Shown here: piece by piece, positions 1-64,000 of the stretch
Position numbering within the stretch: the first letter of the stretch is position 1
How the letters are laid out: each line of letters begins with the position of its first letter
Assembly: GCF_041956535.1 (NCBI RefSeq)
Contig: NW_027192195.1
Span: 35,731-99,730 of the forward strand
Reading direction: 5' to 3'
Origin: Calcarisporiella thermophila CBS 279.70
Lineage: Eukaryota; Fungi; Calcarisporiellomycota
DNA: 64,000 bases
Notes under the pieces: model-generated
Told to the model about the DNA's origin: nothing
The model's database searches: none
What the model saw: the letters and a program-made list of their open reading frames with translations, nothing else
Position numbers and translations under genes: made by a program

Positions 1-98
1 AAGTAAGAACTGCTTTAGAGCTACAAAATATATTCAATAATATCAAAACATCATCTCCCTGTTTTACAAAGGGGGATTTAAATCAGCAGTGCATTCAA

Positions 99-347
99 TT
101 AAGATATGCCTATAACTCCGTTTGAGGGGAGATACATTTTCGGGTCACCCAGGAGAGCACTTATAAGATTTCGTAAGGTTCTGGAAAGATTTTGCGCTAA
201 GGATTCGTCTTGATATATCGGAAAATCTTGTTTGTTAGTAACTGAAAATCCACTTGGACCCAGCGGAGCGCCCTCAACTGTTACAAGACATAGGAAGCCA
301 GCGTAACCGATTAAAAATAGTAGTATAACCTGATGTTTGCCAATCAT
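99..347 (-). CDS. Small putative secreted protein (may be spliced and continue off the left edge)
   Basis: ATG followed by a hydrophobic signal-like stretch (VILLFLIGYAGFLCLVTVEG|AP). A possible GTATCT donor near 135 and TGTAG acceptor near 21 would extend it past the window start. Confidence 0.4.
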   Translation of the reverse strand: MIGKHQVILLFLIGYAGFLCLVTVEGAPLGPSGFSVTNKQDFPIYQDESLAQNLSRTLRNLISALLGDPKMYLPSNGVIGIS

Positions 348-1679
348 AGTATTTTCACAAGATCGATACCCGGGAGCGCTTTACAAGAGAGTGCAAAAAA
401 TTTACGATCAAAAAGAAAGATTTTTATATATTTATATGTGCGTGTATTCTACCCCTGCATTGAGGGAAAATGATTTGAGTTTTACACTTTGAAATTATTA
501 TGGAGAAGGCAATGATAGACCTTTCCAACAAAATCGTCACCTACAAAGGAAATTCCTGGAGAAAAAATTTTGAATGTATACCCTGGTGAAATATTATTTT
601 AATACCATTTACGGGTTTGATCTCGAACAAAATTATGCATGGGAATACTATAATAAAAGTTATAGCCTCATTAGCCGATTTAGTTTTTTTCAATTATCTT
701 AGCTAACCTAAGTGATTTCATACGCAATACTTTATTTATCAACATTAGCTGTTCTCTACATATTATCTTTTAACTTGAATGTCAGTTTTTTTTTCCTTTA
801 ATATCGATATGCTAGTGTTCAACAAGTAGTTAAGAATTAGAGTGTTTTCAAATCATGGATAATGCTAAACTCCAAGTAGCTATTTGAAACTGCATATGAC
901 TAAAAATATTAGTAATGTTAGTAAAGATTCAAAATTTCCGAGCTGCTAGGGTATGTACGAATAATTCTAAACTCACACGTTTTATCTATTACTAAAAAAT
1001 TCATTCATTAAGGTTGCGATCGGATTCCAAACTATTCAATCTGTTAAATTGTTTAGAGCAAGATAAAAATATTTTATTATATAGCCCGTAGTTGGAAAAT
1101 CCTCGTTTGCTCATAATATTTTTTAACTACTCCTATACTGTTTATATCAAATAACTTTGCACACTTAATTATCTTGATAGATATAAAAAAATACTCAGAA
1201 AAAATATCAGGAGGAGAAAAAAGCTAAGAAAATTCATGCATGGCGCTTATACCTTGGTTAAGGAATTGAGGTCAAACACGCCTTTATGATTATTAATCAA
1301 TTATAATTTCATATATACTTAATATAACTTGCAAAAATGAATTTGTATATACAAAGGTAATAGCTTAATACTTTCATAAAATTAATTTCCGATCCATATA
1401 TCCCTATGCTAACAAACGCTTGGTTAATTTATTCTAAAGTATTCCTACCTAAATAATAAGCAGAACATATAGCAAAGCATAGCTAAAATTTTTTGCCATA
1501 TATATTTTCTGTATATTAAATTTACTGCCTATTTGAAAATCTGAATTTGGGTCAAAGTATATTTAACTTTGAGACGAACAAGTATAGGTTTATTTCCTTT
1601 ATAAATAGGCAAATTTCAGGTTAGGTTAGCTTGAATAATACTAAGAATTACGTTGTAAATAATAAGCAGAAAAGAATGA

Positions 1680-1737
1680 TATGATTCGACTTTCCATTTC
1701 AACATCACATATAAATGAAATGGAAAGTCAAGTCATA
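1680..1737. repeat. Inverted repeat / hairpin (14-bp perfect core, ~22-bp imperfect stem)
   Basis: GACTTTCCATTTCA (1688-1701) pairs with TGAAATGGAAAGTC (1716-1729); flanks extend with two imperfections. Confidence 0.8.
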
Positions 1738-2106
1738 AACGGTATACGCTGTTCATTAACTTAGTGTGTTTACTAGAATATAAATTTAACCCTGGGGATT
1801 CCTTCAAATAGGGACATTTCCCCTTGGAGACGACAAAATAAAATTGATGAAGGGAATAAGCAATGCAGTTCTCTTAGATTCGAATCTCCAAGATGATGGC
1901 CTAAGTCACTCTTAAATTATATATTTATAGATTGGAATAATTCTCCATTAATGCTCATCCAAAATAACTATTAACAATCTTAAAATATTGAAAATTTTAA
2001 TAAAGCTGCTTTAGATATGGTGAACGAAAACCAATTGAAATAAAAAAAAAATGCTGCTGAATTACAATAATCTTCAGTGCGAAGGCAGTAACTATAGAGT
2101 ATGTAA

Positions 2107-2865
2107 CTAGATCCTGATAGTGTTGGAAAGCTTATACCGTAATTCCGAAATTACACTATTAGCCATTTCTAGATATTCCCCACTACGTGAAATATTAAAA
2201 TGGAAATATACACCTCCAAGTGCTAGAATCGAGGAAGAAGCAGCCAATACTGCAATTGAAGCAACAAGATTATAAGCCTCTCGATTAATTTTAAATTTTC
2301 CTCCTAGAATATTCCATGCCTTCCGAACACCGACTAATAAGTGGTACATCCCCGCGGCGGAAAAGGTGATATAGTAGGGAAAGAATATGTATGGAAGGTT
2401 TATTAAAGTATAGGCCGGAAACGTCTCGTCGATTCCCCCTGTCGGATTCATAGAAGACGAGGGTGATACATAGAACCAATTGGGAACAATGCGCGTTGCT
2501 AAATAGTGACCAGGAAGAAATACCAACACGTACCAACCGGTAAATTGATGCCAATTACGCCTTATAGAAGATGTGCGGGGTTTCTTTGCACTACTATCCG
2601 TGGAAGCATAGATTGTTTTTCTTCGTGAACGTAGGTAGTATTTTGCGATACCGGTGCCTATGTGTATAATTCCACTTGCGAGGATTACAATGGGCTCGAC
2701 CAAAGGATTTTGGTAATATCTGCGGAAGAGAAACATTCCTTGGTTTGCTTTCTCAATCCCGAAATGTGCTAATATATGTGTGCCTAAATGCAACCCAAGG
2801 AACGATCCAAAGGTCAGTCCACTTATAGCTTGAATTTTGCTAAGAGTTGGAATATAGTAAGCCAT
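2107..2865 (-). CDS. MCP1: Mitochondrial adapter Mcp1-like (DUF1691) multi-pass membrane protein
   Basis: Intronless 252 aa with several TM helices carrying His (LHLGTH, IIHI, RNWH, GH, YH) and an RRYYQNPLVEP motif typical of the Mcp1/DUF1691 family. Confidence 0.7.
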   Translation of the reverse strand: MAYYIPTLSKIQAISGLTFGSFLGLHLGTHILAHFGIEKANQGMFLFRRYYQNPLVEPIVILASGIIHIGTGIAKYYLRSRRKTIYASTDSSAKKPRTSSIRRNWHQFTGWYVLVFLPGHYLATRIVPNWFYVSPSSSMNPTGGIDETFPAYTLINLPYIFFPYYITFSAAGMYHLLVGVRKAWNILGGKFKINREAYNLVASIAVLAASSSILALGGVYFHFNISRSGEYLEMANSVISELRYKLSNTIRI

Positions 2866-3590
2866 TTTCTCAGTGATGGTGGAATGTATTTAGCAGACAG
2901 TGTTACAACCATTTTATATTGGGATTTATTGCAATTTATATTAGTCAAGAGAATTTATCCTTTTAAAATTTCATAGTTAAGTCATCTTGTGACTCATTCT
3001 TAAAATCGGGGGAATAAGCTCCCGGTTAACCATCTACTCCGGCGAATTACGGATAAGTTTTTCAATTTCTCGGATTGGATTTTTAGTTTCCCAACTAATA
3101 CTAAGTCAATTGTTTTACTCGTTCAGGTCCCTGTTGAGCACTAAGTGCATAACTATCCATTTTTTCATGAATTAAGAACGCGATATAAAATAACAAAAGA
3201 AAATGGCATACAATTTCAAGCTATCATTGCAATTACTATGTAGCGCGCAAAGCTACTCTAGGTAATACGTGAGAAAAGAAATAGGAAGATCGACGTCGCT
3301 GTGACTGAGCACTGAGGTTTCATCTGGTTATCAATTCTGATTATTCACTGAGATATTGGATGCTAAAAAAAAACGAATAGCTATATTTTGCCGTTGTGTG
3401 GATTTTGAGCACTTCTTTTTATAAAGATATTCATTATTTTGTATTTTATTAACTTATAGTTCGAACAACATCCTTTGGTTTTAAACACTGTATGTAACCT
3501 TTCCGATATGGGCGTGGGCGACCGGCGATTGGTTTAGAAGTTTCTGGAGTTCATAATATACGATATTTATTAACAGTGTGGTAACTTATC

Positions 3591-3608
3591 CTAAGCAGAT
3601 CTGCTTAG
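3591..3608. repeat. Perfect 18-bp palindrome CTAAGCAGATCTGCTTAG
   Basis: Self reverse-complementary; flanked by AACTTA direct repeats. Confidence 0.85.
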
Positions 3609-3617
3609 AACTTAGTG

Positions 3618-5241
3618 TTAGTGATCCGCGTATTTTTTAGCTTGCTGAATGGCAGCTCGGAAGTCTGCTGCGGTTAGTTTGTTAACTTTTAGCTTATAGG
3701 CCGCCCAATTACATTGGTCATTAACAACCATCAGATCGTTAGTATCCTGATTCTTAGCAAGCATTTTGACCAAACATTTCATAGAATTCCACACGCTGAA
3801 GAGAGCTACTTGGAAAGAAGTTTCTGATGGGCCACTCCTATTTCGAACCCGCTCGTCCTTGATAGTTTCAGGAATAATTTGTTGCAATCCCAAAGCAAGT
3901 AATTCAATGGGGCCTGGTATATTCGTCAACCGATATTTCGACTATGGCCCAACGATCTCAATACAAAAGCGTAGGATAATACAACTCGTAAAGCAGACAG
4001 TATTCATGTATTTTTCGAGGTTGTCATGCATCTCACGAATCCACGAGTCAGAGGGGGACTGACACTCATTGAAAATATTTAACAAGATCATAATAGACGC
4101 TGGGTGACCAAGAGATTCACGTTTGATGCTTGACTGTATTGAGTCGGGGACGCCGGGACGAAAACAATATTCCTTGTAGAGTCCGAAGAGCTTGCTCATC
4201 TTGTCAGTGGAAAAAATGGAGTTCTTTGAAATTGCGCTTTATTGAAAGGTGATTCGAGCTCATTGGATCCTGGCTGACTTAGATCAACTATCCTAAAGGT
4301 GCCAACCGCGATATAAAACATTTTTCGAAATTAAGACAGTGATTTGAAGAATAGCTTGGCCACCTCAAGAAGTGCGTTATCTTGGAAAATCGACTGGAAT
4401 TCGTCCAAAAGAATATAAAAGTCCCCTCTAATTGCACTAAGACGACTATATATTTCTCCTTCATCTAAATTTTCAGAGAAGATGCGTTGCGACATGAAAT
4501 ACTAAAAGCTTTTCTGAAGACCATAGCGCCTAATGTACCCTTGAATTGGCGGCATATCGAAATATGTATAGTTGACACGTTCTATCTCGAATATATCTTG
4601 GATTGCCAACAAAAGAGATGTTTTGCCGCTTTGGTATGGCCCATGTATTATGAAAGAAGCAGCTTTCAAAATCTTCTCGAGCAGACTGTTAAACCAATTT
4701 CGTTCGGAAGCATTAACCACCCTTTGTTCGGAATAACAGGGCCCAACGTTGGGATTAAAAAGCCTGTCTTATTACGGTATGACGGAAGTCTTGGGTTTAG
4801 CGCAGTAGGGCCTACTTCTGGGGGTGGACCCTCAACTGGGATAGGTACACTTGTCAATTCACTATACGCTATTTGAATTATACATAGAATAAATATTGTT
4901 TTTGTAAGAAATATGAAGTAAAATTGCATACCTGACAATTCAACTAACGCATGTATATGTCTCTGCCAAGGTTCTCCTGGAAAATATTCGTAGATATGGT
5001 ATTGTAATGAGAGCCACTGTTTGCTTAGATTTTCTATGTTGTCATGAAAGTTCTTGGGATCTTCGAAGGATAAATCGATCTTCCAGAGAATAATATCAGA
5101 AGGATCAATGCTTCCTAGTTTACGTGGATTATTCTCTATAATTTTGACCCTAAGGTCTTCGACCCCATCCGATCCATCTACCTCAAGTGAATAAGACTGA
5201 GAGAAGCTGCTCGCAAACTTGATCACGCAATAAAGCCGCAT
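3618..5241 (-). pseudogene. Crinkler (CRN)-type effector pseudogene: CRN N-terminal domain + P-loop NTPase + restriction-endonuclease-like domain
   Basis: CRN header (MRLYCV...IILWKI...HIHALV), 63-nt intron 4931-4869, Walker A GPYQSGKTS, Walker B ILLDEFQ, SPFN and GHPA motifs, C-terminal GPSExxFQ...DLMV...Y(K)LKV...QAxxY. Broken by a frameshift (~4780), in-frame TAG (4502-4504), TAA (4331-4333) and a further frame break near 3940-4000. Confidence 0.8.
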
Positions 5242-6452
5242 GTTATTTTTGTAACCAAGAGGTAAAAAGAGGATACGATGAAATTATCATGCTAAACTTG
5301 TACCTTTAAATTTGATGATGTACTCATTTCAGAAAATATTTTAGTATACATTCGGGTTGGAATATCTTCAATTGTGACAGCAGTAATAGACCCTATAAGA
5401 TTGTAATAACTATATTCTGAAGTCAAATTGCATCCCAAATTTATTCTGATGTACTTTAATACTTAGCACATTATGAGAAGATGCGTTAAATATAAGATCC
5501 TAGGGTGCGATTGTATAGAATTGCAAACAAACAAAATTATTTTCTGTTGAGGTAGAAAGATCTAATATTTTGAAGGTAAGGAAAACGTCAATTAATTACA
5601 AGTTTTCCTGGAATTTCAATGATTACCACTTACCAGCTTTAATTTCGCATAGTAAAATTTTAAAGTTTTATTTTCTCTTAAATATTTATAACTCGCGGAA
5701 ACTAATTGTTGGATTCAAACATCGATCCATCGCTGCAAGAATACGCAATAGCCTCAATAACATCGATTGTAAACTTACCGGTGGCACATAAATCCACTTC
5801 AACTATCACTCTATCTCCAATAAATTAAATATGCTATCAGGTATAAAGTCAGAAAACCACGTGATTGTGAAATAAAAAATTCCTCCCTTGTTCAACCTTT
5901 TCCCTTAAGACTCTTTACACAAACTCTGCACTCTCATTTACCAACTCAAGTTGATTTCGACCCAAGTTTGATAAGCTTAATTGTAATATTTACTAAGAAA
6001 TTGGCCCGACTATTTCTCTTACTCGATGTGTACTCTATTTTAATTTTTGCTATGATGCAGTCTGTTCTAGTAATCTTTGGGGGTTGAAATTGATGACATG
6101 CTAGCATAGAGTTCATTATTATATTCAAGTTCTACGCAATGCCGCTCCATCTCAACTCATTTCCATCCTTAGTTTTAATTCCTCGTTGTCAATGTACGAA
6201 AATTGAAGTTTCACACCGACTCTTCAATTCTGTATTCAAATCTGGAGTCTGTGGAAGTCACTCTAACACAATATTACTATCGCTCTGTAGCTATTCCTAT
6301 TTTATATTGGTAGCATATTTCAAGTTCAATACCTCGGCGTTCCAGTTTTTCATTAAACCTGGGTGGAATATATCCCTAAAAATATTGCAGGGATTACTTT
6401 AAAATATAATCTCACATCCGGCACTATGTCTCAAACACGCCTATTTCATATT

Positions 6453-6479
6453 ATGAAGAGAGATATTATCTCTCTTCAT
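6453..6479. repeat. 27-bp palindrome (13-bp arms, 1-nt centre)
   Basis: ATGAAGAGAGATA-T-TATCTCTCTTCAT. Confidence 0.85.
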
Positions 6480-7437
6480 TTCTAAAGCCTCAATTGTGGA
6501 ATTGAAATTTATTCAACAATCAAAATTATGCCATTTATATCCTGAAACGCCGATTCTTTAGCACCGAATGGGAAAATACAATGGGTATAATAAAGAAACA
6601 TCCACTGACTGGATAGCTTAAAGAAGAATGATAAATTACTGCACAAAGATTGAGTGGATTTTTTGAAATAGAAAGTACAATCATTGTTGATTCCGAAAAT
6701 TAAATTATTTCTCTTATTAAAATATTTCTGCAGACATAGATACTTGATGTAAATAATAATTTTATTGCCCGATATGCACTTGAAATGCCTTATAAAACGT
6801 TCTACTATTTTCTAGTTTGAAAGAAGGCATAATTTCCGACACTTACTGACAAGGCGTTACTGGTTTTGTAGGCTGAATTCTATCCCGCAGTCATATTCCT
6901 CTATAATTCTGATAGATTTTCCTTATTTTGAACAGAATAGCCGAGTTTATTCCTGGTTAAGGAGACAAGGGCTCCTCTTGCACATTGACTCGGACCTTTC
7001 ACTTTTAAATTAACAAATCAGCACAGTTACCAATTCATGGCTGGTCTTTGAACGAAGGTATATAGATCACACCCAGTAAATTTTGCAAAGGTGCCAGTTT
7101 CTTATGCGCCAATTCCTCTACAGTTTGGGTTCAGGGAATTTCTTAAGGAAATTAACATATAAAATATTCACAAATATGGATTCGAATTAAAATCAATTTA
7201 ACCTAACGATAAGTTAAGACAAAATTAACTGCCAAAAACTTGCATAAAATAAACATCCCTATTTGTTGGCCAACTGATGGTTGTCTTGATTTTAAAGATC
7301 TTGAAAGAAAAAGTTATAAAAGGGTCCGAAGTTTAGTCGAAAAACACTCAATTCACAAACTCATTTTACATTTAATCTCACTCCTTTCCCATTTTCTATA
7401 TTACACTCATTTAATATTCAAAGGAATTAAATCCAAG

Positions 7438-8297
7438 ATGAAAGTTTCTGCATTTTTCATTTCTACAACCATTATTCTTACGGCCGTGTCAAGTGCAGCG
7501 CCTGTCCATGAGAAGCGCGTTTGGCTCTTACATGAATTTCTGAACGGAGTATTCCCCAATTTACGTCTCCCGACTAATCCCGTTAACCCCCCTTTCAGAC
7601 CACTGTTCCCAGTACTAGTAATTTATCTACATTATATTGATGTTTGCCTTACTAGCTCCTGATTGCTTTATCAATTCTAAAGACTAGAGCACCTTCAACT
7701 CCTACATATTATCAAGTTACTGTTACAGAGACTCGTACGAGACGTCCTACTGATCTTAATGCCACTCTCACAGGCATTTCCAACCCCAATGGCACTCCAG
7801 CCAGCACCTCCAACCCTAATGGCACTCCTGTAATCACATCCAACTCTAATAACACTCCCTCTAACACCTCTAGCTCCGATGGTACTCCAGCCAGCACCTC
7901 CAACCCTAATGGCACTCCTGTAATCACATCCAACCCTAATAACATTCCCTCTAACACCTCTAACTCAAATGGTACTCCAGCCAGCACCTCCAACCCTAAT
8001 GGCACTCCTGTAATCACATCCAACCCTAATAACACTCCCTCTAACACCTCTAACCCAAATGGTACTCCAGCCAGCACCTCCAACCCTAATGGCACTCCTG
8101 TAATCACTTCCAACCCTAATGGCACTCCCACCAACTTCTCAAATGGACCTTCAACCACAAACCAGTCGGCTATTTATCCTACTGTGACCGTAACTGTAAC
8201 ATCAATTCAAACTACAACCAAATTTTTGGAAAAGCCAATGACTACAACGGTATATTCCTGCTTAAACAATAATGTAATTCAGAGAAAGACCAACTAA
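7438..8297 (+). CDS. Secreted Ser/Thr/Asn/Pro-rich tandem-repeat (mucin-like) protein
   Basis: Signal peptide MKVSAFFISTTIILTAVSSA, KR dibasic site, intron ~7613-7682, then an open exon with 12 x 10-aa repeats SNPNGTP(AST/VIT/SNT) to TAA at 8295-8297. Confidence 0.75.
7779..8138 (+). repeat. Coding minisatellite: 12 x 30 bp arranged as 4 x 90 bp higher-order units
   Basis: Units cycle ...PAST / ...PVIT / ...PSNT. Confidence 0.9.
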
Positions 8298-9041
8298 AAG
8301 TAAATTATATAATGTGCACGTGAATATTCTTATATTATTTTATATTTTCATTCAAATATTATTAAATAACTGTACTTTATTAATAATATAATAATATAAT
8401 TATATAATATGGTTGAAATGTTGAACTATATTACCCCAGATCACTAACAAACTATTACTCAAGTATGATGTCAAAAGACTTCACTCTAAATTCTATTTTT
8501 ATAACTTGTGCAGATGAAACGCATATTAATACTTATATTTGACATCTTGGAATGCAAAAATGAAATACTAAAGTGCTCTAGTTACTCAAGATTGCTGGAT
8601 GATGCTGATGATTTGCATAAATAAATTTGGCAGGTATGTTTTCTAGAGGACTAATTGGATACTACCACAATCTCGCTCAATAGAAGATAGCGGATTTATT
8701 ACTTTTCCCCACTTATTCCACCTTAATATATGTTCGACCTCGAGAATTTTGCCCAAGTAAAATAATCTAAGAGTTATGTAAGATCTAGCGTTAAAAAAAT
8801 CTCTTAGTTAACTTATATTTTATAAGTATATGGAATTATCAACCATGACTGAAATGGGGGCGTATATATAAATCAAAGTGCCACCGAATTTTGGATATAT
8901 ATTAGATGGCGATTAAGTATTTCAACTATTTTGATGATTGTAATGTGACTGCTCTAAAGCGCAGCGTCATCGTTTTTATATAGTCGTTAATGCTGATCAG
9001 TATCGGCAGTTTTGTCACAAACTAACATCCCTAGAGTAAAT

Positions 9042-10956
9042 ATGGAGGATGATGAGCTTGATGATTTCCTTTATGGTGAAAAGGATACAGGAATAAATAC
9101 TGAAGATCAGCTTGACGATAGCATTGTAAATCCACCCGATGATGTTCCGATCCTGGAAGAGGAACAAGATGAAAAAAACGTAGCCGAGGAGGAAGAGGAA
9201 GAGAGTGAATCGGTAAATCCTTTTATAATTTTAATTTATATAGTAATAATTAATTGATCCGATATGTTTTATATTGAATAGGATGTCGAGATTATCATTA
9301 ACAACGATGACGCGAAACCTACAGCCAAGTAGAGTATTGCAAAGATTATATTTCGTGTTCGAGACTCTTAACGTGTATTTTTTTTACACTCTGTTCTCAC
9401 ACAGAGGCTCTTTGATGAATATCCGTCCCAATCTATTTTCGCGGCCTCAGACGACGGAAGCGGCATCACCTAATGGACAAGAAGAAAATGCTCAAACAGT
9501 TCAAAAAAAGAGTGGAGGAATCGATCTCGAAACCCCTGGGACATGGAACGGTCAAAGTATACTGGAGGTTGATCCTGAATCATTTGAAGATAAACCTTGG
9601 AGAAAGCCCGGTAATGCCCCATTTAATGTTTTTATGAGCTTAGCATTTATTCAATCTAAACTGTAACCACAATATAGGTGCGGATATTAGTGACTATTTC
9701 AATTTTGGTTTCAATGAGGTGACATGGAGAATATACTGCCAGAAACAGAAGCAAATCCGGGAAGAGCGTGGCAACCAGCGAAAGATCAATGTAATATTTT
9801 TATCCATCAATTAAAATTTCATTGGATGCTTTACTAACATTTGAAATAGGTGTATGAATCGCAGCCTGACATACCGGATATGTTCGCAGAAATGCAAGCA
9901 ATACAACCCGTACCGATGGATTTTCCACCCACTGGGATGGGAAATGCGCCCCAAAGAGGCCGTGGTGGTTTTTCCCCGAGCCCAAACAGAGGTGGAGTTG
10001 CACCAGTACGGCGGGGCCGAGAACAGGGTGAAGGTGCGATCCAGGTGGTATCAAGTGAGCGAGAAGCAGCCCTCGAAGAAATTCATCCCCCGTAGGTTTA
10101 TTACTCATTAAGCTATAAAGATTCGTTGATTCATTTTCCCATTTTGATAGAATGCCAATCCGCGGCAACAATCCTATGGTGGAGCAATTTCCCATGGATG
10201 AGCGTGGATTTGGTTTTGGTAATTCGCATTGGTTTCTTTTGATATTCCTCAATCCTTACAATTTGTACACTCTTTAACACAGATGGTCCCCCAATGAATA
10301 TGGGCATGTTTCCACCTAATATGGCTCACCGTCTTGGTCCCCCTCCTCACTTCTTCATGGGAGGGCCTCCTGATATAGGCCGTCCGATGCACCCTCCTAT
10401 GGGATTTGATCCGGCTGGATTTCAGGGCCGCCCGCCGCCCCACCACATGCGCGGTGGACCTCCAATGCCTCCTCACATGATACAACCCCGTCCTGGCGGA
10501 GGAGGAGCCGGAGGACCAGGACCAGGACCAGGACCAGTCAATGTGGGAGGTCAACAACCCGGAGGCGGTGGGTGGCGGCCACCACCAGGGGCTAACGCAG
10601 GTGGAGGAGGAATACCTTATTCCCCAAACCAGGGGCCAGTACCTTCTCCTGGTGGGCCCCCTAGTCAACAACAACAGCAGCAGCAACACCAACAACACCA
10701 ACAACATCCTCCAATGCCTGCTAATTATAGAGGAGGCGAGCGTCCTGATCGAGGGGACCGAGAGAGAGACAGAGATAGAAACGAACGGGATAGAGATAGA
10801 GAGCGGGAGCGGGAAGAGAAGGAAAGAGACCGAGACCGAGATCGCAGAGATAGATCGATGGAGAGGGGATATGGTCGAGACTATGATCGTGATCGATCCA
10901 ACCGCAAGAGACCACATGCAGAAGACGAATACCAGCGGTCGAAACGAAGATATTAA
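9042..10956 (+). CDS. FIP1: Pre-mRNA 3'-end processing factor Fip1 (multi-exon)
   Basis: Acidic N-terminus ([12 protein letters not shown]), Fip1 motif [10 protein letters not shown]|[23 protein letters not shown] across an intron, Pro/Gly-rich region and RD/RE-rich C-terminus. Confidence 0.93.
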
Positions 10957-11700
10957 AAGGGAGGACACTTGAGTTAATTATCTTGAATGAAACCTAGGTT
11001 CTAGTGGGATTCCTTTTATTGAGTAACGTGTACATATTTGCAATAAAGCTCTGCATGCGACCAGCTCATTTCTTCATTGCAAAATCGAGGATCTGCCATA
11101 CGTTCCGGGTGATATACTCCTATTTATACCTAATTTAATAGTGGTATTTGCAAACTCCCATGTGGAGAATGGTGTTTAGTGTACATTGTATGAGATTAGG
11201 TCTACATACAAAAAGTTAAACGTTCAAAGGAAATAAAAGTTACTTGGCCTAATGTTTTTCAACACTACAGTACATTCTGATCAGCGTTTGCCCCCCGCAT
11301 CTCTTCCCACGGATTTTCCGTGACGGCTAGTTCGGCTTAACAGATGCATTTTGTTAGTTGCCACCTTCCCAAAAATAATAAAAAATTTTTGTGGCACTTG
11401 TCTGTGACATCTTTTGAAAAACCTGTCATGACACCAAAAAGAAAAGAATATAGAGTTTTCGAATAGAGATATATATTTATCGCTGAGTTTAGTTAATATA
11501 GAAAAGAAGAAGATAAACTCTGCTAAAAAAAAAAATTTATATATATAAGAGGAAGAAGAGAGGTCCCCCTAAAACTATTACACATTCAAGAGAAAGAGAT
11601 GAATAAAAACGAAAGTTCTAATAAAATAAAAGGAAGGAGAAACGAGTTATATATGTTAATATAAAAATATAATATGTCCAAATATATAACACACTAATGT

Positions 11701-13670
11701 TCATGATCTACTGTGAGTGAGGGTAGGTGTGGAGGTGTCGGAATTCGGGAGATCTGGTAATATCCGCTGCAGGCGAGCTACATCCGGTACCCCAATTTCT
11801 GGTCGGTCAACGCTATTTGTGGGTGCTGTGCTCTCATTGGGTGGAGACGATGTCTCCTCAGAGATTCTAGATGTTTTTTCTAGTGTGGATTTACGGCATC
11901 GATAAAATCCGCAATTCTGAAAGGACAATTATAAAGGATACAACGATTAGCATTGTGATGATACAGTATTTATATTGGTGGGTTGTTTTACCTCCGACCA
12001 TGCACTCCGACACATCCAGCAGAAGCGGTACCCACAGTGCAAGCAGTCCACTTTGTTGCATCCATCGTCTCTGTGTATTAATATCGAGCAGTGTGGGCAT
12101 GATCGGCTGTTGTCAAGCTTCCATCGCAAGCTCTCTGCATCGATTTTGTTCGTTAGACCAGAAGCTTTCCACTGCATATACTCCACACAGGTGCGCCCGG
12201 AATGGTGTGTCGTCTCACCGCATTGGAGGCATATCGATCGATCACAAGACGAGCTAAAAAATTTCAGATGGGTTAAAGGCTGTAAAATTACAAAAAGATA
12301 TCTAAGAAGAGCGTTTCTCTACCAGAAAGTTTGTGGGAAATTGGCCACATGTGCAAATTGAAGTTCTTTCCAGTGCTCAGGTCTCCGCTCAAGAGCTAGA
12401 AGTTTTGACGAGATAGAAGCAGCTCGCAGGCGATCAGTATGATCCATACTCGTCCTAAAATAAATAACCCTTGAGTGTCCAATAATACACATTCCACTAA
12501 GAGAGAGGTTTACCCAAGTTGTCTCACTAGCTCTGGTAGTAAGGTATAGTAAATATCCGCAATATAGTAGCCATGCGAGAGGTGTTTCCGGCAATCTTCA
12601 GCAAGCCGCTCGCAGACCCTCAGGGAATCTTTATTAGTTAGGTCGCCAAAAAACTCAGACGTCTGGCGTACAATTTCAGCGAGGATTCTATATAGTAATA
12701 TTCTTTTCATTAGCTATATATAATTTTTTAAATAAAAAAAGACCAAGCATCGTACTTCTTCTTCTCAGCGCCCTCTGCCTTGTTCAATGAAGCAGCAACT
12801 ACTTCACCGCCACATTCTCCGCAATATCGTGAGAATGCTCGGAATGGTTGGTTAAAGTTGTTGTACATTTCAACCACATGTGGTTCAACGTACTGCCAAA
12901 AAAAAAAATCATTAGCTTGTTAACATTTTGCTGGCTTGTGGTTTAGTATAATGTATTTACTCTGCTCCATTCCGCCTGGGGAATAATATCCTGGCAAACA
13001 GGGCATTTAATCTTGGTGACATTTAATCCCCATGAACTTTTTACAACTTCCGTGACATATCTTCAAAGAAGAAGGGGTAGTATTAAATCAGATAAGTATG
13101 GAGCATCTTTAACAAAGATAAAAGGATAACGATTCCTTACCGCTTGAAACATTCCTCACAAAACTGATCTCGACAAAATGTTAAACAAAGGTCTAATTGT
13201 GCATCAAAGCAAATGGAACAACGTTGCATCCAATACTCCAGCCTTTCTCTTGATTGCCTTGACCCACCACTCAATACATCCCCAGCAAGCAAAGCAATGG
13301 CACGATGGGCAACAAAGGTTAATGAGCGCAGAAGGAATGCCGGTAGAAGCAGTGCAAGAATGATAAGTGTAACAAGAGAAGTGGCATACATGATTAGCGT
13401 ATTAAAGAGGGAAACGGGCGAGAGCCAGAGGGGTAGTAGGTTGGAGAAAAGCCGCTGTCTAAACTTAGTGTCGTTAAATTGCATGGAGGTAGCCTTGTCA
13501 TCCATTGGTGAAGAGGGAGGAGAAACGCCTTCAATGACGGTGGCGTTGTCGTTGCTAGAGGTGAAAAAGCGGAAAGCGATGGGGAGGAGAGAGAGGAATG
13601 AACCTGCGTCTGGCTCAGCAGCGTTGGCAAAGGAAGATTTCTGATCCAAGGTCCACACAGAGTCCTGCAT
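11701..13670 (-). CDS. RBR (RING1-IBR-RING2)-type E3 ubiquitin ligase with an N-terminal hydrophobic segment (multi-exon)
   Basis: RING1 CSICFD...C..C.DQFCEECF...IKCPVC; GETTHHSGRTC; RING2 CPHCSILIHRDDGCNKVDCLHCGYRFCWMC with the catalytic Cys in GCNK. Confidence 0.82.
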
Positions 13671-14107
13671 TATACTCTTATTGGCAATTATTACAAGCGT
13701 TGTATTGTATGTATGGCAATGTCAATGCCAGCGCTGTCATTCGGACTATGTCCTTAATTAATTCTAAATGAAAGTGCTTACGAGACAATATAAGGGCGAA
13801 ATGTCAGTAAAATGTGAACAAAAAGAACAAAAAAAGCAGAGGAAAAAAAAAACAGGGAGAAACAAGACATGAGTGGAAAAACTATCCAGTAATATTATTA
13901 TGGTTATACTGCTAACTCATTGTTCTAGGTAGGCGGTCCTCGTGAGCTTTGTCCTACGTCTTCATATCCGTTTTTTTTAAATCTCATCTGCCCTATGCCT
14001 AATCGTGGCGCAGCCTTTGTTTTCACACCTACCACGTTTGCGAGATAGAACTTGTTCGAGGTTGAATAAAAAAGAGGAGTGTAATACACGCGAAATCCCA
14101 CACTATT

Positions 14108-16331
14108 ATGTCCTTATCCCCCTCGGTTCATCAGACCGCTTCCAACATCAGGGGCGCTGCTGTGAATTCTACCAATCATCCCGAGGCGGTGACTCCCCCT
14201 TCGTCGTCGGCTGCCAAAAGTTTCTTTGCCGAAAAAAGCTGGAAATTTTACACTACCATCGCTCTAGCTGTCGTTGTGGCGGGCGCGGGCTACTGGTATC
14301 TAACGGCATCCTCTTCTGCTATACTGCCGAAATCTGCACGGAAGAAGAAGAAGGCAGAGAAGAAGGCAAGTAAGGGGAAAAAAGATTCAGCTAGCGTAAA
14401 AGATGCAAAAGGTAATATTTTTTGTTTTATTAATCTTGTGAATATTAGGCGTTTGACTCTAATTCCATACTCTTGATGACTAGGCGATGACTTGTTAAAT
14501 CTATCTGAAGAGGAAATTGAGAGTTTGTCTAAAAAAGTGCGTTATTTCTTATTCATTAACAATTTTTTATAAACGCTAACCCCTATCCTCTATTCTTACT
14601 GGTGATTAGGAACGAACTGACGCCGCCCAATCCCTCAAAACCACCGGGAATGCAAAATTTGGTGCTAAACAATACCAGGAAGCTATCATTTACTATTCCA
14701 AAGCGATTGAATTCCACCCCGATCCTGTTTATTATGGGAACCGTGCTGCCTGTTACGCAAATATTGGTGAAATCGAAAAGGTGATCTCGGACTGCAATGA
14801 AGCGTTGTCAATGGATCCGGTATATATTAAAGCACTGAACAGGAGAGCTCAGGCTTATGAAAAGTTAGAGGAGGATGAAAGTGCCCTATATGGTAAGTCG
14901 TCCACTAATTCAATTCTAATCTCAAAAGCAGTTTGTTGAGCTAAAGAATTGACTTTTTTCTCAGATTTCATGGCCGTTTGTATCCTTGACGGATTCAAGA
15001 ATGAGGTTGCTGCCGCTTCCATGGAAAGAATGATTAAGAAAGTGGCTGAGAAGAAAGCGAAGGAGATGTGGATTGTAATTGTTTTTTTCCAAGGAATAAC
15101 TAGAACGCTGAAGCACTCACAAAATTTTATGTTTACACATTCTAGAACAAGAAGCCAAAATTACCTTCAAAAACATTTATTAGTACCTATTTTGATTCCT
15201 ACCGCAAAGAGACCGATGGCCTTGAAAGCCTCTCCGAAACTGACGACAGCGGTGATGCCTACTACTTACGTGCTCGCAACTTCCTTAACCTGAGCAAATA
15301 TGAAGAAGCAATGCAAGCCTGCTTCACAGCTTTGGAACGTGGGTGCGAAAAATGGAGTGCTCAAGCCTCCACATTGAAAGGCACTTTCCTATCCCTGCAG
15401 GGTAATTCACAAGAGGCTTTAGAGTACTTCAAGAAGGCAATCGAGTTTGATCCAAAATACACTAAGAGCTATATTAAAAGCGCTGGACTATATCTTGAGC
15501 AAAGTATGCTGGACTATTATTTAGTACCTATTTGTAATGCTTAACCATTACCTTATCTTTTAGACGACTCTGTCACCGCGTTCAAGCAATTTGATGATGC
15601 AATTGCAATCGATCCTAATGATCCGGACATCTACTTCCATCGCGGACAACTGCATTTCCTTACTGGCGATCTTGCTGCCGCAACGAAAGATTATGCTCAC
15701 AGCATTCAACTCGACCCGGATTTCCCCTATGGGCATATCCAGCTGGCAATTGCGCAGTACCGCCAAGGATCCGTGTCCGCGGCAACAACGACGTTCCGTC
15801 AAGCCCTAAAGCAATTCCCGCGATCCCTAGAAGTGCTGAACTATTATGGGGAAGTATTGCTGGATCAGCAGAAATTTAGTGAAGCGCAGGAATGGTTTGA
15901 AAAAGCAAGGGAGATGGACAAGACCAACCCGTTGCCCCTTGTGAACCTTGGTCATGTGGCATTGCAGAGAGATCAAGACTTCAAAAAGGCAGAAGAATAT
16001 TGTCTCGAGGCTCTTAAAGGTAAAAAAATATTGCCCCTCCTTATCTTGAAGTTCTTTTACGGATGTGTTGAATTTTTCCGCTTTCCCCCTCTTGAATATC
16101 TTAGTGGATCCGGATTCGGATGTCGTCCTTGCCACCTATTCTCATCTCCTCATGCAGCAAGGCCGCCAAACAGACGCCAAACCTTACATGGAGCGCTCAA
16201 TTTCCCAAGCTCGCACCGAATCGGAACTGGCGCAAGCTCTCCAATTCCTGCTTGCCACCCAGGCGCAGGAGGAATTCATGAAAAGGTATCCTGAACATGC
16301 CGCACGTTTGAGCGCAATGGCGGGACTGTGA
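14108..16331 (+). CDS. TOM70: Mitochondrial import receptor Tom70 (TPR protein, multi-exon)
   Basis: N-terminal TM anchor (IALAVVVAGAGYWYL) plus basic patch; TPR clamp LKTTGNAKF...YYGNRAACY...YIKALNRRAQAYE; further TPRs (YFHRGQ, NYYGEVLLDQQKF). Confidence 0.93.
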
Positions 16332-17200
16332 AAATATATATACTCTAATGTCAAAAACAGGGCTTGGGGTCTTTGGTGCTTATCCTCTACTTATTTTCTT
16401 TATTTTCCCTTCGTGCTTGACATTTAATGCACTTTTATCTCGATATAGAATTTATCTTACTTTAAAATATATAACGCCCTTGCTTTTTAAAGTTGGTTCC
16501 TGGAAGAACGGCTTCTTATCAAATGCAAGCACTAGGAAGCAATTATCTAAAGATTCAAATTCGAATTTGACAAACAGTTTTGTCTGCAGTTCGAACTGCC
16601 TATCTGCTTACTAGTGTTTGGTGCTCCAATCCTTGATAATATTGATGTAGAAGGCGGGAGTCAAGACTGAGCAGGAAAAAAAGTCTGCGTCAAAGACTTG
16701 ACTTTGAAGAATAAGCAATTGTCTCGGTAGAAGCTAACGCGCAGTAATATCGCCACGCAAATGATTCCGCGAGTTTTCATTGTGACTCTGAGCTTTCCCT
16801 CTGCGAATAGCCGTATCCCTGCTGTCCCCAGTTTGCGGCCGAGCTTGGAATACACCGGCCTTGAGATTTCTGTGCGAATGTTCGTTATTCATTTTTTTTT
16901 TCTCAGCATATCCTGACACCTGATGCGGCCGCCATTCGGGTTGAGCCATTTAGATTCGGGCGTACTCTCATCCGGATTTGACTAGCACAGTATACCAGAG
17001 GGGCTGAGAAGATGGTTTGGTACAACCCCCACAAAAGCTTCTTTTGGAATTTGACAGAATATAATGCTCGGCTGGATTGAATCTAGAGAAAAATTTTTGG
17101 AGAATTTTTTTTCTCTGGGGTATTAAATCACTAGCATCATTTTCTTCTTTTCCTTGCATTCTCTTTATTCCTCGTAGGCCATCCTTTACGCTCGAGAAAG

Positions 17201-17872
17201 ATGCTAAACATCTTCAACAGGCTAAAATCCCCTAACGGCAAATCCTTGCCTTGCCTCACTCGCCTTCACATCCTCTCACTAGATAACTTCCCCCTCCTTC
17301 AACTCCATTGCACGTACATGGTCATCTATCGTGTCTATTGCCCCTCATATCCTCTCTCCCAGCTCACAGGTCGAACCCATCAGGTCTCGCTCCAAAACTA
17401 CTGCGCAAAATGGGACATGTGCGTGAATGGGCGAGTACGGATACCGATTATCGAAGAAGAAAAGTATAGGACTGAGGGATTGGGGCCATGCTTTTTGGAG
17501 ATGCGTATTATGCAACTCCTTAATGGAAAAAGTACGCCTCTAGGTCATGTGAGAATCAATCTGGCGCAATATGTTGGCGGCAACGAACACATTAGTGGGC
17601 CTCGAAGATACCGCCTACAAGGCACTGTATACCCCCGCGCGACTCTTTTATTGGATCTTAGCGTTGAACCAGAAAACACACAGGAGCTACAAACAAAAAA
17701 ATATCGCATTCCTCCTCTTGATAGGTCGCTCCTAGTGCCCAATGAACTGGATTTGTTGGAGATCCTCAAACGTGAGCAAGAGTCGCGTCGCCGACAAAAG
17801 AGATTGCAGAAGAATCGATGTCACCGTCGTGAAAATGTGCAGCCGGTGGCAATAGCAGAAATAAATTATTGA
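17201..17872 (+). CDS. NT-C2 (EEIG1/EHBP1 N-terminal C2) domain protein
   Basis: LGHVRINLAQYV...RRYRLQ...ATLLLDL pattern of the NT-C2 family; intronless 223 aa. Confidence 0.72.
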   Translation: MLNIFNRLKSPNGKSLPCLTRLHILSLDNFPLLQLHCTYMVIYRVYCPSYPLSQLTGRTHQVSLQNYCAKWDMCVNGRVRIPIIEEEKYRTEGLGPCFLEMRIMQLLNGKSTPLGHVRINLAQYVGGNEHISGPRRYRLQGTVYPRATLLLDLSVEPENTQELQTKKYRIPPLDRSLLVPNELDLLEILKREQESRRRQKRLQKNRCHRRENVQPVAIAEINY

Positions 17873-18098
17873 ACACTAGCATCAGCTGGTCAAAAGTCAT
17901 GTATGTTTCTACTACATGTATTTATTCCCAATCCTCCTACCCCTCTCCCATCACTTCATCATTGGTATTTTTTTGTCATTCTCGTCAGATTTGCGCATTG
18001 TACCTGGTTGTCTAATCCTCCCTCTTGTCTGGTGTCTCATTATGCAATATATTTATAGAGTAATAGTGAATAAAAAAAGTACAATAAGATAATAATGT

Positions 18099-19128
18099 CT
18101 ATCGCAATGATTTGCGCTGTTCCTGCAGCTCTTTTTCTGCAAGCTTGCGAGCCTTGACTGCTCGATATGTTGCAATTGCTCGCTCTCGCTCCGACTCCAG
18201 TTGTTTTCTTGCCGCCATACTCATATTCTTCAATTTCCGATTATTTCTTGCCTTCACTTCCTTCACTAACTCGTCCTCCTCCGATGAATAGGCTTTTGCT
18301 TCTTCCTGCTCTTTGGCTTCAAGAGTGCGTTTACCTGCACCTCTGGCTTTAGGAGTAGTGAGGGTTGGCGGTGCAGGCGCAACTTCACCAAACTTGACCT
18401 CATCATGCAACTGGTGGAAGTCGCGCGCACTAGCTTCTTCTAGGAGTGCATCATGTTTGGCAAGCTTAGCAAGTTTACGTTTCTCTCTATACCTAGTATG
18501 GGAGTGTATGAGGGATATGTGATTTAGCAGTGACGAGGCCCATCAAGAATAATTTCAACCCACTTTCTTCTCTTCTCTGTTGTTCTTCCTTGCCGAACGG
18601 AATGCAGAATCTCCTCACGCATTTGCTCATCAACTCGCCTTGAAAGTACAGTGTAAGCTACATTTAATTAGAATAGCCATAAAGATATACTCTCTTACTT
18701 GCTAAAGTCGGAGAACTTTTCTCCAGGCTGTAGTAATAATAATTTTCTTTTTTCTTTATCATCCTAGCAACAATAATAATAGATCAGCGGGCTGCATTAT
18801 AGAAGGAAAATAATGTCACTAAATAAATCATGGAACCTGATTTACATTTTGTTTTGATTCACCCTGTTTTGAATCTTTTGAACTCTTATTGTCCTTTGCT
18901 GCCTTTATTTCTCTAGCTTCCCGCTGTTTCTTCTCCATTATCTCTCGGGCCTTCATCATAAAGACAAATCCTCGAGGAGCATCGCGTTTGGTCTTGACGG
19001 ATTGTGGCTCTAGATTGATACTGCGAAACAGGGGAATGTAAGAATCAGTGAATGATATAAAGGTAAATGAGTGGTCACCTTTGTTTTTCTTGCTGGCGAA
19101 TGGAGGCCTTCTTTCGTTTATGTGGCAT
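18099..19128 (-). CDS. CCDC137-like basic coiled-coil (nucleolar-type) protein (multi-exon)
   Basis: MPHKRKK start, DAPRGF, LQPGEKFSDF..RVD, DEVKFGEVAPAPPTL and ERERAIATYR motifs after splicing. Confidence 0.75.
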
Positions 19129-19462
19129 TTCTTTCAAGGGAGAATTAAGAATATGGAAAGAATTGTTTACGAGCAATTAATTCGAGACTGCTCTTTCATT
19201 TTAAGCCTGTTGAGCTTTTTATTCTAAGTCGTCGACCTAATGGTCAATTACAATTTTCAAGAGAGGATTGTTTAAATAGTGTTTGCAGATTGAGCAATTA
19301 ATTTCATTGACCATTACCCAAAGTGCAATCGATTCATAGGATTCATCATTAAATATAGCCGGGATTAATCAGAATAAAGGATTCGAGAGAGCGGGGAAAA
19401 CAAAATGAATAAATACAGGTACAATACTTGATATAATCCAAACACCGTTAGGGATTCCTCCT

Positions 19463-19904
19463 CTACCATTCTACATCTCTACTTTTCATTTTCGATCCGT
19501 CTGCGTTCACTCTCTCGCTGGGCTTCTTTCCTACGTTTATGTGCTCAAATGGACAGTGCCTGCATTTGTTGCCACAACAATAGCCACGCTTTTTATGGGA
19601 GAGTGCAGTCATAACGGTGTATCCAGTGGCTGGATCTTTGTAGGTCATCTCTCCATTCTAAAAGGATTTGAAATTAATATTTTTTGTGCGTTAATTGGAA
19701 TAAGATTGCGATGATGTTTCCTACCTCGCATGCCAAACGATGTACTTCCACCCACTCTGGGGTTGCTTCTTGTTTAGGAGGGACAGAATTGGGTATCTTC
19801 TGGAATGTGGACTGGGGTGACATCAATGATATAGAGGCAGGAGAAAAAGATGGGGTCATGAGACGGTTTGGTCGATTCACCATTCGGAGGAGACAATTTG
19901 ACAT
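19463..19904 (-). CDS. DUF5522 / C1orf53-like small Cys-rich protein (2 exons)
   Basis: VHRLACE|NGEMTYKDPATGYTVMTALSHKKRGYCCGNKCRHCPF. Confidence 0.85.
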
Positions 19905-20442
19905 AAAGAAATCAAAATACCTCCAAATTGAAATTGAACCTTTTTAGAAATGTCCCCGAAGAAATAATTATACCAAGCTAATTGAGATAACATTTTGAAT
20001 CATAGTATCAATTCAATACAAGGGATAGCTGAGTAAATAGAAAACTTTGAAATAGGTATTTTTCTATTCACAGTCAGAGTTAGAGAGTATGCGTACGAAA
20101 TGGGTATGCCTGATATATATATAATGTGTATATATGAGTTTCCCGAAATAAACAATATATGTGGAATATTAAAAAGAGAGCGATATTAAGGGATAGGTAT
20201 CAACGGATATAAAAGAAGAGGGTAAGGAATAAATAGTATACAATGTAGATAATTGATATGAATATGCCTCTAAACCTAAACTTATGAAAAAAATACGCAC
20301 ACAATAGTAAATAATGGCAACACATTGAAATAGAACACATAGAACAATTAGAACTCCTTGATATTTCCACAACATGTAAGCCAGCGAATATGATGGATGT
20401 CGCCATTTTCCTTCCGAATGTCGGGATGATTAGAACTTCTAT

Positions 20443-20661
20443 TTACATTTTCATTCGCTTACTCGCACGTTCCAAAAACGCAGGCGGAGCTGACAAACTC
20501 CTTCGAACGCGCACGCAGGGGGACGGGGGAGGAGGACAGATATTTTCCTTGTTGGATTCATCAATTACACTACAAATGGGGAGGTTATGGCTAGGTAAAC
20601 GCTTTCGGATGATGCGATGGTGAGCAGAAATAGTGAGGATGTGAGATGATTTCATTGTCAT
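20443..20661 (-). CDS. Hypothetical 72-aa protein with KEN box and RSxSxP motifs
   Basis: ATG-initiated ORF in a GC-richer island within AT-rich flanks; contains SNKENICPP and RRSLSAP. Confidence 0.45.
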   Translation of the reverse strand: MTMKSSHILTISAHHRIIRKRLPSHNLPICSVIDESNKENICPPPPSPCVRVRRSLSAPPAFLERASKRMKM

Positions 20662-21228
20662 TAACTAAAAATAAAAATAGGAAAAATTGGAAAAATAAAT
20701 AAAAAAGTCTATGTTGAAAATCAAAATGATAAAGAAGAGCGGAACAAAAGAACGGACGATCAGAATGGTATAAGGGATATAAAAGAGTGTTTATGTATCA
20801 GTGGAATCAAGCTCTTTGGAAATATTCATAAAATTTTCGGGGCAGATCACTGCATCCAGGCATTGGCTTCGATTGGCCACAAGGCTCGATGATTTAAACC
20901 GGCTGTGATTAAACCAAAAATAACGTATCCTATGCGCAAAATATATATATACGCGAGCTATACAGCCTCCATTTAGCCGCATGCTCCATAATCAAACAAA
21001 ATGCTAACAGTTTGCCAGTATTACGAGTTAGGAATAATCGGGCGGGAGGAGTATTAAATCACGCGCGACATGTACTAACTGTTGCAAGGTAAACTGTCTA
21101 TGATTCAATTCTAGGGTTTGCATTTTATTATTCAAGGTAATAGTTTTAGAGTATATACAAAAAAATTCGAAATAAAACCTGGGTAAAGTCAAATCGATAA
21201 GTCGCAAGACCGTTTTCTATCTCTATAT

Positions 21229-22656
21229 TTAAAAGTTGGATGTAGCGCCCTCTGCCACCGGAACCACCTGGTAAAAAATGGTCATCCCATCCATCTATTA
21301 AAAAACGTTACGATTAGTATTTAGCCTACCAGTCCTACCCTAGGGACAAGGGGCCAATTGCTTACCATATGATCGCTGACATGACAATGGAACTAAGAGT
21401 TCAATTCAAGGTACATTTAGTTAGCAGACTACTAACTACTCCCCCAGGTATTCTTTACTTACCATCCACTCCCCTTGGTTATCTGGTATCATATCTACAA
21501 CCCGAAACGAGGCCGGCATTAAGTCCACGACATCTGTTCGATGCCCATTATAGAGGACAGTTGCTCCATGCCAGTGGGCAGTATGCATATCGAACGAACC
21601 TCCCAGTGACATCACATACCATCGAACCCGCGTACCCAATCCCAGGCTCAGCTCGTCAAGATTGTTATACATGAATCCATTAATGGAGTTCTTGTAGTTG
21701 GATACACGGAAGCCCGGATCTTTTCTGTCCACGCCCCTGGGATCATCACAGTATTCAAGGATATTCTGTTCGAGATACGGGGATCGGTTCTCGTCGATAA
21801 TGATCAGAATGGTAAACACCTCTTGGTCCAAATGACCGGAGGGCATCCCGCGTTCATTGAGCATGCCTGGCCGGTAGATGACCAGCGGACCCATCAAGCC
21901 CGCGTAAATATCACTAAGCTCTTCGACGTGGGAATGATAGGTGTAGAGCACGGACGAGGCATCGGCGGGGCCCGGCCCACTGCGTTCTGGAACTGTCCAC
22001 ACGTATACAAAGGTCTCACCGGGCTTCACAGCGGCACCCGGCTGGTTTTTTGCTTCCGCATGCATAACTCCTTCGTTCTCTCGTGTGTAATGAACCCCAT
22101 GTGGATGCATTGAATATGGTCGGGAGGCCATGTTCTTAAATGTTACTCGTATGGTGTCCCCAACCTCGGCACGAATTACGGGGCCTAAGAGTCCAAGTGA
22201 CCATTCGTGTGTGATTGGATTACGGAAGGTGGCATCCGTATATGAGCGGTATGCCGCTTTCTTGTACGTACTTCCAATACGGTGTGGGCCTTGTACTAGG
22301 AAAGTCCTTGCCCTAGTTTCATTCAGTGGAGCTCCATGGAATCGATCATATTTCATAGGGGCATAATTCCATATGATCTCTTCGGCTGTTATAAAATATT
22401 CTCGTACCTTACCGCCGCCCCCTGCCTTCCCGTCGCCCTTCGCAATAGGATCCTGGTCGAACACCTCTTCCGGGAGGGGTATCCGAGTGGGCTTGGGAGC
22501 AGTTTTTTCAAATTCAGCTCCTTCTTCGGGACCATCGGCCTCAGGACCGTCGTCATCACCGTCACGCTTTGATAATCGAGGCTGAGGAAGTGAGAGAGCT
22601 AGCGCTAAAACACTGAAGAACGATAGGCTTATAAAGAGTAAGTATGGTAATCGCAT
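21229..22656 (-). CDS. Secreted two-domain ceruloplasmin/hephaestin-like multicopper oxidase (~428 aa, 3 exons)
   Basis: Signal peptide + KR; domain 1 REYFITAEE..WNYAP, GLLGPVIRAEVGD, HPHG, YHSH; domain 2 DENRS, SING, HTAHWHG. Micro-exons 21392-21366 and 21294-21229 complete WMFHCHVSDHMMDGM, followed by a stop. Confidence 0.88.
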
Positions 22657-23781
22657 AAGATTATAGAAGTATAGTAGGAAAACGATCAAAAGGGGGTAAA
22701 GTCGGATGCAAAGAAGTGGTTCGAATAAATAGAGGCTCGATACAAAACTTCAATTCGAACCAGCCAAAGAGCAGATAATAAAGGGTGTGGCCTGAACAGA
22801 TCCAAGACGTTACCGGTGCAGATGAGGGCAGTTAAATACTGAATAATAAATTTTATTTTTAGAGAGTGCGGCTTGGTTTGAATCATCACTAGTGAATTCC
22901 CAGAACGATTGGGGTTGTTCACGTTGGCGATTTTCTGATTATTCGATTAAAAATAAGCGACATACTGCAATTGTATTGATTATATTGAGTTTAAAATACC
23001 GCTGACACACTCTAACCAGCTGCGGGAGCCTACTTGGGAATATAGGTTCCATAAAAAGCTATTTATTAAATACAAAGATGTCCATGCTGAATCGTCGGAT
23101 GTGAGATCCGTATGCTATATGAAAAAAAATGATCCGTCTTAATGAAATCTCCTTTCTCCCGGCAATCAGCTCGTCAAGTTCGTCCATTGACTTTCAGCGG
23201 AGGAGAGATTTGAGCAATAAACGATAGAGAAAAATGTTTTAATGCTTTTCCCTTCCTCCGAACTTCGTCATTTCAAGGCTAGGATCAAATCTCACACTTC
23301 GGACATGCAAGCTCCAGACCAGTCATCTGTATATAATAGCACAGAACATATACATTGTTTAAGGATTTTTCCGCCTGATCATGCTCGAAATTACACGCCA
23401 CTTCGTCGATGGATCGTTTACATTGGTGCAAATGATCCAGTGTTAAGCTGGATTAATGGAAGACAAACAGGAATGCTTTGTTTCGGAAAATGTCAACCGA
23501 CTTGACAAGGAGGGGATAGGTGCGTGTTATGTTTATTCTCAAGAAATATCTGCGGCGTTTCTTCTCAATATGCAGCTAATAAACGTGCTAAACTCTACCT
23601 GAGCAAAATGAAATAATGTGACTCTGACACTGTGGTTGTTGGGGGCGGAGGTGTGAACTGAAAAAAAATTTTCCCCCTCTGCTTCTTGCCACAATTCTTA
23701 ATTCTTCATTCACTTTGTCTTGGAATGACCAGGCGGGCGAGATGACTGCCCCCTTTAATCTATAAATACCCTGTCGTCATT

Positions 23782-26700
23782 ATGAGCTCCCGCATTCTAG
23801 AAGCCCGGATGCTATCCGAATCTCCAATCAACAACCCCACGCCTCCATTTCAGCACTATCCCTCTCAGCAATCCACAACTAAACGGCGCCACCGACCTCG
23901 CTCGCGCTCCCTCCCACCAAACCGCGCTGGTTATGTTGGAAAGGTGTCGTTCGATCTCCTCGATTCCTCTTTACCTCTTCTCTCCTTCACACTTCAGGCC
24001 AAGTCAAACGATTACAGGCGCACAAGATGGAGTCGAACTTTTCTAGTGACAACAGACGCACACTCTTACACCGACTACGATTACGCCTTAGGCTGGGTCC
24101 TAGAGAGGCTGGTGGACGATGGAGATGAAATCGTGGCATTACGGGTCGTATCCGTAGAATTACGCGAACTAAGTAATGACCATTTTTTGGGAACCTGACA
24201 AATTCGCTTGAAATCTAATACGCCGCATTTTTTATTTATCAGTGCTGAAGAATGATGCCGGGCTAACTCCATCGACGGGCATATTCGGCACGACTCTCAC
24301 TCCTGAGGGACTTAAGGCTCAGGTCGAGCAATCCCGCGAAGAGGCCCAGACAGTCATGGATAACATTATGGTGAAAAACAAGGAGAAGAAGGTAATGTAA
24401 CGCAATTCTGGATCTGACTAGTGTCGATGTTCCTGTGCCTGTTATTCATCAGCCTCATCTATTTGTGTTTCACTTTCCAGATAAGTATCGTTGTTGAATA
24501 TGTGGTTGGCAAGGTTCCAGACACCATTCAGAGTATGATCACCATGTATCAACCCTCGCTCCTTGTCGTAGGAACGCGGCATCGCTCGCCCATCAAAGGT
24601 CTTCTCTTAGGAGGCATATCGCGCTATTGTTTGCAACACTGCCCGATCCCGGTTGTGGTGGTGCGTCCGGAAAAGAAAAAGAAGAAGAAAAATCGTAAGC
24701 ATTCTTCGGGGACTCCAGGGCTCGCAAAACGCTTATCTGCGCTTTTACATCGATGGGCAACTCCTCCTACGCGTTATCCGAGCTCGATGGGAGACTCTCC
24801 CTACGATGCTGAGTCCGAGCCAGAATCAGAGGCAGATACACGATCTGAGATCTCTTCACGACCAAGTGAGACAGAGAGCATCATATTCGACGAGGTGTCT
24901 CTAGCATCTGAATCTACCAGTGATGCCCGCCGGTCTACCAATTCATCCGCATCCACTTCCTCATCCACCTCAACACCACCAAAGAAGCCGTGGCGCATTA
25001 CTACCTTGGTTGGATTCCGGCATCGCTCAGGTAACGAGTCAGAGCCAGAGAATGGCGGAGAACTAAGTGGCGGAGCGGGTGCTAGGGAGGCGATCTGGCC
25101 TCGACTGTGGAGATCTTCGACTCCGTTCCACTCCACCACGAGTGATTCTGATCAGGACACGCTGGATACCGATTTCGTACCAGTGGCATATCCGGAAGAC
25201 TATCCGATTGAGAATAAAGAGGTGGAAAAGGAGCAAAAAGAGTCGCAGGAGGGAAACGAGACCATAGAAGGCGAAGAGGAGAAATATGCTATTCCTGAGA
25301 AGCAGAAGGAGATGAAATTGCAACGCCTACAAGCCTTGTTTCGCTTTGGATTCCGACTACGTAAGCCTAAGCGTGCAGCTCTTGGAAATGGAAATGAGGA
25401 AAAGCAAGAGAAGAAAAGGAAGGGGGATAGAAAAATTAATTTCCAGGACGTGGAGAAGAGTGAGAATGAGGAGGGGGAGAAGGAGAAGGAGAAGCTGCAA
25501 GGAAATGGGGCGATTACTGTCATGGAGGCGGGATTGAAAGAGAACTATATGGACGAGAGTAGGGAGTCGCACATAGATGGACTCACAGAAAACAGTAGCC
25601 AAGAAGAGCCTGTTGGCGACGATGAGGAGGCAAGAACCTTGGAGGAAGTGGGAACGGAACACGTTGGGATGGAAGAGACCGGCGGCGTCAATGCAAAGTT
25701 AGACGAAGATGAGGGCCTGAAGCCTAGTGATGATGAATCCGTAGCGTCAGATGATACAATCAAAGACCACAATCACCGCTCCATCTCTGAATCATACTAT
25801 TCATCTGAGCACCCTCATCTCCCTACGGCCACGACTGATAACGACCCAAATCCTTGCGATGACTCCACGGCTAATTCCACCTCCAGCGTCGATACTGCCT
25901 CCACCATCGCGGACGAATCCTATCCGCAATCGCTTGCTAGGGTATTTAAGCGTCGTCACTCGGATCGTCTTCGCATGATAATGAAAATAGGAACTGCCGG
26001 TGACCGTGCAACTTTGCGTTCTCAGAATTCAACCGTCGAAACAAACGAAAGCCCTCCCATGCCACCTCAACCGCTTACAATCAAATGCGGATCTCACGAT
26101 AGCGGGTATGCACAGGACATTGAGTATTTACAAAATAACTGCGAGTCTCTTGGAAGAGACTGGAGCGATGGGTACGAGAGTCAATCATCGGTTGCGTCTG
26201 ACGCCACTGTCACCGAAAAGCGGCGGGGAGATGCATCGGGTTTGATGAACTTGGCTCTGCAACGCCAGCAACTCCTTGCCCAGCAACAGCGGCTTTTGCT
26301 GCAACAACAACAAGAGCAGTGGCAGCAAGCGGCGGTCACTGATGCTCCTCCGCCCCCCTCTAGCTCTGAACTTTCCACCCCTTCACTCTCCGCAACCCCA
26401 TCCTCTAACTCCAAACTATCCGACCTCCAACTCGAAAATGAAAGCTGGGATCGCGCATCCATCGCCTCTGAATCAGCTATTCGTGGACGTCGCTGGCGCA
26501 GGCAGGTTCGCTTGAAACATGAAATGGAACTAGGTGCGACTAGAGCATTGGGTGGTCTGATTCAAAGTTTAAGAAAGCCGGTTTCTTTATCGGACTCCAA
26601 GAACAAGGAGACGGCTGCCGGTGGAGATAGGGTGCACAAAAGACAGAATGGAAGGGCAGAAGAGGTTGGGTATGAAAATGTCATTGGCAGCGGAATGAGC

Positions 26701-27009
26701 GCTCGGTCAGTTTCTCTGCAGACAAAAACGTATGGTATTTCTGCCACATCCACCACCACATCAACCATCTGGAGTGGAGTTCTGGCTTATGGACGTCAAT
26801 TACGTGAATGGACTCTCGACACACGAGGCAAGAGCAAAAAAATGACGGTATTTGAGGACGACAGGGCCTCAGTTCGCTCCGATCCTACTGGGAAAAGACG
26901 AGCCAACGTGTGGCGCCGCTTGATGGACAAACGCGGGGAAGACCGGCTACCACGCGGATATGAGGAATTGGATTACTGGAAACCCTTGCCTCCAATTCCG
27001 ATTTCGTAG
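23782..27009 (+). CDS. Universal stress protein (USP) domain protein with a long disordered C-terminus (3 exons)
   Basis: KVSFD...TLQAKS.DYRRTRWSRTFLV...YALGWVLERLVDDGDEIVALRV; IVVEYVVGKV...PSLLVVGTR...LLGGISRYCLQHCPIPVVVVRP. Confidence 0.85.
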
Positions 27010-27862
27010 TACTTTTTTTGGATTATACTATATATACATGACACAGGATTTCTTTGGGACTATCTTATTTGCTTAGGGTATTCAAAAGCTATCGTACTGC
27101 TTTGCCTTTGGAAAATTTGAACTTTGATACCATTCATGATTATCTTCATTGCCATCACCCTACATATCTCAGCACATCCATTGATTAACATACGTTTTAT
27201 AATTTCTGTGTATATTTTAAACCCATTCTTAGTTTAGCCTTTTTTTTTCTTCTTGGACTTTTGTATTGTGAAATGTATGTATTGGAAACTTTCTGCGCTT
27301 TCTTCCTCTCCTCCTTCTTGCTTATTAGTTGTACTTGGAGAAATAATTAAAGCCTCATCCTCTCCATAGCAATCTCTCTACCCTTGGTTTTTCCTTGACA
27401 TCCCGATCTTGAATTCCTGGATTGGCCTGCTCAAACCGTTAGCCTCTCCTAACACTTTAAAAGGCAATCGTCCCACATTGAGGCTCAGACCTGACTTAAA
27501 TCCAGCAAATCGCCGTCAATAGTAATTATAGAAGAACCCGCCACACTATTTGTACAAACTAGCAGACCCAAGTCTTGGGCACCTTGTCTCGAATCCGGCT
27601 CACTGATTGTTCGCTTGCTTCCTCACTAGATCAGCGTAGGATTCGCACAAGTCGTGGCATCTACACATTAATGACCTCTGTTTCTAATGCTTAATGAGGA
27701 GCTGTAACGTGTTGTTTGCGGTTTAAAGGGTAATACAACCTGACCCTAACTTTTCAAACCGCCTCTCTGCGATCATCCTGGTGCTAATGCTAATCATGCG
27801 TCTTTCTAAATTCTAGACATCTCATTAGAACCAGTTTATTGTTTACCCATATATTTACAATA

Positions 27863-30315
27863 ATGCAACCTAAATTCCTACTGCGTTTCCTCTACGCATC
27901 CTTTCTTACTTTAATATTACTCGCCTCTCCTTCCACACCAGCTACAACCCCGTGCCTAATCTTCTTTAATAAATCGTTACACACCCTCGTCGGTCCTAGT
28001 GGCACCCTCAATCAGTTCCCCCTTTCCAATGGTGGAGACTTCCTTTCCTCCGTCGGCCCGAGGACTCCAATATCGATTGCTAACACGGCATGTGCACTTC
28101 TCTCCACTAACGTCACAATATGGCTTCCGTCCGATTTGAAAGGTCATATCTTCAGCGCAGAAGGAATATCCAATCCTTCTGCTCCCACCATTTCCAATAA
28201 GCCTACCGTTAGCACGCTCGTTTTACCCTCTTCTACTCTCCCGACTAGTCTTGTCCCTATAAGCTCACTGTTAACAGTAGCGCAACCTAGTAGCCTTTCA
28301 ACCCCTATTTCCATAGCGAATAGTAACAACAACAAGGATAGCCAAGCACCTCAACCAACAAAGGGTGTATTGGTGAGTGGCGAAACTGGACTTCCGGCGC
28401 GCGTTAAACGTATGTATAAAATATTGAGCTCTGCTCTGCCCCCATTTGAAAACTCAGTGCTGATAATGTAGGATTGGTGCCCGAGGATACTATCACCCTT
28501 AACACTGTTGATCTCAACCAACCAGAGCCCAAACTGTTCCCAATATCTGTGCGTCTCGATAATAGCGCTAAAGGATTGTTAAGCGAGCCACATCCACTCC
28601 CAGTTGCGGCTGTAGACAACACTCTCTTCGCCGTCAGTTCTCAGCACATCTATTCACTGGATGCAATGAGAAATCCGTTAATATTTAATGTTATGAACAT
28701 CACGGGAGAAAAAGCAGAAGTGGCCGCCGTTACAGGCACGAGCAATGGCCTATTCATCTTGCAAAAAGGCAGTGGGAATATTGGTTTCCAGCTACGACAT
28801 CTAATTCCAGGTCAAGAGCCAGTGCTGCTAAATGTGAACGGCGGCATCGCAAATACCAGCGGGAATATGCAGATGACAGGAGACGCCCAGACTCTCTACA
28901 TATTTTCCGAGAATGACAAGAGATTAACTCGAATAATTGCGGATGGAAACCTGGCCATGGCAAGCCCCTTAGATCTGCCCAATGACTTAACGGCCGAACA
29001 ACTAAACAATTTGAGGCTTGCAATGTTAGGCAATCGACCTTTACTAATAGCGGGAAACCAACTAAGGTATTACTCGCCAAGCGGTGTATGGGATGCAAGC
29101 GGTAGTCTCGTACCTGCTTCCACCCAACCCAACGCTGCCAAGACTGGCAGCCAACTGAGTCTAGGGGCAATCATTGGCATTACTGCAGGAAGTGTGGTCA
29201 TTTTATCCATGGCCACTGCTGCGCTTATTCTTCATCTAAGACGCAAGCGCACTCGTCTTCATTCACATCGGCTGGAGGAGAAAGCCTCGAGAGAAGCCGT
29301 CAATAGAGATTCGAGGTCACTCAAGGCGAGTGATGCCTTTGGTTCGCAGAAGATTGAAATGGAGACACTTCCCATCGGAGACTCCTTAAGTAAAACGAAT
29401 TCTACGTCGAATTTGGTGGATCCTGCAATCGGTATCCCATACCCGCTGGCAGATCAAACTGTGAGCTCTATGCAGGAGATGTTCACAAAACATGTGAGGG
29501 TGGGTCCGGTGCCAGAGCAGGTGCACCCAGATGCTCGGCAAAACACAGTCTTACTAAAACGATACCGCCTTGTGGATGATCCAGCGGCAAGCGCCAACAA
29601 AGTGCGTCAGGTGGAGGATACGATCACCAGCGAAGAATTTACCCTAGAATTCTTCTCCTGCTACAATGAGTTTGCGCGCCATGTAGCCATGCTCGACTAC
29701 CTTCGCGCTCCACACATCGTCAGTTTGCAAGCCGCCTACGACGCAGTCGGCACTTTTATCGCGGTTCACGAGCGTACGGGACAGGCTCTTTCGGAGCTTC
29801 TCTATGCGAACGAACCAATGGGTCTGAATCCATTCCTCAAGGGCTTTGTTAGTCGTTCGCTCATTCAAGCAATGCGTTGGGTCTGTACCAAACAGGTCGT
29901 CTATCTGACCCTCACCCCAAGCTGCCTCTCTAGCGAGCCGCATGACGAGACGGTTTGGAAACTGTGCGGGTTCGAGCAAGCCATGATCGCCAATGAACTT
30001 ATCGATGCGAGTGAGCACCTTTTGACCCCCTATTCAGCGCCTGAGCTGCTATTTGCCTCCAAAGGCGAATTAATTCAGGCCTCCTCCACCATGGATTCCT
30101 GGTCGCTAGGGTGTGTGCTCTATGAGATCTGGCTCAACCGCCCGCTATTTAAGAACATCGAGGAGGCCCGATCGGCCCTGCAACAGAGAGACTGGTTCCC
30201 TCCAGGGCTAGAATACCTAAGGGAAGAGGGGGAGGAGGGGGCGAGCATGATGAGGAACATACAATTACTCTTGAAAATCGATCCTAGAATTCGACCGAAT
30301 CCACAGGATCTCTAA
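27863..30315 (+). CDS. Single-pass receptor-like protein with a cytoplasmic pseudokinase domain (~796 aa, 2 exons)
   Basis: Signal peptide; intron 28410-28471; ectodomain; TM LGAIIGITAGSVVILSMATAALILHL followed by RRKR; kinase-fold motifs PHIVSL, WKL, YSAPELL, DSWSLGCVLYEI, LLKIDPRIRP. Confidence 0.8.
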
Positions 30316-30902
30316 ATTCTCAGCATTCTAAACATGGTTGTAATTTTTTTCCCAGACCCACCGTATATTTGGTTAAACTGCAGGCTCTCGCCTCTCTGTC
30401 ACCGAGTCCTATCCTACTTCTTCCGCCATCTCATTTTCCTCTCTTACGCCTTTGTTGACTGATCCCTGGATTCGCCTTGATGTTATTCTTGGGTCCTTTT
30501 TATTATTTTTGTTACTACAGCTCGCAATTTCCTTTATTTTATTATTCAAATACATCACTTGTTTGTTTTGCGCGAATCGTCTAATGAACAGGCCAGAAAA
30601 CAAGGTCGAAAAAGCGAAAAAAAAAATAAAATACGCATCCATGTACACTTTTGGTGAAAACAAATATATACGTGGTATGTTACTGAAAAGAGGGGAAAGG
30701 GCCTCACGAAAGGATATAAAAAACCAGGCAACGACAATAATGTTTACAAAGCAGAATGATATCGAATGCCTACAAGAGTATAGAAAAAAGCACATACACA
30801 CAGTTGTATTTACAAAAGGGATATCCTAACAAACATACATGTATATGTATATGTATATATATATCAATCCTTCACTTTTCCTGCTGGTAACCCATCGTGC
30901 GT

Positions 30903-32907
30903 TCAAATCTCAGAGCTATACCGTCTTGACTTTCGTTCCCTTTTGGACTTTACCTCCATAGATTTCATCTGGTTCATCTCCATCCACTTCTCCCACATCG
31001 TCCTGTCTCGCTCTTGCTTAGGCTCGGGTCCCCTGTCTTTCATCCCCTCTCCAAGTATAGCCTCTGCTTTATCTTTTTCGAGACCCGGGACCGGTTCACC
31101 CTGATCCTCTGGATATATCGTCACCCCCCCTTTGGTTAGAGCCTCTTGTTCTCGAACAATAGTCACCTCCCTCGCCTGCGTTTTCTTCTCCTCAGATGGC
31201 TCAGAAAACTTCGCCACGTCGGCTTCTTGCTTGCTCACAGGTTGCACTGGAACTTGCTTATCTGTGGACATTTTTTCTCCGTCTGCGTGGTCCCGCTCTT
31301 TGCCCTTGCCCTTCGAACTCTGCAAGCTCTCGCTCTCCTTAATTTCTTCGCATGTCTTCTCACCCTCTCCCTCCTGCATCCCACTAAGTCCCAGACCTAT
31401 AGTAGGCAATACTCCCTGCCTCCTACTCGGTCCCTCCCCGACCTCACGGCCAAGCGAGGTCATCCCCATTCCAACCCAGCCAGCGCCCTGCTCATCCATG
31501 GCATCGGCTTCTCCCCTCCACAGCGTGTTCCAAGCACCCTGAAATTTCATACGCATGTCCGTGAATTCACTGGTCAGATCGCTCGAGCCCTCAAAGTGCC
31601 CAGTCTCCGCGTAAGCATTCGTCTCTGGAAGCGCACTCGACGCATGAATACTCCTAGAGATAGTCGGTAGAACACCACTACTTTCCCCTTCCATCTCCGC
31701 CCTCAATCGCTCCAGCCGTTCTGCTCGTTTTCCAGCTTGTATTTCCAGCTGTCTTTCAGCGAATCCACGATCCATACCTATCCTGCTTGCAAACTTCAAA
31801 TTCTCCAGGTGATCGAGCGCAAGGCAGCCTAGCATTTCGTAATTGGTCCCCTCGCCGATTCTACCGCTGCGCAGATCGTGAGCTAAGGTGAGATAGCGGC
31901 GAATGGAAAAAGGACGGCCACGGAGAATCCCACGCGTAAAAAGCATTTGGGGCTGGTAGTCCGGCTTCACCTGCTCCTCGTCCAAGACTCTGGAAAAAAA
32001 GATAAAAGAGGCGCAAAACGAAACATCAGGCTACTGCTGTTCTTCCCTTTATATAACCCCTGGCCATGGACTTACTCGGAGGCCGCAAAGCGACGCAAAA
32101 AGGCCTGAATGCCCTGGATATCTGCATATGTCATCATGCACAGCTTACGCGACTTGAATCGCGGAGGCCACTGCTTTCCAACGCGACGGAAATAGAAGTC
32201 GATTGCGTCGGCAGGCGTTTCAAAATTGACAAATGCATATCCCGAATTAGCACCGGTGTCGAAATCATGACGCACATACACTGCATTTATACGGCCACAG
32301 TGCTCTTCATTGAGAAAATCAATGAAATCCATCTATATTCTCAGGGAGCAGTCAAGGATGAGTGCGATAAAAGAAAATGGATCACTATACTAGATGGCCT
32401 ACAGTCGAGAAACGGTTCGGGACATTACGAATCATAAATGTGGTACGGGAATCGTTCAACACGGCTATGAAAAAGAGACCGCCAGTTATTAGCCTATCCC
32501 CCACTCACCCCACTTAATTTGCAGAGCAAAGAGTACCAATATCCTCCCTGCTCTTGGGCTCGAATTTGTTCCACGCAGGAACACGCCTCACTTCTGGCTG
32601 CAAAAAAGCAGGGGAACGGCTTGATCCCGAAGAAATGGTGCACGAGCTGGATAAAGAGCGACGTAGCATATGGGGTGAAGAAGGGCACCGCGGTTGGATA
32701 TTTTGTTGATTGGAAAAAGAATGTAAGCGAGATCTCATTGGAATACGTGGGGATGCCTGTTGTTGATTAGGGTTGACGCGAGACTGGCGTTTGGAGAGGA
32801 TCCGCTTTATGCTCTATTTCCGTGGCAAGCGCAGGCCAGTTGGAGCATGGAATGAGAATCAGCATTAATAAAGCGCCAATTACCTTATCCTCTTTTTGTT
32901 CCGACAT
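30903..32907 (-). CDS. Mei2-like C-terminal RRM (RRM_2) RNA-binding protein (multi-exon)
   Basis: DSRTTFMIRNVPNRF|MDFIDFL...YVRHDF...NSGYAFVNF...F.SRKLCMMTYADIQG, the Mei2 RRM3 signature; the 5' exons are less certain. Confidence 0.8.
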
Positions 32908-33374
32908 GATCACCGGTTCCAATTGACCACTTCATGCGCACACTCGCTTTAGGAGGAACAGAGGGATAATGAAGGAAGTAGGAGGGTGGAAAAAAAAAAA
33001 AATTCTCTTAGAAAATCTTCGAACCCGTTTTATCTCTACGTGACTGTCATTCAATATGTACCTTCTAATTCCATATATCCTGATAAGAACATGATAGTGA
33101 TGGGGGTGAATTGCAAGGGATGAGAGCCATTTGAGTGAGTAAATTGTTGATATGCGTACGGGAGCAATGAGGCATGGCCGTCTGCCCCATTACAGTTCAT
33201 GACAGCATTTTTGATTAGTCTAGTTTAGATCATTCATTGTAAAGATTATTATTTTTGCGCAAAAGAATTAAAAAAAAGATCGAGACAAAATCAACTGTCG
33301 AAACGAGGAGTATTAAAGCTATAATAATTTTCCAGAATCTATTGAACTAAAGGTTTTGGCAAATCGATTCTCCA

Positions 33375-33533
33375 CTAGCCCCCACAACATTTGCGGAAAC
33401 ATTCAGTCAAGAATCCAGCGATTGCGCCCAGTGGTCGAAAACAGATTGTAAAACAGCCCCCTCCGGATTGACCCTCGGGAAGGGTGAAGGGATCATCGGT
33501 CCTTCCATGTTCCGAATTGTCTATGGCCGGCAT
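33375..33533 (-). CDS. Hypothetical 52-aa peptide with a Cys-rich C-terminus
   Basis: MPAIDN...GGGCFTICFRPLGAIAGFLTECFRKCCGG*; TCCATG context and pyrimidine-rich leader. Confidence 0.45.
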   Translation of the reverse strand: MPAIDNSEHGRTDDPFTLPEGQSGGGCFTICFRPLGAIAGFLTECFRKCCGG

Positions 33534-33966
33534 GGAAATAAGGGAATGGACAAGGGAGATTAGTTGGGGTGACAGTGAAGGGGGGCGGGGAAAACGGTTC
33601 TTAAAGGCCTCTTTCTTAGGTATCGAAAATTGCACAGCTAAGAGATTGAATTTCTGATTTTGGTTTATGTTGGCAATTTACAGCGGGATCAAATTATTTC
33701 CGGGGGGGGGCCATTCTCGAGATCATACTAATGAAAAAGGGTAGGTCTTTGCTTTTTATTGCCTCGTTTCTTCCTCGTTTTTCCGATTGTGTCAATCCCG
33801 AGACCATATATCAAACTTTGTTAACATGGGATATAATGACTCTTAAATTCTCATTCTTTACGAATTGAATGCTTTCACTCTGCACCACGCAAACCCCTAT
33901 CCTTTTTCCTATAGAGCTCTTTTCCTCTCCCCTGCTTCCTTTATCCCATTCTATGTCAGCCGCGCT

Positions 33967-35892
33967 ATGTCTGCCAACGAGCACCCCGCCAGCCCCAAAA
34001 CGCTTCCAGTCCATGGAGCTCTTCACAGAGACGAACCAGGGGACCTTGAAAAAGGTGAGAGTCAACTGCACCCGCCTGTCTGGAGAAGGTCATTATGGAA
34101 AGTGCTGCAAGCTAAAAGTGACATCGATCCCCGCAGCTATTCCCACCAAAAGAAGACTGTGATACTGCTTATCATTGCATTGGCGGGAGTGATTGCACCG
34201 CTAAGCACTACCATCTACGTGAGCAAATGTTCATCAGATAACATGCAGCGCTAGTGAAGAAATCCACATGCTAACCCCACCCTTCCCTCTCTTTATTGTC
34301 TCCATTTTTCAGTATCCCTCCTTGTTAACGATCGAGAAAGAAATGGCGACTTCAAACGCTGCCGTCAATGCAACAGGTACCCGCCGATCTCCTCTTTGTT
34401 TTTTTACCATGGACAACTATAACCTGCATCTATCTCCTAGTTTCCATTTTTATATTTTGTACGGGAGCGGCACCGCTCGCTTGGGCGACCTTCAGCGAGG
34501 CATTTGGGACTCGCCGGTTAATATATCTCGTCACCTTTGCTATCTATGTGATAGCGTCCGTAGGCTGCGCGCTGGCAAACAACATATACACCCTCATCAT
34601 TCTTCGAATATTCCAAGCTCTTGGAGGTTCAGCCGTGCAAAGCCTTGGAGCCGGCACGATCGCAGATGTATGGGAAACTCATGAGCGTGGTTTTGCATTT
34701 GGGCTATTTTACATTGGACCCCTGGTTGGGCCCATTATAGGTATGGCTCCTGTGTGCCTTGCTTCCCGCTGACATCCTTGAGGCACTGACCCTATCTCTC
34801 CTTAACGGTATAGGTCCCGTGCTGGGTGGGTTCCTTGGGGAGTACATCTCCTGGCGGTCCACCTTCTACTTCTTGGCCATCTTCGGAGGGGTGGTGTGGG
34901 TCCTTATTCTCGCCGCCCTTCCTGAAACTTTTCGCTACTCCAAGCCAACCATCTCCCCCACTCCTACCACCAGCTCTGACGAAGAGGACCCTACCTCTTC
35001 GCCTAAGTCTCATCGACAGCATGGCACTCTAAACCCCTTTCGTAGCCTATTGTTGCTACGGTACCCCTTTGTTGTGCTGATCACACTGACGGTAGCGCTG
35101 TTGTATAGTTCTATTTATACCATCAACATCATGCTTCCACACCAAGCCCATGATATATACAGATTCGATGAATCCAAAACTGGACTGATTTATCTAGCCA
35201 TGGGAGGAGGTAAAATAGGCTTAGCGTAGCAGAGCGCAACTTGGCGGCATACAAGTTTTTTTTTCGCTAATCCGTCGAACCCTCTTTGCCTTTGGAAATC
35301 TATTCAGGTCTAATAGTGGGCTCTGTTCTCGGGGGCAAAATATGCGACTATTCCCTGATGCTTGCTCGCTCTCGCAAAGGCCACTCGACCCCCGAGGATA
35401 GGCTAACGTATAACGTATACATAGGAGGGCTGCTTTTCAGCCCTGCAGGCCTCCTTGTCTACGCTTGGCTAAGTGATGGGAGATATTCCATTGCCATTCC
35501 CCTGGTTGGCCTATTTTTTGTTGGCTTGGGAATTATGATGGTGGCCAATAGCACATCGACCTATCTTGTGGACGCGCTATCGAGCCAGTCCGCCTCTGCT
35601 ATGGTAAGTGTTTCGACCACCCACTCCCGACATTTTCTGGCATTTCATTGCTATCTTCTCCCTCAGTTTTTATTCATCACGGCTTCTCTCCATCCAATAG
35701 GCCGTCAACAACTTTGGACGCAACCTAATGGGAACCTTTGCCACTCTCGTGGGGCCTCTTTTAAGTAAGGCGATTGGCTACGGTTGGTTGGCAACCCTAC
35801 TGGCTGTCGCCAGCTTGGTCGCGGTCGGCTTGGCCCTTGTGATATATAAACATGGAGAGGGCTGGAGAGAGAAGGCCGGATTGAACGGCTAG
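33967..35892 (+). CDS. MFS drug:H+ antiporter (DHA1-like, multi-exon)
   Basis: DPRSYS..KK..IL, APLSTTIY|YPSL, FSEAFGTRR, LRIFQALGGSA...GAGTIADV...ERG, GPLVGPIIGPVLGG, WRSTF, LPETF, PEDRL. Confidence 0.92.
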
Positions 35893-36239
35893 CTTTCCTT
35901 TGTCCACAAGCATTGGAGATTTTCCTTTATAGCCCAGTTGTCTATTCCCCTTGCTGTATCCCCCTCCCTCCAACGGTGATTGCTTATTGTTTCTAGTCGG
36001 CTATTTATATCTATTTGTTTTGTATATTGTAGTTTATGAAATGTCTTCAATCAAGGATTCTCGCATCGCTATAAAATACAAAGCAGAGTCTGTGGATGTA
36101 GACAGAGATTAGTAGGGATAAAAATAGAAGGATTACAAAGCAATCATGGCGAAAACAGTACAAAAAAAGTACAAAAAAAAATAAATAAAGCAAGAACGCT
36201 GGTTAAATATCACCAAGGGCGCAGATAAATACGAGCATT

Positions 36240-37137
36240 TCATGAAAATCGTGAAACCAGTTTTGCTAGCAGCAAATATCCCAAAAGGGTGGCCAGCACT
36301 ACCCATCGCCTACCTATTACCCATGGCCTGCTCCCTCTATTGAGAGTTGCGATGTTTGCGGATGGTATGGGGGCCTTTCCCGTTGGCAGATTCAGCGCGG
36401 GGTTACATGTTCTCCGTGGGACGGCGGTCGTCTGTGCCAGCGAGATCGGCGGCGTGGGATCAGGGCTAATTTGCTGTGCACACATATCGGGAAAAACTTC
36501 GCGGAATTTGGCCGAGGCACGATTGAAGGCATGAGAGCGGGCAGCGTAGATGCGTTTGTCATCGTCAGAGGTGTTGATGCTTCCAGTGGTCACCTCGTTG
36601 CTCAACTAGACAAAGGAATAGGGTGTGTTTGGTCAATCGATGATGTATGTCAACGAAATCAAACAGAAAAAGAGGAGGTGCTGCTGGATTGCCATGCGAT
36701 GAAGAGGGAAAAGAGCACATACCATGAAGCTCAGGAGGCCATTTAGTATTGTTGCCACGCTCCAACTTGGATTCCAGCTGCTTGGGTGGAAATCACTCAT
36801 GGTCAGGCATAGTCGGGTGTTGACTTGGAATCGGCCATTGGGAGTAAACATCCGGATAGCAGGAGGCTTGAATGGATATTCCGGAGGAAAGGAGAGTTTG
36901 CCATGGTACTCTCCGCCCTGGTAGGGCGATTCAGGAGGGCCTGTCAATATGTAGTGCCTAGTGGAAAAGGAGGACAGCAAGACTAAGTGCCTAGGCTCAA
37001 TGATTAGGAAGCAAGGGCGGCGATTACCATTCCAGAATATTGGACTCCAGCGGCTTTGCAGTGATGTAGTCGGGGGGAGCACGCTGCAGCAGCATGTACT
37101 CTTTGGTCAGGCGCTTGTAAGCTTGTTTTGTGGCCAT
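36240..37137 (-). CDS. UBC6: ER-anchored ubiquitin-conjugating enzyme Ubc6/UBE2J2 (3 exons)
   Basis: MATKQAYKRLTKEY, NILEW|HYILTGP, TPNGRF..NTRLCLTMSDFHP..WNPSWSV, TTGSI, C-terminal TM. Confidence 0.95.
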
Positions 37138-37410
37138 GATTCAGTAAAGGAAAGGGGAGGAAGGCAGAAGAGGAGGGAGAGGGGGATTCTTAAGGGCCCT
37201 TGCGCACGAAGGCTTGAAGAAATTGAGAAAGGAGCAAGATTCGAGGGGAACAAAATTTAATGAAATTTGGCGGTTCTTGGTATGGTTGAGATATCCGCAG
37301 CTCACCAATCAAAATCCCCGGGCACATTTCAATCACGCGTAAGGGGTGGCAAAAGGAGTGAAACAGCCATCGGTCGGAATCCTGAGCCCCTCTCCAATTC
37401 CGCAGCCAAG

Positions 37411-38058
37411 ATGGGAGTAGCGATCCGGCGGCTCCAGAAGGTGCGCGCTCCTTCCTAAGCCCGCTTGCCCTTTGGCCGGGATCGGCGGCATTGCCCATTC
37501 TCTAACTGCTTTTCAATGCACAGGAACTCGCCGACCTCAACACCGACATATTGCCAGGGATTAGCGTGGCACCAGTAGGAGATGACATGCTGAAGTGGCA
37601 GGGCTCAATACTAGGGCCAGTAAGTATCCTGACCAGTTCCGAGCTGCTCATCCCACAGCCTGCTCCCCAGCATGCCTCTCCAGCCCAAAGCTAACCCTTC
37701 CTCTATGCCCACCTCATTGCGGCTATAGCACAACTCCCCATATAGAGGCGGCCTCTTCCGCTTCGACCTCCATTTCCCCCCGGAGTACCCCTTCCGCCCC
37801 CCAACCATCCAATTCCGCACTCGTATCTTCCACCCCAACATCGACTCCACCGGCAGCGTTTGCCTCCCCATTCTTAAGCCCGACACCTGGAAGCCCGCGA
37901 CCAGGCTACGCTTCTTGCTTCTATCGATCCTCGAGCTGCTACAGCGCCCCAATCCAGATGACGCGTTGGTGGCGATGGCCGCGGATATGTATCGGAACCG
38001 CCCCGCGACCTTCAACCGGATTGCAAAGGAGTATGTGTTGAAATATGCAGTAGAATGA
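37411..38058 (+). CDS. Ubiquitin-conjugating enzyme E2, UBE2L3/Ubc4-like (3 exons)
   Basis: RRLQK|EL...WQGSILGP|..SPYRGG.F...FPPEYPFRPP...TRIFHPNIDSTGSVCLPILKPDTWKPATR...PNPDDAL. Confidence 0.9.
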
Positions 38059-38679
38059 CAGTGGCTAGAGAATGGTTAGACGCCCCCATCTCCTCTTTCT
38101 CCCCCTCAATGATATCTTGTGTCGATAGCTACTATTTACCCCCACTAGATGTTACCTATGTATTTCTTTATAGTGCTGCTCTTTTGTAATATCATCTCTT
38201 CTTTCTTCCGCTTTTTTCCCCCTCCTTCAGGCATGGCTACCCTCTTGCCTTCTAATACAACTAAATTTACGGGCGAAATGAGTCGAAGAACTCCAGACAG
38301 GAGAAATGGAGAGGAAAAATATACTAGTACTTCATGATTTACAGAACAGAACACATTTTCCACTGGATCAGTGCAAACTAATGAAAAAAGAAGAATAAAA
38401 AAAGGCAACAAAATAAAAAAAAAAGGGGGGGGGGGGGAGAGGAGGGGAAGGGGATGGGGAGAGGGAAGACAAAGAAACTGCAAAAGAAAAGAAATGTGTA
38501 TAAAACGAAGCAAAGAGGGATATACGCATCAAATCAGAAAAAGGGGGTTATATAGATAGAATAGTAATATGTCAGAAATATCGGAGTATATAAAAAGATA
38601 TACTAAGGAGTTGAAACAGAGTCAGCAATAGTCACTAATCGCCCGCCCCGGTTGGAATTCACCCGCCCTCGCCGATGCG

Positions 38680-39798
38680 TCAGTGCTCACCAACCAGCTT
38701 CAACCAGTCGTCCAGCTCTTGAGGGCCAACCTCCTCGCCGCCAAACTCCACCCCATCCCACAGCACCATGTCCACGTCTCCACCCTTCCCATACTCCGTG
38801 GCCTCCGGCACCTTCTTCACCTCTGTGCTCTCGCCTCCCCTTGCGTCCAGCTTGGCCTTCTTCGCGTGCGGCAATTTCCCACCACTCCGCCGCCGCTTCT
38901 TCTCATACTCTGAGGTGTCCTGCTTTAATGACGGGTCCGAGCTCTCGTGCTTCACGGGGAGGGCCTCGGTCACGAACTCGGCCGACTGGCTTGCGGTCGA
39001 CTTGCCACTGCGATACTGCGCCCCAACCCGCTGGGAAAATTGCAGTGGCCGGTGCTTCTGATACTGCTTATAGTACAGGCCGCATGCATTGCACAGCGGA
39101 TGCTTGCGGTCGTGGGTGCGGCGCCACAGAGGCGTCTTGGTGACGTGGCAGTTGTGGCATTCGAGGGCACGGGGGGGGCGGGTGCACGCCTTTTTCGCGG
39201 TCGCTGTGGAGGCGGGCGCGTCCGATTTGGGCCTCTTGGGTTTCTGCGACTTTTTCTTGGTGCCCGACTCCTTCTTCTCCAAGGGAGGCCGAGACGCAGT
39301 GGGGGACAGAGGATCCAGCGGGGTCAGCAGAGGGGATTGCGGTGATGATTTGCAGCTCTTCCCCTCATTTTCGCCCATGACCACCAATGGTGGCGGCAAT
39401 TCCATATCTCCGCCATCTCTTCCGACCATGCCCATTAGGTTCGGGATGGCCACCTCCTGGGGCAGCCCCCCGCCCACCATAGACCCCGCATGCCGCAGTG
39501 GCACACACGTTGGCACCTGTAACGGAAGCTGGCCGCCCTCGAAATCCTCCAGGAGCGCGCGATAATCCGGATCAATGCACCAGTGATCCTCGACGGTGGG
39601 GGGCTTCGCAGCGTCATGCACATTGAACAGAGAGGGCGGCAGGGAGGGCAGGTCGGGCCAACACAGGAATTCGCTCAACTCGACGTAGAGGGGCTGTGTC
39701 GGGGCGGGTGCGGGGGCATAGGCGAGGGTGAGGGGAAGGGATGTGGCGTCGTTCTCGGAAAACTCGCCCAGGTCCGAAGGAAAATAGTGGTCCGCCAT
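38680..39798 (-). CDS. GATA zinc-finger transcription factor (C-x2-C-x18-C-x2-C)
   Basis: [31 protein letters not shown]...RP. Confidence 0.92.
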
Positions 39799-40330
39799 GT
39801 CGATAAGGGAGGGGGGAAAGGATGCAAAAGTACGGGATTCAAAAAATGAAGAAGAGAAATAAAAGCGAGGATGGGTTGCTTAGAAGAGTCAGAGAAAACA
39901 CAACAATCAGACGCGTTGTTTAGCCATGGATTGGTGGTGGGAACAAGAAAATAGGGAAAAGAACGGAAGATAAGCAGCTAACCGGCTATATGGGGGTGGG
40001 AACAAAAAAAAATTGATCGGGAGCAATTGGTTGGGGAGCATGTGCCCGCATCTTGTACCTTTTTTACCCAAACCATAAAACCTTTTTTTACGGTACATAT
40101 TAAAGGGCTAACCTAACCTAATTCGCCCCGGAAGTCTCCCCCTCCTCCCAAGCCGCTTGTTTACCTGTGACTTGCATTTTTATTTACGATCGTATTTTTC
40201 TTTTTTTTTCATTTTCCTATTTCTTCGCCTACTTTTTTTCTTAGGGGGAGGTAGACTACTACGCTTGTAGCTCGACACCACTGATTCACTCGCGAAAAGA
40301 TTAGTTGATCAACCGTCGGCCAGTTCCACC

Positions 40331-41005
40331 ATGTCTAAGGGCAAAGAGAAGGCAGCCACCATCGACGATAGCGCTTTGGAGCAATCGCTCACCCAGCTTG
40401 AGCAGGTTGAGAAGGAGATCGAGGCGGTCGACCGCGAGCTCGTGCAGCAGCAGGTGAAGCTGACCGCCCCCATTTTCCAGAAACGACGCGGCATTGTCGC
40501 CAAGATCCCCAAATTCTGGGTCCAGGTGTTGCGAAAGCACCCCATCACCTCCAGCCTTGCCAATGACGAGGACCAAAAGGCCCTTGAATTCTTAACAGAC
40601 ATCGAGGTCGTCCGCGACGCAGAAAACCCCGACAACTACAAGCTTGTCTTCACTTTCGATGAGAACCCCTACTTCACCAACAAGACTCTGACAAAGGAGA
40701 TCCAAACTGAGGGTGAGGGCGAGGAAGCCGAGAGAAAGGCCACCGCGTGCAAGGTTGAGTGGAAGAAAGGCAAAGAGCTTGTCAAGGCCGAGGGCGAGCA
40801 CCCCGGTGACGAGGACGAGGCCAGCTTCTTCGACTGGTTCGTCGGCAACGAGGATGTCGAGATTGCCGATATGTTCCGCGACGACGTCTACGCAAATGCG
40901 GTGCGGTACTTCTTGGACACTCCTGAGGACGACGAGGAAGAAGGCGACGAGGAGGACGAAGACGAGGAGGAGGAGCGCCCCAAAAAGAAAAACAAGAAGG
41001 AGTAA
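40331..41005 (+). CDS. NAP/SET (Vps75-like) histone chaperone
   Basis: PIFQKRR..V.KIPKFW..VL..HP, F.FDENPYFTNKTLTK, V.WK.GK, SFFDWF, acidic tail. Confidence 0.92.
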   Translation: MSKGKEKAATIDDSALEQSLTQLEQVEKEIEAVDRELVQQQVKLTAPIFQKRRGIVAKIPKFWVQVLRKHPITSSLANDEDQKALEFLTDIEVVRDAENPDNYKLVFTFDENPYFTNKTLTKEIQTEGEGEEAERKATACKVEWKKGKELVKAEGEHPGDEDEASFFDWFVGNEDVEIADMFRDDVYANAVRYFLDTPEDDEEEGDEEDEDEEEERPKKKNKKE

Positions 41006-41197
41006 GCGCGTTTTGAACTGCCCTCCATAATTATTTTAATCCTCTTTCCCCCCCTCTTTTTTTTTCTTCTTTTTGTGCCTTTTGTTTATTAGATTTATAT
41101 ACTTTCTCTTAAAAAAATAAAAAAAAATAAAAAAAGGAAATAAAATTTAGGCTTCATCCTGCATCTCTTGGCCGGGAATGCCCTCTATAGGGAAAGT

Positions 41198-43123
41198 CTA
41201 CTCTTCTGATGGCAACGGCTTCATGGTTGGAAATGCCAGCACCTCCCTAACGTGGGTCTCGCCCGCCAACATCGCAATCATTCTATCCATCCCCATCCCC
41301 CATCCACCGGTCGGAGGCAGCCCATACTCCAACGCATTGCAAAACAGCTGATCAGGCAGTGGCGCCTCAGAGTCGCCTTGCTCTCGTTCTTTGAGCTGCT
41401 TTGCAAATCTCCTCCGCTGTTCGTCCGGATCGTTCAGTTCTTCGTACGCATTGACAATCTCCTTGCCGCCAACAAAGAGTTCAAATCGAGCCGAGAGTTC
41501 CCGCTAGCATAAACAATTCATATCCACCACAGGATGCAATTAATAAATCGAATAAACAAACTAAAAACAACAAAATCAGCTCATAAACCGAGCCGGTCAG
41601 CTTACCCCATTGATCAAGGCCGATTTGGCCAGCGGACTCATGACCACTGGATGATGGCACAAGAAGGTTGGCTGAGTACACTCCGGTTCAATGAGATGAG
41701 ATATCAGTTTGTCAAGAAGGCGGGGTATCGTGTGGGGTTCGGGGACATGGATGTGTAGTCGGTGGCAAATGTTGAGGAGAGGGTCGACAGCCTCTATAAT
41801 GACACCATTTGCAACCTCAAATAAGCTACCCCTGTTTTCTTAAGGCTTCATCTTGAGAAAGCTTACCCTCCCGCTCCAGCTCCGGCAACTTGTCTCCAAG
41901 CTTCCGCTCCAACGCCTCCACCACGTCTATCCTACGGTACGGTGGGGTAAAATCCAACCCGCCTACTTTGAGACCCCCTGTGATCGACAGCACCATTTTC
42001 GACACCATGTCTTCAGTCATTTGGATCAAGTCTTCAAGGCTGGCATACGCCATATAGAGCTCACAAGTCGTGAACTCGGGATTGTGATCGGCGTCAATTC
42101 CCTCGTTTCGAAACTGCTTTCCCAGCTCGTAGACCTTATCTATTCCACCAATAACTAGCTGCTTCAAATAGAGCTCGGGCGCGATACGCATCTGCATGGA
42201 CATGTCGAGTGCATTCGCGTAGGTGCTGAACGGACGAGCATTTGCGCCCCCCGACTGCGGCGAAAGAACCGGGGTCTCGACCTCGAGGAAATCCAGTTGA
42301 TCGAGGTAGCTTCGGACGAACCGGATGGCTTGGGCCCGAGTGCGGAGATTATGAACGCTCTTAGGGTTCACCAGGAGGTCGATATGGCGATTGCGAAACC
42401 TTTTATCCTTTGGATACAATTCCCCCCATGATTAGGCTCTGGAGATAAAAAACCGCCCAATGGGATGGGGGAAATATACGAGCAGCAGACCGCTAGAACT
42501 TACCGGCTCTTTCAACAAGGATCGCGTCGGGATGTCGTGATAGCATGGCGCCAAGAGCTCCAAGCGATCCGTCACAAACACACTCATCTGGCCGGTCTTG
42601 GTCTTTCCGGGAAAACCGGTCACAGAAACAATGTCGCTTCGGTTCAGTGCCTTTATGGCCGTTTGCCATTGCTCGTCCGTTCCAACAAAACTGCGCCGCG
42701 ATGCTACCACTTGTATCACATGCCCATCTTGCACAATGTCATAAAAGATAAGTTTTGAACTTGATTCTCGTATTGAGCTTATTCTCCCTGCGACCCATTG
42801 ACATCGGAAATTACAAAAATTCATAATGAGAATTTCTCATTGAAGGTAAATGTGACGGACTTACCGGCAATAGTAACGGCCTCCTGCATCTTTTCCCCAC
42901 TAGCTATCTCATTCCACCGCCGAAACACCTCCTGAACAGACAGAAAACTGGGTCGCCCATGGGAAGAGAAACGAGGATATGGGTCCACATGCAATCGTTG
43001 AAACTCTTGCTGCCGTTGTAACTTTTGTGTAGACGGCGTTGAATAGTGTCTAAACGAGTAGAGGTGAGAGGGAGGTTTGGCGGTACGGGGAAGAAGCGAT
43101 CGCACCACGCCTGCTATCCGCAT
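41198..43123 (-). CDS. MSK1: Lysyl-tRNA synthetase (class II), probably mitochondrial (multi-exon)
   Basis: Arg-rich presequence; OB-fold [19 protein letters not shown]; [47 protein letters not shown]; [16 protein letters not shown]...REVLAFP. Confidence 0.9.
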
Positions 43124-45493
43124 TCTCGTCGTGAGGGCTTAGGAGTCGTTTATCCGGGATTTTTGTTGTTAAAGGATCTTGCCTTAAGCACAAGCCACTC
43201 ATGCCATTTCGGACGCGAGCTGACAGACGGGGCTTCAAAAACCTCCCCGTCTCCCAAGACAAACCATTCTCTTTATCCGATATGAACATATATGTGCTAT
43301 TCATTGCCTCAATCGTCAATTCATTTGACTCTGTTGGGAATTCACCCCCTGCTGTGGCTTTAAAGAGATGCAATCCAAGGTTTTAAGAGCTCGTGGCCAA
43401 TTCTGGTGAGGCTGCACCAGGGAGCAAGAAGGCAAATTCAAATATAGCCTAGAGGCCGAATGTATGTATCTCATTTCCCCTTCTAGAGCGTAGGCTTTCT
43501 CGGATATTACATTGGCTCTCCTCCGTGAACTCGTGGCCAAAATCTGTCTGCACGATCTCGGTATTATTGCCTCTCCCGTTGCTTATTTAATTTTTTCTAG
43601 AAAGCTGTTTATACTGACGGAACAAAAAATGAAATCATAGGCAAAAGGTTCTCCTGACACATTCCACCGCCAACTGCATCGGCGAATTGGATGCTTAGAA
43701 AAGGACTTTGGTAATAACTCATCCTTCTCGCCATCGCGTCTGGCTTTGATAGACGTCAGCCGTTTCCATCGCCGCGTAAACGAGCTTTACATCTTGATCA
43801 ACCTACTTGGTTCATTCCACGTGCCCCAGGAGGCGATTAACATACCGCCATCTGTGCATGGCTTGTATGCCTCACTGACATCTTTCACCTTTCCTGACTT
43901 AAACAGGGAAGAAGTAGCCGGGCGGCTGTGGTGGGTGTAATTAGGTTGTTGAGACCGGCTGGATATCGAGAGTAATGCAAGCTCCATGGAAGGAAACTTT
44001 CGTGGATTGGACCCAAACTTTGTAGGAACCCGCGGTATGACTTGAAGGGAAACTGGAGGATGAACAAGTATCTAGATATTTCCACCTGCTTGCTAAGACA
44101 TGAAAAACAAAAAAAAGGCTGCATGGAATAAGATAACCGCAAATTCCGAAGACCGAAGGTCGTTGCCAGAAGTCAACCTCCCTCATGATTTTTGCTTTTT
44201 CTGGCTTTTCTCCTGCAATGCCAAGGTTGGAAGATTATGCGTCGTATTTTTTGGGTTAGGGCAAACTAACCTAACACATGACAACACATCCCAACCCCAA
44301 AAAAAAATCGCCGAAGCTGCGAAGGTTTGCCGCTAAACCGAAAATATTCGGCTGTGTTCTATCCCAATATTCTGTTCCTTGTCCAGAAGAACAAAAAATC
44401 CAACGTCTTGTCATAAACCTGTTTCTGGGGTCCAAACATAATCCTGACATAATCCCACCCGAGTCCATTTCATTGAAGGATGCGCGCTCGCCTATCCTGT
44501 CATCCGTCAAGACAGACTATGTTTGTTTTCGATGCACGGGAAGTGGGCATAATAACGTGCCCCCCCTCCCTCCCTTCCTCCTTAATACTGATAATATTAA
44601 TAATGCTTTGCATGGTTGGCACCATTTCTCCTCACCAGCCCACCCGTTCATTCCGCACTATCAGGCGACTTGCCGTCAAGCAGAAAGCAAAAAAAAAATT
44701 AAAAGCATCACGTCTAGGATAGCCATGATTGTGTTTTGTCATTGCAGATATCTTTACTCGCCCAACCTCACCCCTTCTCCCTCCCCCTTTGGCTTTTGAC
44801 TTGCACGCAAGATTTGGCATATATTTCCCACAGTGGAAATTTTTCCACTAGGCACTTTCATAGGCCAACACGAATATAGGATTCAATACAAAAAAGAAAA
44901 TAATAACAAAAGATGGATAAGATAAAAAGCAGGAAGCCGGGTTAAGCAATGTTTCGACCCTAATATTTTTGGGAGAGGGAAGGGGGGGTGAGAAGCTCTC
45001 CCTAGCCTCGCCCGACCCCACCCTCCCCCAATTTTCACTTAACTTTGCATATCGTAAGTACCTGAGGAATGAACCTCGTTCGAGGAAGTCGCGTGCCAAA
45101 TGCTTTTAGTACTCGCCATTTTTTTATGTTGGCCAAACCACCCTCGTTAGGACTCCGGGTAGATAATTTTGGCTTTCTGATGACCTTGGATGCGTCTCTT
45201 TCGCAGGATAATGTTAGAGTTTTCACGCTCGCGCTCCCTCTGTTTCCTTACCTCATTATTACTTCTCACACATCCACACGAGGGAAAAAAAATTATGCTC
45301 GTGACCCACTCCTTTACTTCGAAGGGTTGGCGAAAGGATATAAAAAGAGGCGAAACCCAAAGAAACCCTTTTAATATCCACCCTTCTCTTCTCTTCAAAG
45401 ACGGCTAAAGGCCCTTTTCTCCTCACTGTTGTCTCCACCACTGATCTCTGATCTCCTGTACCTGAAGCTTGCTCTCTCGCCCCCTTCTTCACC

Positions 45494-45595
45494 ATGTTGC
45501 GAACAATAAACCATCGATTCAACGTGAGCCGTGATCCTTGGCCTCCACTTCCACACATGCCTCTTCCGCCAAAGCCCCCCACCTCTCAAAATTAG
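45494..45595 (+). CDS. Candidate 33-aa Pro-rich micropeptide
   Basis: TATAAAA near 45339, CT-rich leader, ACCATG context, MLRTINHRFNVSRDPWPPLPHMPLPPKPPTSQN*, followed by a T-rich 3'UTR-like stretch. Confidence 0.35.
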   Translation: MLRTINHRFNVSRDPWPPLPHMPLPPKPPTSQN

Positions 45596-48500
45596 GGCCA
45601 TTGTAGTTTTTTGATTTTCGGGCTTAATTTCTAGCCTTTGGTTCGGCAATCTCGATATTCTTGAATTGTTGTTGGTTTGAAGATCATGCCCCTTGATACT
45701 TCTTTTTGCTTTTGCATATTCCATATATACTCTATCATATATGTTGTTTTCTATTCTATTACATTCTACGGCCCTCTCTTCCATCGCCCCCCCCCCCCCT
45801 CGCCCCTTTTCCCCCTTTCCCGCCCCATCCCATAATCTCTAAACGTATGTCCATTTCCTTTGTATATATTATTGTTGGACCGGCCCAGATCTGCTTTACA
45901 TTTCTCCTCATTTTTGATGGTTTGATTTCTTGTTCTTCTAGTGTGATGTTACCCTATTGTTTTCCTTTACCCTCCCTCTTTATCCCCTCTTCCTCCTCCT
46001 CCTTCTCCTCCTCTGTACTGTTAATGATAGTGGGATTTTCATCATCGGGACTTTGTAACTCTTTTCGATATACCATAATACATCATATATTAAACTTCGT
46101 TTTGTTAGAAGCCAATCCCTTAATTAGCAAGTGTGGAGACATCCGAAGAAATATAGGAATTTTGGAATATTGGAAATGAAGTGAGAGTTCAATCTATGTA
46201 TGGCTAACTGTGGAACAATAGACGAATGTTCATGTTGGGGCATGAACGGTTTGCTTGCAGAAAGAGAGAGGGCAGGCCTGCTTGCATTGGTAAACCATAA
46301 TTAGCCAAATGACGCATCAGAACTCTCTCTCCCTCTCTAAGGAATCAAGATCGTTCGAGCAAGGCTTGGCCAATCGATGTGGGGTATGCATCTATCCTCG
46401 TGGATCAAACAGAGGTTGAGTTTATGCCGGATGGCGTCAAGAAGTCTGCGTTGAAAATGAAGAAAGCAGCGGGCAAGTGATCGGCCTCTCAGCTTGTGTT
46501 TTGGTCAACATTGTCAAGTGACCAGGGGGGAGGCGAGGGCCTTTTTGCCTTGGACAGCCCACTTCTTTGGCCGGAACCCCTTAACGGTGCAAGTCGTTTT
46601 GCCAACACCGAGATCACCTTTGAAGACCCGTGCCAAAGGAATTGGTGAGTATTCTACAATGATAGTGCTCATGCATGGATTACCTATTGTCCCCCCTCCT
46701 TCCTCCCTCCTTTTGCAAATCCTATCCCTTGACTAAACGCACAAAATGAGCATAAAAAGCCACGTTAACCAGATCGTGATACCCCCCGGATGATTGCGCT
46801 TTATCCTCCTTTCCTCTCCAATTTTTAGATCAAAAAGTTAAGATCGAAAGAGATTCTCCCCACCTAGCCATGTTTCGTCAAGTCACAGGTGTGGAGAAGA
46901 GCATAGGATTTGCATATGAAAAGCCTAGTCGGGGACCTCTTAAACCATTATTGTTCCACTACTGGGCTTAACAATAGGGTTTCTTCCTACATATCTGAAC
47001 CTCTTTTATACTACATGCTGCTGGTGAGGGCTGGGTGGATGAATGTAACCTGGCTTTGTAATCTAAAATTATATTGCAATTTTAGATTACAAAGCCAGGT
47101 TTCTTCATATGTTATTTGAAAAAGAAGACATCGAATATCGATAGGGGCTCAATTAAGTTTGCTTTGCTTGTTCCCCCCTCCCTCTCTTCCCTTTAACTTT
47201 CCATATTGCTCTCTGCTTGGCGGTCCATCCTAGTAAGGCCATGATACTAGTACACTACAGTAGTAGTGTTCGCGTCCTTAATGCGGATTGGAGTTAGACC
47301 AAGAAGCAAAGAAATCAACTCAACTTGGTGGGGCAGATAGGGTCCCCTTGAACCCATAGATACGCAAGGCCTTTTGGCTAGACCACTTTCCATGACACTA
47401 CGGGGGCTGGAGGTTAAACTATACCTTTTGTTCAGCCAGATGGGTCTAGCGCTGTGGAATACTCAACCATCCATAAGCGCTGAGGACAGCTCCAACCCCG
47501 GATTATAATTTAGGCTATCAACCCTCAATCCGAGTATCCATACTAGGAATTCCTAATCGGTGTCGGAATGATAAATGAGCCTATGATCTCCCCATGAGCA
47601 AGAAATAACCAATCAACAGCCTACGATGATGACGGCATCATCCATGTTTTCAAATGATTTTACAATATCAAAACAAGAGGTTAGTGGTAAAGTCGCTTAA
47701 AGCCTAAATTCAAGCATTTGGCCAAAATTATATCAGTCTCGAGAACATGTGTACCAATAAAAAAGGCGATGCCTTCAAAACGAACTCCTCTAATTGAGCA
47801 GAGGAGCCACCCTATTCCACTCAAACCCAGCGTTAATTAGGTGGGACTCTGGCGTGGCTTCTCCATTCCGGTCTTCTCTCCTCCCGCCCCCCCCCCCCCT
47901 TCCTTGGGAGCAAAGCAACCCAGCAAGAAAACCACCTACAAACCCCTTCAGTGTATTTTTAGCTGATACCCGCTCTCCCATAGAGGAAAATGGTGCCATA
48001 GAGGGGTCGGCTTACAAAGAAAAGTACATGTATTCCTAGACCACGTGGATGTACCATCTTGGAGGTGGTATCTTATAGTTTTTTCCACGTTTATTGTCAA
48101 ACTTTAGTCCTGTTCAACCTTCGGGAGAAACCAAAAATTACACATGCATAGTTGCTATTCGATTTTGATTTCACACAACGGTGACCATGTCGGACAAAGA
48201 GGCCGGTGTGCCTCTTCTATTGTTGATTTCTACTCGCTATGCAAATGGTATAGTCTGGTTGAGCCTCGCCGACTCTCTCCTTCCTGGTATGAATAAGGAC
48301 AAGATACATGCATGCTGTTCCCTAAGGCATTCAAACACCTCTTCCTATCCTTGACCGACAACCTGAGTCGAATGGAGCCCGCTTCTATTAGGGAATAAGC
48401 TATAGAGTTATGGAGAGGACACAACCAAGGTTCGAAAATATACGCTTATGACCGAGCCGGGCTTTTACCGATGGAGATTACTTCTGCCCGCCCTTCCCCC

Positions 48501-49571
48501 CCCCCCCCCCCTCGCCCAACCCATGTAGCTTCTTAAAGATCGGGAAAACGTGAGCACTCTGGATTGGCATCTAACGAACCCTTATGTTTCCATTGAGCCT
48601 CTTTTACAATGGCCAACCGAGGCCAGAGACCTTGTTTTTTTTAGAACAGAAATTGGCTCTAATTTTTTTTTTCCAGAAGGGCGGAGTGGGGTAGGATGTC
48701 AAATTAGTGTTCGAAACTAAGAATGTATAGTCTTCTATAAGTGTGTAGAGCTTATGTCTTTACATTCATCAATAAACACGTAATATCAGAGGGGCATCGA
48801 TTACCCCAATGTTGCCACAGCTTATTCCTCTAAGCCGTTCCCCGCCCACCACATTGGAAGCCATACCAAGCCAGCTGGGTCGTCTCTGCTCTTCCTCCCT
48901 AGACACTCGACCTGGAGAAAGAAGGGAAGAAAGTGGGGAGGGGGAAAGGGGGGGGGGAGGAAGAAGGAAGGGGGATGTGCTAATTCAGAAGGGTTCTCGT
49001 CTCCAAAATAGACGCGGGCGAGATAACAGAAGATGCGCTTATTGTAGGTTCATCATGAAATGAACACAAGAAATGAACTTTGTGTTCCGCCTTAAGCTCC
49101 GGCTCAAAGCGATTGAAAAAAGATCGATGCATTAGGGTTCAATTGAGTGTGGAAATGACTGGATCACGGCAAAGGATTTGAATTGACCATCGTACCACTC
49201 GTGTGTTTTCCTCCCCCCTCCTTCCCTATTTTAACCTCCCCGCCTCCTCCGGCCCCAGTTCCTAGGTCGCCTTTCCTTACCACTTTTACTCATCGGAGAT
49301 ACACAAACACAATTTCTGTGCTCGTCGTTCTAACCTCGGCCACTGAATACAGTGTGGCTACTCCATTGTGATATATATTCCCTTTTTTCCTTATTTTTCG
49401 CTTCCTCTATTTTGTTCCTTTTTTCTTTTTCGTCTCTCGTTTCCTCTTGCTTACTCTGCTGCCCCCATTGTGCTCTGGCCCGGGCATAGTATCGAGATTC
49501 TGCTCCCAGTGTTGGTTCTTGGCAAAAAAACGACAATCCTCGAGGACGGTTTTGAAACAGGAATACACACC

Positions 49572-51205
49572 ATGGCCAATGTCCCTCACATCAGATACAC
49601 TCTACCGACCGAGCTTCACCCCGGCTCCTACTACCCTCCCCATATCCCGGGTCACTACTCTCGGCCCCTCATCTACAGCCCCGCCCAACTCCACCGAAAT
49701 GGCTTGAGCCGAGGTCAGCACGCCGCAACGCACCTGACCTCCCACCCCCCATATCCCCCAAGCCAGCTGCCTCTCCCCTCGCCCCCCATTCACCACACTC
49801 TCTCCAACAGCACAATATCGTTTGACTGCGTTCCCGCACAGCAGCCCGAACATTCGCTGCTAAATGACGTCTTCTTCTCCACTCCGCCGGCCACGGAGCC
49901 CTCCATTGAAACGTTGCCACTTCATTTGGACTTGCCACCCGTCGCGGTGGACTCGGATAATGGGGCTTTTGTGGAGACATACGAGATGTCCAACCCTCTG
50001 CCGAGCCCAAGTGAGTCATTGGAGACATCCATTTTTGGAGTGGAAGAATGGTCGCAGGCGGACGATGGAGAACAGGAGAAACTAAATGAGGAGAGAGAGG
50101 ACGCGGGTGGTTTTACGACAATAGAGGCCTCCAAGATACGCGAGTTGGACGACACAGACGAGGGAGTGTACCACCTATCGAAGCGGAGAAGATTGTCATT
50201 TGGTGTGGATTTCGATTGCGAATTTGGAATTGACAGCGGGTTTGATGAGTATGGCGCGGAAGGACCGGAGGAGGAATCGGACGGAAAGAATGCGGAGATT
50301 TTCACGAAGCAACCTGAAGAAGAAACGGCGGCTCTTGAAGATGAAGCCGCCTTTGTAGGAAGACAAGATGTTCAAGCGTCCTCTGATCTAGAGTCGGAAG
50401 AAGAAGAAGAAGAAGAGGAGGAGGAGGAGGAAGAGGAAGGTGAGAAGGAGAGCGGGGCGGAAGTGGAGGAAGCGGAGGAGGAAGAGGCTGACGAAGCCAC
50501 ATCCATTAACACATTGGATCAGGTACCTCCACGGCCAACGCAGAGTCCTACTATTTACCAGCAGGTGAGAACCCTATAAGCTGCATCGCGCTCCCCACTA
50601 AAACAACTCATGACATTTGACTTTTCTGCCTTCTAACCAGCTTACTCGCGCCCGCATCGATTGGTGCAGATATTGCGGCACGACGGAGGGAGTGAACTGG
50701 CGCCCCGGGCCATGGGGCAAGCGAACTCTCTGCAACAAGCACGGGTGTGATTATAAAGGCTACGGCTTCGTATGCAAACTGCCGCGCCTGGATTTGACCT
50801 CCTTTTTGCATGAAGCCGTTACCGACCGGGACCGGCCAGTTTTGCAGCTCTTCTGCTGCGTTTGCCAGAAACGCGAGTCCACCCGCGGAAATGTGCTGGT
50901 CAGATGCGAGGGGTGCCCTAAGGCGTACCACCAGCAGTGCTATCCGGGCGGGATTGCGGATCCCGTTGTGGCCGCAGAAGGGCCGTGGCACTGCGAGGCC
51001 GGGTGCAGCGAGAATCTGAAGCGAAAGCGCATTGGTATGTACCTGGTGTTGTTTTCTTTTCCACCTGCCCCCCTCCCGTTGTTAACCTCTGCGCCCCTCT
51101 CCTTGTCTAGTGGTCGAGCTGCCAAGACGCCGCCTTCCGCTTATGTCCTCGCCAAAGGCTTCCGCCATTCCCCCAGCCTCGCGCCGCCGTTCCCTCAAAA
51201 ACTAG
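49572..51205 (+). CDS. Atypical GATA-like zinc finger + PHD finger protein (3 exons)
   Basis: Pro-rich and acidic N-terminus; CRYCGTTEGVNWRPGPWGKRTLCNKHGC; PHD C.VC...LVRCEGCPKAYHQQC...WHC...C. Confidence 0.82.
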
Positions 51206-52139
51206 TCGGACTGTGGCGCGGGAGGCTGAGAGGATGAGATTGAGACGCTTTTCAAATCATTTTGTATTATCTGGTCTACTCAACTTCGCTTCGACCTTGT
51301 TGTATATACATTTACGTAAATAAACATAATCTAATTTAGAGCAGGACTCTCCCACCCCTCCCTGTTTAAGAACTCTGGTTGACACTAGAATAATACGCCT
51401 TACATAAAAAAAGCCACCTCACTTCAGCATCTTGCAGCGGAAATCCGCCAAAGGCGCTGCATTGCCGCGCGAGAAAAGTTAACGAAAGAAAAAAAGATAG
51501 GAAGCAGAAAAAGAAGGAGCCTTCGGCATCTAGTTCGTCTTTGGTTTTTTTTGGGGAAGGAGGAGGGGAGGAGGCCGAGAGAGGAGGGGGTCAGAATGAG
51601 GCTAGTCGAAAAGAGTTTTCCTCCCAAAAGGTTAAACTTTGCGCACGGTCCACGCATTCCGCTGAGGGATATATATACATATACCTCCGGGTTCCCAAAT
51701 ACAGTCTCCAAGGCCTTGGCTACTCTCGATCGAAAGAACTTAGTAGCAAATTAGTCTATTTTAGCTCCGGGACAGCTCTAAAACTAGTTTTTTTCTCTCT
51801 CCATTGCCGCTGCTTCCAATTGAACAGTTCCCGGGATTTTCTTCCCTGGGATTTGATGTTGTCACAGGGCAGGGGAAAAGCATGATACCGAGTCTCTAAC
51901 TCTAAAGCCTATGCTTGTTACTCATATTATCCAAGCATCGCATCAGGGAACATAGCTATCCTCGCATAACTTTAAAGCGGGGGTTGGCCTTGACGGACGC
52001 TACAACGCTTTAGCTCTTCTTTCCGTCTCCCACTCGTTGAGCGTGCGCCTGCCTCCTTCTGCTACGCCCTCGTCTTTTTTATTCTCTTGGTTCCTATTCT
52101 TTGGCCTTTCTCGGGTTCAGTAGCCAACTTCATTGGGGT

Positions 52140-52769
52140 ATGACGAGGTACAATTCCACCGTTGGATTGTGTTCGGGATCCCTTGCCAATTAACTCCCCC
52201 CCCCCATCCATACTAGCTACTCCATTGTGTTTGCCCAGCAGCCAACTCATGGGTATGCCATTCATAGCAATGACTCGGCCGCAAGGACTAAGCGCCTGAC
52301 CCCCCCGCTCATTGTGCAATGCTTCCAATACGATGAGTATACCCAGACCTATTCCGAGTAATAAGTCACTTTTGCTTTTCTTTATTCTGTCCTCCCCCCC
52401 TTTTCCCAGGAGGCCTCTATCATTGACTCACTTCCCCTCTCCCAATCCAGTATTCCCGAATCCACCAGTGCCGTACTGGTCGCTTATGTGCACCTATACA
52501 CGGGCGACGGAGTCCATCGCTACGAGCAGGTCCCCATCGAAGGCATCTATCAGAACCTACTGGCGGGGAATCTGGTCGCAAACGCCGTCAAGCATCGCGA
52601 TGGGTACAATCGAATAGGCGTGTATTTCTCGTTTCCTGACCTCAGCGTTAGGCTTAGCGGAACTTATAGATTAGCTGTGTACGTGCACCATATGGGGTTA
52701 GCGTCGGGTCAGGGGTGGGCAGCTGCGGTCGCGTCGGGATTGACGGGCCCTTTTGAGGTGTATGAATAA
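52140..52769 (+). CDS. Velvet-domain-only protein (~155 aa, 3 exons)
   Basis: Exons 52140-52147, 52217-52357, 52451-52769 give MTSYSIVFAQQP...RLTPPLIVQ...LAGNLVA...GVYFSFPDLSVRLSGTYRL...TGPFEVY. Confidence 0.78.
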
Positions 52770-54086
52770 ATTTCTCGGTGTTCCCTTTTAGGTCAGCACG
52801 GATGGCCAAGAGGAGTGAAGGCTAAGGAGAGAAAGAGAGTGCGTGAGAGAGAGAGAGAGACAAGAAAAAAGGAAAGGGAAAAAATTTTTGTTAAAAAGTC
52901 TTGCTCCATATATCCAGCATGATTTGCCCCCCTCCCCATATAGCATCCAAAAGAACGATATATCTATTTTCCTCTATGCCATATACTTGCATCCTCGCGG
53001 ACATTTGTTCAAGGATTTCTTTTTTGTTTATTTACTCGTTGGAGTGTTGACCCAACCATACCTGCAGACGCTTGTTTGCTATTATCCAATACACTTAGTA
53101 TGTGCCCGTGTCATTTTTAAAAGTCCATCCTTGTGTTTCCATTTATTTTTCTCTTTGATGCTTATTTTCTATGCCCCGTCTGCAAACAGGAAGCGCAGAG
53201 CCCTCCGCCTCCCCCTCTTTTCGGCCGCTTATGATGAGAGAAATTATGTGTCCCGATCTCTCTGCAAAGCGTGCTGGATTGCTTGGCTTGTTGTATAGAT
53301 CCTCTCTGCTTCTTTTAAGAATGACCTAGGCCGTGGGTTGTGTTCAACCAATTTATCAGGTTACCATCCGAACGCGTTTATGACTTGGGGGTGGGGAGCC
53401 TACCGTGGAATTTCATGGGAAAGTAGGTAAAATTGAAAAGCGAGAGGAGCCGAAAATTAAGGTAGATCTTCAGCAATTTCCATCCCCCCTAAGTGGTGCC
53501 GAGGGGAAATTTTCTCGGAGCGGTGAGAAAATGCGGGAGGAGAAGTGTTCTGTGACTGAATAAAAGACCGGGCGTAAATGATCTCTAAGGCTTATACTAA
53601 AGGACTAAAGGGACACAAGATAAATCATCACAATTGGAGGGCGTCACAGCACTATCCTTGAAGAACCTCTTACACTGGATGCTTAAAGCATAATATTTCA
53701 AAACCACTCGACCGCTTTCGCTCTCGAAGCTTTACCGGGTAGCATCACACGCTTTTGTGGAAGTTGGTCTGTGGTCTGCTCTCAAATTCACCCGATTCAG
53801 TATATTGGTGCCTGACCAATCGCCGGAGGGCACGGGAGGGTCGAAATCTTTATGCTGTCTCCAGCATAAAGGATATAAAGATGCTGCTTGGTATACTTTT
53901 CTTTATCACGCTGTCTCTTGTTCCCTCCCTTCAATCCTCCTCTTACCCCCCTTCCATACCACACTTCCCTTGCCGGTCAAGGTTTTTTTTCACGCTTTTG
54001 CGCGCATTCCATCACCTATCTTCCCCATCCTCATTGCATCCCATATATATCTCCTTTGGCTAAGCTCTTCTTACCCTTTATTTACG

Positions 54087-55213
54087 ATGACGATCTCGAA
54101 AACCACTTTTTTCTTGGCCGCTCTTCTGCTTTCGGCAGCTCCCTCCGCGTTCGGGCACATGGAAATGCAGTTTCCCGCCCCACGTCGCTCCAAATTTTCT
54201 TCCTTCTACAAGAGTAAAGGCCAGGTGGACTTTGATTTGACCTCCCCATTGAATGGAAACCAGTTCCCCTGTAAGCGATACGGGGAGGGTCCTGCGGAGA
54301 ACACGTTCCGTGCCGGCCAAACGGTGCCCGTGTCTATCGTGGGTGGGGCGCCGCACAACGGAGGGCATTGTCAGTTTGCCCTAAGCTATGACAACGCGAA
54401 AACATTTGTAGTGATTCAGGACGAGATGGAGACGTGTCCCCTAGAGCGCAAATATAACGTCAAGATTCCCGAAGAGGCTCCTTCTGGCAAGGTAGAGATT
54501 GAATTTCCAAAAGAGAGAAACTCGGCCTTGACCTTTTGTACTTCCCTTTTCGTTAGGCCATTTTCGCCTGGTCATGGGTCAACGCCGTTGGTAATCGCGA
54601 GTATTACATGAACTGCGCCGACGTGAATATCCAAGGGCGCCAGGGGGGTAAGCTCACGGGCAAGGAGATGTTGGTGGTGAATCTCCCTGGAAGACCCACT
54701 ATCCCCGAGTTTATGGGGAACCGAAACACCGGCAAAGAGCTGTTCGCCAAACGCAAGACCATCACCGTTAGCGGAAACGGGCGAGTGGAGAAGGGTGGGG
54801 ACGCGGCCGAAACACCCAGCCAGGAGCAGGAAAAGTCGCAGAAACCGGAGGGACCGCAGGGCGGAAAAAATCCTCAAAGACCTACCAATCCCCAGAGGCC
54901 AACCAACCCCCCAAGGCCTGCTAATCCCCAGCGGCCCTCGAACTCCCAGAAACCGGCCAATCCTCAAGGGGGTGCTCGGCCCAACAAACCGAACAGGCCC
55001 GCCTCTCCTAATGCCGCGTCCCAATTCACGGCCGCTGGAGCGCCTTGTCAACGCGAAGGTGAGATTCGATGTGTGAGAAACAACGTGACTCGAGAAATGA
55101 TGGTGTGCCGTCGCCGCCGGTTTGTGCGACAGATGTGCCCAAGGGATTTGGTGTGCCGCGATGCTGGTGCAGCGCTGGGTGGGCAATCTTGTGGCCCTCG
55201 CCTTCCCCAGTAG
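54087..55213 (+). CDS. AA11-type lytic polysaccharide monooxygenase with Pro/Asn/Gln linker and C-terminal Cys module (2 exons)
   Basis: Signal peptide then N-terminal His ([10 protein letters not shown]), [42 protein letters not shown]; six-Cys C-terminal module. Confidence 0.9.
54869..54976 (+). repeat. 6 x 18-bp coding repeat (NPQRPT-like) in the LPMO linker
   Basis: [36 protein letters not shown]. Confidence 0.8.
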
Positions 55214-57542
55214 TTCGAAAGGTGTGGGTTAGTGCCGGTCTCGACCACCTCTTTCCTCTTGAGCGAGCATAAGTTTTATCAATCCTATTTTTGCTATTTT
55301 CTTTGTAAAATGGACCTTATTCTTTCTACTATTTCTGGCAATATACCTTGAAATATAATATCAACATCAAAGTTAAAGTGTTTGGACCATTCGTCCCGAA
55401 AACAACTAAGGGGGAAGCGAAATGGTAGAGGTTCTGAAGACAGGCAATCGGGTATTTCCAAAAGAATACATTCCATGTCTAGTAGGGTACACAAACGGCT
55501 CTTACACTGATTAGTGGCCCATTCTATTCATCCATGACTCCGGTAATAAAAAGAAATAAAGCCCCTTCCCTTTTCTCCGAGCATAGGAGAGGCGCACTTG
55601 GTTCCATCGACTCGATAATCAAGGTGTATCCGTCCATTGGGGAGATAATCTTTTGGCGACATCACGGGGTCAAGATAACGACCCAACCCTCTATGAGTAA
55701 CTTGGCAAAAACTCTACACCAAATTCAAAATCGAAATAATTTAGCCGGAGAGGCCGAGGAGAGTTAGGAATGGAGACAGTTTACAGCCACTGGCGGTGAT
55801 AGAAGAATTCCGGTTGAGTACCAGATTCCCCAATTTTCCCAGCTCTCCGACCGAATATTGGGTGGGCGGTAGCATCAGGTGGAGCATGGTTATTGCCGGG
55901 CGATCCTCTGTCATGCTTGCGGCAAATGGTAAACCGATCTCGAGCTGGGCTTGAGAGAGTTGGGAGAGGGGGAAACAATATTCCTTGTTCTTAGAATTGA
56001 AAGGAAGCCTGCCGGGGAGGGAGGAGTTCGAAGTGCCACACTTCAACGGAGGTCTACCTCACAAAAAGTAGGCTTAACATGTACAGAGGGCCGTTTTCAA
56101 GCCGGTTAGTTGAAAATTAAATTTTGACCTCTTGAATACAATGTACATTATGCCCTAGCAGGGTGGGGTCCGATTGAGTTGGCCCAGGAGCTTAATCTAG
56201 TTCTACAAACCATCACTGGGGCGATAAGAGATTTCAAACCTTCACTTATCGACTCTTTAATAATCAGCCTGCTCATGTCATTGTGAATGGAACCATTACT
56301 AACGCCTATGCCCCGTGGCTCGGAGCGGTCTTGAGGTTCTTTTCTACCACCTTTTTTTTCTTTCCTCTCTTTCATCCGCAAATGGTTAGGTTAGAGAAAA
56401 GCCTCAATTTTACAAAAGGAGAATGCGACTTTCCACTCAGACCCACAAAAAGGTCCGCCTTTCTCCCCCGCTCGAAAATCTATGGTAGCGGGGATTGTGC
56501 ACAAATTGCTAAGAGGGCAGTGGATGAATAATGGGCTCTGATTCACCGAGACGAAGTTCATAAGAACGAAAAATAATCACAGAGCACAATTGAATCAATT
56601 TTCGGGGATAGAAAGCTCGTGACGCTTTCTGTAAAGTAATTGTAATAGAGAAACAAACATACATTTCCCTCTTCTCCCCATCCTAAGCCGGCTGCGCAAG
56701 GGGGGAATCTTTCCAAGTCCCCCAGGCGCATTCCCATAGGCTTTCTTAACAAATCCACTGCACGAATAGATTACCCTTATCATGATTGGAAAGAAGGATG
56801 GCCCCCTCTCCCCTCCAGCGGTAGGTTCCACGGAACTTCCGCACTACGTGTGACCAGTTTAGAGTAGGCTTACTATTACCGAGCCCTTTCTACCATGGCC
56901 TCACCAATGTGTTAAGTTGAATAGGCGAACTCTAATGCCCTCACTTTTCGTTCCCTTGCTATATCGCCTCTTAATGAAATCCGCTGTGCTGCATTGCTCG
57001 GCTCTGGCCAACGCCTGGCGCTTGGAAGGGATTAAGATGGCCGCTTCTAAAATCAAAACAGCTCCGTGCTTAGCCGACCGGCGTGCGAGAGCGAGTAGTC
57101 GAACCGATTTCGCTGAATCTCGGCCCTCCCTTGAAGCCCGCGCAGAGCTACTTATTGGGGCGGACCGAAAAGGAAGCCGGAATGTGACTCTGAAGTGTGG
57201 AGTGGGTCGCACAGTGTGAAGAGAGTTCACGTTTTTTTTTATGTTTTCCGGAGTTGAAATCTTCTTTGTATTTCATTTCTTCATACGGATATACGTCGAG
57301 TCCGCTTGCCCGAAAGTGGTGTTCCTTCAACATTTTGTGCTTGGAAATGCTACAGCTATAAATAATCCCACCTCTTTACTTCCGGCCTGCTTGTTCTTTT
57401 TTTTTTGGACCTGAACCTTCTGCGAGCACTGCTCCCTTTATTTTTATCCTTCTTTTTATCATTTGACACCTGCTTGAAAGTCCCAAGTCAAGGTTGTCAT
57501 CTATCTCTTATTGCCTTAAGCTTGAGCTAAACTATCCTCACC

Positions 57543-59053
57543 ATGGGTATTGCGTAAGTGCCTCTCTTCCTCAAGCCGTTTTCTCTTTAATATGCTGATG
57601 GGGATCTGCGCCCGCTTTTTGTAGTGAAACCCTCGAAGGGTCCGCTATCTTCCGCTGGTACCGTCAGCCCATTGTCCAGGTGTCGCTGCTCGGATTCATT
57701 TTCTTCTGCTGCCCTGGTCTGTTTAATGCGATCAACGGTATGGGTGCGGGCGGTCTGCTTGATGAGAACAAAGCTGTGGTCTCCAACATGAATGCTGTGT
57801 TAAATGCTCTTTTTGCTATTGTTGGTTTTATGGCTGGTGGTATTAACAACGTGGTTGGCCCTCGCTTGACCATCTTCTTCTCCGGCTGGGGCTATGTCAT
57901 CTATATTGCTGCTCTCTACAGCTATCAGATTCACTTTAGCAGTGGCTTCAATATTGCAGCTGGCGCGATTCTCGGTATCTGCGCTGGATGTATCTGGGCT
58001 GCTCAAGGTGCACTCATGATGTCCTACCCCACCGAGCAGACGAAGGGCCGATATATTTCCGTGTTCTGGTCCATCTTCAACTGGGGTGGTGTGATCGGCT
58101 CGTTTGTGGCTTTCGGCATCAACTATAACGCTCAAAGGGGAGGCTCGGTGACATCCTCAACCTATGTCACCTTTATGATTCTCATGGGCATTGGTACTTG
58201 CTGTGCACTGCTCTTTGTTCCTCCGAATCTTGTGCGTCGTGCTGATGGATCTCCAGCCGTTGTGATTAAGTACCCGAACTGGAAGAACGAGGCGATCGAA
58301 ATCTTCAAGCTTGTCGCCAACAAACAACTCATGCTCCTTTTCCCAATGTTCTGGTTCTCGAACTGGTTCTATGCCTATCAATTCTCTACCAACGGCACTT
58401 TCTTCAACGTCCGCACGCGCGCACTCAACTCTGCCCTTTACTGGATGGCCCAGATTGTCGGCTCCATCATCTTCGGTCTCTTCCTCGACACCAATCGTTT
58501 CAATCGCCGCACACGCGCCTTTTTGGGCTTGGCCATTGTTATTGTTTCCTTTGTGGCCATCTTTGCCGGTGGAACTGCTTGGCAAGCAACATTCGATAGA
58601 AAGACTTTTACTGACAACACAAGAATTGATTTCATGGATAGTGGTCGTTCTGCTGGCCCTATCATCTGCTACCTGCTCTACGGTCTTTGCGACGCTCTCT
58701 ACCAAGTGTACTGCTACTGGCTTATGGGTGCCCTTACCAACGACCCGCTTAAGCTTTCTCGCTACGCCGGTTTTTACAAGGGTGTCCAGTCCGCTGGCGC
58801 TGCTGCTGCATGGGCCGTAAACGCCGCCCCCAATTTGTCGATGATGCACGAACTTGCCATCAACTGGGCCTTGCTTGCTCTCTCTATCCCTGGTGCTCTA
58901 CTTGTGTGCCGTGGCGTTACGGATACTAATATTGGTCACGAAGAGTACAATCTTGAGGCTGAGAAGGACAAGCAGCTTGAGGCTTACCCCGAAGACAAAA
59001 TCGAGTTGCCCGCCGAAGCCGCCGCGGAGACCACCGACAAGCCCAGCCATTAA
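57543..59053 (+). CDS. UNC-93-like (DUF895) MFS transporter (2 exons)
   Basis: QVSLLGFIFFCCPGLFNAINGMGAGG, WAAQGALMMSYP..TKGRYISVFWSIFNWGGVIG, SNWFYAYQF, FNVRTRALN, RYAGFYKGVQSAG. Confidence 0.92.
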
Positions 59054-59764
59054 ACTTGTTCACGTCTATTGCTCTAAACTAAGAGAAGACGCGAATCGAT
59101 TCTCCATGGACTACTTTTATTACTATACCTTTTTGTTTTTTTTCGAAGATTTATCCTCTTAATGTAATCTCTTTATAATTAGTTTATCATTACATCCCCC
59201 CCCTTCAAAGTATTTATTCATAAACTTTGTATGTTTTAGCTTCTACTTTTTATTTCCTTAGGGTTAAAAGCGATTTTTTTATTAATTCTCTCTAATCTCC
59301 CCTTCCCAGTGGTGAAATCTGCTGAGACTCTATTCAACCTAAATAATAATTAATTTGTCGAAGCCTCTTGACGTTTGACATCGGAAGTGTCTGTGGTGGT
59401 CTTAGGCCCTTGAGCATGGGGTCTAGAGCGCAGAAACTGCGGCATGGAAAAAAAATTATTCGGGGACCTAGCATTGGAGAGGCCCTTTTGTGAAATTTCA
59501 GTGTTCTGAGTCGCTGAATTTTCGAGTGTGGCAAATTGCGCTGGAGCTGTGCATTGAGGTCGGTAATTTTTGGCAGGGGAGGGGGGGAGGAATAGAATTC
59601 GACCGCTCGAAAACTTGCCGATCCCATTCGAGCTCGAAGGAAGGAAAAAAAAAAAGGCTGTTCCCGTACTGATTCGGCTGTTCGCTCGTAAAATCTCTTT
59701 TCTCTTTTTTTCTCTCTCAAAATTTCCCCTACTTGGAGCAATCCAAATCCTCTGCTCTGAAATC

Positions 59765-61032
59765 ATGCCCCAACGTACCAAAAAGCCGATGGGTGCTGCC
59801 TCGCAAGGCCAGGCGCCCCTCAAGGTCTCCACCCTGCTCTCAGCGCTCCAGCACTCCACCCCAGAGTCAATGCTCGAGCAGCTTGGCTTCCCGCGTGGGT
59901 CTTCGCGCGTGCACAACCGCGAGGACTTATCGCGACTATTATACAGCGCGCTTATCTGCGCCAAACTTCTCGGATCACGCGTGCCCCACAACCAGGCGCT
60001 GCGGGCCGCCGATGCGTTTATCCACCACGATTGGCAGAAAGTGGCGGAGCAGGGACAGCCGGAGGGACAGAGTGAGGGAGAGAAGAAGGCCGGAGGGGAG
60101 AACGGGCAGGAGGGCCAGGAGGTAGACGACCCGGAAACCCGTAAGCGCAAGCGGCAGAACGAGGATCTCCTCCTTACGCCCGAGATTCTGGAACGCACCA
60201 CCGTCGAACAACGCACTGCCTTCCTACGGGACAACGGGTTTGCCCGCTATGATGAGTCGGCGGCGCGATTCCTTGGCCAACAGGTGGAGACGATTCTGGG
60301 AGAAAACCGGGAAAAGGAGCAAGGTGACCTGAAGGGTGATTTTCTGGCGTGGGTGCTGCGGGGATTAGATGCGGGGGCAGACCGGGAGCAAGTTGTGAAG
60401 CATCTGCGTGCCCGTGTAGCGAGCTTAAAGGGAATGACAGAGCATGCTGCCGACGTGTGGTTATGGTAAGAGCTGGAGTGTGCAGGGCATTGCCACAGAG
60501 ACCGACCTTCTTACTTCTTTCCTCACCCATTAGCATGGCACAGGTCTACCTCTCCGAGCCCCTTCTCAACAAGAGTGGGCTTAAGCACAAGCTCGATATC
60601 TTCCCGTATATGGACGAGCGTGCCCGTAAAACATTTACGTCCATGTTCGCCAACGCACAGGAGTCGGAGGACGCTTCTGAGCAGCAAACTCAAGCAGAGG
60701 GCGCCGAAGGCAAAAATGAGGGGGTCAAGGGTGACGAAGAGCGACGCCTGCTTCACTATGTCACCCAGCACATCGCTCCCAGAGAGAACGAAAAGCAGGA
60801 GTTAGGAGAGGAGCGAAAGCGATGGGAGTTTGTGCGCGTCGTTGACGCACTATTGCTCTGTGAGACTGAAAAGAAACGGGCGGAGGTTATGGCCCATGCT
60901 CGCGGAGAAAAAGTGGGAGACATGCCAAAGGAAAGCCAACCACTGGGAATGGAGCCCGAGGCGAAAAAAGCAAAGGCCGGTAAAGAGAGCACGGAGGCCG
61001 TACGGACCGAGGCCCAAGCCGTCGAGGAGTAA
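59765..61032 (+). CDS. Hypothetical protein resembling the HhH-GPD-fold 'endonuclease' family (2 exons)
   Basis: LLYSALICAK...V.H..A..A, T.EQR..FL...GFARYDESAARFLG, KGD, LKGMTEHAADVWLCMAQ, FPYMDERA; recognised from memory of this motif series. Confidence 0.55.
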
Positions 61033-61559
61033 GGCGGCCTCGCATGCTTCTCCGCCATCGAGAGAGACGCTATTCTGTACTCGTTATCGAGGCACTTTTC
61101 TCTTTTTCTATTTAGTGTATGTTGGCTGTGCATGTTTTAGTGTTTTAGTTATCTATCTTTCGTAAATAATAATAGCGTATATTTAGGCCTAGTTTTCTAG
61201 ACATTGGGAGAAAATAAAAATTCTTTGTGTATTAACTCGCTCTATTTGTGCACAAATAAGAAAGCAACAGGAGAAGAGAAAAAAAGAAGAAAATGGAGAG
61301 ATTTAATCAGTCGCGTTTAAATTCTCCATCACGGAATTGTTTTTCCCACTATTGAAAATGAGTAAAAAAAGGTTAGTAGTATGACAGAGGGACTGTGGCA
61401 GAAAAGTGAATTACCATCGAGGAAGGAATCCAGCGCTTTGGTTCATTATGCCTCCACTATTACGAATAAAAAGAGGATTGGCAAACTCCAGATTTAACCA
61501 TTAAAAAAAAAAACAAATTCACCTCGCGATCCGCTGAAAATTTCCAGACTCCGGCGATT

Positions 61560-61592
61560 ATTACAGCCATTCCAATGGCTGTAATGGCTGTA
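61560..61592. repeat. 12-bp perfect hairpin with a tandemly duplicated right arm
   Basis: ATTACAGCCATT-CC-AATGGCTGTAAT, then GGCTGTA again. Confidence 0.75.
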
Positions 61593-62273
61593 TTAACTCT
61601 CCAGTTCTTGGGCTGTGTCCACCAACCGCCGGCAGGGGACCTAAAAGGAGATGAAGTTAATTGAGTAGCTTTAAAGAGATCGTATGGTGTCCTTACCAGA
61701 CATCTTTGGGATAAGGATAGCGTTGAACTCCACCCTATACAATGGAATAAAAAAACGTAAGATAATGTCTCTCTCCTAACTCTCTATAGACAATGCTCAC
61801 CATTGTTTATAGAAATCGCAATCTTACTGAGGCTCTCCCTTGATACCCCCCCCCGATAAAATTTCGAAGATTCGAAGGCGCAGTCTCATTGGTGGCTTGG
61901 AAAAATAATGCAAATGTATCGACGATTGGATGCAGTTTCAAGACAATAGGAAGAGAAATCCCTTTTTTTTTGCAGCTCACCTGTAAACGCGCTTTTCATC
62001 ATTTTCTTTATTACTATTTTTTCTTTTGATAACCCATTGAATTAGAGCGGAACGAAGCATTTTTGTCCGCTTTGTCTATCTTCTAATTCCTCTTTATCAA
62101 TTATTGCTCTAGGTAATATTAGTTCACTTCTTCCATTTCCTGCGTATTTCAGAATTCCTATGAATTTTCATCTTGAAATTCTCATTTAATATTTGTTCTG
62201 ATAACATTTCAACTCACTTCTCCTTTATTTTCTTAGCTCAATTAATAGCGCAGGAAATAGCATTTAAGATAAA

Positions 62274-64000
62274 ATGACTGACAATCCGACCTCTAAACCG
62301 TCGAAGACAGAATCCAAAGTAGCGGCCATTGCTCGACGACTCTCAGCTGTTAGTAATTCTTCCGCTTCTAGCCCTACCGCAGGAACTAAACCCCTGGTGA
62401 AAAAGGTATCCTCAGCTTCCCCCACCGATGCAGTAAGGACAACCACCACGAGGACTACGACTACAGGGACTGCGCGGGCATCTGGAACGACAGGCAGTAA
62501 GACGGTCGGGACAAAGTCGCCTACGACAGGAGTAACAAAATCGGCAACTGGGACGACGGCTAAACGAGTCATGAGCCCAACGACCTCATCTCGCACGACG
62601 TCGACTACGCGTCCCTCCGCTGCCACAAGCACCGTGACGAGGCCAACTGCTACCTCTACCGCTGCCAAGCGGTTGTCCACCACTGTCTCCAAGCCGACGA
62701 CCACCGCAGCTAAGACTCCAGCAACCGCTGCCAGTAAACCCACCACTACGGTTCGTAAAGTCAGCTCGGCTTCCACTGCTTCAACTGGAGCAACACGCTC
62801 CTCCCTCACTGGAGTGAAGAAGCCGGCCGTGGCAAATGGAACTGGTGAGGAGGTAAAGGTTCTCAAGGAGAAAGAGGCTGAATTACAAAAGCTCTTGGCA
62901 GAGAAAGAAGAATTGCTCAAGGAACGTGACAATGAGCTGGAGCAGCTTCGTGAAAAGCTCTCTGCTGCCACCGCCCCTGAGAGCGACGAACGAGGACCCG
63001 AAATCGACAGTGAAACCGCGCGTGAGCAGGAACCCACTCCACAGCCTGAGGAAGAGAATGTGCTTATTGAGAAACACCGTGAGGAGATGGAGGCGTTGCG
63101 TGCAGAGCATGAGCGTGCTCTAGCCAATGCCGAAAGCGCAAAGGATGAGTTAATACAGAAGCACGAGGAGGAACTTCATCGGATGCGAGAGGAGCACACC
63201 GTCGAGCTGGAGCGCGTCCGTGCGGAATTGAATGAAGCAGTGGCCAACAAGTCTGCAAACGAGGAAACTTCACGACTGGAAGAGTCAAAATTCCTTGAAC
63301 AGCAAGCCCTTCACCAAAAGAAGCTTGCTGAACTGAGTGCGCTCGTAGAGAAACATCGGGAGGAAATAGAGGAGGTCCGCAAGGAGCATGCCCGCGAACT
63401 TGCAAACGTCGAGGCAACTAAAGTAATGCTCGAGAAAGAGCTAGAGGACATGAAACAGCAGGCTGCTGAAGAGCACGCACAAGACCTCGAGCGGTTGCGG
63501 GAGGAGCTGGCGGGTGAGGTAACAGAGAAAGAGCAAGAGATCTCGAACTTGCAGTCCGAGATCTCGAAGCTACAGCAGCAGGTTGAAGAGGTGCGCTCTT
63601 CTCTTGAAGAGGAGAGTCGTCAGGCGATCGAGCAGCTGAAAACCGCGCACAAGGAGGAGCTGAACCTGCTGATCGAGCAAGGCAAATCCGCTGCCGCAGA
63701 GGATGGCAAAAAGGAAAAGGAAATGCAAGAATTATTAGAGAGCACGGAGAAGAAATGGATGGAAGCAGAAGAGGGCTTGAAGGCATTGGCCGAAAAACAC
63801 GCCCAGGAGCTCAAGGATATGTCCGAGCAGCATGAGCAGCTGGTGGCCACTCTGAAAAATGAACACGCTGGATTGCTCGAGGCCGAAGTCACGAGAGCAC
63901 GAGAAGAAATTGAGAACCTTAAGTCGAGCCACGAAGCAGCGATCCAAGAGAGGTCCATCACGGCTGAAAATGCAGTGCGGGATGCCTTCGAGCAAGAAAA
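62274..64000 (+). CDS. Long coiled-coil protein with a Ser/Thr/Lys/Arg-rich N-terminus (3'-partial)
   Basis: Open frame from AAAATG to the window end (absent from the ORF track because it has no stop). ~190-aa basic Thr/Ser-rich region, then a Glu-rich helical region with recurring H-x-x-E-L motifs. Confidence 0.85.
   Translation, partial: MTDNPTSKPSKTESKVAAIARRLSAVSNSSASSPTAGTKPLVKKVSSASPTDAVRTTTTRTTTTGTARASGTTGSKTVGTKSPTTGVTKSATGTTAKRVMSPTTSSRTTSTTRPSAATSTVTRPTATSTAAKRLSTTVSKPTTTAAKTPATAASKPTTTVRKVSSASTASTGATRSSLTGVKKPAVANGTGEEVKVLKEKEAELQKLLAEKEELLKERDNELEQLREKLSAATAPESDERGPEIDSETAREQEPTPQPEEENVLIEKHREEMEALRAEHERALANAESAKDELIQKHEEELHRMREEHTVELERVRAELNEAVANKSANEETSRLEESKFLEQQALHQKKLAELSALVEKHREEIEEVRKEHARELANVEATKVMLEKELEDMKQQAAEEHAQDLERLREELAGEVTEKEQEISNLQSEISKLQQQVEEVRSSLEEESRQAIEQLKTAHKEELNLLIEQGKSAAAEDGKKEKEMQELLESTEKKWMEAEEGLKALAEKHAQELKDMSEQHEQLVATLKNEHAGLLEAEVTRAREEIENLKSSHEAAIQERSITAENAVRDAFEQE

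What the first reader, a model, noticed from the sequence alone, without database searches (positions are those of the whole stretch)
21229..22656. Eukaryotic two-domain ceruloplasmin-like multicopper oxidase (candidate homotrimeric 'proto-ceruloplasmin')
Seen: only two cupredoxin domains before the stop. Domain 1 has HPH and HSH (no T1 Cys). Domain 2 has HTAHWH and, via two micro-exons missed by the ORF track, HCHVSDHMMDGM. All eight trinuclear His plus the T1 His/Cys/His/Met are therefore present. Established: typical fungal MCOs (laccase, Fet3) have three domains; ceruloplasmin/hephaestin have six, with T1 sites in even domains. Type-B two-domain MCOs such as Streptomyces SLAC are homotrimers, and that architecture is the proposed precursor of ceruloplasmin. 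The motifs here (REYFITAEE..WNYAP, GLLGPVIRAEVGD, DENRS.YL..NI) are ceruloplasmin-like, not laccase-like. Inference: a secreted trimeric ferroxidase/oxidase retaining the pre-triplication unit; the acidic N-terminal segment could recruit metal ions.
Basis: partly seen in the sequence, partly recalled or inferred. Interest (0 to 1): 0.85.

Follow-up and report, generated by a model that had tools for sequence, protein, structure and literature searches.

The report
Fungal one-third-size ceruloplasmin-like copper oxidase
This fungal gene encodes a secreted copper enzyme that looks like one third of the blood protein ceruloplasmin and probably works as a trimer; its family is old in early-branching fungi, where some members are built into an iron permease, but this copy has lost the iron-binding residues.

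Summary
Observation confirmed. A three-exon gene (22656-21229, minus strand, 428 aa) in Calcarisporiella thermophila encodes a signal peptide, an acidic segment and exactly two cupredoxin domains, with all eight trinuclear His and a T1 His/Cys/His/Met. It resembles one ceruloplasmin repeat (about 240 bits, against 49 at best for SLAC-type laccases). The idea is partly published: Fusarium FOYG_17127 was described as a two-domain, predicted-trimeric ceruloplasmin homologue. The scan also noted such a gene on other contigs of this genome; there are two paralogs.

New here: the gene falls in a clade of chytrid, blastoclad, zoopagalean and mucoromycete fungi plus Amoebidium. That clade lies outside the animal repeats (D1+D6 deletion rejected, p=0.002 and 0.05) and is weakly sister to them (82/76). 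In four chytrid-lineage genera the unit sits inside loop 6 of the Ftr1 iron permease with ceruloplasmin's four iron ligands intact, so the family works as ferroxidases. This copy has lost three of those four ligands, and the genome has a normal Fet3-Ftr1 pair. It is most likely a trimeric oxidase for a non-iron substrate. Trimer, activity and expression are untested.

The parts
21463..22656 (-). Exon 1 (aa 1-398): signal peptide, acidic segment, cupredoxin domain 1 and most of domain 2
   Evidence: Pfam Cu-oxidase_3 and Cu-oxidase_2; about 240 bits to each ceruloplasmin repeat
22597..22656 (-). Predicted signal peptide (aa 1-20)
   Evidence: Hydrophobic N-terminus, Kyte-Doolittle 11-mers up to 2.5; no later TM segment, best 19-mer 0.77. 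Cleavage site inferred; no SignalP available
22564..22569 (-). Lys-Arg dibasic site (K30-R31), candidate Kex2 pro-peptide cleavage
   Evidence: Sequence; the same LSKR motif is in the C16 paralog; cleavage inferred
22447..22563 (-). Acidic, Pro-rich segment (aa 32-70), found only in this paralog
   Evidence: 14 D/E, 3 K/R, no His or Met; absent from both paralogs
21930..22107 (-). Domain 1 trinuclear-cluster His: H184 (22107), H186 (22101), H241 (21936), H243 (21930); no T1 Cys in domain 1
   Evidence: Align with ceruloplasmin H101/H103/H161/H163
21568..21585 (-). Domain 2 HxxHxH motif: T1 His H358, cluster His H361 and H363
   Evidence: Align with ceruloplasmin H975/H978/H980
21595..21705 (-). 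Substituted ceruloplasmin-type iron site: V318 (=E935), N323 (=H940), S354 (=E272/E971)
   Evidence: ligand identities from PMC3738974; 82 of 116 two-domain relatives keep all four
21393..21462 (-). Intron 1, 70 nt, GT-AG, phase 0, found only in this paralog
   Evidence: both paralogs read through this position without an intron
21366..21392 (-). Micro-exon 2 (aa 399-407): H400, C401 (T1), H402, D405 (=D1025, the one iron ligand kept), H406 (T1)
   Evidence: second-best family-HMM hit in the window
21295..21365 (-). Intron 2, 71 nt, GT-AG, phase 0; same position in both paralogs
21229..21294 (-). Exon 3 (aa 408-428 plus stop): axial T1 Met M411 and last strand; no membrane or GPI anchor
   Evidence: alignment of family C-termini

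Best explanation
An intact, secreted, soluble type-B two-domain multicopper oxidase of the ceruloplasmin-repeat lineage. After signal and probable Kex2 cleavage, three chains form a ring that mimics ceruloplasmin's pseudo-threefold body. Each domain-2 T1 copper (H358, C401, H406, M411) takes one electron at a time from a substrate. It passes them through the H400-C401-H402 bridge to a trinuclear cluster built from four His of its own domain 2 and four His of the neighbouring chain's domain 1, where O2 is reduced to water. The ancestral family function is ferroxidation. In Calcarisporiella the gene triplicated and the iron pocket was remodelled while Fet3-Ftr1 handles iron uptake. This copy therefore most likely oxidises something other than Fe(II): small organic donors (laccase-like) or Cu(I). 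Shown: gene model, ligands, fold of the paralog, clade membership, loss of iron ligands. Inferred: trimer, copper loading, activity, substrate.
For: All 12 copper ligands present. Purifying selection against the C16 paralog: divergence 0.27/0.20/0.68 by codon position, four-fold sites 0.78. AlphaFold model of the 65%-identical paralog P0001 (pLDDT 84.7) superposes on rat ceruloplasmin with TM 0.86, rmsd 1.4 A and Z 45.3, against Z 24-25 for small laccases and 16 for Fet3. In ceruloplasmin the cluster forms between D1 and D6, not within one repeat, and two-domain MCOs are active only as homotrimers (PMC3738974). Iron ligands: V/N/D/S here, A/E/D/T and A/A/E/T in the paralogs, E/H/D/E in all complete Ftr1-fused members and most prokaryotic members. 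Own Fet3-Ftr1 divergent pair at G000:C20:605065-608802. No metal-transporter gene next to any of the three paralogs.
Against: No transcript, trimer model or assay. Loss of the ceruloplasmin ligands does not exclude a new iron site: the acidic N-terminal segment or other surface carboxylates could serve. Multicopper oxidases are promiscuous. One paralog has lost a cluster His and the Endogonales orthologs have lost three or four of the domain-1 His, so catalysis is not kept throughout the Mucoromycota branch.
Confidence: 0.55

Rival explanations
1. A secreted trimeric ferroxidase or Mn oxidase, with the acidic N-terminal segment or a remodelled pocket replacing the lost ligands; it would oxidise and detoxify Fe(II)/Mn(II) outside the hypha.
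For: The family is tied to iron uptake: the unit is inserted in Ftr1 in Hyaloraphidium, Gonapodya, Cladochytrium and Nowakowskiella and fused to a ZIP transporter in Amoebidium. D405 is kept. The acidic segment has 14 D/E in 39 aa. Two TGCACC boxes lie in the upstream kilobase, not tested against chance.
Against: Three of four iron ligands are replaced by V, N and S. There is no membrane anchor and no adjacent permease. Fet3-Ftr1 is present in the genome. No upstream 9-mer is shared by three or more of the four promoters compared, including FET3/FTR1.
Confidence: 0.22
2. A copper-handling protein (Cu(I) oxidation or copper sequestration), or a subunit of mixed trimers with the two paralogs, in which catalysis is secondary.
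For: The ascomycete member (Saxophila, FOYG_17127 type) lacks two cluster His and lies next to an HMA P-type ATPase gene. A bacterial member follows a BlaI/CopY-type repressor gene. The C1 paralog has His-to-Asp in the cluster. Three co-existing paralogs could hetero-oligomerise, the step thought to precede six-domain proteins.
Against: This copy keeps every catalytic ligand. It has no Met- or His-rich segment of the CueO kind and no copper-transport neighbour.
Confidence: 0.14
3. The gene is not expressed, or splices differently (intron 1 retained gives a 404-aa product without the T1 Cys), and is a decaying duplicate.
For: No RNA run was listed. The protein did not appear among database hits although both paralogs did, which may be because window records are withheld. 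The C1 paralog shows lesions.
Against: Canonical donors, acceptors and branch-like sites, phase-0 junctions that restore the HCH...H...M motif exactly, intact frame, strong third-position bias.
Confidence: 0.05
4. The two-domain form is a secondary internal deletion (D1+D6) of an animal-type six-domain ferroxidase.
For: A D1+D6 fusion would also carry all eight cluster His and one T1 site.
Against: Animal odd domains (100/97) and even domains (97/90) each form a clade without the fungal sequences. AU tests reject grouping with D1 (p=0.002) and, marginally, with D6 (p=0.0498). No six-domain paralog was found in the genome.
Confidence: 0.03

Closest known systems
Fusarium oxysporum FOYG_17127 and its ascomycete orthologs (Zhang et al. 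2020, PMC6994591)
   Same: Secreted fungal two-domain ceruloplasmin homologue, one third of ceruloplasmin, predicted homotrimer. A Saxophila protein (P0245) matches 17 of the 18 published FOYG residue positions I checked at a constant offset of 44 and falls in the same fungal clade as this gene.
   Different: FOYG-type proteins lack two cluster His (HxD, HCQ); this gene has all eight. The paper found the gene in only a handful of ascomycetes and called it horizontally acquired. Here the family is broad in early-diverging fungi and Amoebidium, with subclades that follow host phyla. FOYG_17127 itself was not fetched; the link rests on the proxy.
Ceruloplasmin / hephaestin (six-domain animal ferroxidases)
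   Same: Closest solved structures: about 240 bits per repeat, Z 45; 36-45% identity to each repeat; same T1 position in the even domain.
   Different: One repeat instead of three; the cluster must form between chains; three of four iron ligands are lost.
Streptomyces small laccase (SLAC), type-B two-domain MCO
   Same: Two domains, T1 in domain 2, 4+4 cluster His; trimer expected.
   Different: Distant in sequence: 49 bits at best, domain 1 only, about 20% identity, TM 0.54; lacks the ceruloplasmin-type long loops.
Unnamed prokaryotic ceruloplasmin-like two-domain MCOs (Nitrososphaeraceae, Actinomycetota, Chloroflexota, cyanobacteria)
   Same: 46-52% identity, about 380 aa, same 12 ligands.
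   Different: Most keep the iron site (82 of 116). They form separate branches of the tree. No solved structure and no NCBIfam model.
Fungal Fet3 ferroxidase
   Same: Multicopper oxidase; relatives of this gene appear to fill Fet3's role for Ftr1 in chytrid lineages.
   Different: Fet3 is three-domain, monomeric and membrane-anchored (own knowledge), Z 16. C. thermophila has a separate Fet3-Ftr1 pair.
Algal FOX1-type six-domain ferroxidases (Vasin et al. 2013, PMC3600357)
   Same: Built from the same two-domain unit.
   Different: Six domains with the cluster between D2 and D3; their repeats group apart from both animal repeats and this clade (93/89).

Membership tests
Type-B two-domain multicopper oxidase | Exactly two cupredoxin domains | tested here: met
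   no further cupredoxin exon in the window
Type-B two-domain multicopper oxidase | T1 site (His, Cys, His, Met) in domain 2 only (definition of type B from own knowledge of Nakamura 2003) | tested here: met
   H358/C401/H406/M411; no Cys in domain 1; depends on the splice model
Type-B two-domain multicopper oxidase | Eight cluster His, four per domain | tested here: met
Type-B two-domain multicopper oxidase | Homotrimer with inter-subunit trinuclear clusters | not testable with these tools
   No multimer prediction available; inferred from the ceruloplasmin-like domain arrangement and PMC3738974
Type-B two-domain multicopper oxidase | Copper loading and O2-reducing oxidase activity | not testable with these tools
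   Needs purified protein
Ceruloplasmin/hephaestin six-domain ferroxidases | Six cupredoxin domains in one chain, cluster between D1 and D6 | tested here: not met
   One repeat only
Ceruloplasmin/hephaestin six-domain ferroxidases | Ceruloplasmin-type repeat sequence and fold | tested here: met
   (fold tested on paralog P0001)
Ceruloplasmin/hephaestin six-domain ferroxidases | Fe(II) site E272/E935/H940/D1025 | tested here: not met
   S354/V318/N323/D405: one of four kept
Ceruloplasmin/hephaestin six-domain ferroxidases | Nested within the animal repeat clade | tested here: not met
   Animal repeats form one clade, 100/99, without it; AU tests
FOYG_17127-type fungal ceruloplasmin homologues | Same phylogenetic clade | tested here: met
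   Through the Saxophila proxy P0245; clade support 94/80 and SH-aLRT 94
FOYG_17127-type fungal ceruloplasmin homologues | Degenerate cluster (HxD in domain 1, HCQ in domain 2) | tested here: not met
   This gene has HSH and HCH
FOYG_17127-type fungal ceruloplasmin homologues | Patchy, recently transferred distribution | tested here: not met
   Groups with Jimgerdemannia (100/99), has introns, three diverged paralogs
Fet3-type fungal ferroxidase | Three domains, C-terminal membrane anchor, gene paired with FTR1 | tested here: not met
   Two domains, no TM; FTR1 is paired with a three-domain MCO on contig C20

The most novel reading that the evidence does not exclude
Early-diverging fungi and the ichthyosporean Amoebidium have kept, by vertical descent from the opisthokont ancestor, the single two-domain unit whose triplication in animals gave ceruloplasmin, hephaestin and factors V/VIII. 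In chytrid lineages it serves iron uptake as a natural single-chain ferroxidase-permease, inserted in Ftr1 loop 6, in place of Fet3. In Calcarisporiella it has been freed, triplicated as separate genes and retuned to another substrate. Six-domain proteins would then have arisen more than once (animals, algae, Paulinella).
Probability: 0.45. Interest if true: 0.75.

Novelty: new variant of a known kind. Interest (0 to 1): 0.57.

Why it matters
The model that ceruloplasmin arose by triplication of a trimeric two-domain oxidase has been argued mostly from SLAC, which is only about 20% identical. No ceruloplasmin-like two-domain protein has a solved structure. This family is about 40% identical to each repeat and, in the best tree, sister to the animal repeats, so it makes the model directly testable. 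The family also answers a functional question: relatives with the intact iron site are inserted in the Ftr1 loop that is known to contact Fet3 (PMC11817551), which points to a second, undescribed route to reductive iron uptake in chytrid-lineage fungi. This gene, with a full copper set, a rebuilt substrate pocket and a thermophilic host, is a natural contrast for what makes the unit a ferroxidase. Limits: the basic idea is in print for Fusarium, prokaryotic members are abundant, and this copy is derived, not the most ancestral-looking.

Tried and rejected
RNA evidence: the look-up of sequencing runs listed no run. The spliced 428-aa model was not searched or folded as a joined sequence; exon 1 was searched by reference and the annotated paralog P0001 was folded as proxy. 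AlphaFold of the Ftr1 fusion failed (pLDDT 45, six-sequence alignment) and was not used. The careful C20 mixture tree did not finish in two runs; only its quick tree is cited. One origin of all six-domain proteins could not be rejected (p-AU 0.244), so independent triplications are favoured, not shown, except within Paulinella (100/100). The idea that this gene replaces Fet3 in this genome was rejected. Promoter comparison gave no convincing shared element. The GTDB DNA scan was insensitive (18 loci). BopA (PMC5158116) was checked as a possible characterised relative and is a 528-aa CotA-like enzyme. The first ligand mapping was off by one in repeats 2-3 and was corrected. Intron positions near the HCH motif in Cladochytrium, Hyaloraphidium and Paraphysoderma do not match this gene's, so they give no support for common descent. 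Only the best 120-150 hits of each search were visible, so absence from Mucorales, Mortierella or Glomeromycota was not tested. Paper searches found no report of an Ftr1-MCO fusion or of this family in early-diverging fungi, but most subscription papers are outside the library.

Full report
1. Observation. The finding is real. On the minus strand, an ATG at 22656 opens a 398-codon exon ending in GEWM at 21463. It is followed by a 70-nt GT-AG intron, a 27-nt exon (21392-21366) with the HCH motif, a 71-nt GT-AG intron, and a 66-nt last exon ending in TAA at 21229. All junctions are phase 0 and both introns have branch-like sites. The 428-aa product has a hydrophobic N-terminus, a KR site at 30-31, an acidic segment (aa 32-70) and no later membrane segment. 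The copper ligands are H184/H186/H241/H243 in domain 1, H361/H363/H400/H402 in domain 2, and T1 H358/C401/H406/M411. A family HMM over all six frames of the window finds only exon 1 and exon 2, so no further cupredoxin exons exist. No RNA run was listed. As the operators required, I searched exon 1 by reference and left out any search or fold of the joined spliced sequence.

2. Organism and paralogs. The genome holds two more copies, at 65% and 58% identity. Both paralogs have an intron at the same codon as intron 2, which supports the splice model independently. Divergence from the C16 paralog is 0.27/0.20/0.68 by codon position, so the gene is old and under purifying selection. The C1 paralog has His-to-Asp in the cluster and a TAA four codons after the axial Met. 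The genome also has three ordinary three-domain oxidases, one of them divergently paired with FTR1 on C20, and no six-domain gene was found.

3. What it resembles. Exon 1 matches each of ceruloplasmin's three repeats at 232-243 bits, while SLAC-type two-domain laccases reach 49 bits at best, on domain 1 only. The model of paralog P0001 (pLDDT 84.7) superposes on rat ceruloplasmin with TM 0.86 and rmsd 1.4 A and Z 45.3, against 24-25 for small laccases and 16 for Fet3. The unit is common in prokaryotes: over a hundred proteins of about 380 aa at 46-52% identity, with the 12 ligands almost invariant. It also occurs as a single unit in Jimgerdemannia, Thamnocephalis, Piptocephalis, Paraphysoderma, Blastocladiella, Quaeritorhiza, Cladochytrium, Nowakowskiella, Hyaloraphidium, Gonapodya, Saxophila, Amoebidium, Tribonema, Ploeotia and Soliformovum.

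4. Phylogeny. In a 112-unit IQ-TREE analysis (LG+G4) the gene groups with its paralogs (100/98) and the Endogonales (100/99). These sit in a clade of fungi, Amoebidium and Tribonema (94/80; 84/90 with Blastocladiella), with Zoopagomycota (99/97) and chytrid-lineage (98/88) subclades. All animal repeats form one clade (100/99), and the non-animal multi-repeat units form another (93/89). The fungal clade is sister to the animal repeats, but only at 82/76; a quick C20 mixture tree gives the same grouping at SH-aLRT 89. Domain-separated trees keep animal odd and even domains each in one clade without fungi. AU tests reject the D1+D6 deletion model for the odd domain (p=0.002) and marginally for the even domain (p=0.0498). 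A single origin of all six-domain proteins is not rejected (p=0.244). Rows left out: factor V/VIII-length proteins and units covering less than about 60% of the profile. The root rests on distant bacterial sequences. Secondary reduction is therefore unlikely, and 'retained pre-triplication unit' is the best but unproven reading.

5. Function of the family. In Hyaloraphidium, Gonapodya, Cladochytrium and Nowakowskiella, and in two environmental sequences, the unit is fused to the FTR1 permease. It is an insertion: the permease's two REXXE motifs and TM6 come first, then the oxidase, then the FTR1 loop-6/TM7 tail where the sequence is complete. The join lies inside one exon in Hyaloraphidium and inside one open frame in Cladochytrium, so it is not an annotation merge. 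Loop 6 is the part of yeast Ftr1 that contacts Fet3 and receives iron (PMC11817551). Ceruloplasmin's iron ligands are E272, E935, H940 and D1025 (PMC3738974). All four are kept in every complete fused member and in 82 of 116 two-domain relatives. I infer that ferroxidation is the family's ancestral job.

6. Function of this gene. Here those positions read S354, V318, N323 and D405, and both paralogs are also changed. The protein has no anchor and no transporter neighbour, and the genome has Fet3-Ftr1. Mechanism (inferred): a secreted C3 trimer; electrons enter at the domain-2 T1 copper, cross the His-Cys-His bridge to a cluster shared with the next chain's domain 1, and reduce O2 to water. Two-domain MCOs are active only as trimers (PMC3738974). 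The substrate is most likely not Fe(II) bound the ceruloplasmin way; organic donors or Cu(I) are likelier (0.55). Rivals: ferroxidase with a rebuilt site (0.22), copper handling or mixed trimers (0.14), unexpressed duplicate (0.05), deletion product (0.03).

7. Prior art and novelty. Zhang et al. 2020 (PMC6994591) described Fusarium FOYG_17127 as one third of ceruloplasmin, two-domain and predicted homotrimeric, found in a few ascomycetes and ascribed to horizontal transfer. A Saxophila protein matches 17 of the 18 published FOYG residue positions I checked at a constant offset and lies in the same clade, so the kind is known. FOYG-type proteins lack two cluster His, whereas this gene is complete. 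Vasin et al. 2013 (PMC3600357) stated that eukaryotes have only three- or six-domain forms and that no six-domain protein keeps more than one cluster. The present data contradict the first statement, and a Paulinella protein appears to contradict the second. I found no paper on the family's breadth in early-diverging fungi or on the Ftr1 insertion. The scan's earlier notes report the same kind of gene on other contigs of this genome; they are unverified and were not used as support.

8. Verdict. Observation confirmed, interpretation partly supported. It works like a type-B two-domain oxidase built on the ceruloplasmin repeat. It is not a member of the six-domain ferroxidases and fails their iron-site test. 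New variant of a known kind; interest 0.57. Most of the surprise lies in the family (Ftr1 insertion, sister position to animal repeats) rather than in this copy.

Noticed in passing
L049:4001-6680 (Hyaloraphidium, P0268); L047:3325-6032 (Cladochytrium); L051:3001-8273 (Gonapodya, P0405); P0244 (Nowakowskiella); P0371, P0373: Natural single-chain Ftr1 permease with a complete two-domain ceruloplasmin-like oxidase inserted in extracellular loop 6, iron ligands intact; junction within one exon. The Cladochytrium GenBank model misses the permease N-terminus. No paper found. Worth its own study.
   Followed up: partly
P0127 (Paulinella micropora, EukProt, 1275 aa): Six-domain protein whose three repeats group together (100/100) and keep three T1 sites, 23 of 24 cluster His and all iron ligands: looks like a recent independent triplication resembling the hypothetical ancestor.
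   Followed up: partly
P0208 (Amoebidium parasiticum, 704 aa): ZIP metal transporter fused to the same two-domain oxidase; transcript assembly only, could be a chimera.
   Followed up: no
L045:5001-6233 (Jimgerdemannia, P0027) and P0008: Endogonales orthologs keep T1 and domain-2 His but have lost three or four of the domain-1 cluster His: probably non-catalytic or electron-transfer proteins.
   Followed up: partly
L050:4001-5189 (Saxophila tyrrhenica, P0245): FOYG_17127-type gene flanked by DUF4396 and an HMA P-type ATPase, suggesting a copper-resistance cluster.
   Followed up: partly
L003 / G000:C1:1650075-1651190: Paralog VTP21DRAFT_711 has His-to-Asp in the domain-2 HxxHxH motif and a TAA where the other paralogs read on; possibly decaying.
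   Followed up: yes
L052:4001-7655 (Tribonema minus, P0218): A stramenopile two-domain member (375 aa over a 3.6-kb gene) nests in the fungal clade; possible fungus-to-alga transfer, support weak.
   Followed up: no
window 23491-23507: Spaced dyad (6-bp arms, 5-bp gap) about 850 bp upstream of the ATG, in the region shared with the divergent USP gene; significance not tested.
   Followed up: no
L004, FTR1-FET3 intergenic region on C20: A 16-bp dyad containing a TTTGCGC, CuRE-like element lies between FTR1 and FET3.
   Followed up: no
P0240, P0255, P0251, P0237: Other fusions of the same oxidase unit: TPR repeats, SCO1/SenC, DinB and an EGF-like domain.
   Followed up: no
window 23782-27009 (+), 27839-30315 (+), 17201-17872 (+), 15311-16294 (+): Neighbours: universal stress protein with a long low-complexity tail, a membrane kinase-like gene, an NT-C2 protein and a TPR protein; none is metal-related.
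   Followed up: no

Follow-up and report, generated by a model that had tools for sequence, protein, structure and literature searches.

The uncharacterized gene VTP21DRAFT_9110 of the early-diverging fungus Calcarisporiella thermophila probably encodes a type I receptor pseudokinase. We propose that it sits at the cell surface, with a Kelch-type propeller outside and a kinase fold inside, and that it signals as a scaffold, without catalysis. It is not an orphan but one of five dead paralogues in its genome. Profile searches and a tree of kinase sequences place it in an old, all-dead clade of a family of fungal Kelch-ectodomain transmembrane kinases. A sequence-only reading of this DNA had started from the premise that model fungi lack single-pass surface receptor kinases of the plant/animal style. 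The view that receptor-kinase architectures are absent from fungi has been published (Kiss et al. 2019, PMC6733946).

Gene model and layout of the protein

The gene has two exons on the forward strand, at positions 27863-30315 of the window (the whole 64,000-nucleotide stretch that was analysed), with one intron at 28410-28471 (Table 1). Its public record (P0001; C. thermophila, 796 aa, "uncharacterized") is recorded from the genome assembly only and equals the exon-by-exon translation exactly. The 182 codons of exon 1 give residues 1-182, the 613 codons of exon 2 give residues 184-796, and R183 is encoded by a codon split across the intron (C before it, GA after it). The ATG at 27863 is the first one downstream of in-frame stops. 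A frame check confirmed that the reading frame is maintained across the intron, and GC content is 0.39 in the intron versus 0.48-0.50 in the exons. An alternative donor at 28373 (GTGAGT) was rejected because it broke the frame. As judged from sequence, then, the exons appear to be joined in frame, as had been supposed. A word-based protein search with exon 2 matched only the VTP21DRAFT_9110 protein itself.

Table 1. Predicted features of VTP21DRAFT_9110, with positions in the window.
Feature	Position	Strand	Basis or remarks
Putative signal peptide, residues 1-24	27863..27934	+	Hydrophobic at residues 4-22; ATG is the first downstream of in-frame stops
N-domain, residues 25-99	27935..28159	+	Model strands at low pLDDT
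S/T/P-rich mucin-like stretch, residues 100-183	28160..28409	+	Composition; modelled as disordered
Intron	28410..28471	+	62 nt, phase 1; GTATGT donor, CTGAT branch-like site, TAG acceptor
Probable Kelch-type beta-propeller, main part, residues 187-400	28483..29124	+	AlphaFold, Foldseek, VIA
Predicted TM helix, residues 413-437, and RRKR stop-transfer cluster, residues 439-442	29161..29250	+	Hydropathy, paralogue alignment
Cytoplasmic juxtamembrane linker, residues 443-539	29251..29541	+	Paralogue alignment; disordered
Pseudokinase, residues 540-796, and TAA stop	29542..30315	+	Pfam, AlphaFold, Foldseek, motifs

Hydropathy analysis found just two hydrophobic peaks. The first, at residues 4-22 and directly after the first ATG, is consistent with the signal peptide that had been proposed, and small residues (S22 and S24) lie at -3 and -1 relative to the likely cleavage site. 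The second, at residues 413-437, is the strongest in the protein (mean, 2.07) and lines up in an alignment of all paralogues. Together with RRKR at 439-442, it fits the earlier description of one TM segment with a stop-transfer sequence. Judged by hydropathy alone, the protein has a type I single-pass layout: a signal peptide, one TM, a positive-inside cluster, and a kinase domain C-terminal to the TM. N-glycosylation sequons occur at residues 36, 83, 258, and 310; with the mucin-like stretch described below, they are signs of the secretory pathway. On the other side of the membrane, the linker matched no family in a Pfam search, and it contains a motif conserved in the paralogues, S-x-x-E-L/M-x-x-x-Y/H (514-524), about 20 residues upstream of the kinase N-lobe.

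The extracytoplasmic part, about 390 residues, is probably a six-bladed Kelch-type propeller. The AlphaFold model of residues 187-400 has 18 predicted strands, about 4.5 blades, at pLDDT 60-88, and the ectodomain model shows a four-strand blade pattern. Foldseek with the ectodomain returned six-bladed propellers and KLHL12/KLHL20 (E about 1e-5). VIA aligned 220-237 residues to KBTBD2, KLHL7, and Keap1 (Z 12-14.7; rmsd 3.5-4.2 A), and its alignments to whole Kelch domains cover model residues 4-371. The mean pLDDT of the ectodomain model is only 57.5, and that of the N-domain is below 50. At that confidence, the N-domain is modelled with about five beta strands and probably forms the first one and a half blades. 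It also holds the only ectodomain cysteines (C31 and C77). Weak, sub-threshold Kelch motif stretches lie in the N-domain segment of two paralogues (P0003 and P0004).

The model and the fold searches support the possible beta-propeller of the sequence-only reading, without a Pfam match in VTP21DRAFT_9110 itself. No Pfam family, Kelch included, matched residues 1-415 at E <= 0.1. The Pfam Kelch cut-off was passed by P0003 and P0004, just missed by P0002, and passed also by two relatives (P0006 and P0037). A local jackhmmer search of the VTP21DRAFT_9110 ectodomain against the ectodomains of 51 relatives found no match. In BLASTP, the ectodomain matched the closest paralogue at E values of 0.016 and 0.1 only, and the N-terminal layout and a TPCLI motif are common to the two proteins (weak match, E 0.016).

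The model also suggests that an 84-residue mucin-like insertion interrupts the propeller in its second blade, between strands B and C. This stretch, residues 100-183, is 19% S, 13% P, and 11% T, which bears out the S/T/P-rich region noted earlier in an ectodomain put at about 400 aa. It closes with Lys182-Arg183, a candidate Kex2-type dibasic site at which the protein might be proteolytically processed. A dibasic KR is found at the matching boundary in P0002, P0003, and P0004.

The pseudokinase domain and its family

The C-terminal region has a kinase fold, as had been claimed. It scored 46.3 bits with Pfam Pkinase (PF00069; cut-off 31.7; E 4.8e-12), its AlphaFold model is very confident (pLDDT 93.3; pTM 0.91), and Foldseek matched it to Pho85, CDK2, and CLK1 (E about 1e-15; TM 0.7-0.78). 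Three C-lobe motifs described as intact (APE, DxWSLGC, and DP..RP) were located at 705-707, 724-730 (DSWSLGC), and 786-791 (DPRIRP), and the protein ends 5 residues past the last of them.

The catalytic elements are a different matter. A motif alignment confirmed that the Gly-rich loop is missing (no GxGxxG), that the beta3 Lys position reads FTLEFF (Glu575), and that H-x-D is replaced by Y-L-T (660-662), with T662 at the position of the catalytic Asp. His586 is at the alphaC Glu position, and the catalytic-loop Lys and Asn are replaced by T664 and C667. The DFG motif had been read as CGF. The loss of its metal-binding Asp stands, but the register was one residue off; the family's D-F-E reads G-F-E here (682-684), preceded by Cys. 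Because the catalytic residues are replaced and the Gly-rich loop is missing, the domain is, by sequence, a pseudokinase under the usual definition. The residues for ATP/Mg binding and phosphotransfer are gone, and this argues for the proposal that it is catalytically dead.

Genome and profile searches found four paralogues in C. thermophila, all with the same layout and all catalytically dead. The sequence-only reading had suggested looking for paralogues with active kinase domains; the paralogues were there, but the search of this genome found no catalytically intact family member. The next-best kinases (on C22, C7, and C1) were rejected as candidates since they are ordinary cytosolic kinases with full HRD/DFG and without family features. 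With a kinase-domain profile (A4), VTP21DRAFT_9110 scored 235 bits, whereas the best ordinary kinase in that genome reached 131. The paralogues are 29-40% identical to one another in the kinase domain and 13-19% in the ectodomain. VTP21DRAFT_9110 is the most degenerate of the five, as its alphaC Glu and the H-x-D His are gone too; this could reflect relaxed selection. Two loop-bracketing cysteines are kept in three paralogues and lost in VTP21DRAFT_9110. One paralogue adjoins a Sho1-like gene.

Beyond this genome, relatives were found by profile search across Mucoromycota and in chytrids. The set comprised 151 retrieved proteins (150 listed profile-search matches and one cluster member), and its taxa were read from 30 representatives, 25 of them with a name. 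Of these 151 proteins, 71 had a full domain; of those 71, 49 had a strong upstream TM and 27 kept the catalytic residues. With the full-length profile of the family (A2), VTP21DRAFT_9110 scored 735.7 bits, and it has the other family features: the upstream TM, YSAPE, MDxWSxGC, and an x-F-E at the DFG position. The active-like relatives, for example those from Ambispora (CAG8582353.1; P0006) and Apophysomyces (KAF7729473.1; P0037), are true homologues with the same domain order, and all are unnamed in databases.

In a quick-search tree with midpoint rooting only, a branch with SH-aLRT 96 separated 32 all-dead sequences, VTP21DRAFT_9110 with them, from a group containing all 24 that keep the catalytic residues. 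The dead clade spans Calcarisporiella, Endogonales, Umbelopsis, Mucorales, and Mortierellomycotina. The other side includes Glomeromycotina, Mucorales, and chytrids, and several of its 24 catalytic-residue keepers have Pfam-detectable Kelch ectodomains. By sequence, the active-like homologues keep the Lys, Asp, Lys, Asn, and Asp, share the signature H-L-D, D-F-E, YSAPE, and MDMWSLGC, and are 23-29% identical in the kinase domain; in some, a further region of about 250 residues follows at the C terminus. Because the tree was quick and only midpoint rooted, a single ancient loss of catalysis is not proven. Across 63 sequences, neither the APE Glu nor its Arg partner varies. This and the paralogue identities show that the dead domain is under purifying constraint and that the ectodomain changes fast.

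The kinase domain is of a generic Ser/Thr type by sequence. When the family profile was compared with all PDB sequences, the best 60 matches included STK33, Rad53, CaMK1, CDPK, TTK, and CDK2, and a best-hit test found no RLK/IRAK kinase among those 60. There were no tyrosine kinases among the best PDB matches of VTP21DRAFT_9110 or of the family profile, and the PK_Tyr_Ser-Thr score (17.7 bits) was under the cut-off of 23.1. The label plant/animal-style, given earlier, therefore suits the architecture but not the kinase group. Since the domain falls outside the IRAK/RLK and tyrosine-kinase groups, the architecture would be of independent origin.

Proposed role and alternatives

In our proposal, the fast-evolving propeller of VTP21DRAFT_9110 would bind a ligand outside the cell, with a carbohydrate or a wall polymer as the likeliest kind. 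The dead kinase domain, which is conserved, would relay the signal non-catalytically; it would serve the paralogues, or an active kinase in the cytoplasm, as a scaffold for docking or allostery. Because C. thermophila has no active family member, a partner kinase would have to lie outside the family.

The same architecture might instead belong to an internal membrane (ER, Golgi, or vacuole), as a lumenal sensor or a cargo or quality-control receptor. We think this unlikely. A signal peptide and TM prove no more than that a protein enters the secretory pathway, the ER has transmembrane kinases in IRE1 and PERK, and IRE1-type clusters appeared among language-model look-alikes (a lead only). However, no KEN/RNase domain was found, nor any Pfam family downstream of the kinase domain. 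In the PDB, VTP21DRAFT_9110 and the family profile matched CDK/MAPK, CAMK, and TTK-like kinases rather than IRE1 or PERK. Mucin-like stretches and dibasic sites are typical of Golgi-processed surface proteins, such as fungal Msb2 and Wsc-type sensors, and the C terminus has no KDEL/HDEL or dilysine signal.

More doubtful still is that the gene is a decaying, functionless duplicate whose open frame happens to survive. Its degeneration relative to the other four and the loss of recognizable Kelch motifs and of the two loop-bracketing cysteines would fit decay. Against this, the 796-codon frame is intact with a clean intron, the kinase model is very confident with all structural C-lobe motifs kept, and its tree branch (0.84) is like those of the paralogues (0.67-0.89). 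The dead state is also shared by a clade spanning several orders, and loss of catalysis must therefore long predate this gene. Some presumed pseudokinases have proved active, and WNK, CASK, and haspin illustrate displaced catalytic residues, but despite the intact fold we give an atypical active kinase hardly any credence, because six elements are gone together (Gly-rich loop, beta3 Lys, alphaC Glu, catalytic Asp, Asn, and metal-binding Asp) and because the replacements differ among the five paralogues (E/V/E/R/N at the Lys site and T/N/A/S/N at the Asp site), making a conserved alternative mechanism unlikely.

Returning to the surface scaffold, a broader version of it seems to us a serious possibility, if somewhat short of an even chance. 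Early-diverging fungi would have their own, independently invented Kelch-propeller Ser/Thr receptor kinases, together with an ancient sister clade of receptor pseudokinases that act as co-receptors or scaffolds. In Calcarisporiella only dead receptors would survive, as five paralogues with fast-evolving ectodomains. If the propeller is split by a Kex2-cleavable mucin-like insertion, the mature receptor would be two-chain, and in three paralogues the cysteines that bracket the insertion could form a disulfide.

Relation to known receptors and sensors

Plant receptor pseudokinases (CORYNE, BIR2, and STRUBBELIG) and animal ones (HER3, PTK7, RYK, and ROR) have the same single-pass type I layout. 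They too combine a ligand-binding ectodomain with a folded, non-catalytic kinase domain, in families with active members, and the signalling proposed here would resemble that of CORYNE and BIR2 in plants and HER3, PTK7, and RYK in animals. However, their kinase domains are of the IRAK/RLK or tyrosine-kinase groups, whereas that of Calcarisporiella is of neither, and their ectodomains are LRR, Ig, or Cys-rich, whereas the one modelled here is a Kelch propeller. With the Kelch-ectodomain family, the receptor-kinase design would have arisen a third time, independently.

Fungi are generally held to sense their surroundings at the surface through GPCRs, histidine kinases, and mucin or Wsc-type sensors. 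Conserved single-pass Kelch-ectodomain kinases and pseudokinases would qualify the view that fungi are without receptor kinases. A literature search, with many subscription papers outside its reach, found no description of such a family; we regard it as previously undescribed, although a negative of this kind is no proof of novelty. It raises the questions of what the propellers bind and how receptors signal after clade-wide loss of catalysis. Mucoromycota include mucormycosis agents and arbuscular mycorrhizal fungi, and a part in wall sensing, symbiosis, or host interaction is a further question. Members of the dead clade in Mucorales, such as Phycomyces and Rhizomucor, are possibly more amenable to genetics.

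To our knowledge, no transmembrane kinase other than IRE1 is generally accepted in fungi. In IRE1 and PERK, too, one TM joins a lumenal or extracytoplasmic domain to a kinase fold in the cytoplasm, but VTP21DRAFT_9110 differs in kinase subgroup and sensor domain. An IRE1-like identity was rejected because Pfam found no KEN/RNase domain (PF06479) in it.

The predicted propeller resembles those of Keap1, the KLHL family, and KLHDC2 in fold (Z 12-14.7 over 220-237 residues) and in its modelled four-strand blade pattern. It differs from them in having no Pfam Kelch match and in being apparently split by the mucin-like insertion. Extracellular Kelch propellers have examples in attractin, NanM, and galactose oxidase.

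The fungal sensors Msb2/Hkr1, Wsc1-3, and Mid2 share a signal peptide, an S/T-rich and presumably O-glycosylated stretch, one TM, and a possible processing site with VTP21DRAFT_9110, in which Pfam matched no WSC, HMH, or Msb2-type head domain. Their heads are WSC or HMH domains, and their tails are short and without a kinase fold, whereas that of VTP21DRAFT_9110 is a 257-residue kinase fold.

Gene structure and layout of P0001

The gene under study encodes P0001, deposited as [quoted passage not shown] from this thermophilic member of the Mucoromycota. ORF listing and direct reading gave two open frames, and a word-based protein search that used exon 2 as the query had this protein as its only match. 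Exon 1 (182 codons) matches residues 1-182 exactly, exon 2 (613 codons) matches residues 184-796 exactly, and Arg183 is encoded by a split codon (C before the intron, GA after it). Therefore, the coordinates and intron proposed from sequence alone were right. The start ATG is the first one downstream of in-frame stops. An alternative donor, GTGAGT at 28373, was rejected because the frame would break.

Coordinates of P0001, its neighbours, and its paralogues
Feature	Location	Strand	Remarks
P0001 gene	window 27863-30315	+	796 aa
Open frames	window 27839-28471; 28474-30315	+	
Intron	window 28410-28471	+	62 nt; GTATGT donor, CTGAT near 3' end, TAG acceptor; frame kept
Signal peptide segment	P0001 4-22		likely cleavage after Ser24; small residues at -3 and -1
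S/T/P-rich (mucin-like) stretch	P0001 100-183		43% S/T/P; Lys-Arg at its end
Transmembrane (TM) segment	P0001 413-437		RRKR directly after
Long low-complexity protein gene	window 24421-27009	+	no link to P0001 gene seen
Other neighbouring gene	window 30903-31985	-	no link to P0001 gene seen
P0002	C5:913k		
P0003	C9:222k		
P0004	C35:81k		
P0005	L003 = C46:28963-33129	-	closest paralogue of P0001; public model 586 aa
Sho1-like gene	L004:3045-3665 = G000:C35 ~83011-83631	-	~670 bp downstream of P0004, convergent (tail-to-tail)

A 19-residue hydropathy scan found two hydrophobic segments only, the signal peptide and the TM segment. Together with composition, it bore out the predicted signal peptide, S/T/P-rich stretch, and single TM with RRKR. 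Four N-x-S/T sequons lie upstream of the TM, and the only ectodomain cysteines are C31 and C77.

Folds of the two domains

Pfam Pkinase scored 46.3 bits on P0001 (gathering cut-off 31.7), and the kinase-domain sequence matched solved structures of CDKL5, CDK2, and MAPKs. AlphaFold, given an alignment of 63 family members, modelled the domain at pLDDT 93.3 and pTM 0.91, and Foldseek matched this model to Pho85, CDK2, CLK1, and ERK2 (E ~1e-15, TM 0.7-0.78). All of these results agree with the kinase fold suggested for the C-terminal region. Catalytic sites were read off an alignment with relatives carrying the canonical residues. As the sequence-only reading had stated, the Gly-rich loop is absent, the beta3 Lys position reads FTLEFF, H-x-D reads Y-L-T, and APE, DSWSLGC, and DPxxRP are intact. 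The residue at the beta3 Lys position itself is Glu, the alphaC Glu position is His, and the catalytic-loop Lys and Asn are Thr and Cys. DFG is indeed degenerate, but the residues aligned with the family form D-F-E are G-F-E and not CGF. Neither the APE Glu nor the Arg that pairs with it varies in any of the 63 family sequences. The domain is a well-folded pseudokinase, and nucleotide binding has very probably been lost.

A beta-propeller ectodomain had also been suggested. Pfam found nothing in residues 1-415 of P0001, and the ectodomain model, from a shallow, noisy alignment, averaged just 57.5 in pLDDT; within it, residues 187-399 are all-beta at pLDDT 60-88. Foldseek retrieved six-bladed propellers, including KLHL12 and KLHL20 (E ~1e-5). 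VIA-align superposed the model on the Kelch domains of KBTBD2, KLHL7, Keap1, KLHDC2, and LZTR1 (Z 12-14.7, rmsd 3.5-4.2 A, 220-237 aligned residues), with the aligned range beginning within the pre-mucin N-domain. The model and both structural comparisons support a propeller, even though Pfam does not match P0001 itself. The model has 23 strands, 5 before the mucin stretch and 18 after, and with four-strand blades this fits a six-bladed propeller. The mucin-like stretch would interrupt blade 2 between its strands B and C, in regions that are partly of low confidence. In Pfam, the paralogues P0003 and P0004 pass PF24681 or Kelch-motif cut-offs, and their pre-mucin N-domains also hold weak Kelch stretches, which supports the Kelch assignment.

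Dead and active-like relatives

Searching all six frames of the complete assembly with P0001 turned up four further loci (P0002 to P0005). By their reading frames and public records, their products have the same order as P0001: signal peptide, Cys-containing N-domain (PPCVV...), long S/T-rich stretch, basic cluster, Kelch-like repeats, TM then basic cluster, long disordered linker, and kinase-like domain. The cluster after the mucin-like insertion ends in KR in P0002, P0003, and P0004, where it is strongly basic and closes with KRQ(S/E)Q; none was seen in the P0005 record. These three also have one Cys just upstream of the mucin stretch and one just downstream. This suggests that their insertion is a disulfide-closed, protease-cleavable loop, and P0001 appears to have lost both bracketing cysteines. 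The P0005 record is probably truncated, because its model starts at an internal Met and leaves out some of the propeller exon as well as the signal-peptide part of exon 1 (L003:3722 downward). The Sho1-like gene near P0004 encodes a protein with hydrophobic (TM) segments and, at the C-terminus, an SH3 domain (Pfam SH3_1, 4.9e-10). In a eukaryote this adjacency is only a lead and may be chance.

The beta3 Lys, the DFG Asp, and the catalytic Asp, Lys, and Asn are missing from every one of the five C. thermophila proteins, with different replacements in different paralogues. Identity is 29-40% between kinase domains and 13-19% between ectodomains; the ectodomains of P0001 and its closest paralogue have only TPCLI and a short TxDLNQ motif in common. 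In a genome profile search the five family genes scored 235-274 bits (the C9 gene is intron-split). The next kinases, at <=131 bits, are ordinary cytosolic enzymes with complete HRD/DFG motifs. Thus, C. thermophila has no active family member, and the paralogue with an active kinase domain that had been sought was not found.

When 1.84 billion representatives were searched exhaustively with a family profile, 44 proteins reached E <= 1e-30. We retrieved 151 (the 150 top hits and a single further cluster member), and 71 had a full family-type kinase domain. A strong hydrophobic segment lies 80-450 residues upstream of that domain in 49 of the 71. Lys, Asp, Asn, and Asp are kept in 27, 18 of them also with a TM. 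Taxa come from look-ups of 30 representatives, of which 25 were named. Dead members occur in Jimgerdemannia (Endogonales), Umbelopsis, Mucorales (Apophysomyces, Phycomyces, Halteromyces, Rhizomucor, and Fennellomyces), and Mortierellomycotina (Mortierella, Actinomortierella, Benniella, and Modicella). Active-like members occur in Glomeromycotina (Ambispora and Paraglomus), Mucorales (Apophysomyces and Dichotomocladium), and chytrids (Zopfochytrium, Quaeritorhiza, and Irineochytrium). The Piptocephalis form is derived and soluble. Non-fungal rows were one distant green alga and one lamprey record, the latter probably unrelated. No Dikarya were among the representatives sampled, which does not prove absence. 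Database names are hypothetical, "kinase-like domain-containing," or wrongly taken from generic kinases.

The active-like ectodomains of Ambispora (P0006, CAG8582353.1) and Apophysomyces (P0037, KAF7729473.1) are clear Kelch propellers (Pfam, 127 and 162 bits). Paraglomus P0011 passed the Kelch-motif cut-off only, and dead-clade ectodomains from Mucorales, Umbelopsis, and Mortierella had no Pfam match. P0006 (840-1092) and P0014 (437-675), an active-clade protein that groups with Paraglomus proteins, have a C-terminal extension of ~250 residues, which matches no Pfam family. The two extensions have motifs in common and carry paired cysteines close to their ends.

In a quick IQ-TREE run on 63 kinase domains, one branch (SH-aLRT 96) split the rows into 32 and 31. 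Every one of the 32 is dead, and the five Calcarisporiella proteins are among them (P0001 with P0005, support 97; P0002 to P0004, support 99). The other side holds all 24 active-like rows. Apophysomyces ossiformis carries a dead member as well as an active one. P0001 falls in an old clade of dead proteins that has active homologues alongside it; its catalytic residues are all lost, the structural core of the dead domain is conserved, and its ectodomain is diverging fast. Because the tree was quick and had a midpoint root only, it is the simplest reading, but not a demonstrated one, that catalysis was lost just once, in an ancestor older than the split between the Mucoromycota orders. Within the dead clade, P0025, P0028, P0029, P0032, P0036, and P0045 have the motif state K-E-H-N-R-S-N-F-G, keeping the beta3 Lys and alphaC Glu, and no strong upstream TM. 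They look like a soluble offshoot. The two that carry a species name, P0028 and P0036, are from Mortierellomycotina, and members are misnamed AMPK or NUAK in databases.

Known systems and a possible mode of action

P0001 is not IRE1, because it has no RNase domain. It has an S/T-rich stretch in common with fungal mucin sensors, but it is not a known one because a WSC or Msb2 head is absent. Against all PDB sequences, the family profile had near-equal best matches to STK33, Rad53, CaMK1, CDPKs, TTK, and CDK2 (~1e-45). The top 60 matches contained neither an IRAK/RLK nor a TGF-beta receptor nor a tyrosine kinase. Therefore, the layout is analogous, not homologous, to that of plant and animal receptor kinases. 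Kiss et al. 2019 (PMC6733946) put in print the view that receptor-kinase architectures are lacking in fungi. We found no description of a Kelch-ectodomain kinase/pseudokinase family in the literature searched. The observation of a receptor-like pseudokinase in a fungus is confirmed and its interpretation supported. The family is apparently undescribed, and the finding is wider than first proposed: P0001 is one member of a Kelch-ectodomain receptor-like kinase/pseudokinase family of Mucoromycota and chytrids.

P0001 would pass through the secretory pathway and be O- and N-glycosylated. A Kex2-type protease may cut it at Lys182-Arg183, after which the N-terminal blades would remain docked within the propeller, and it would then be located at the cell surface. 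There the propeller would bind an external ligand. Going by the usual ligands of extracellular propellers, carbohydrate or a wall polymer is our best guess. The pseudokinase domain would relay the signal through an active kinase, which it would either recruit or regulate allosterically. Because C. thermophila has only dead family members, this partner would have to be another kinase.
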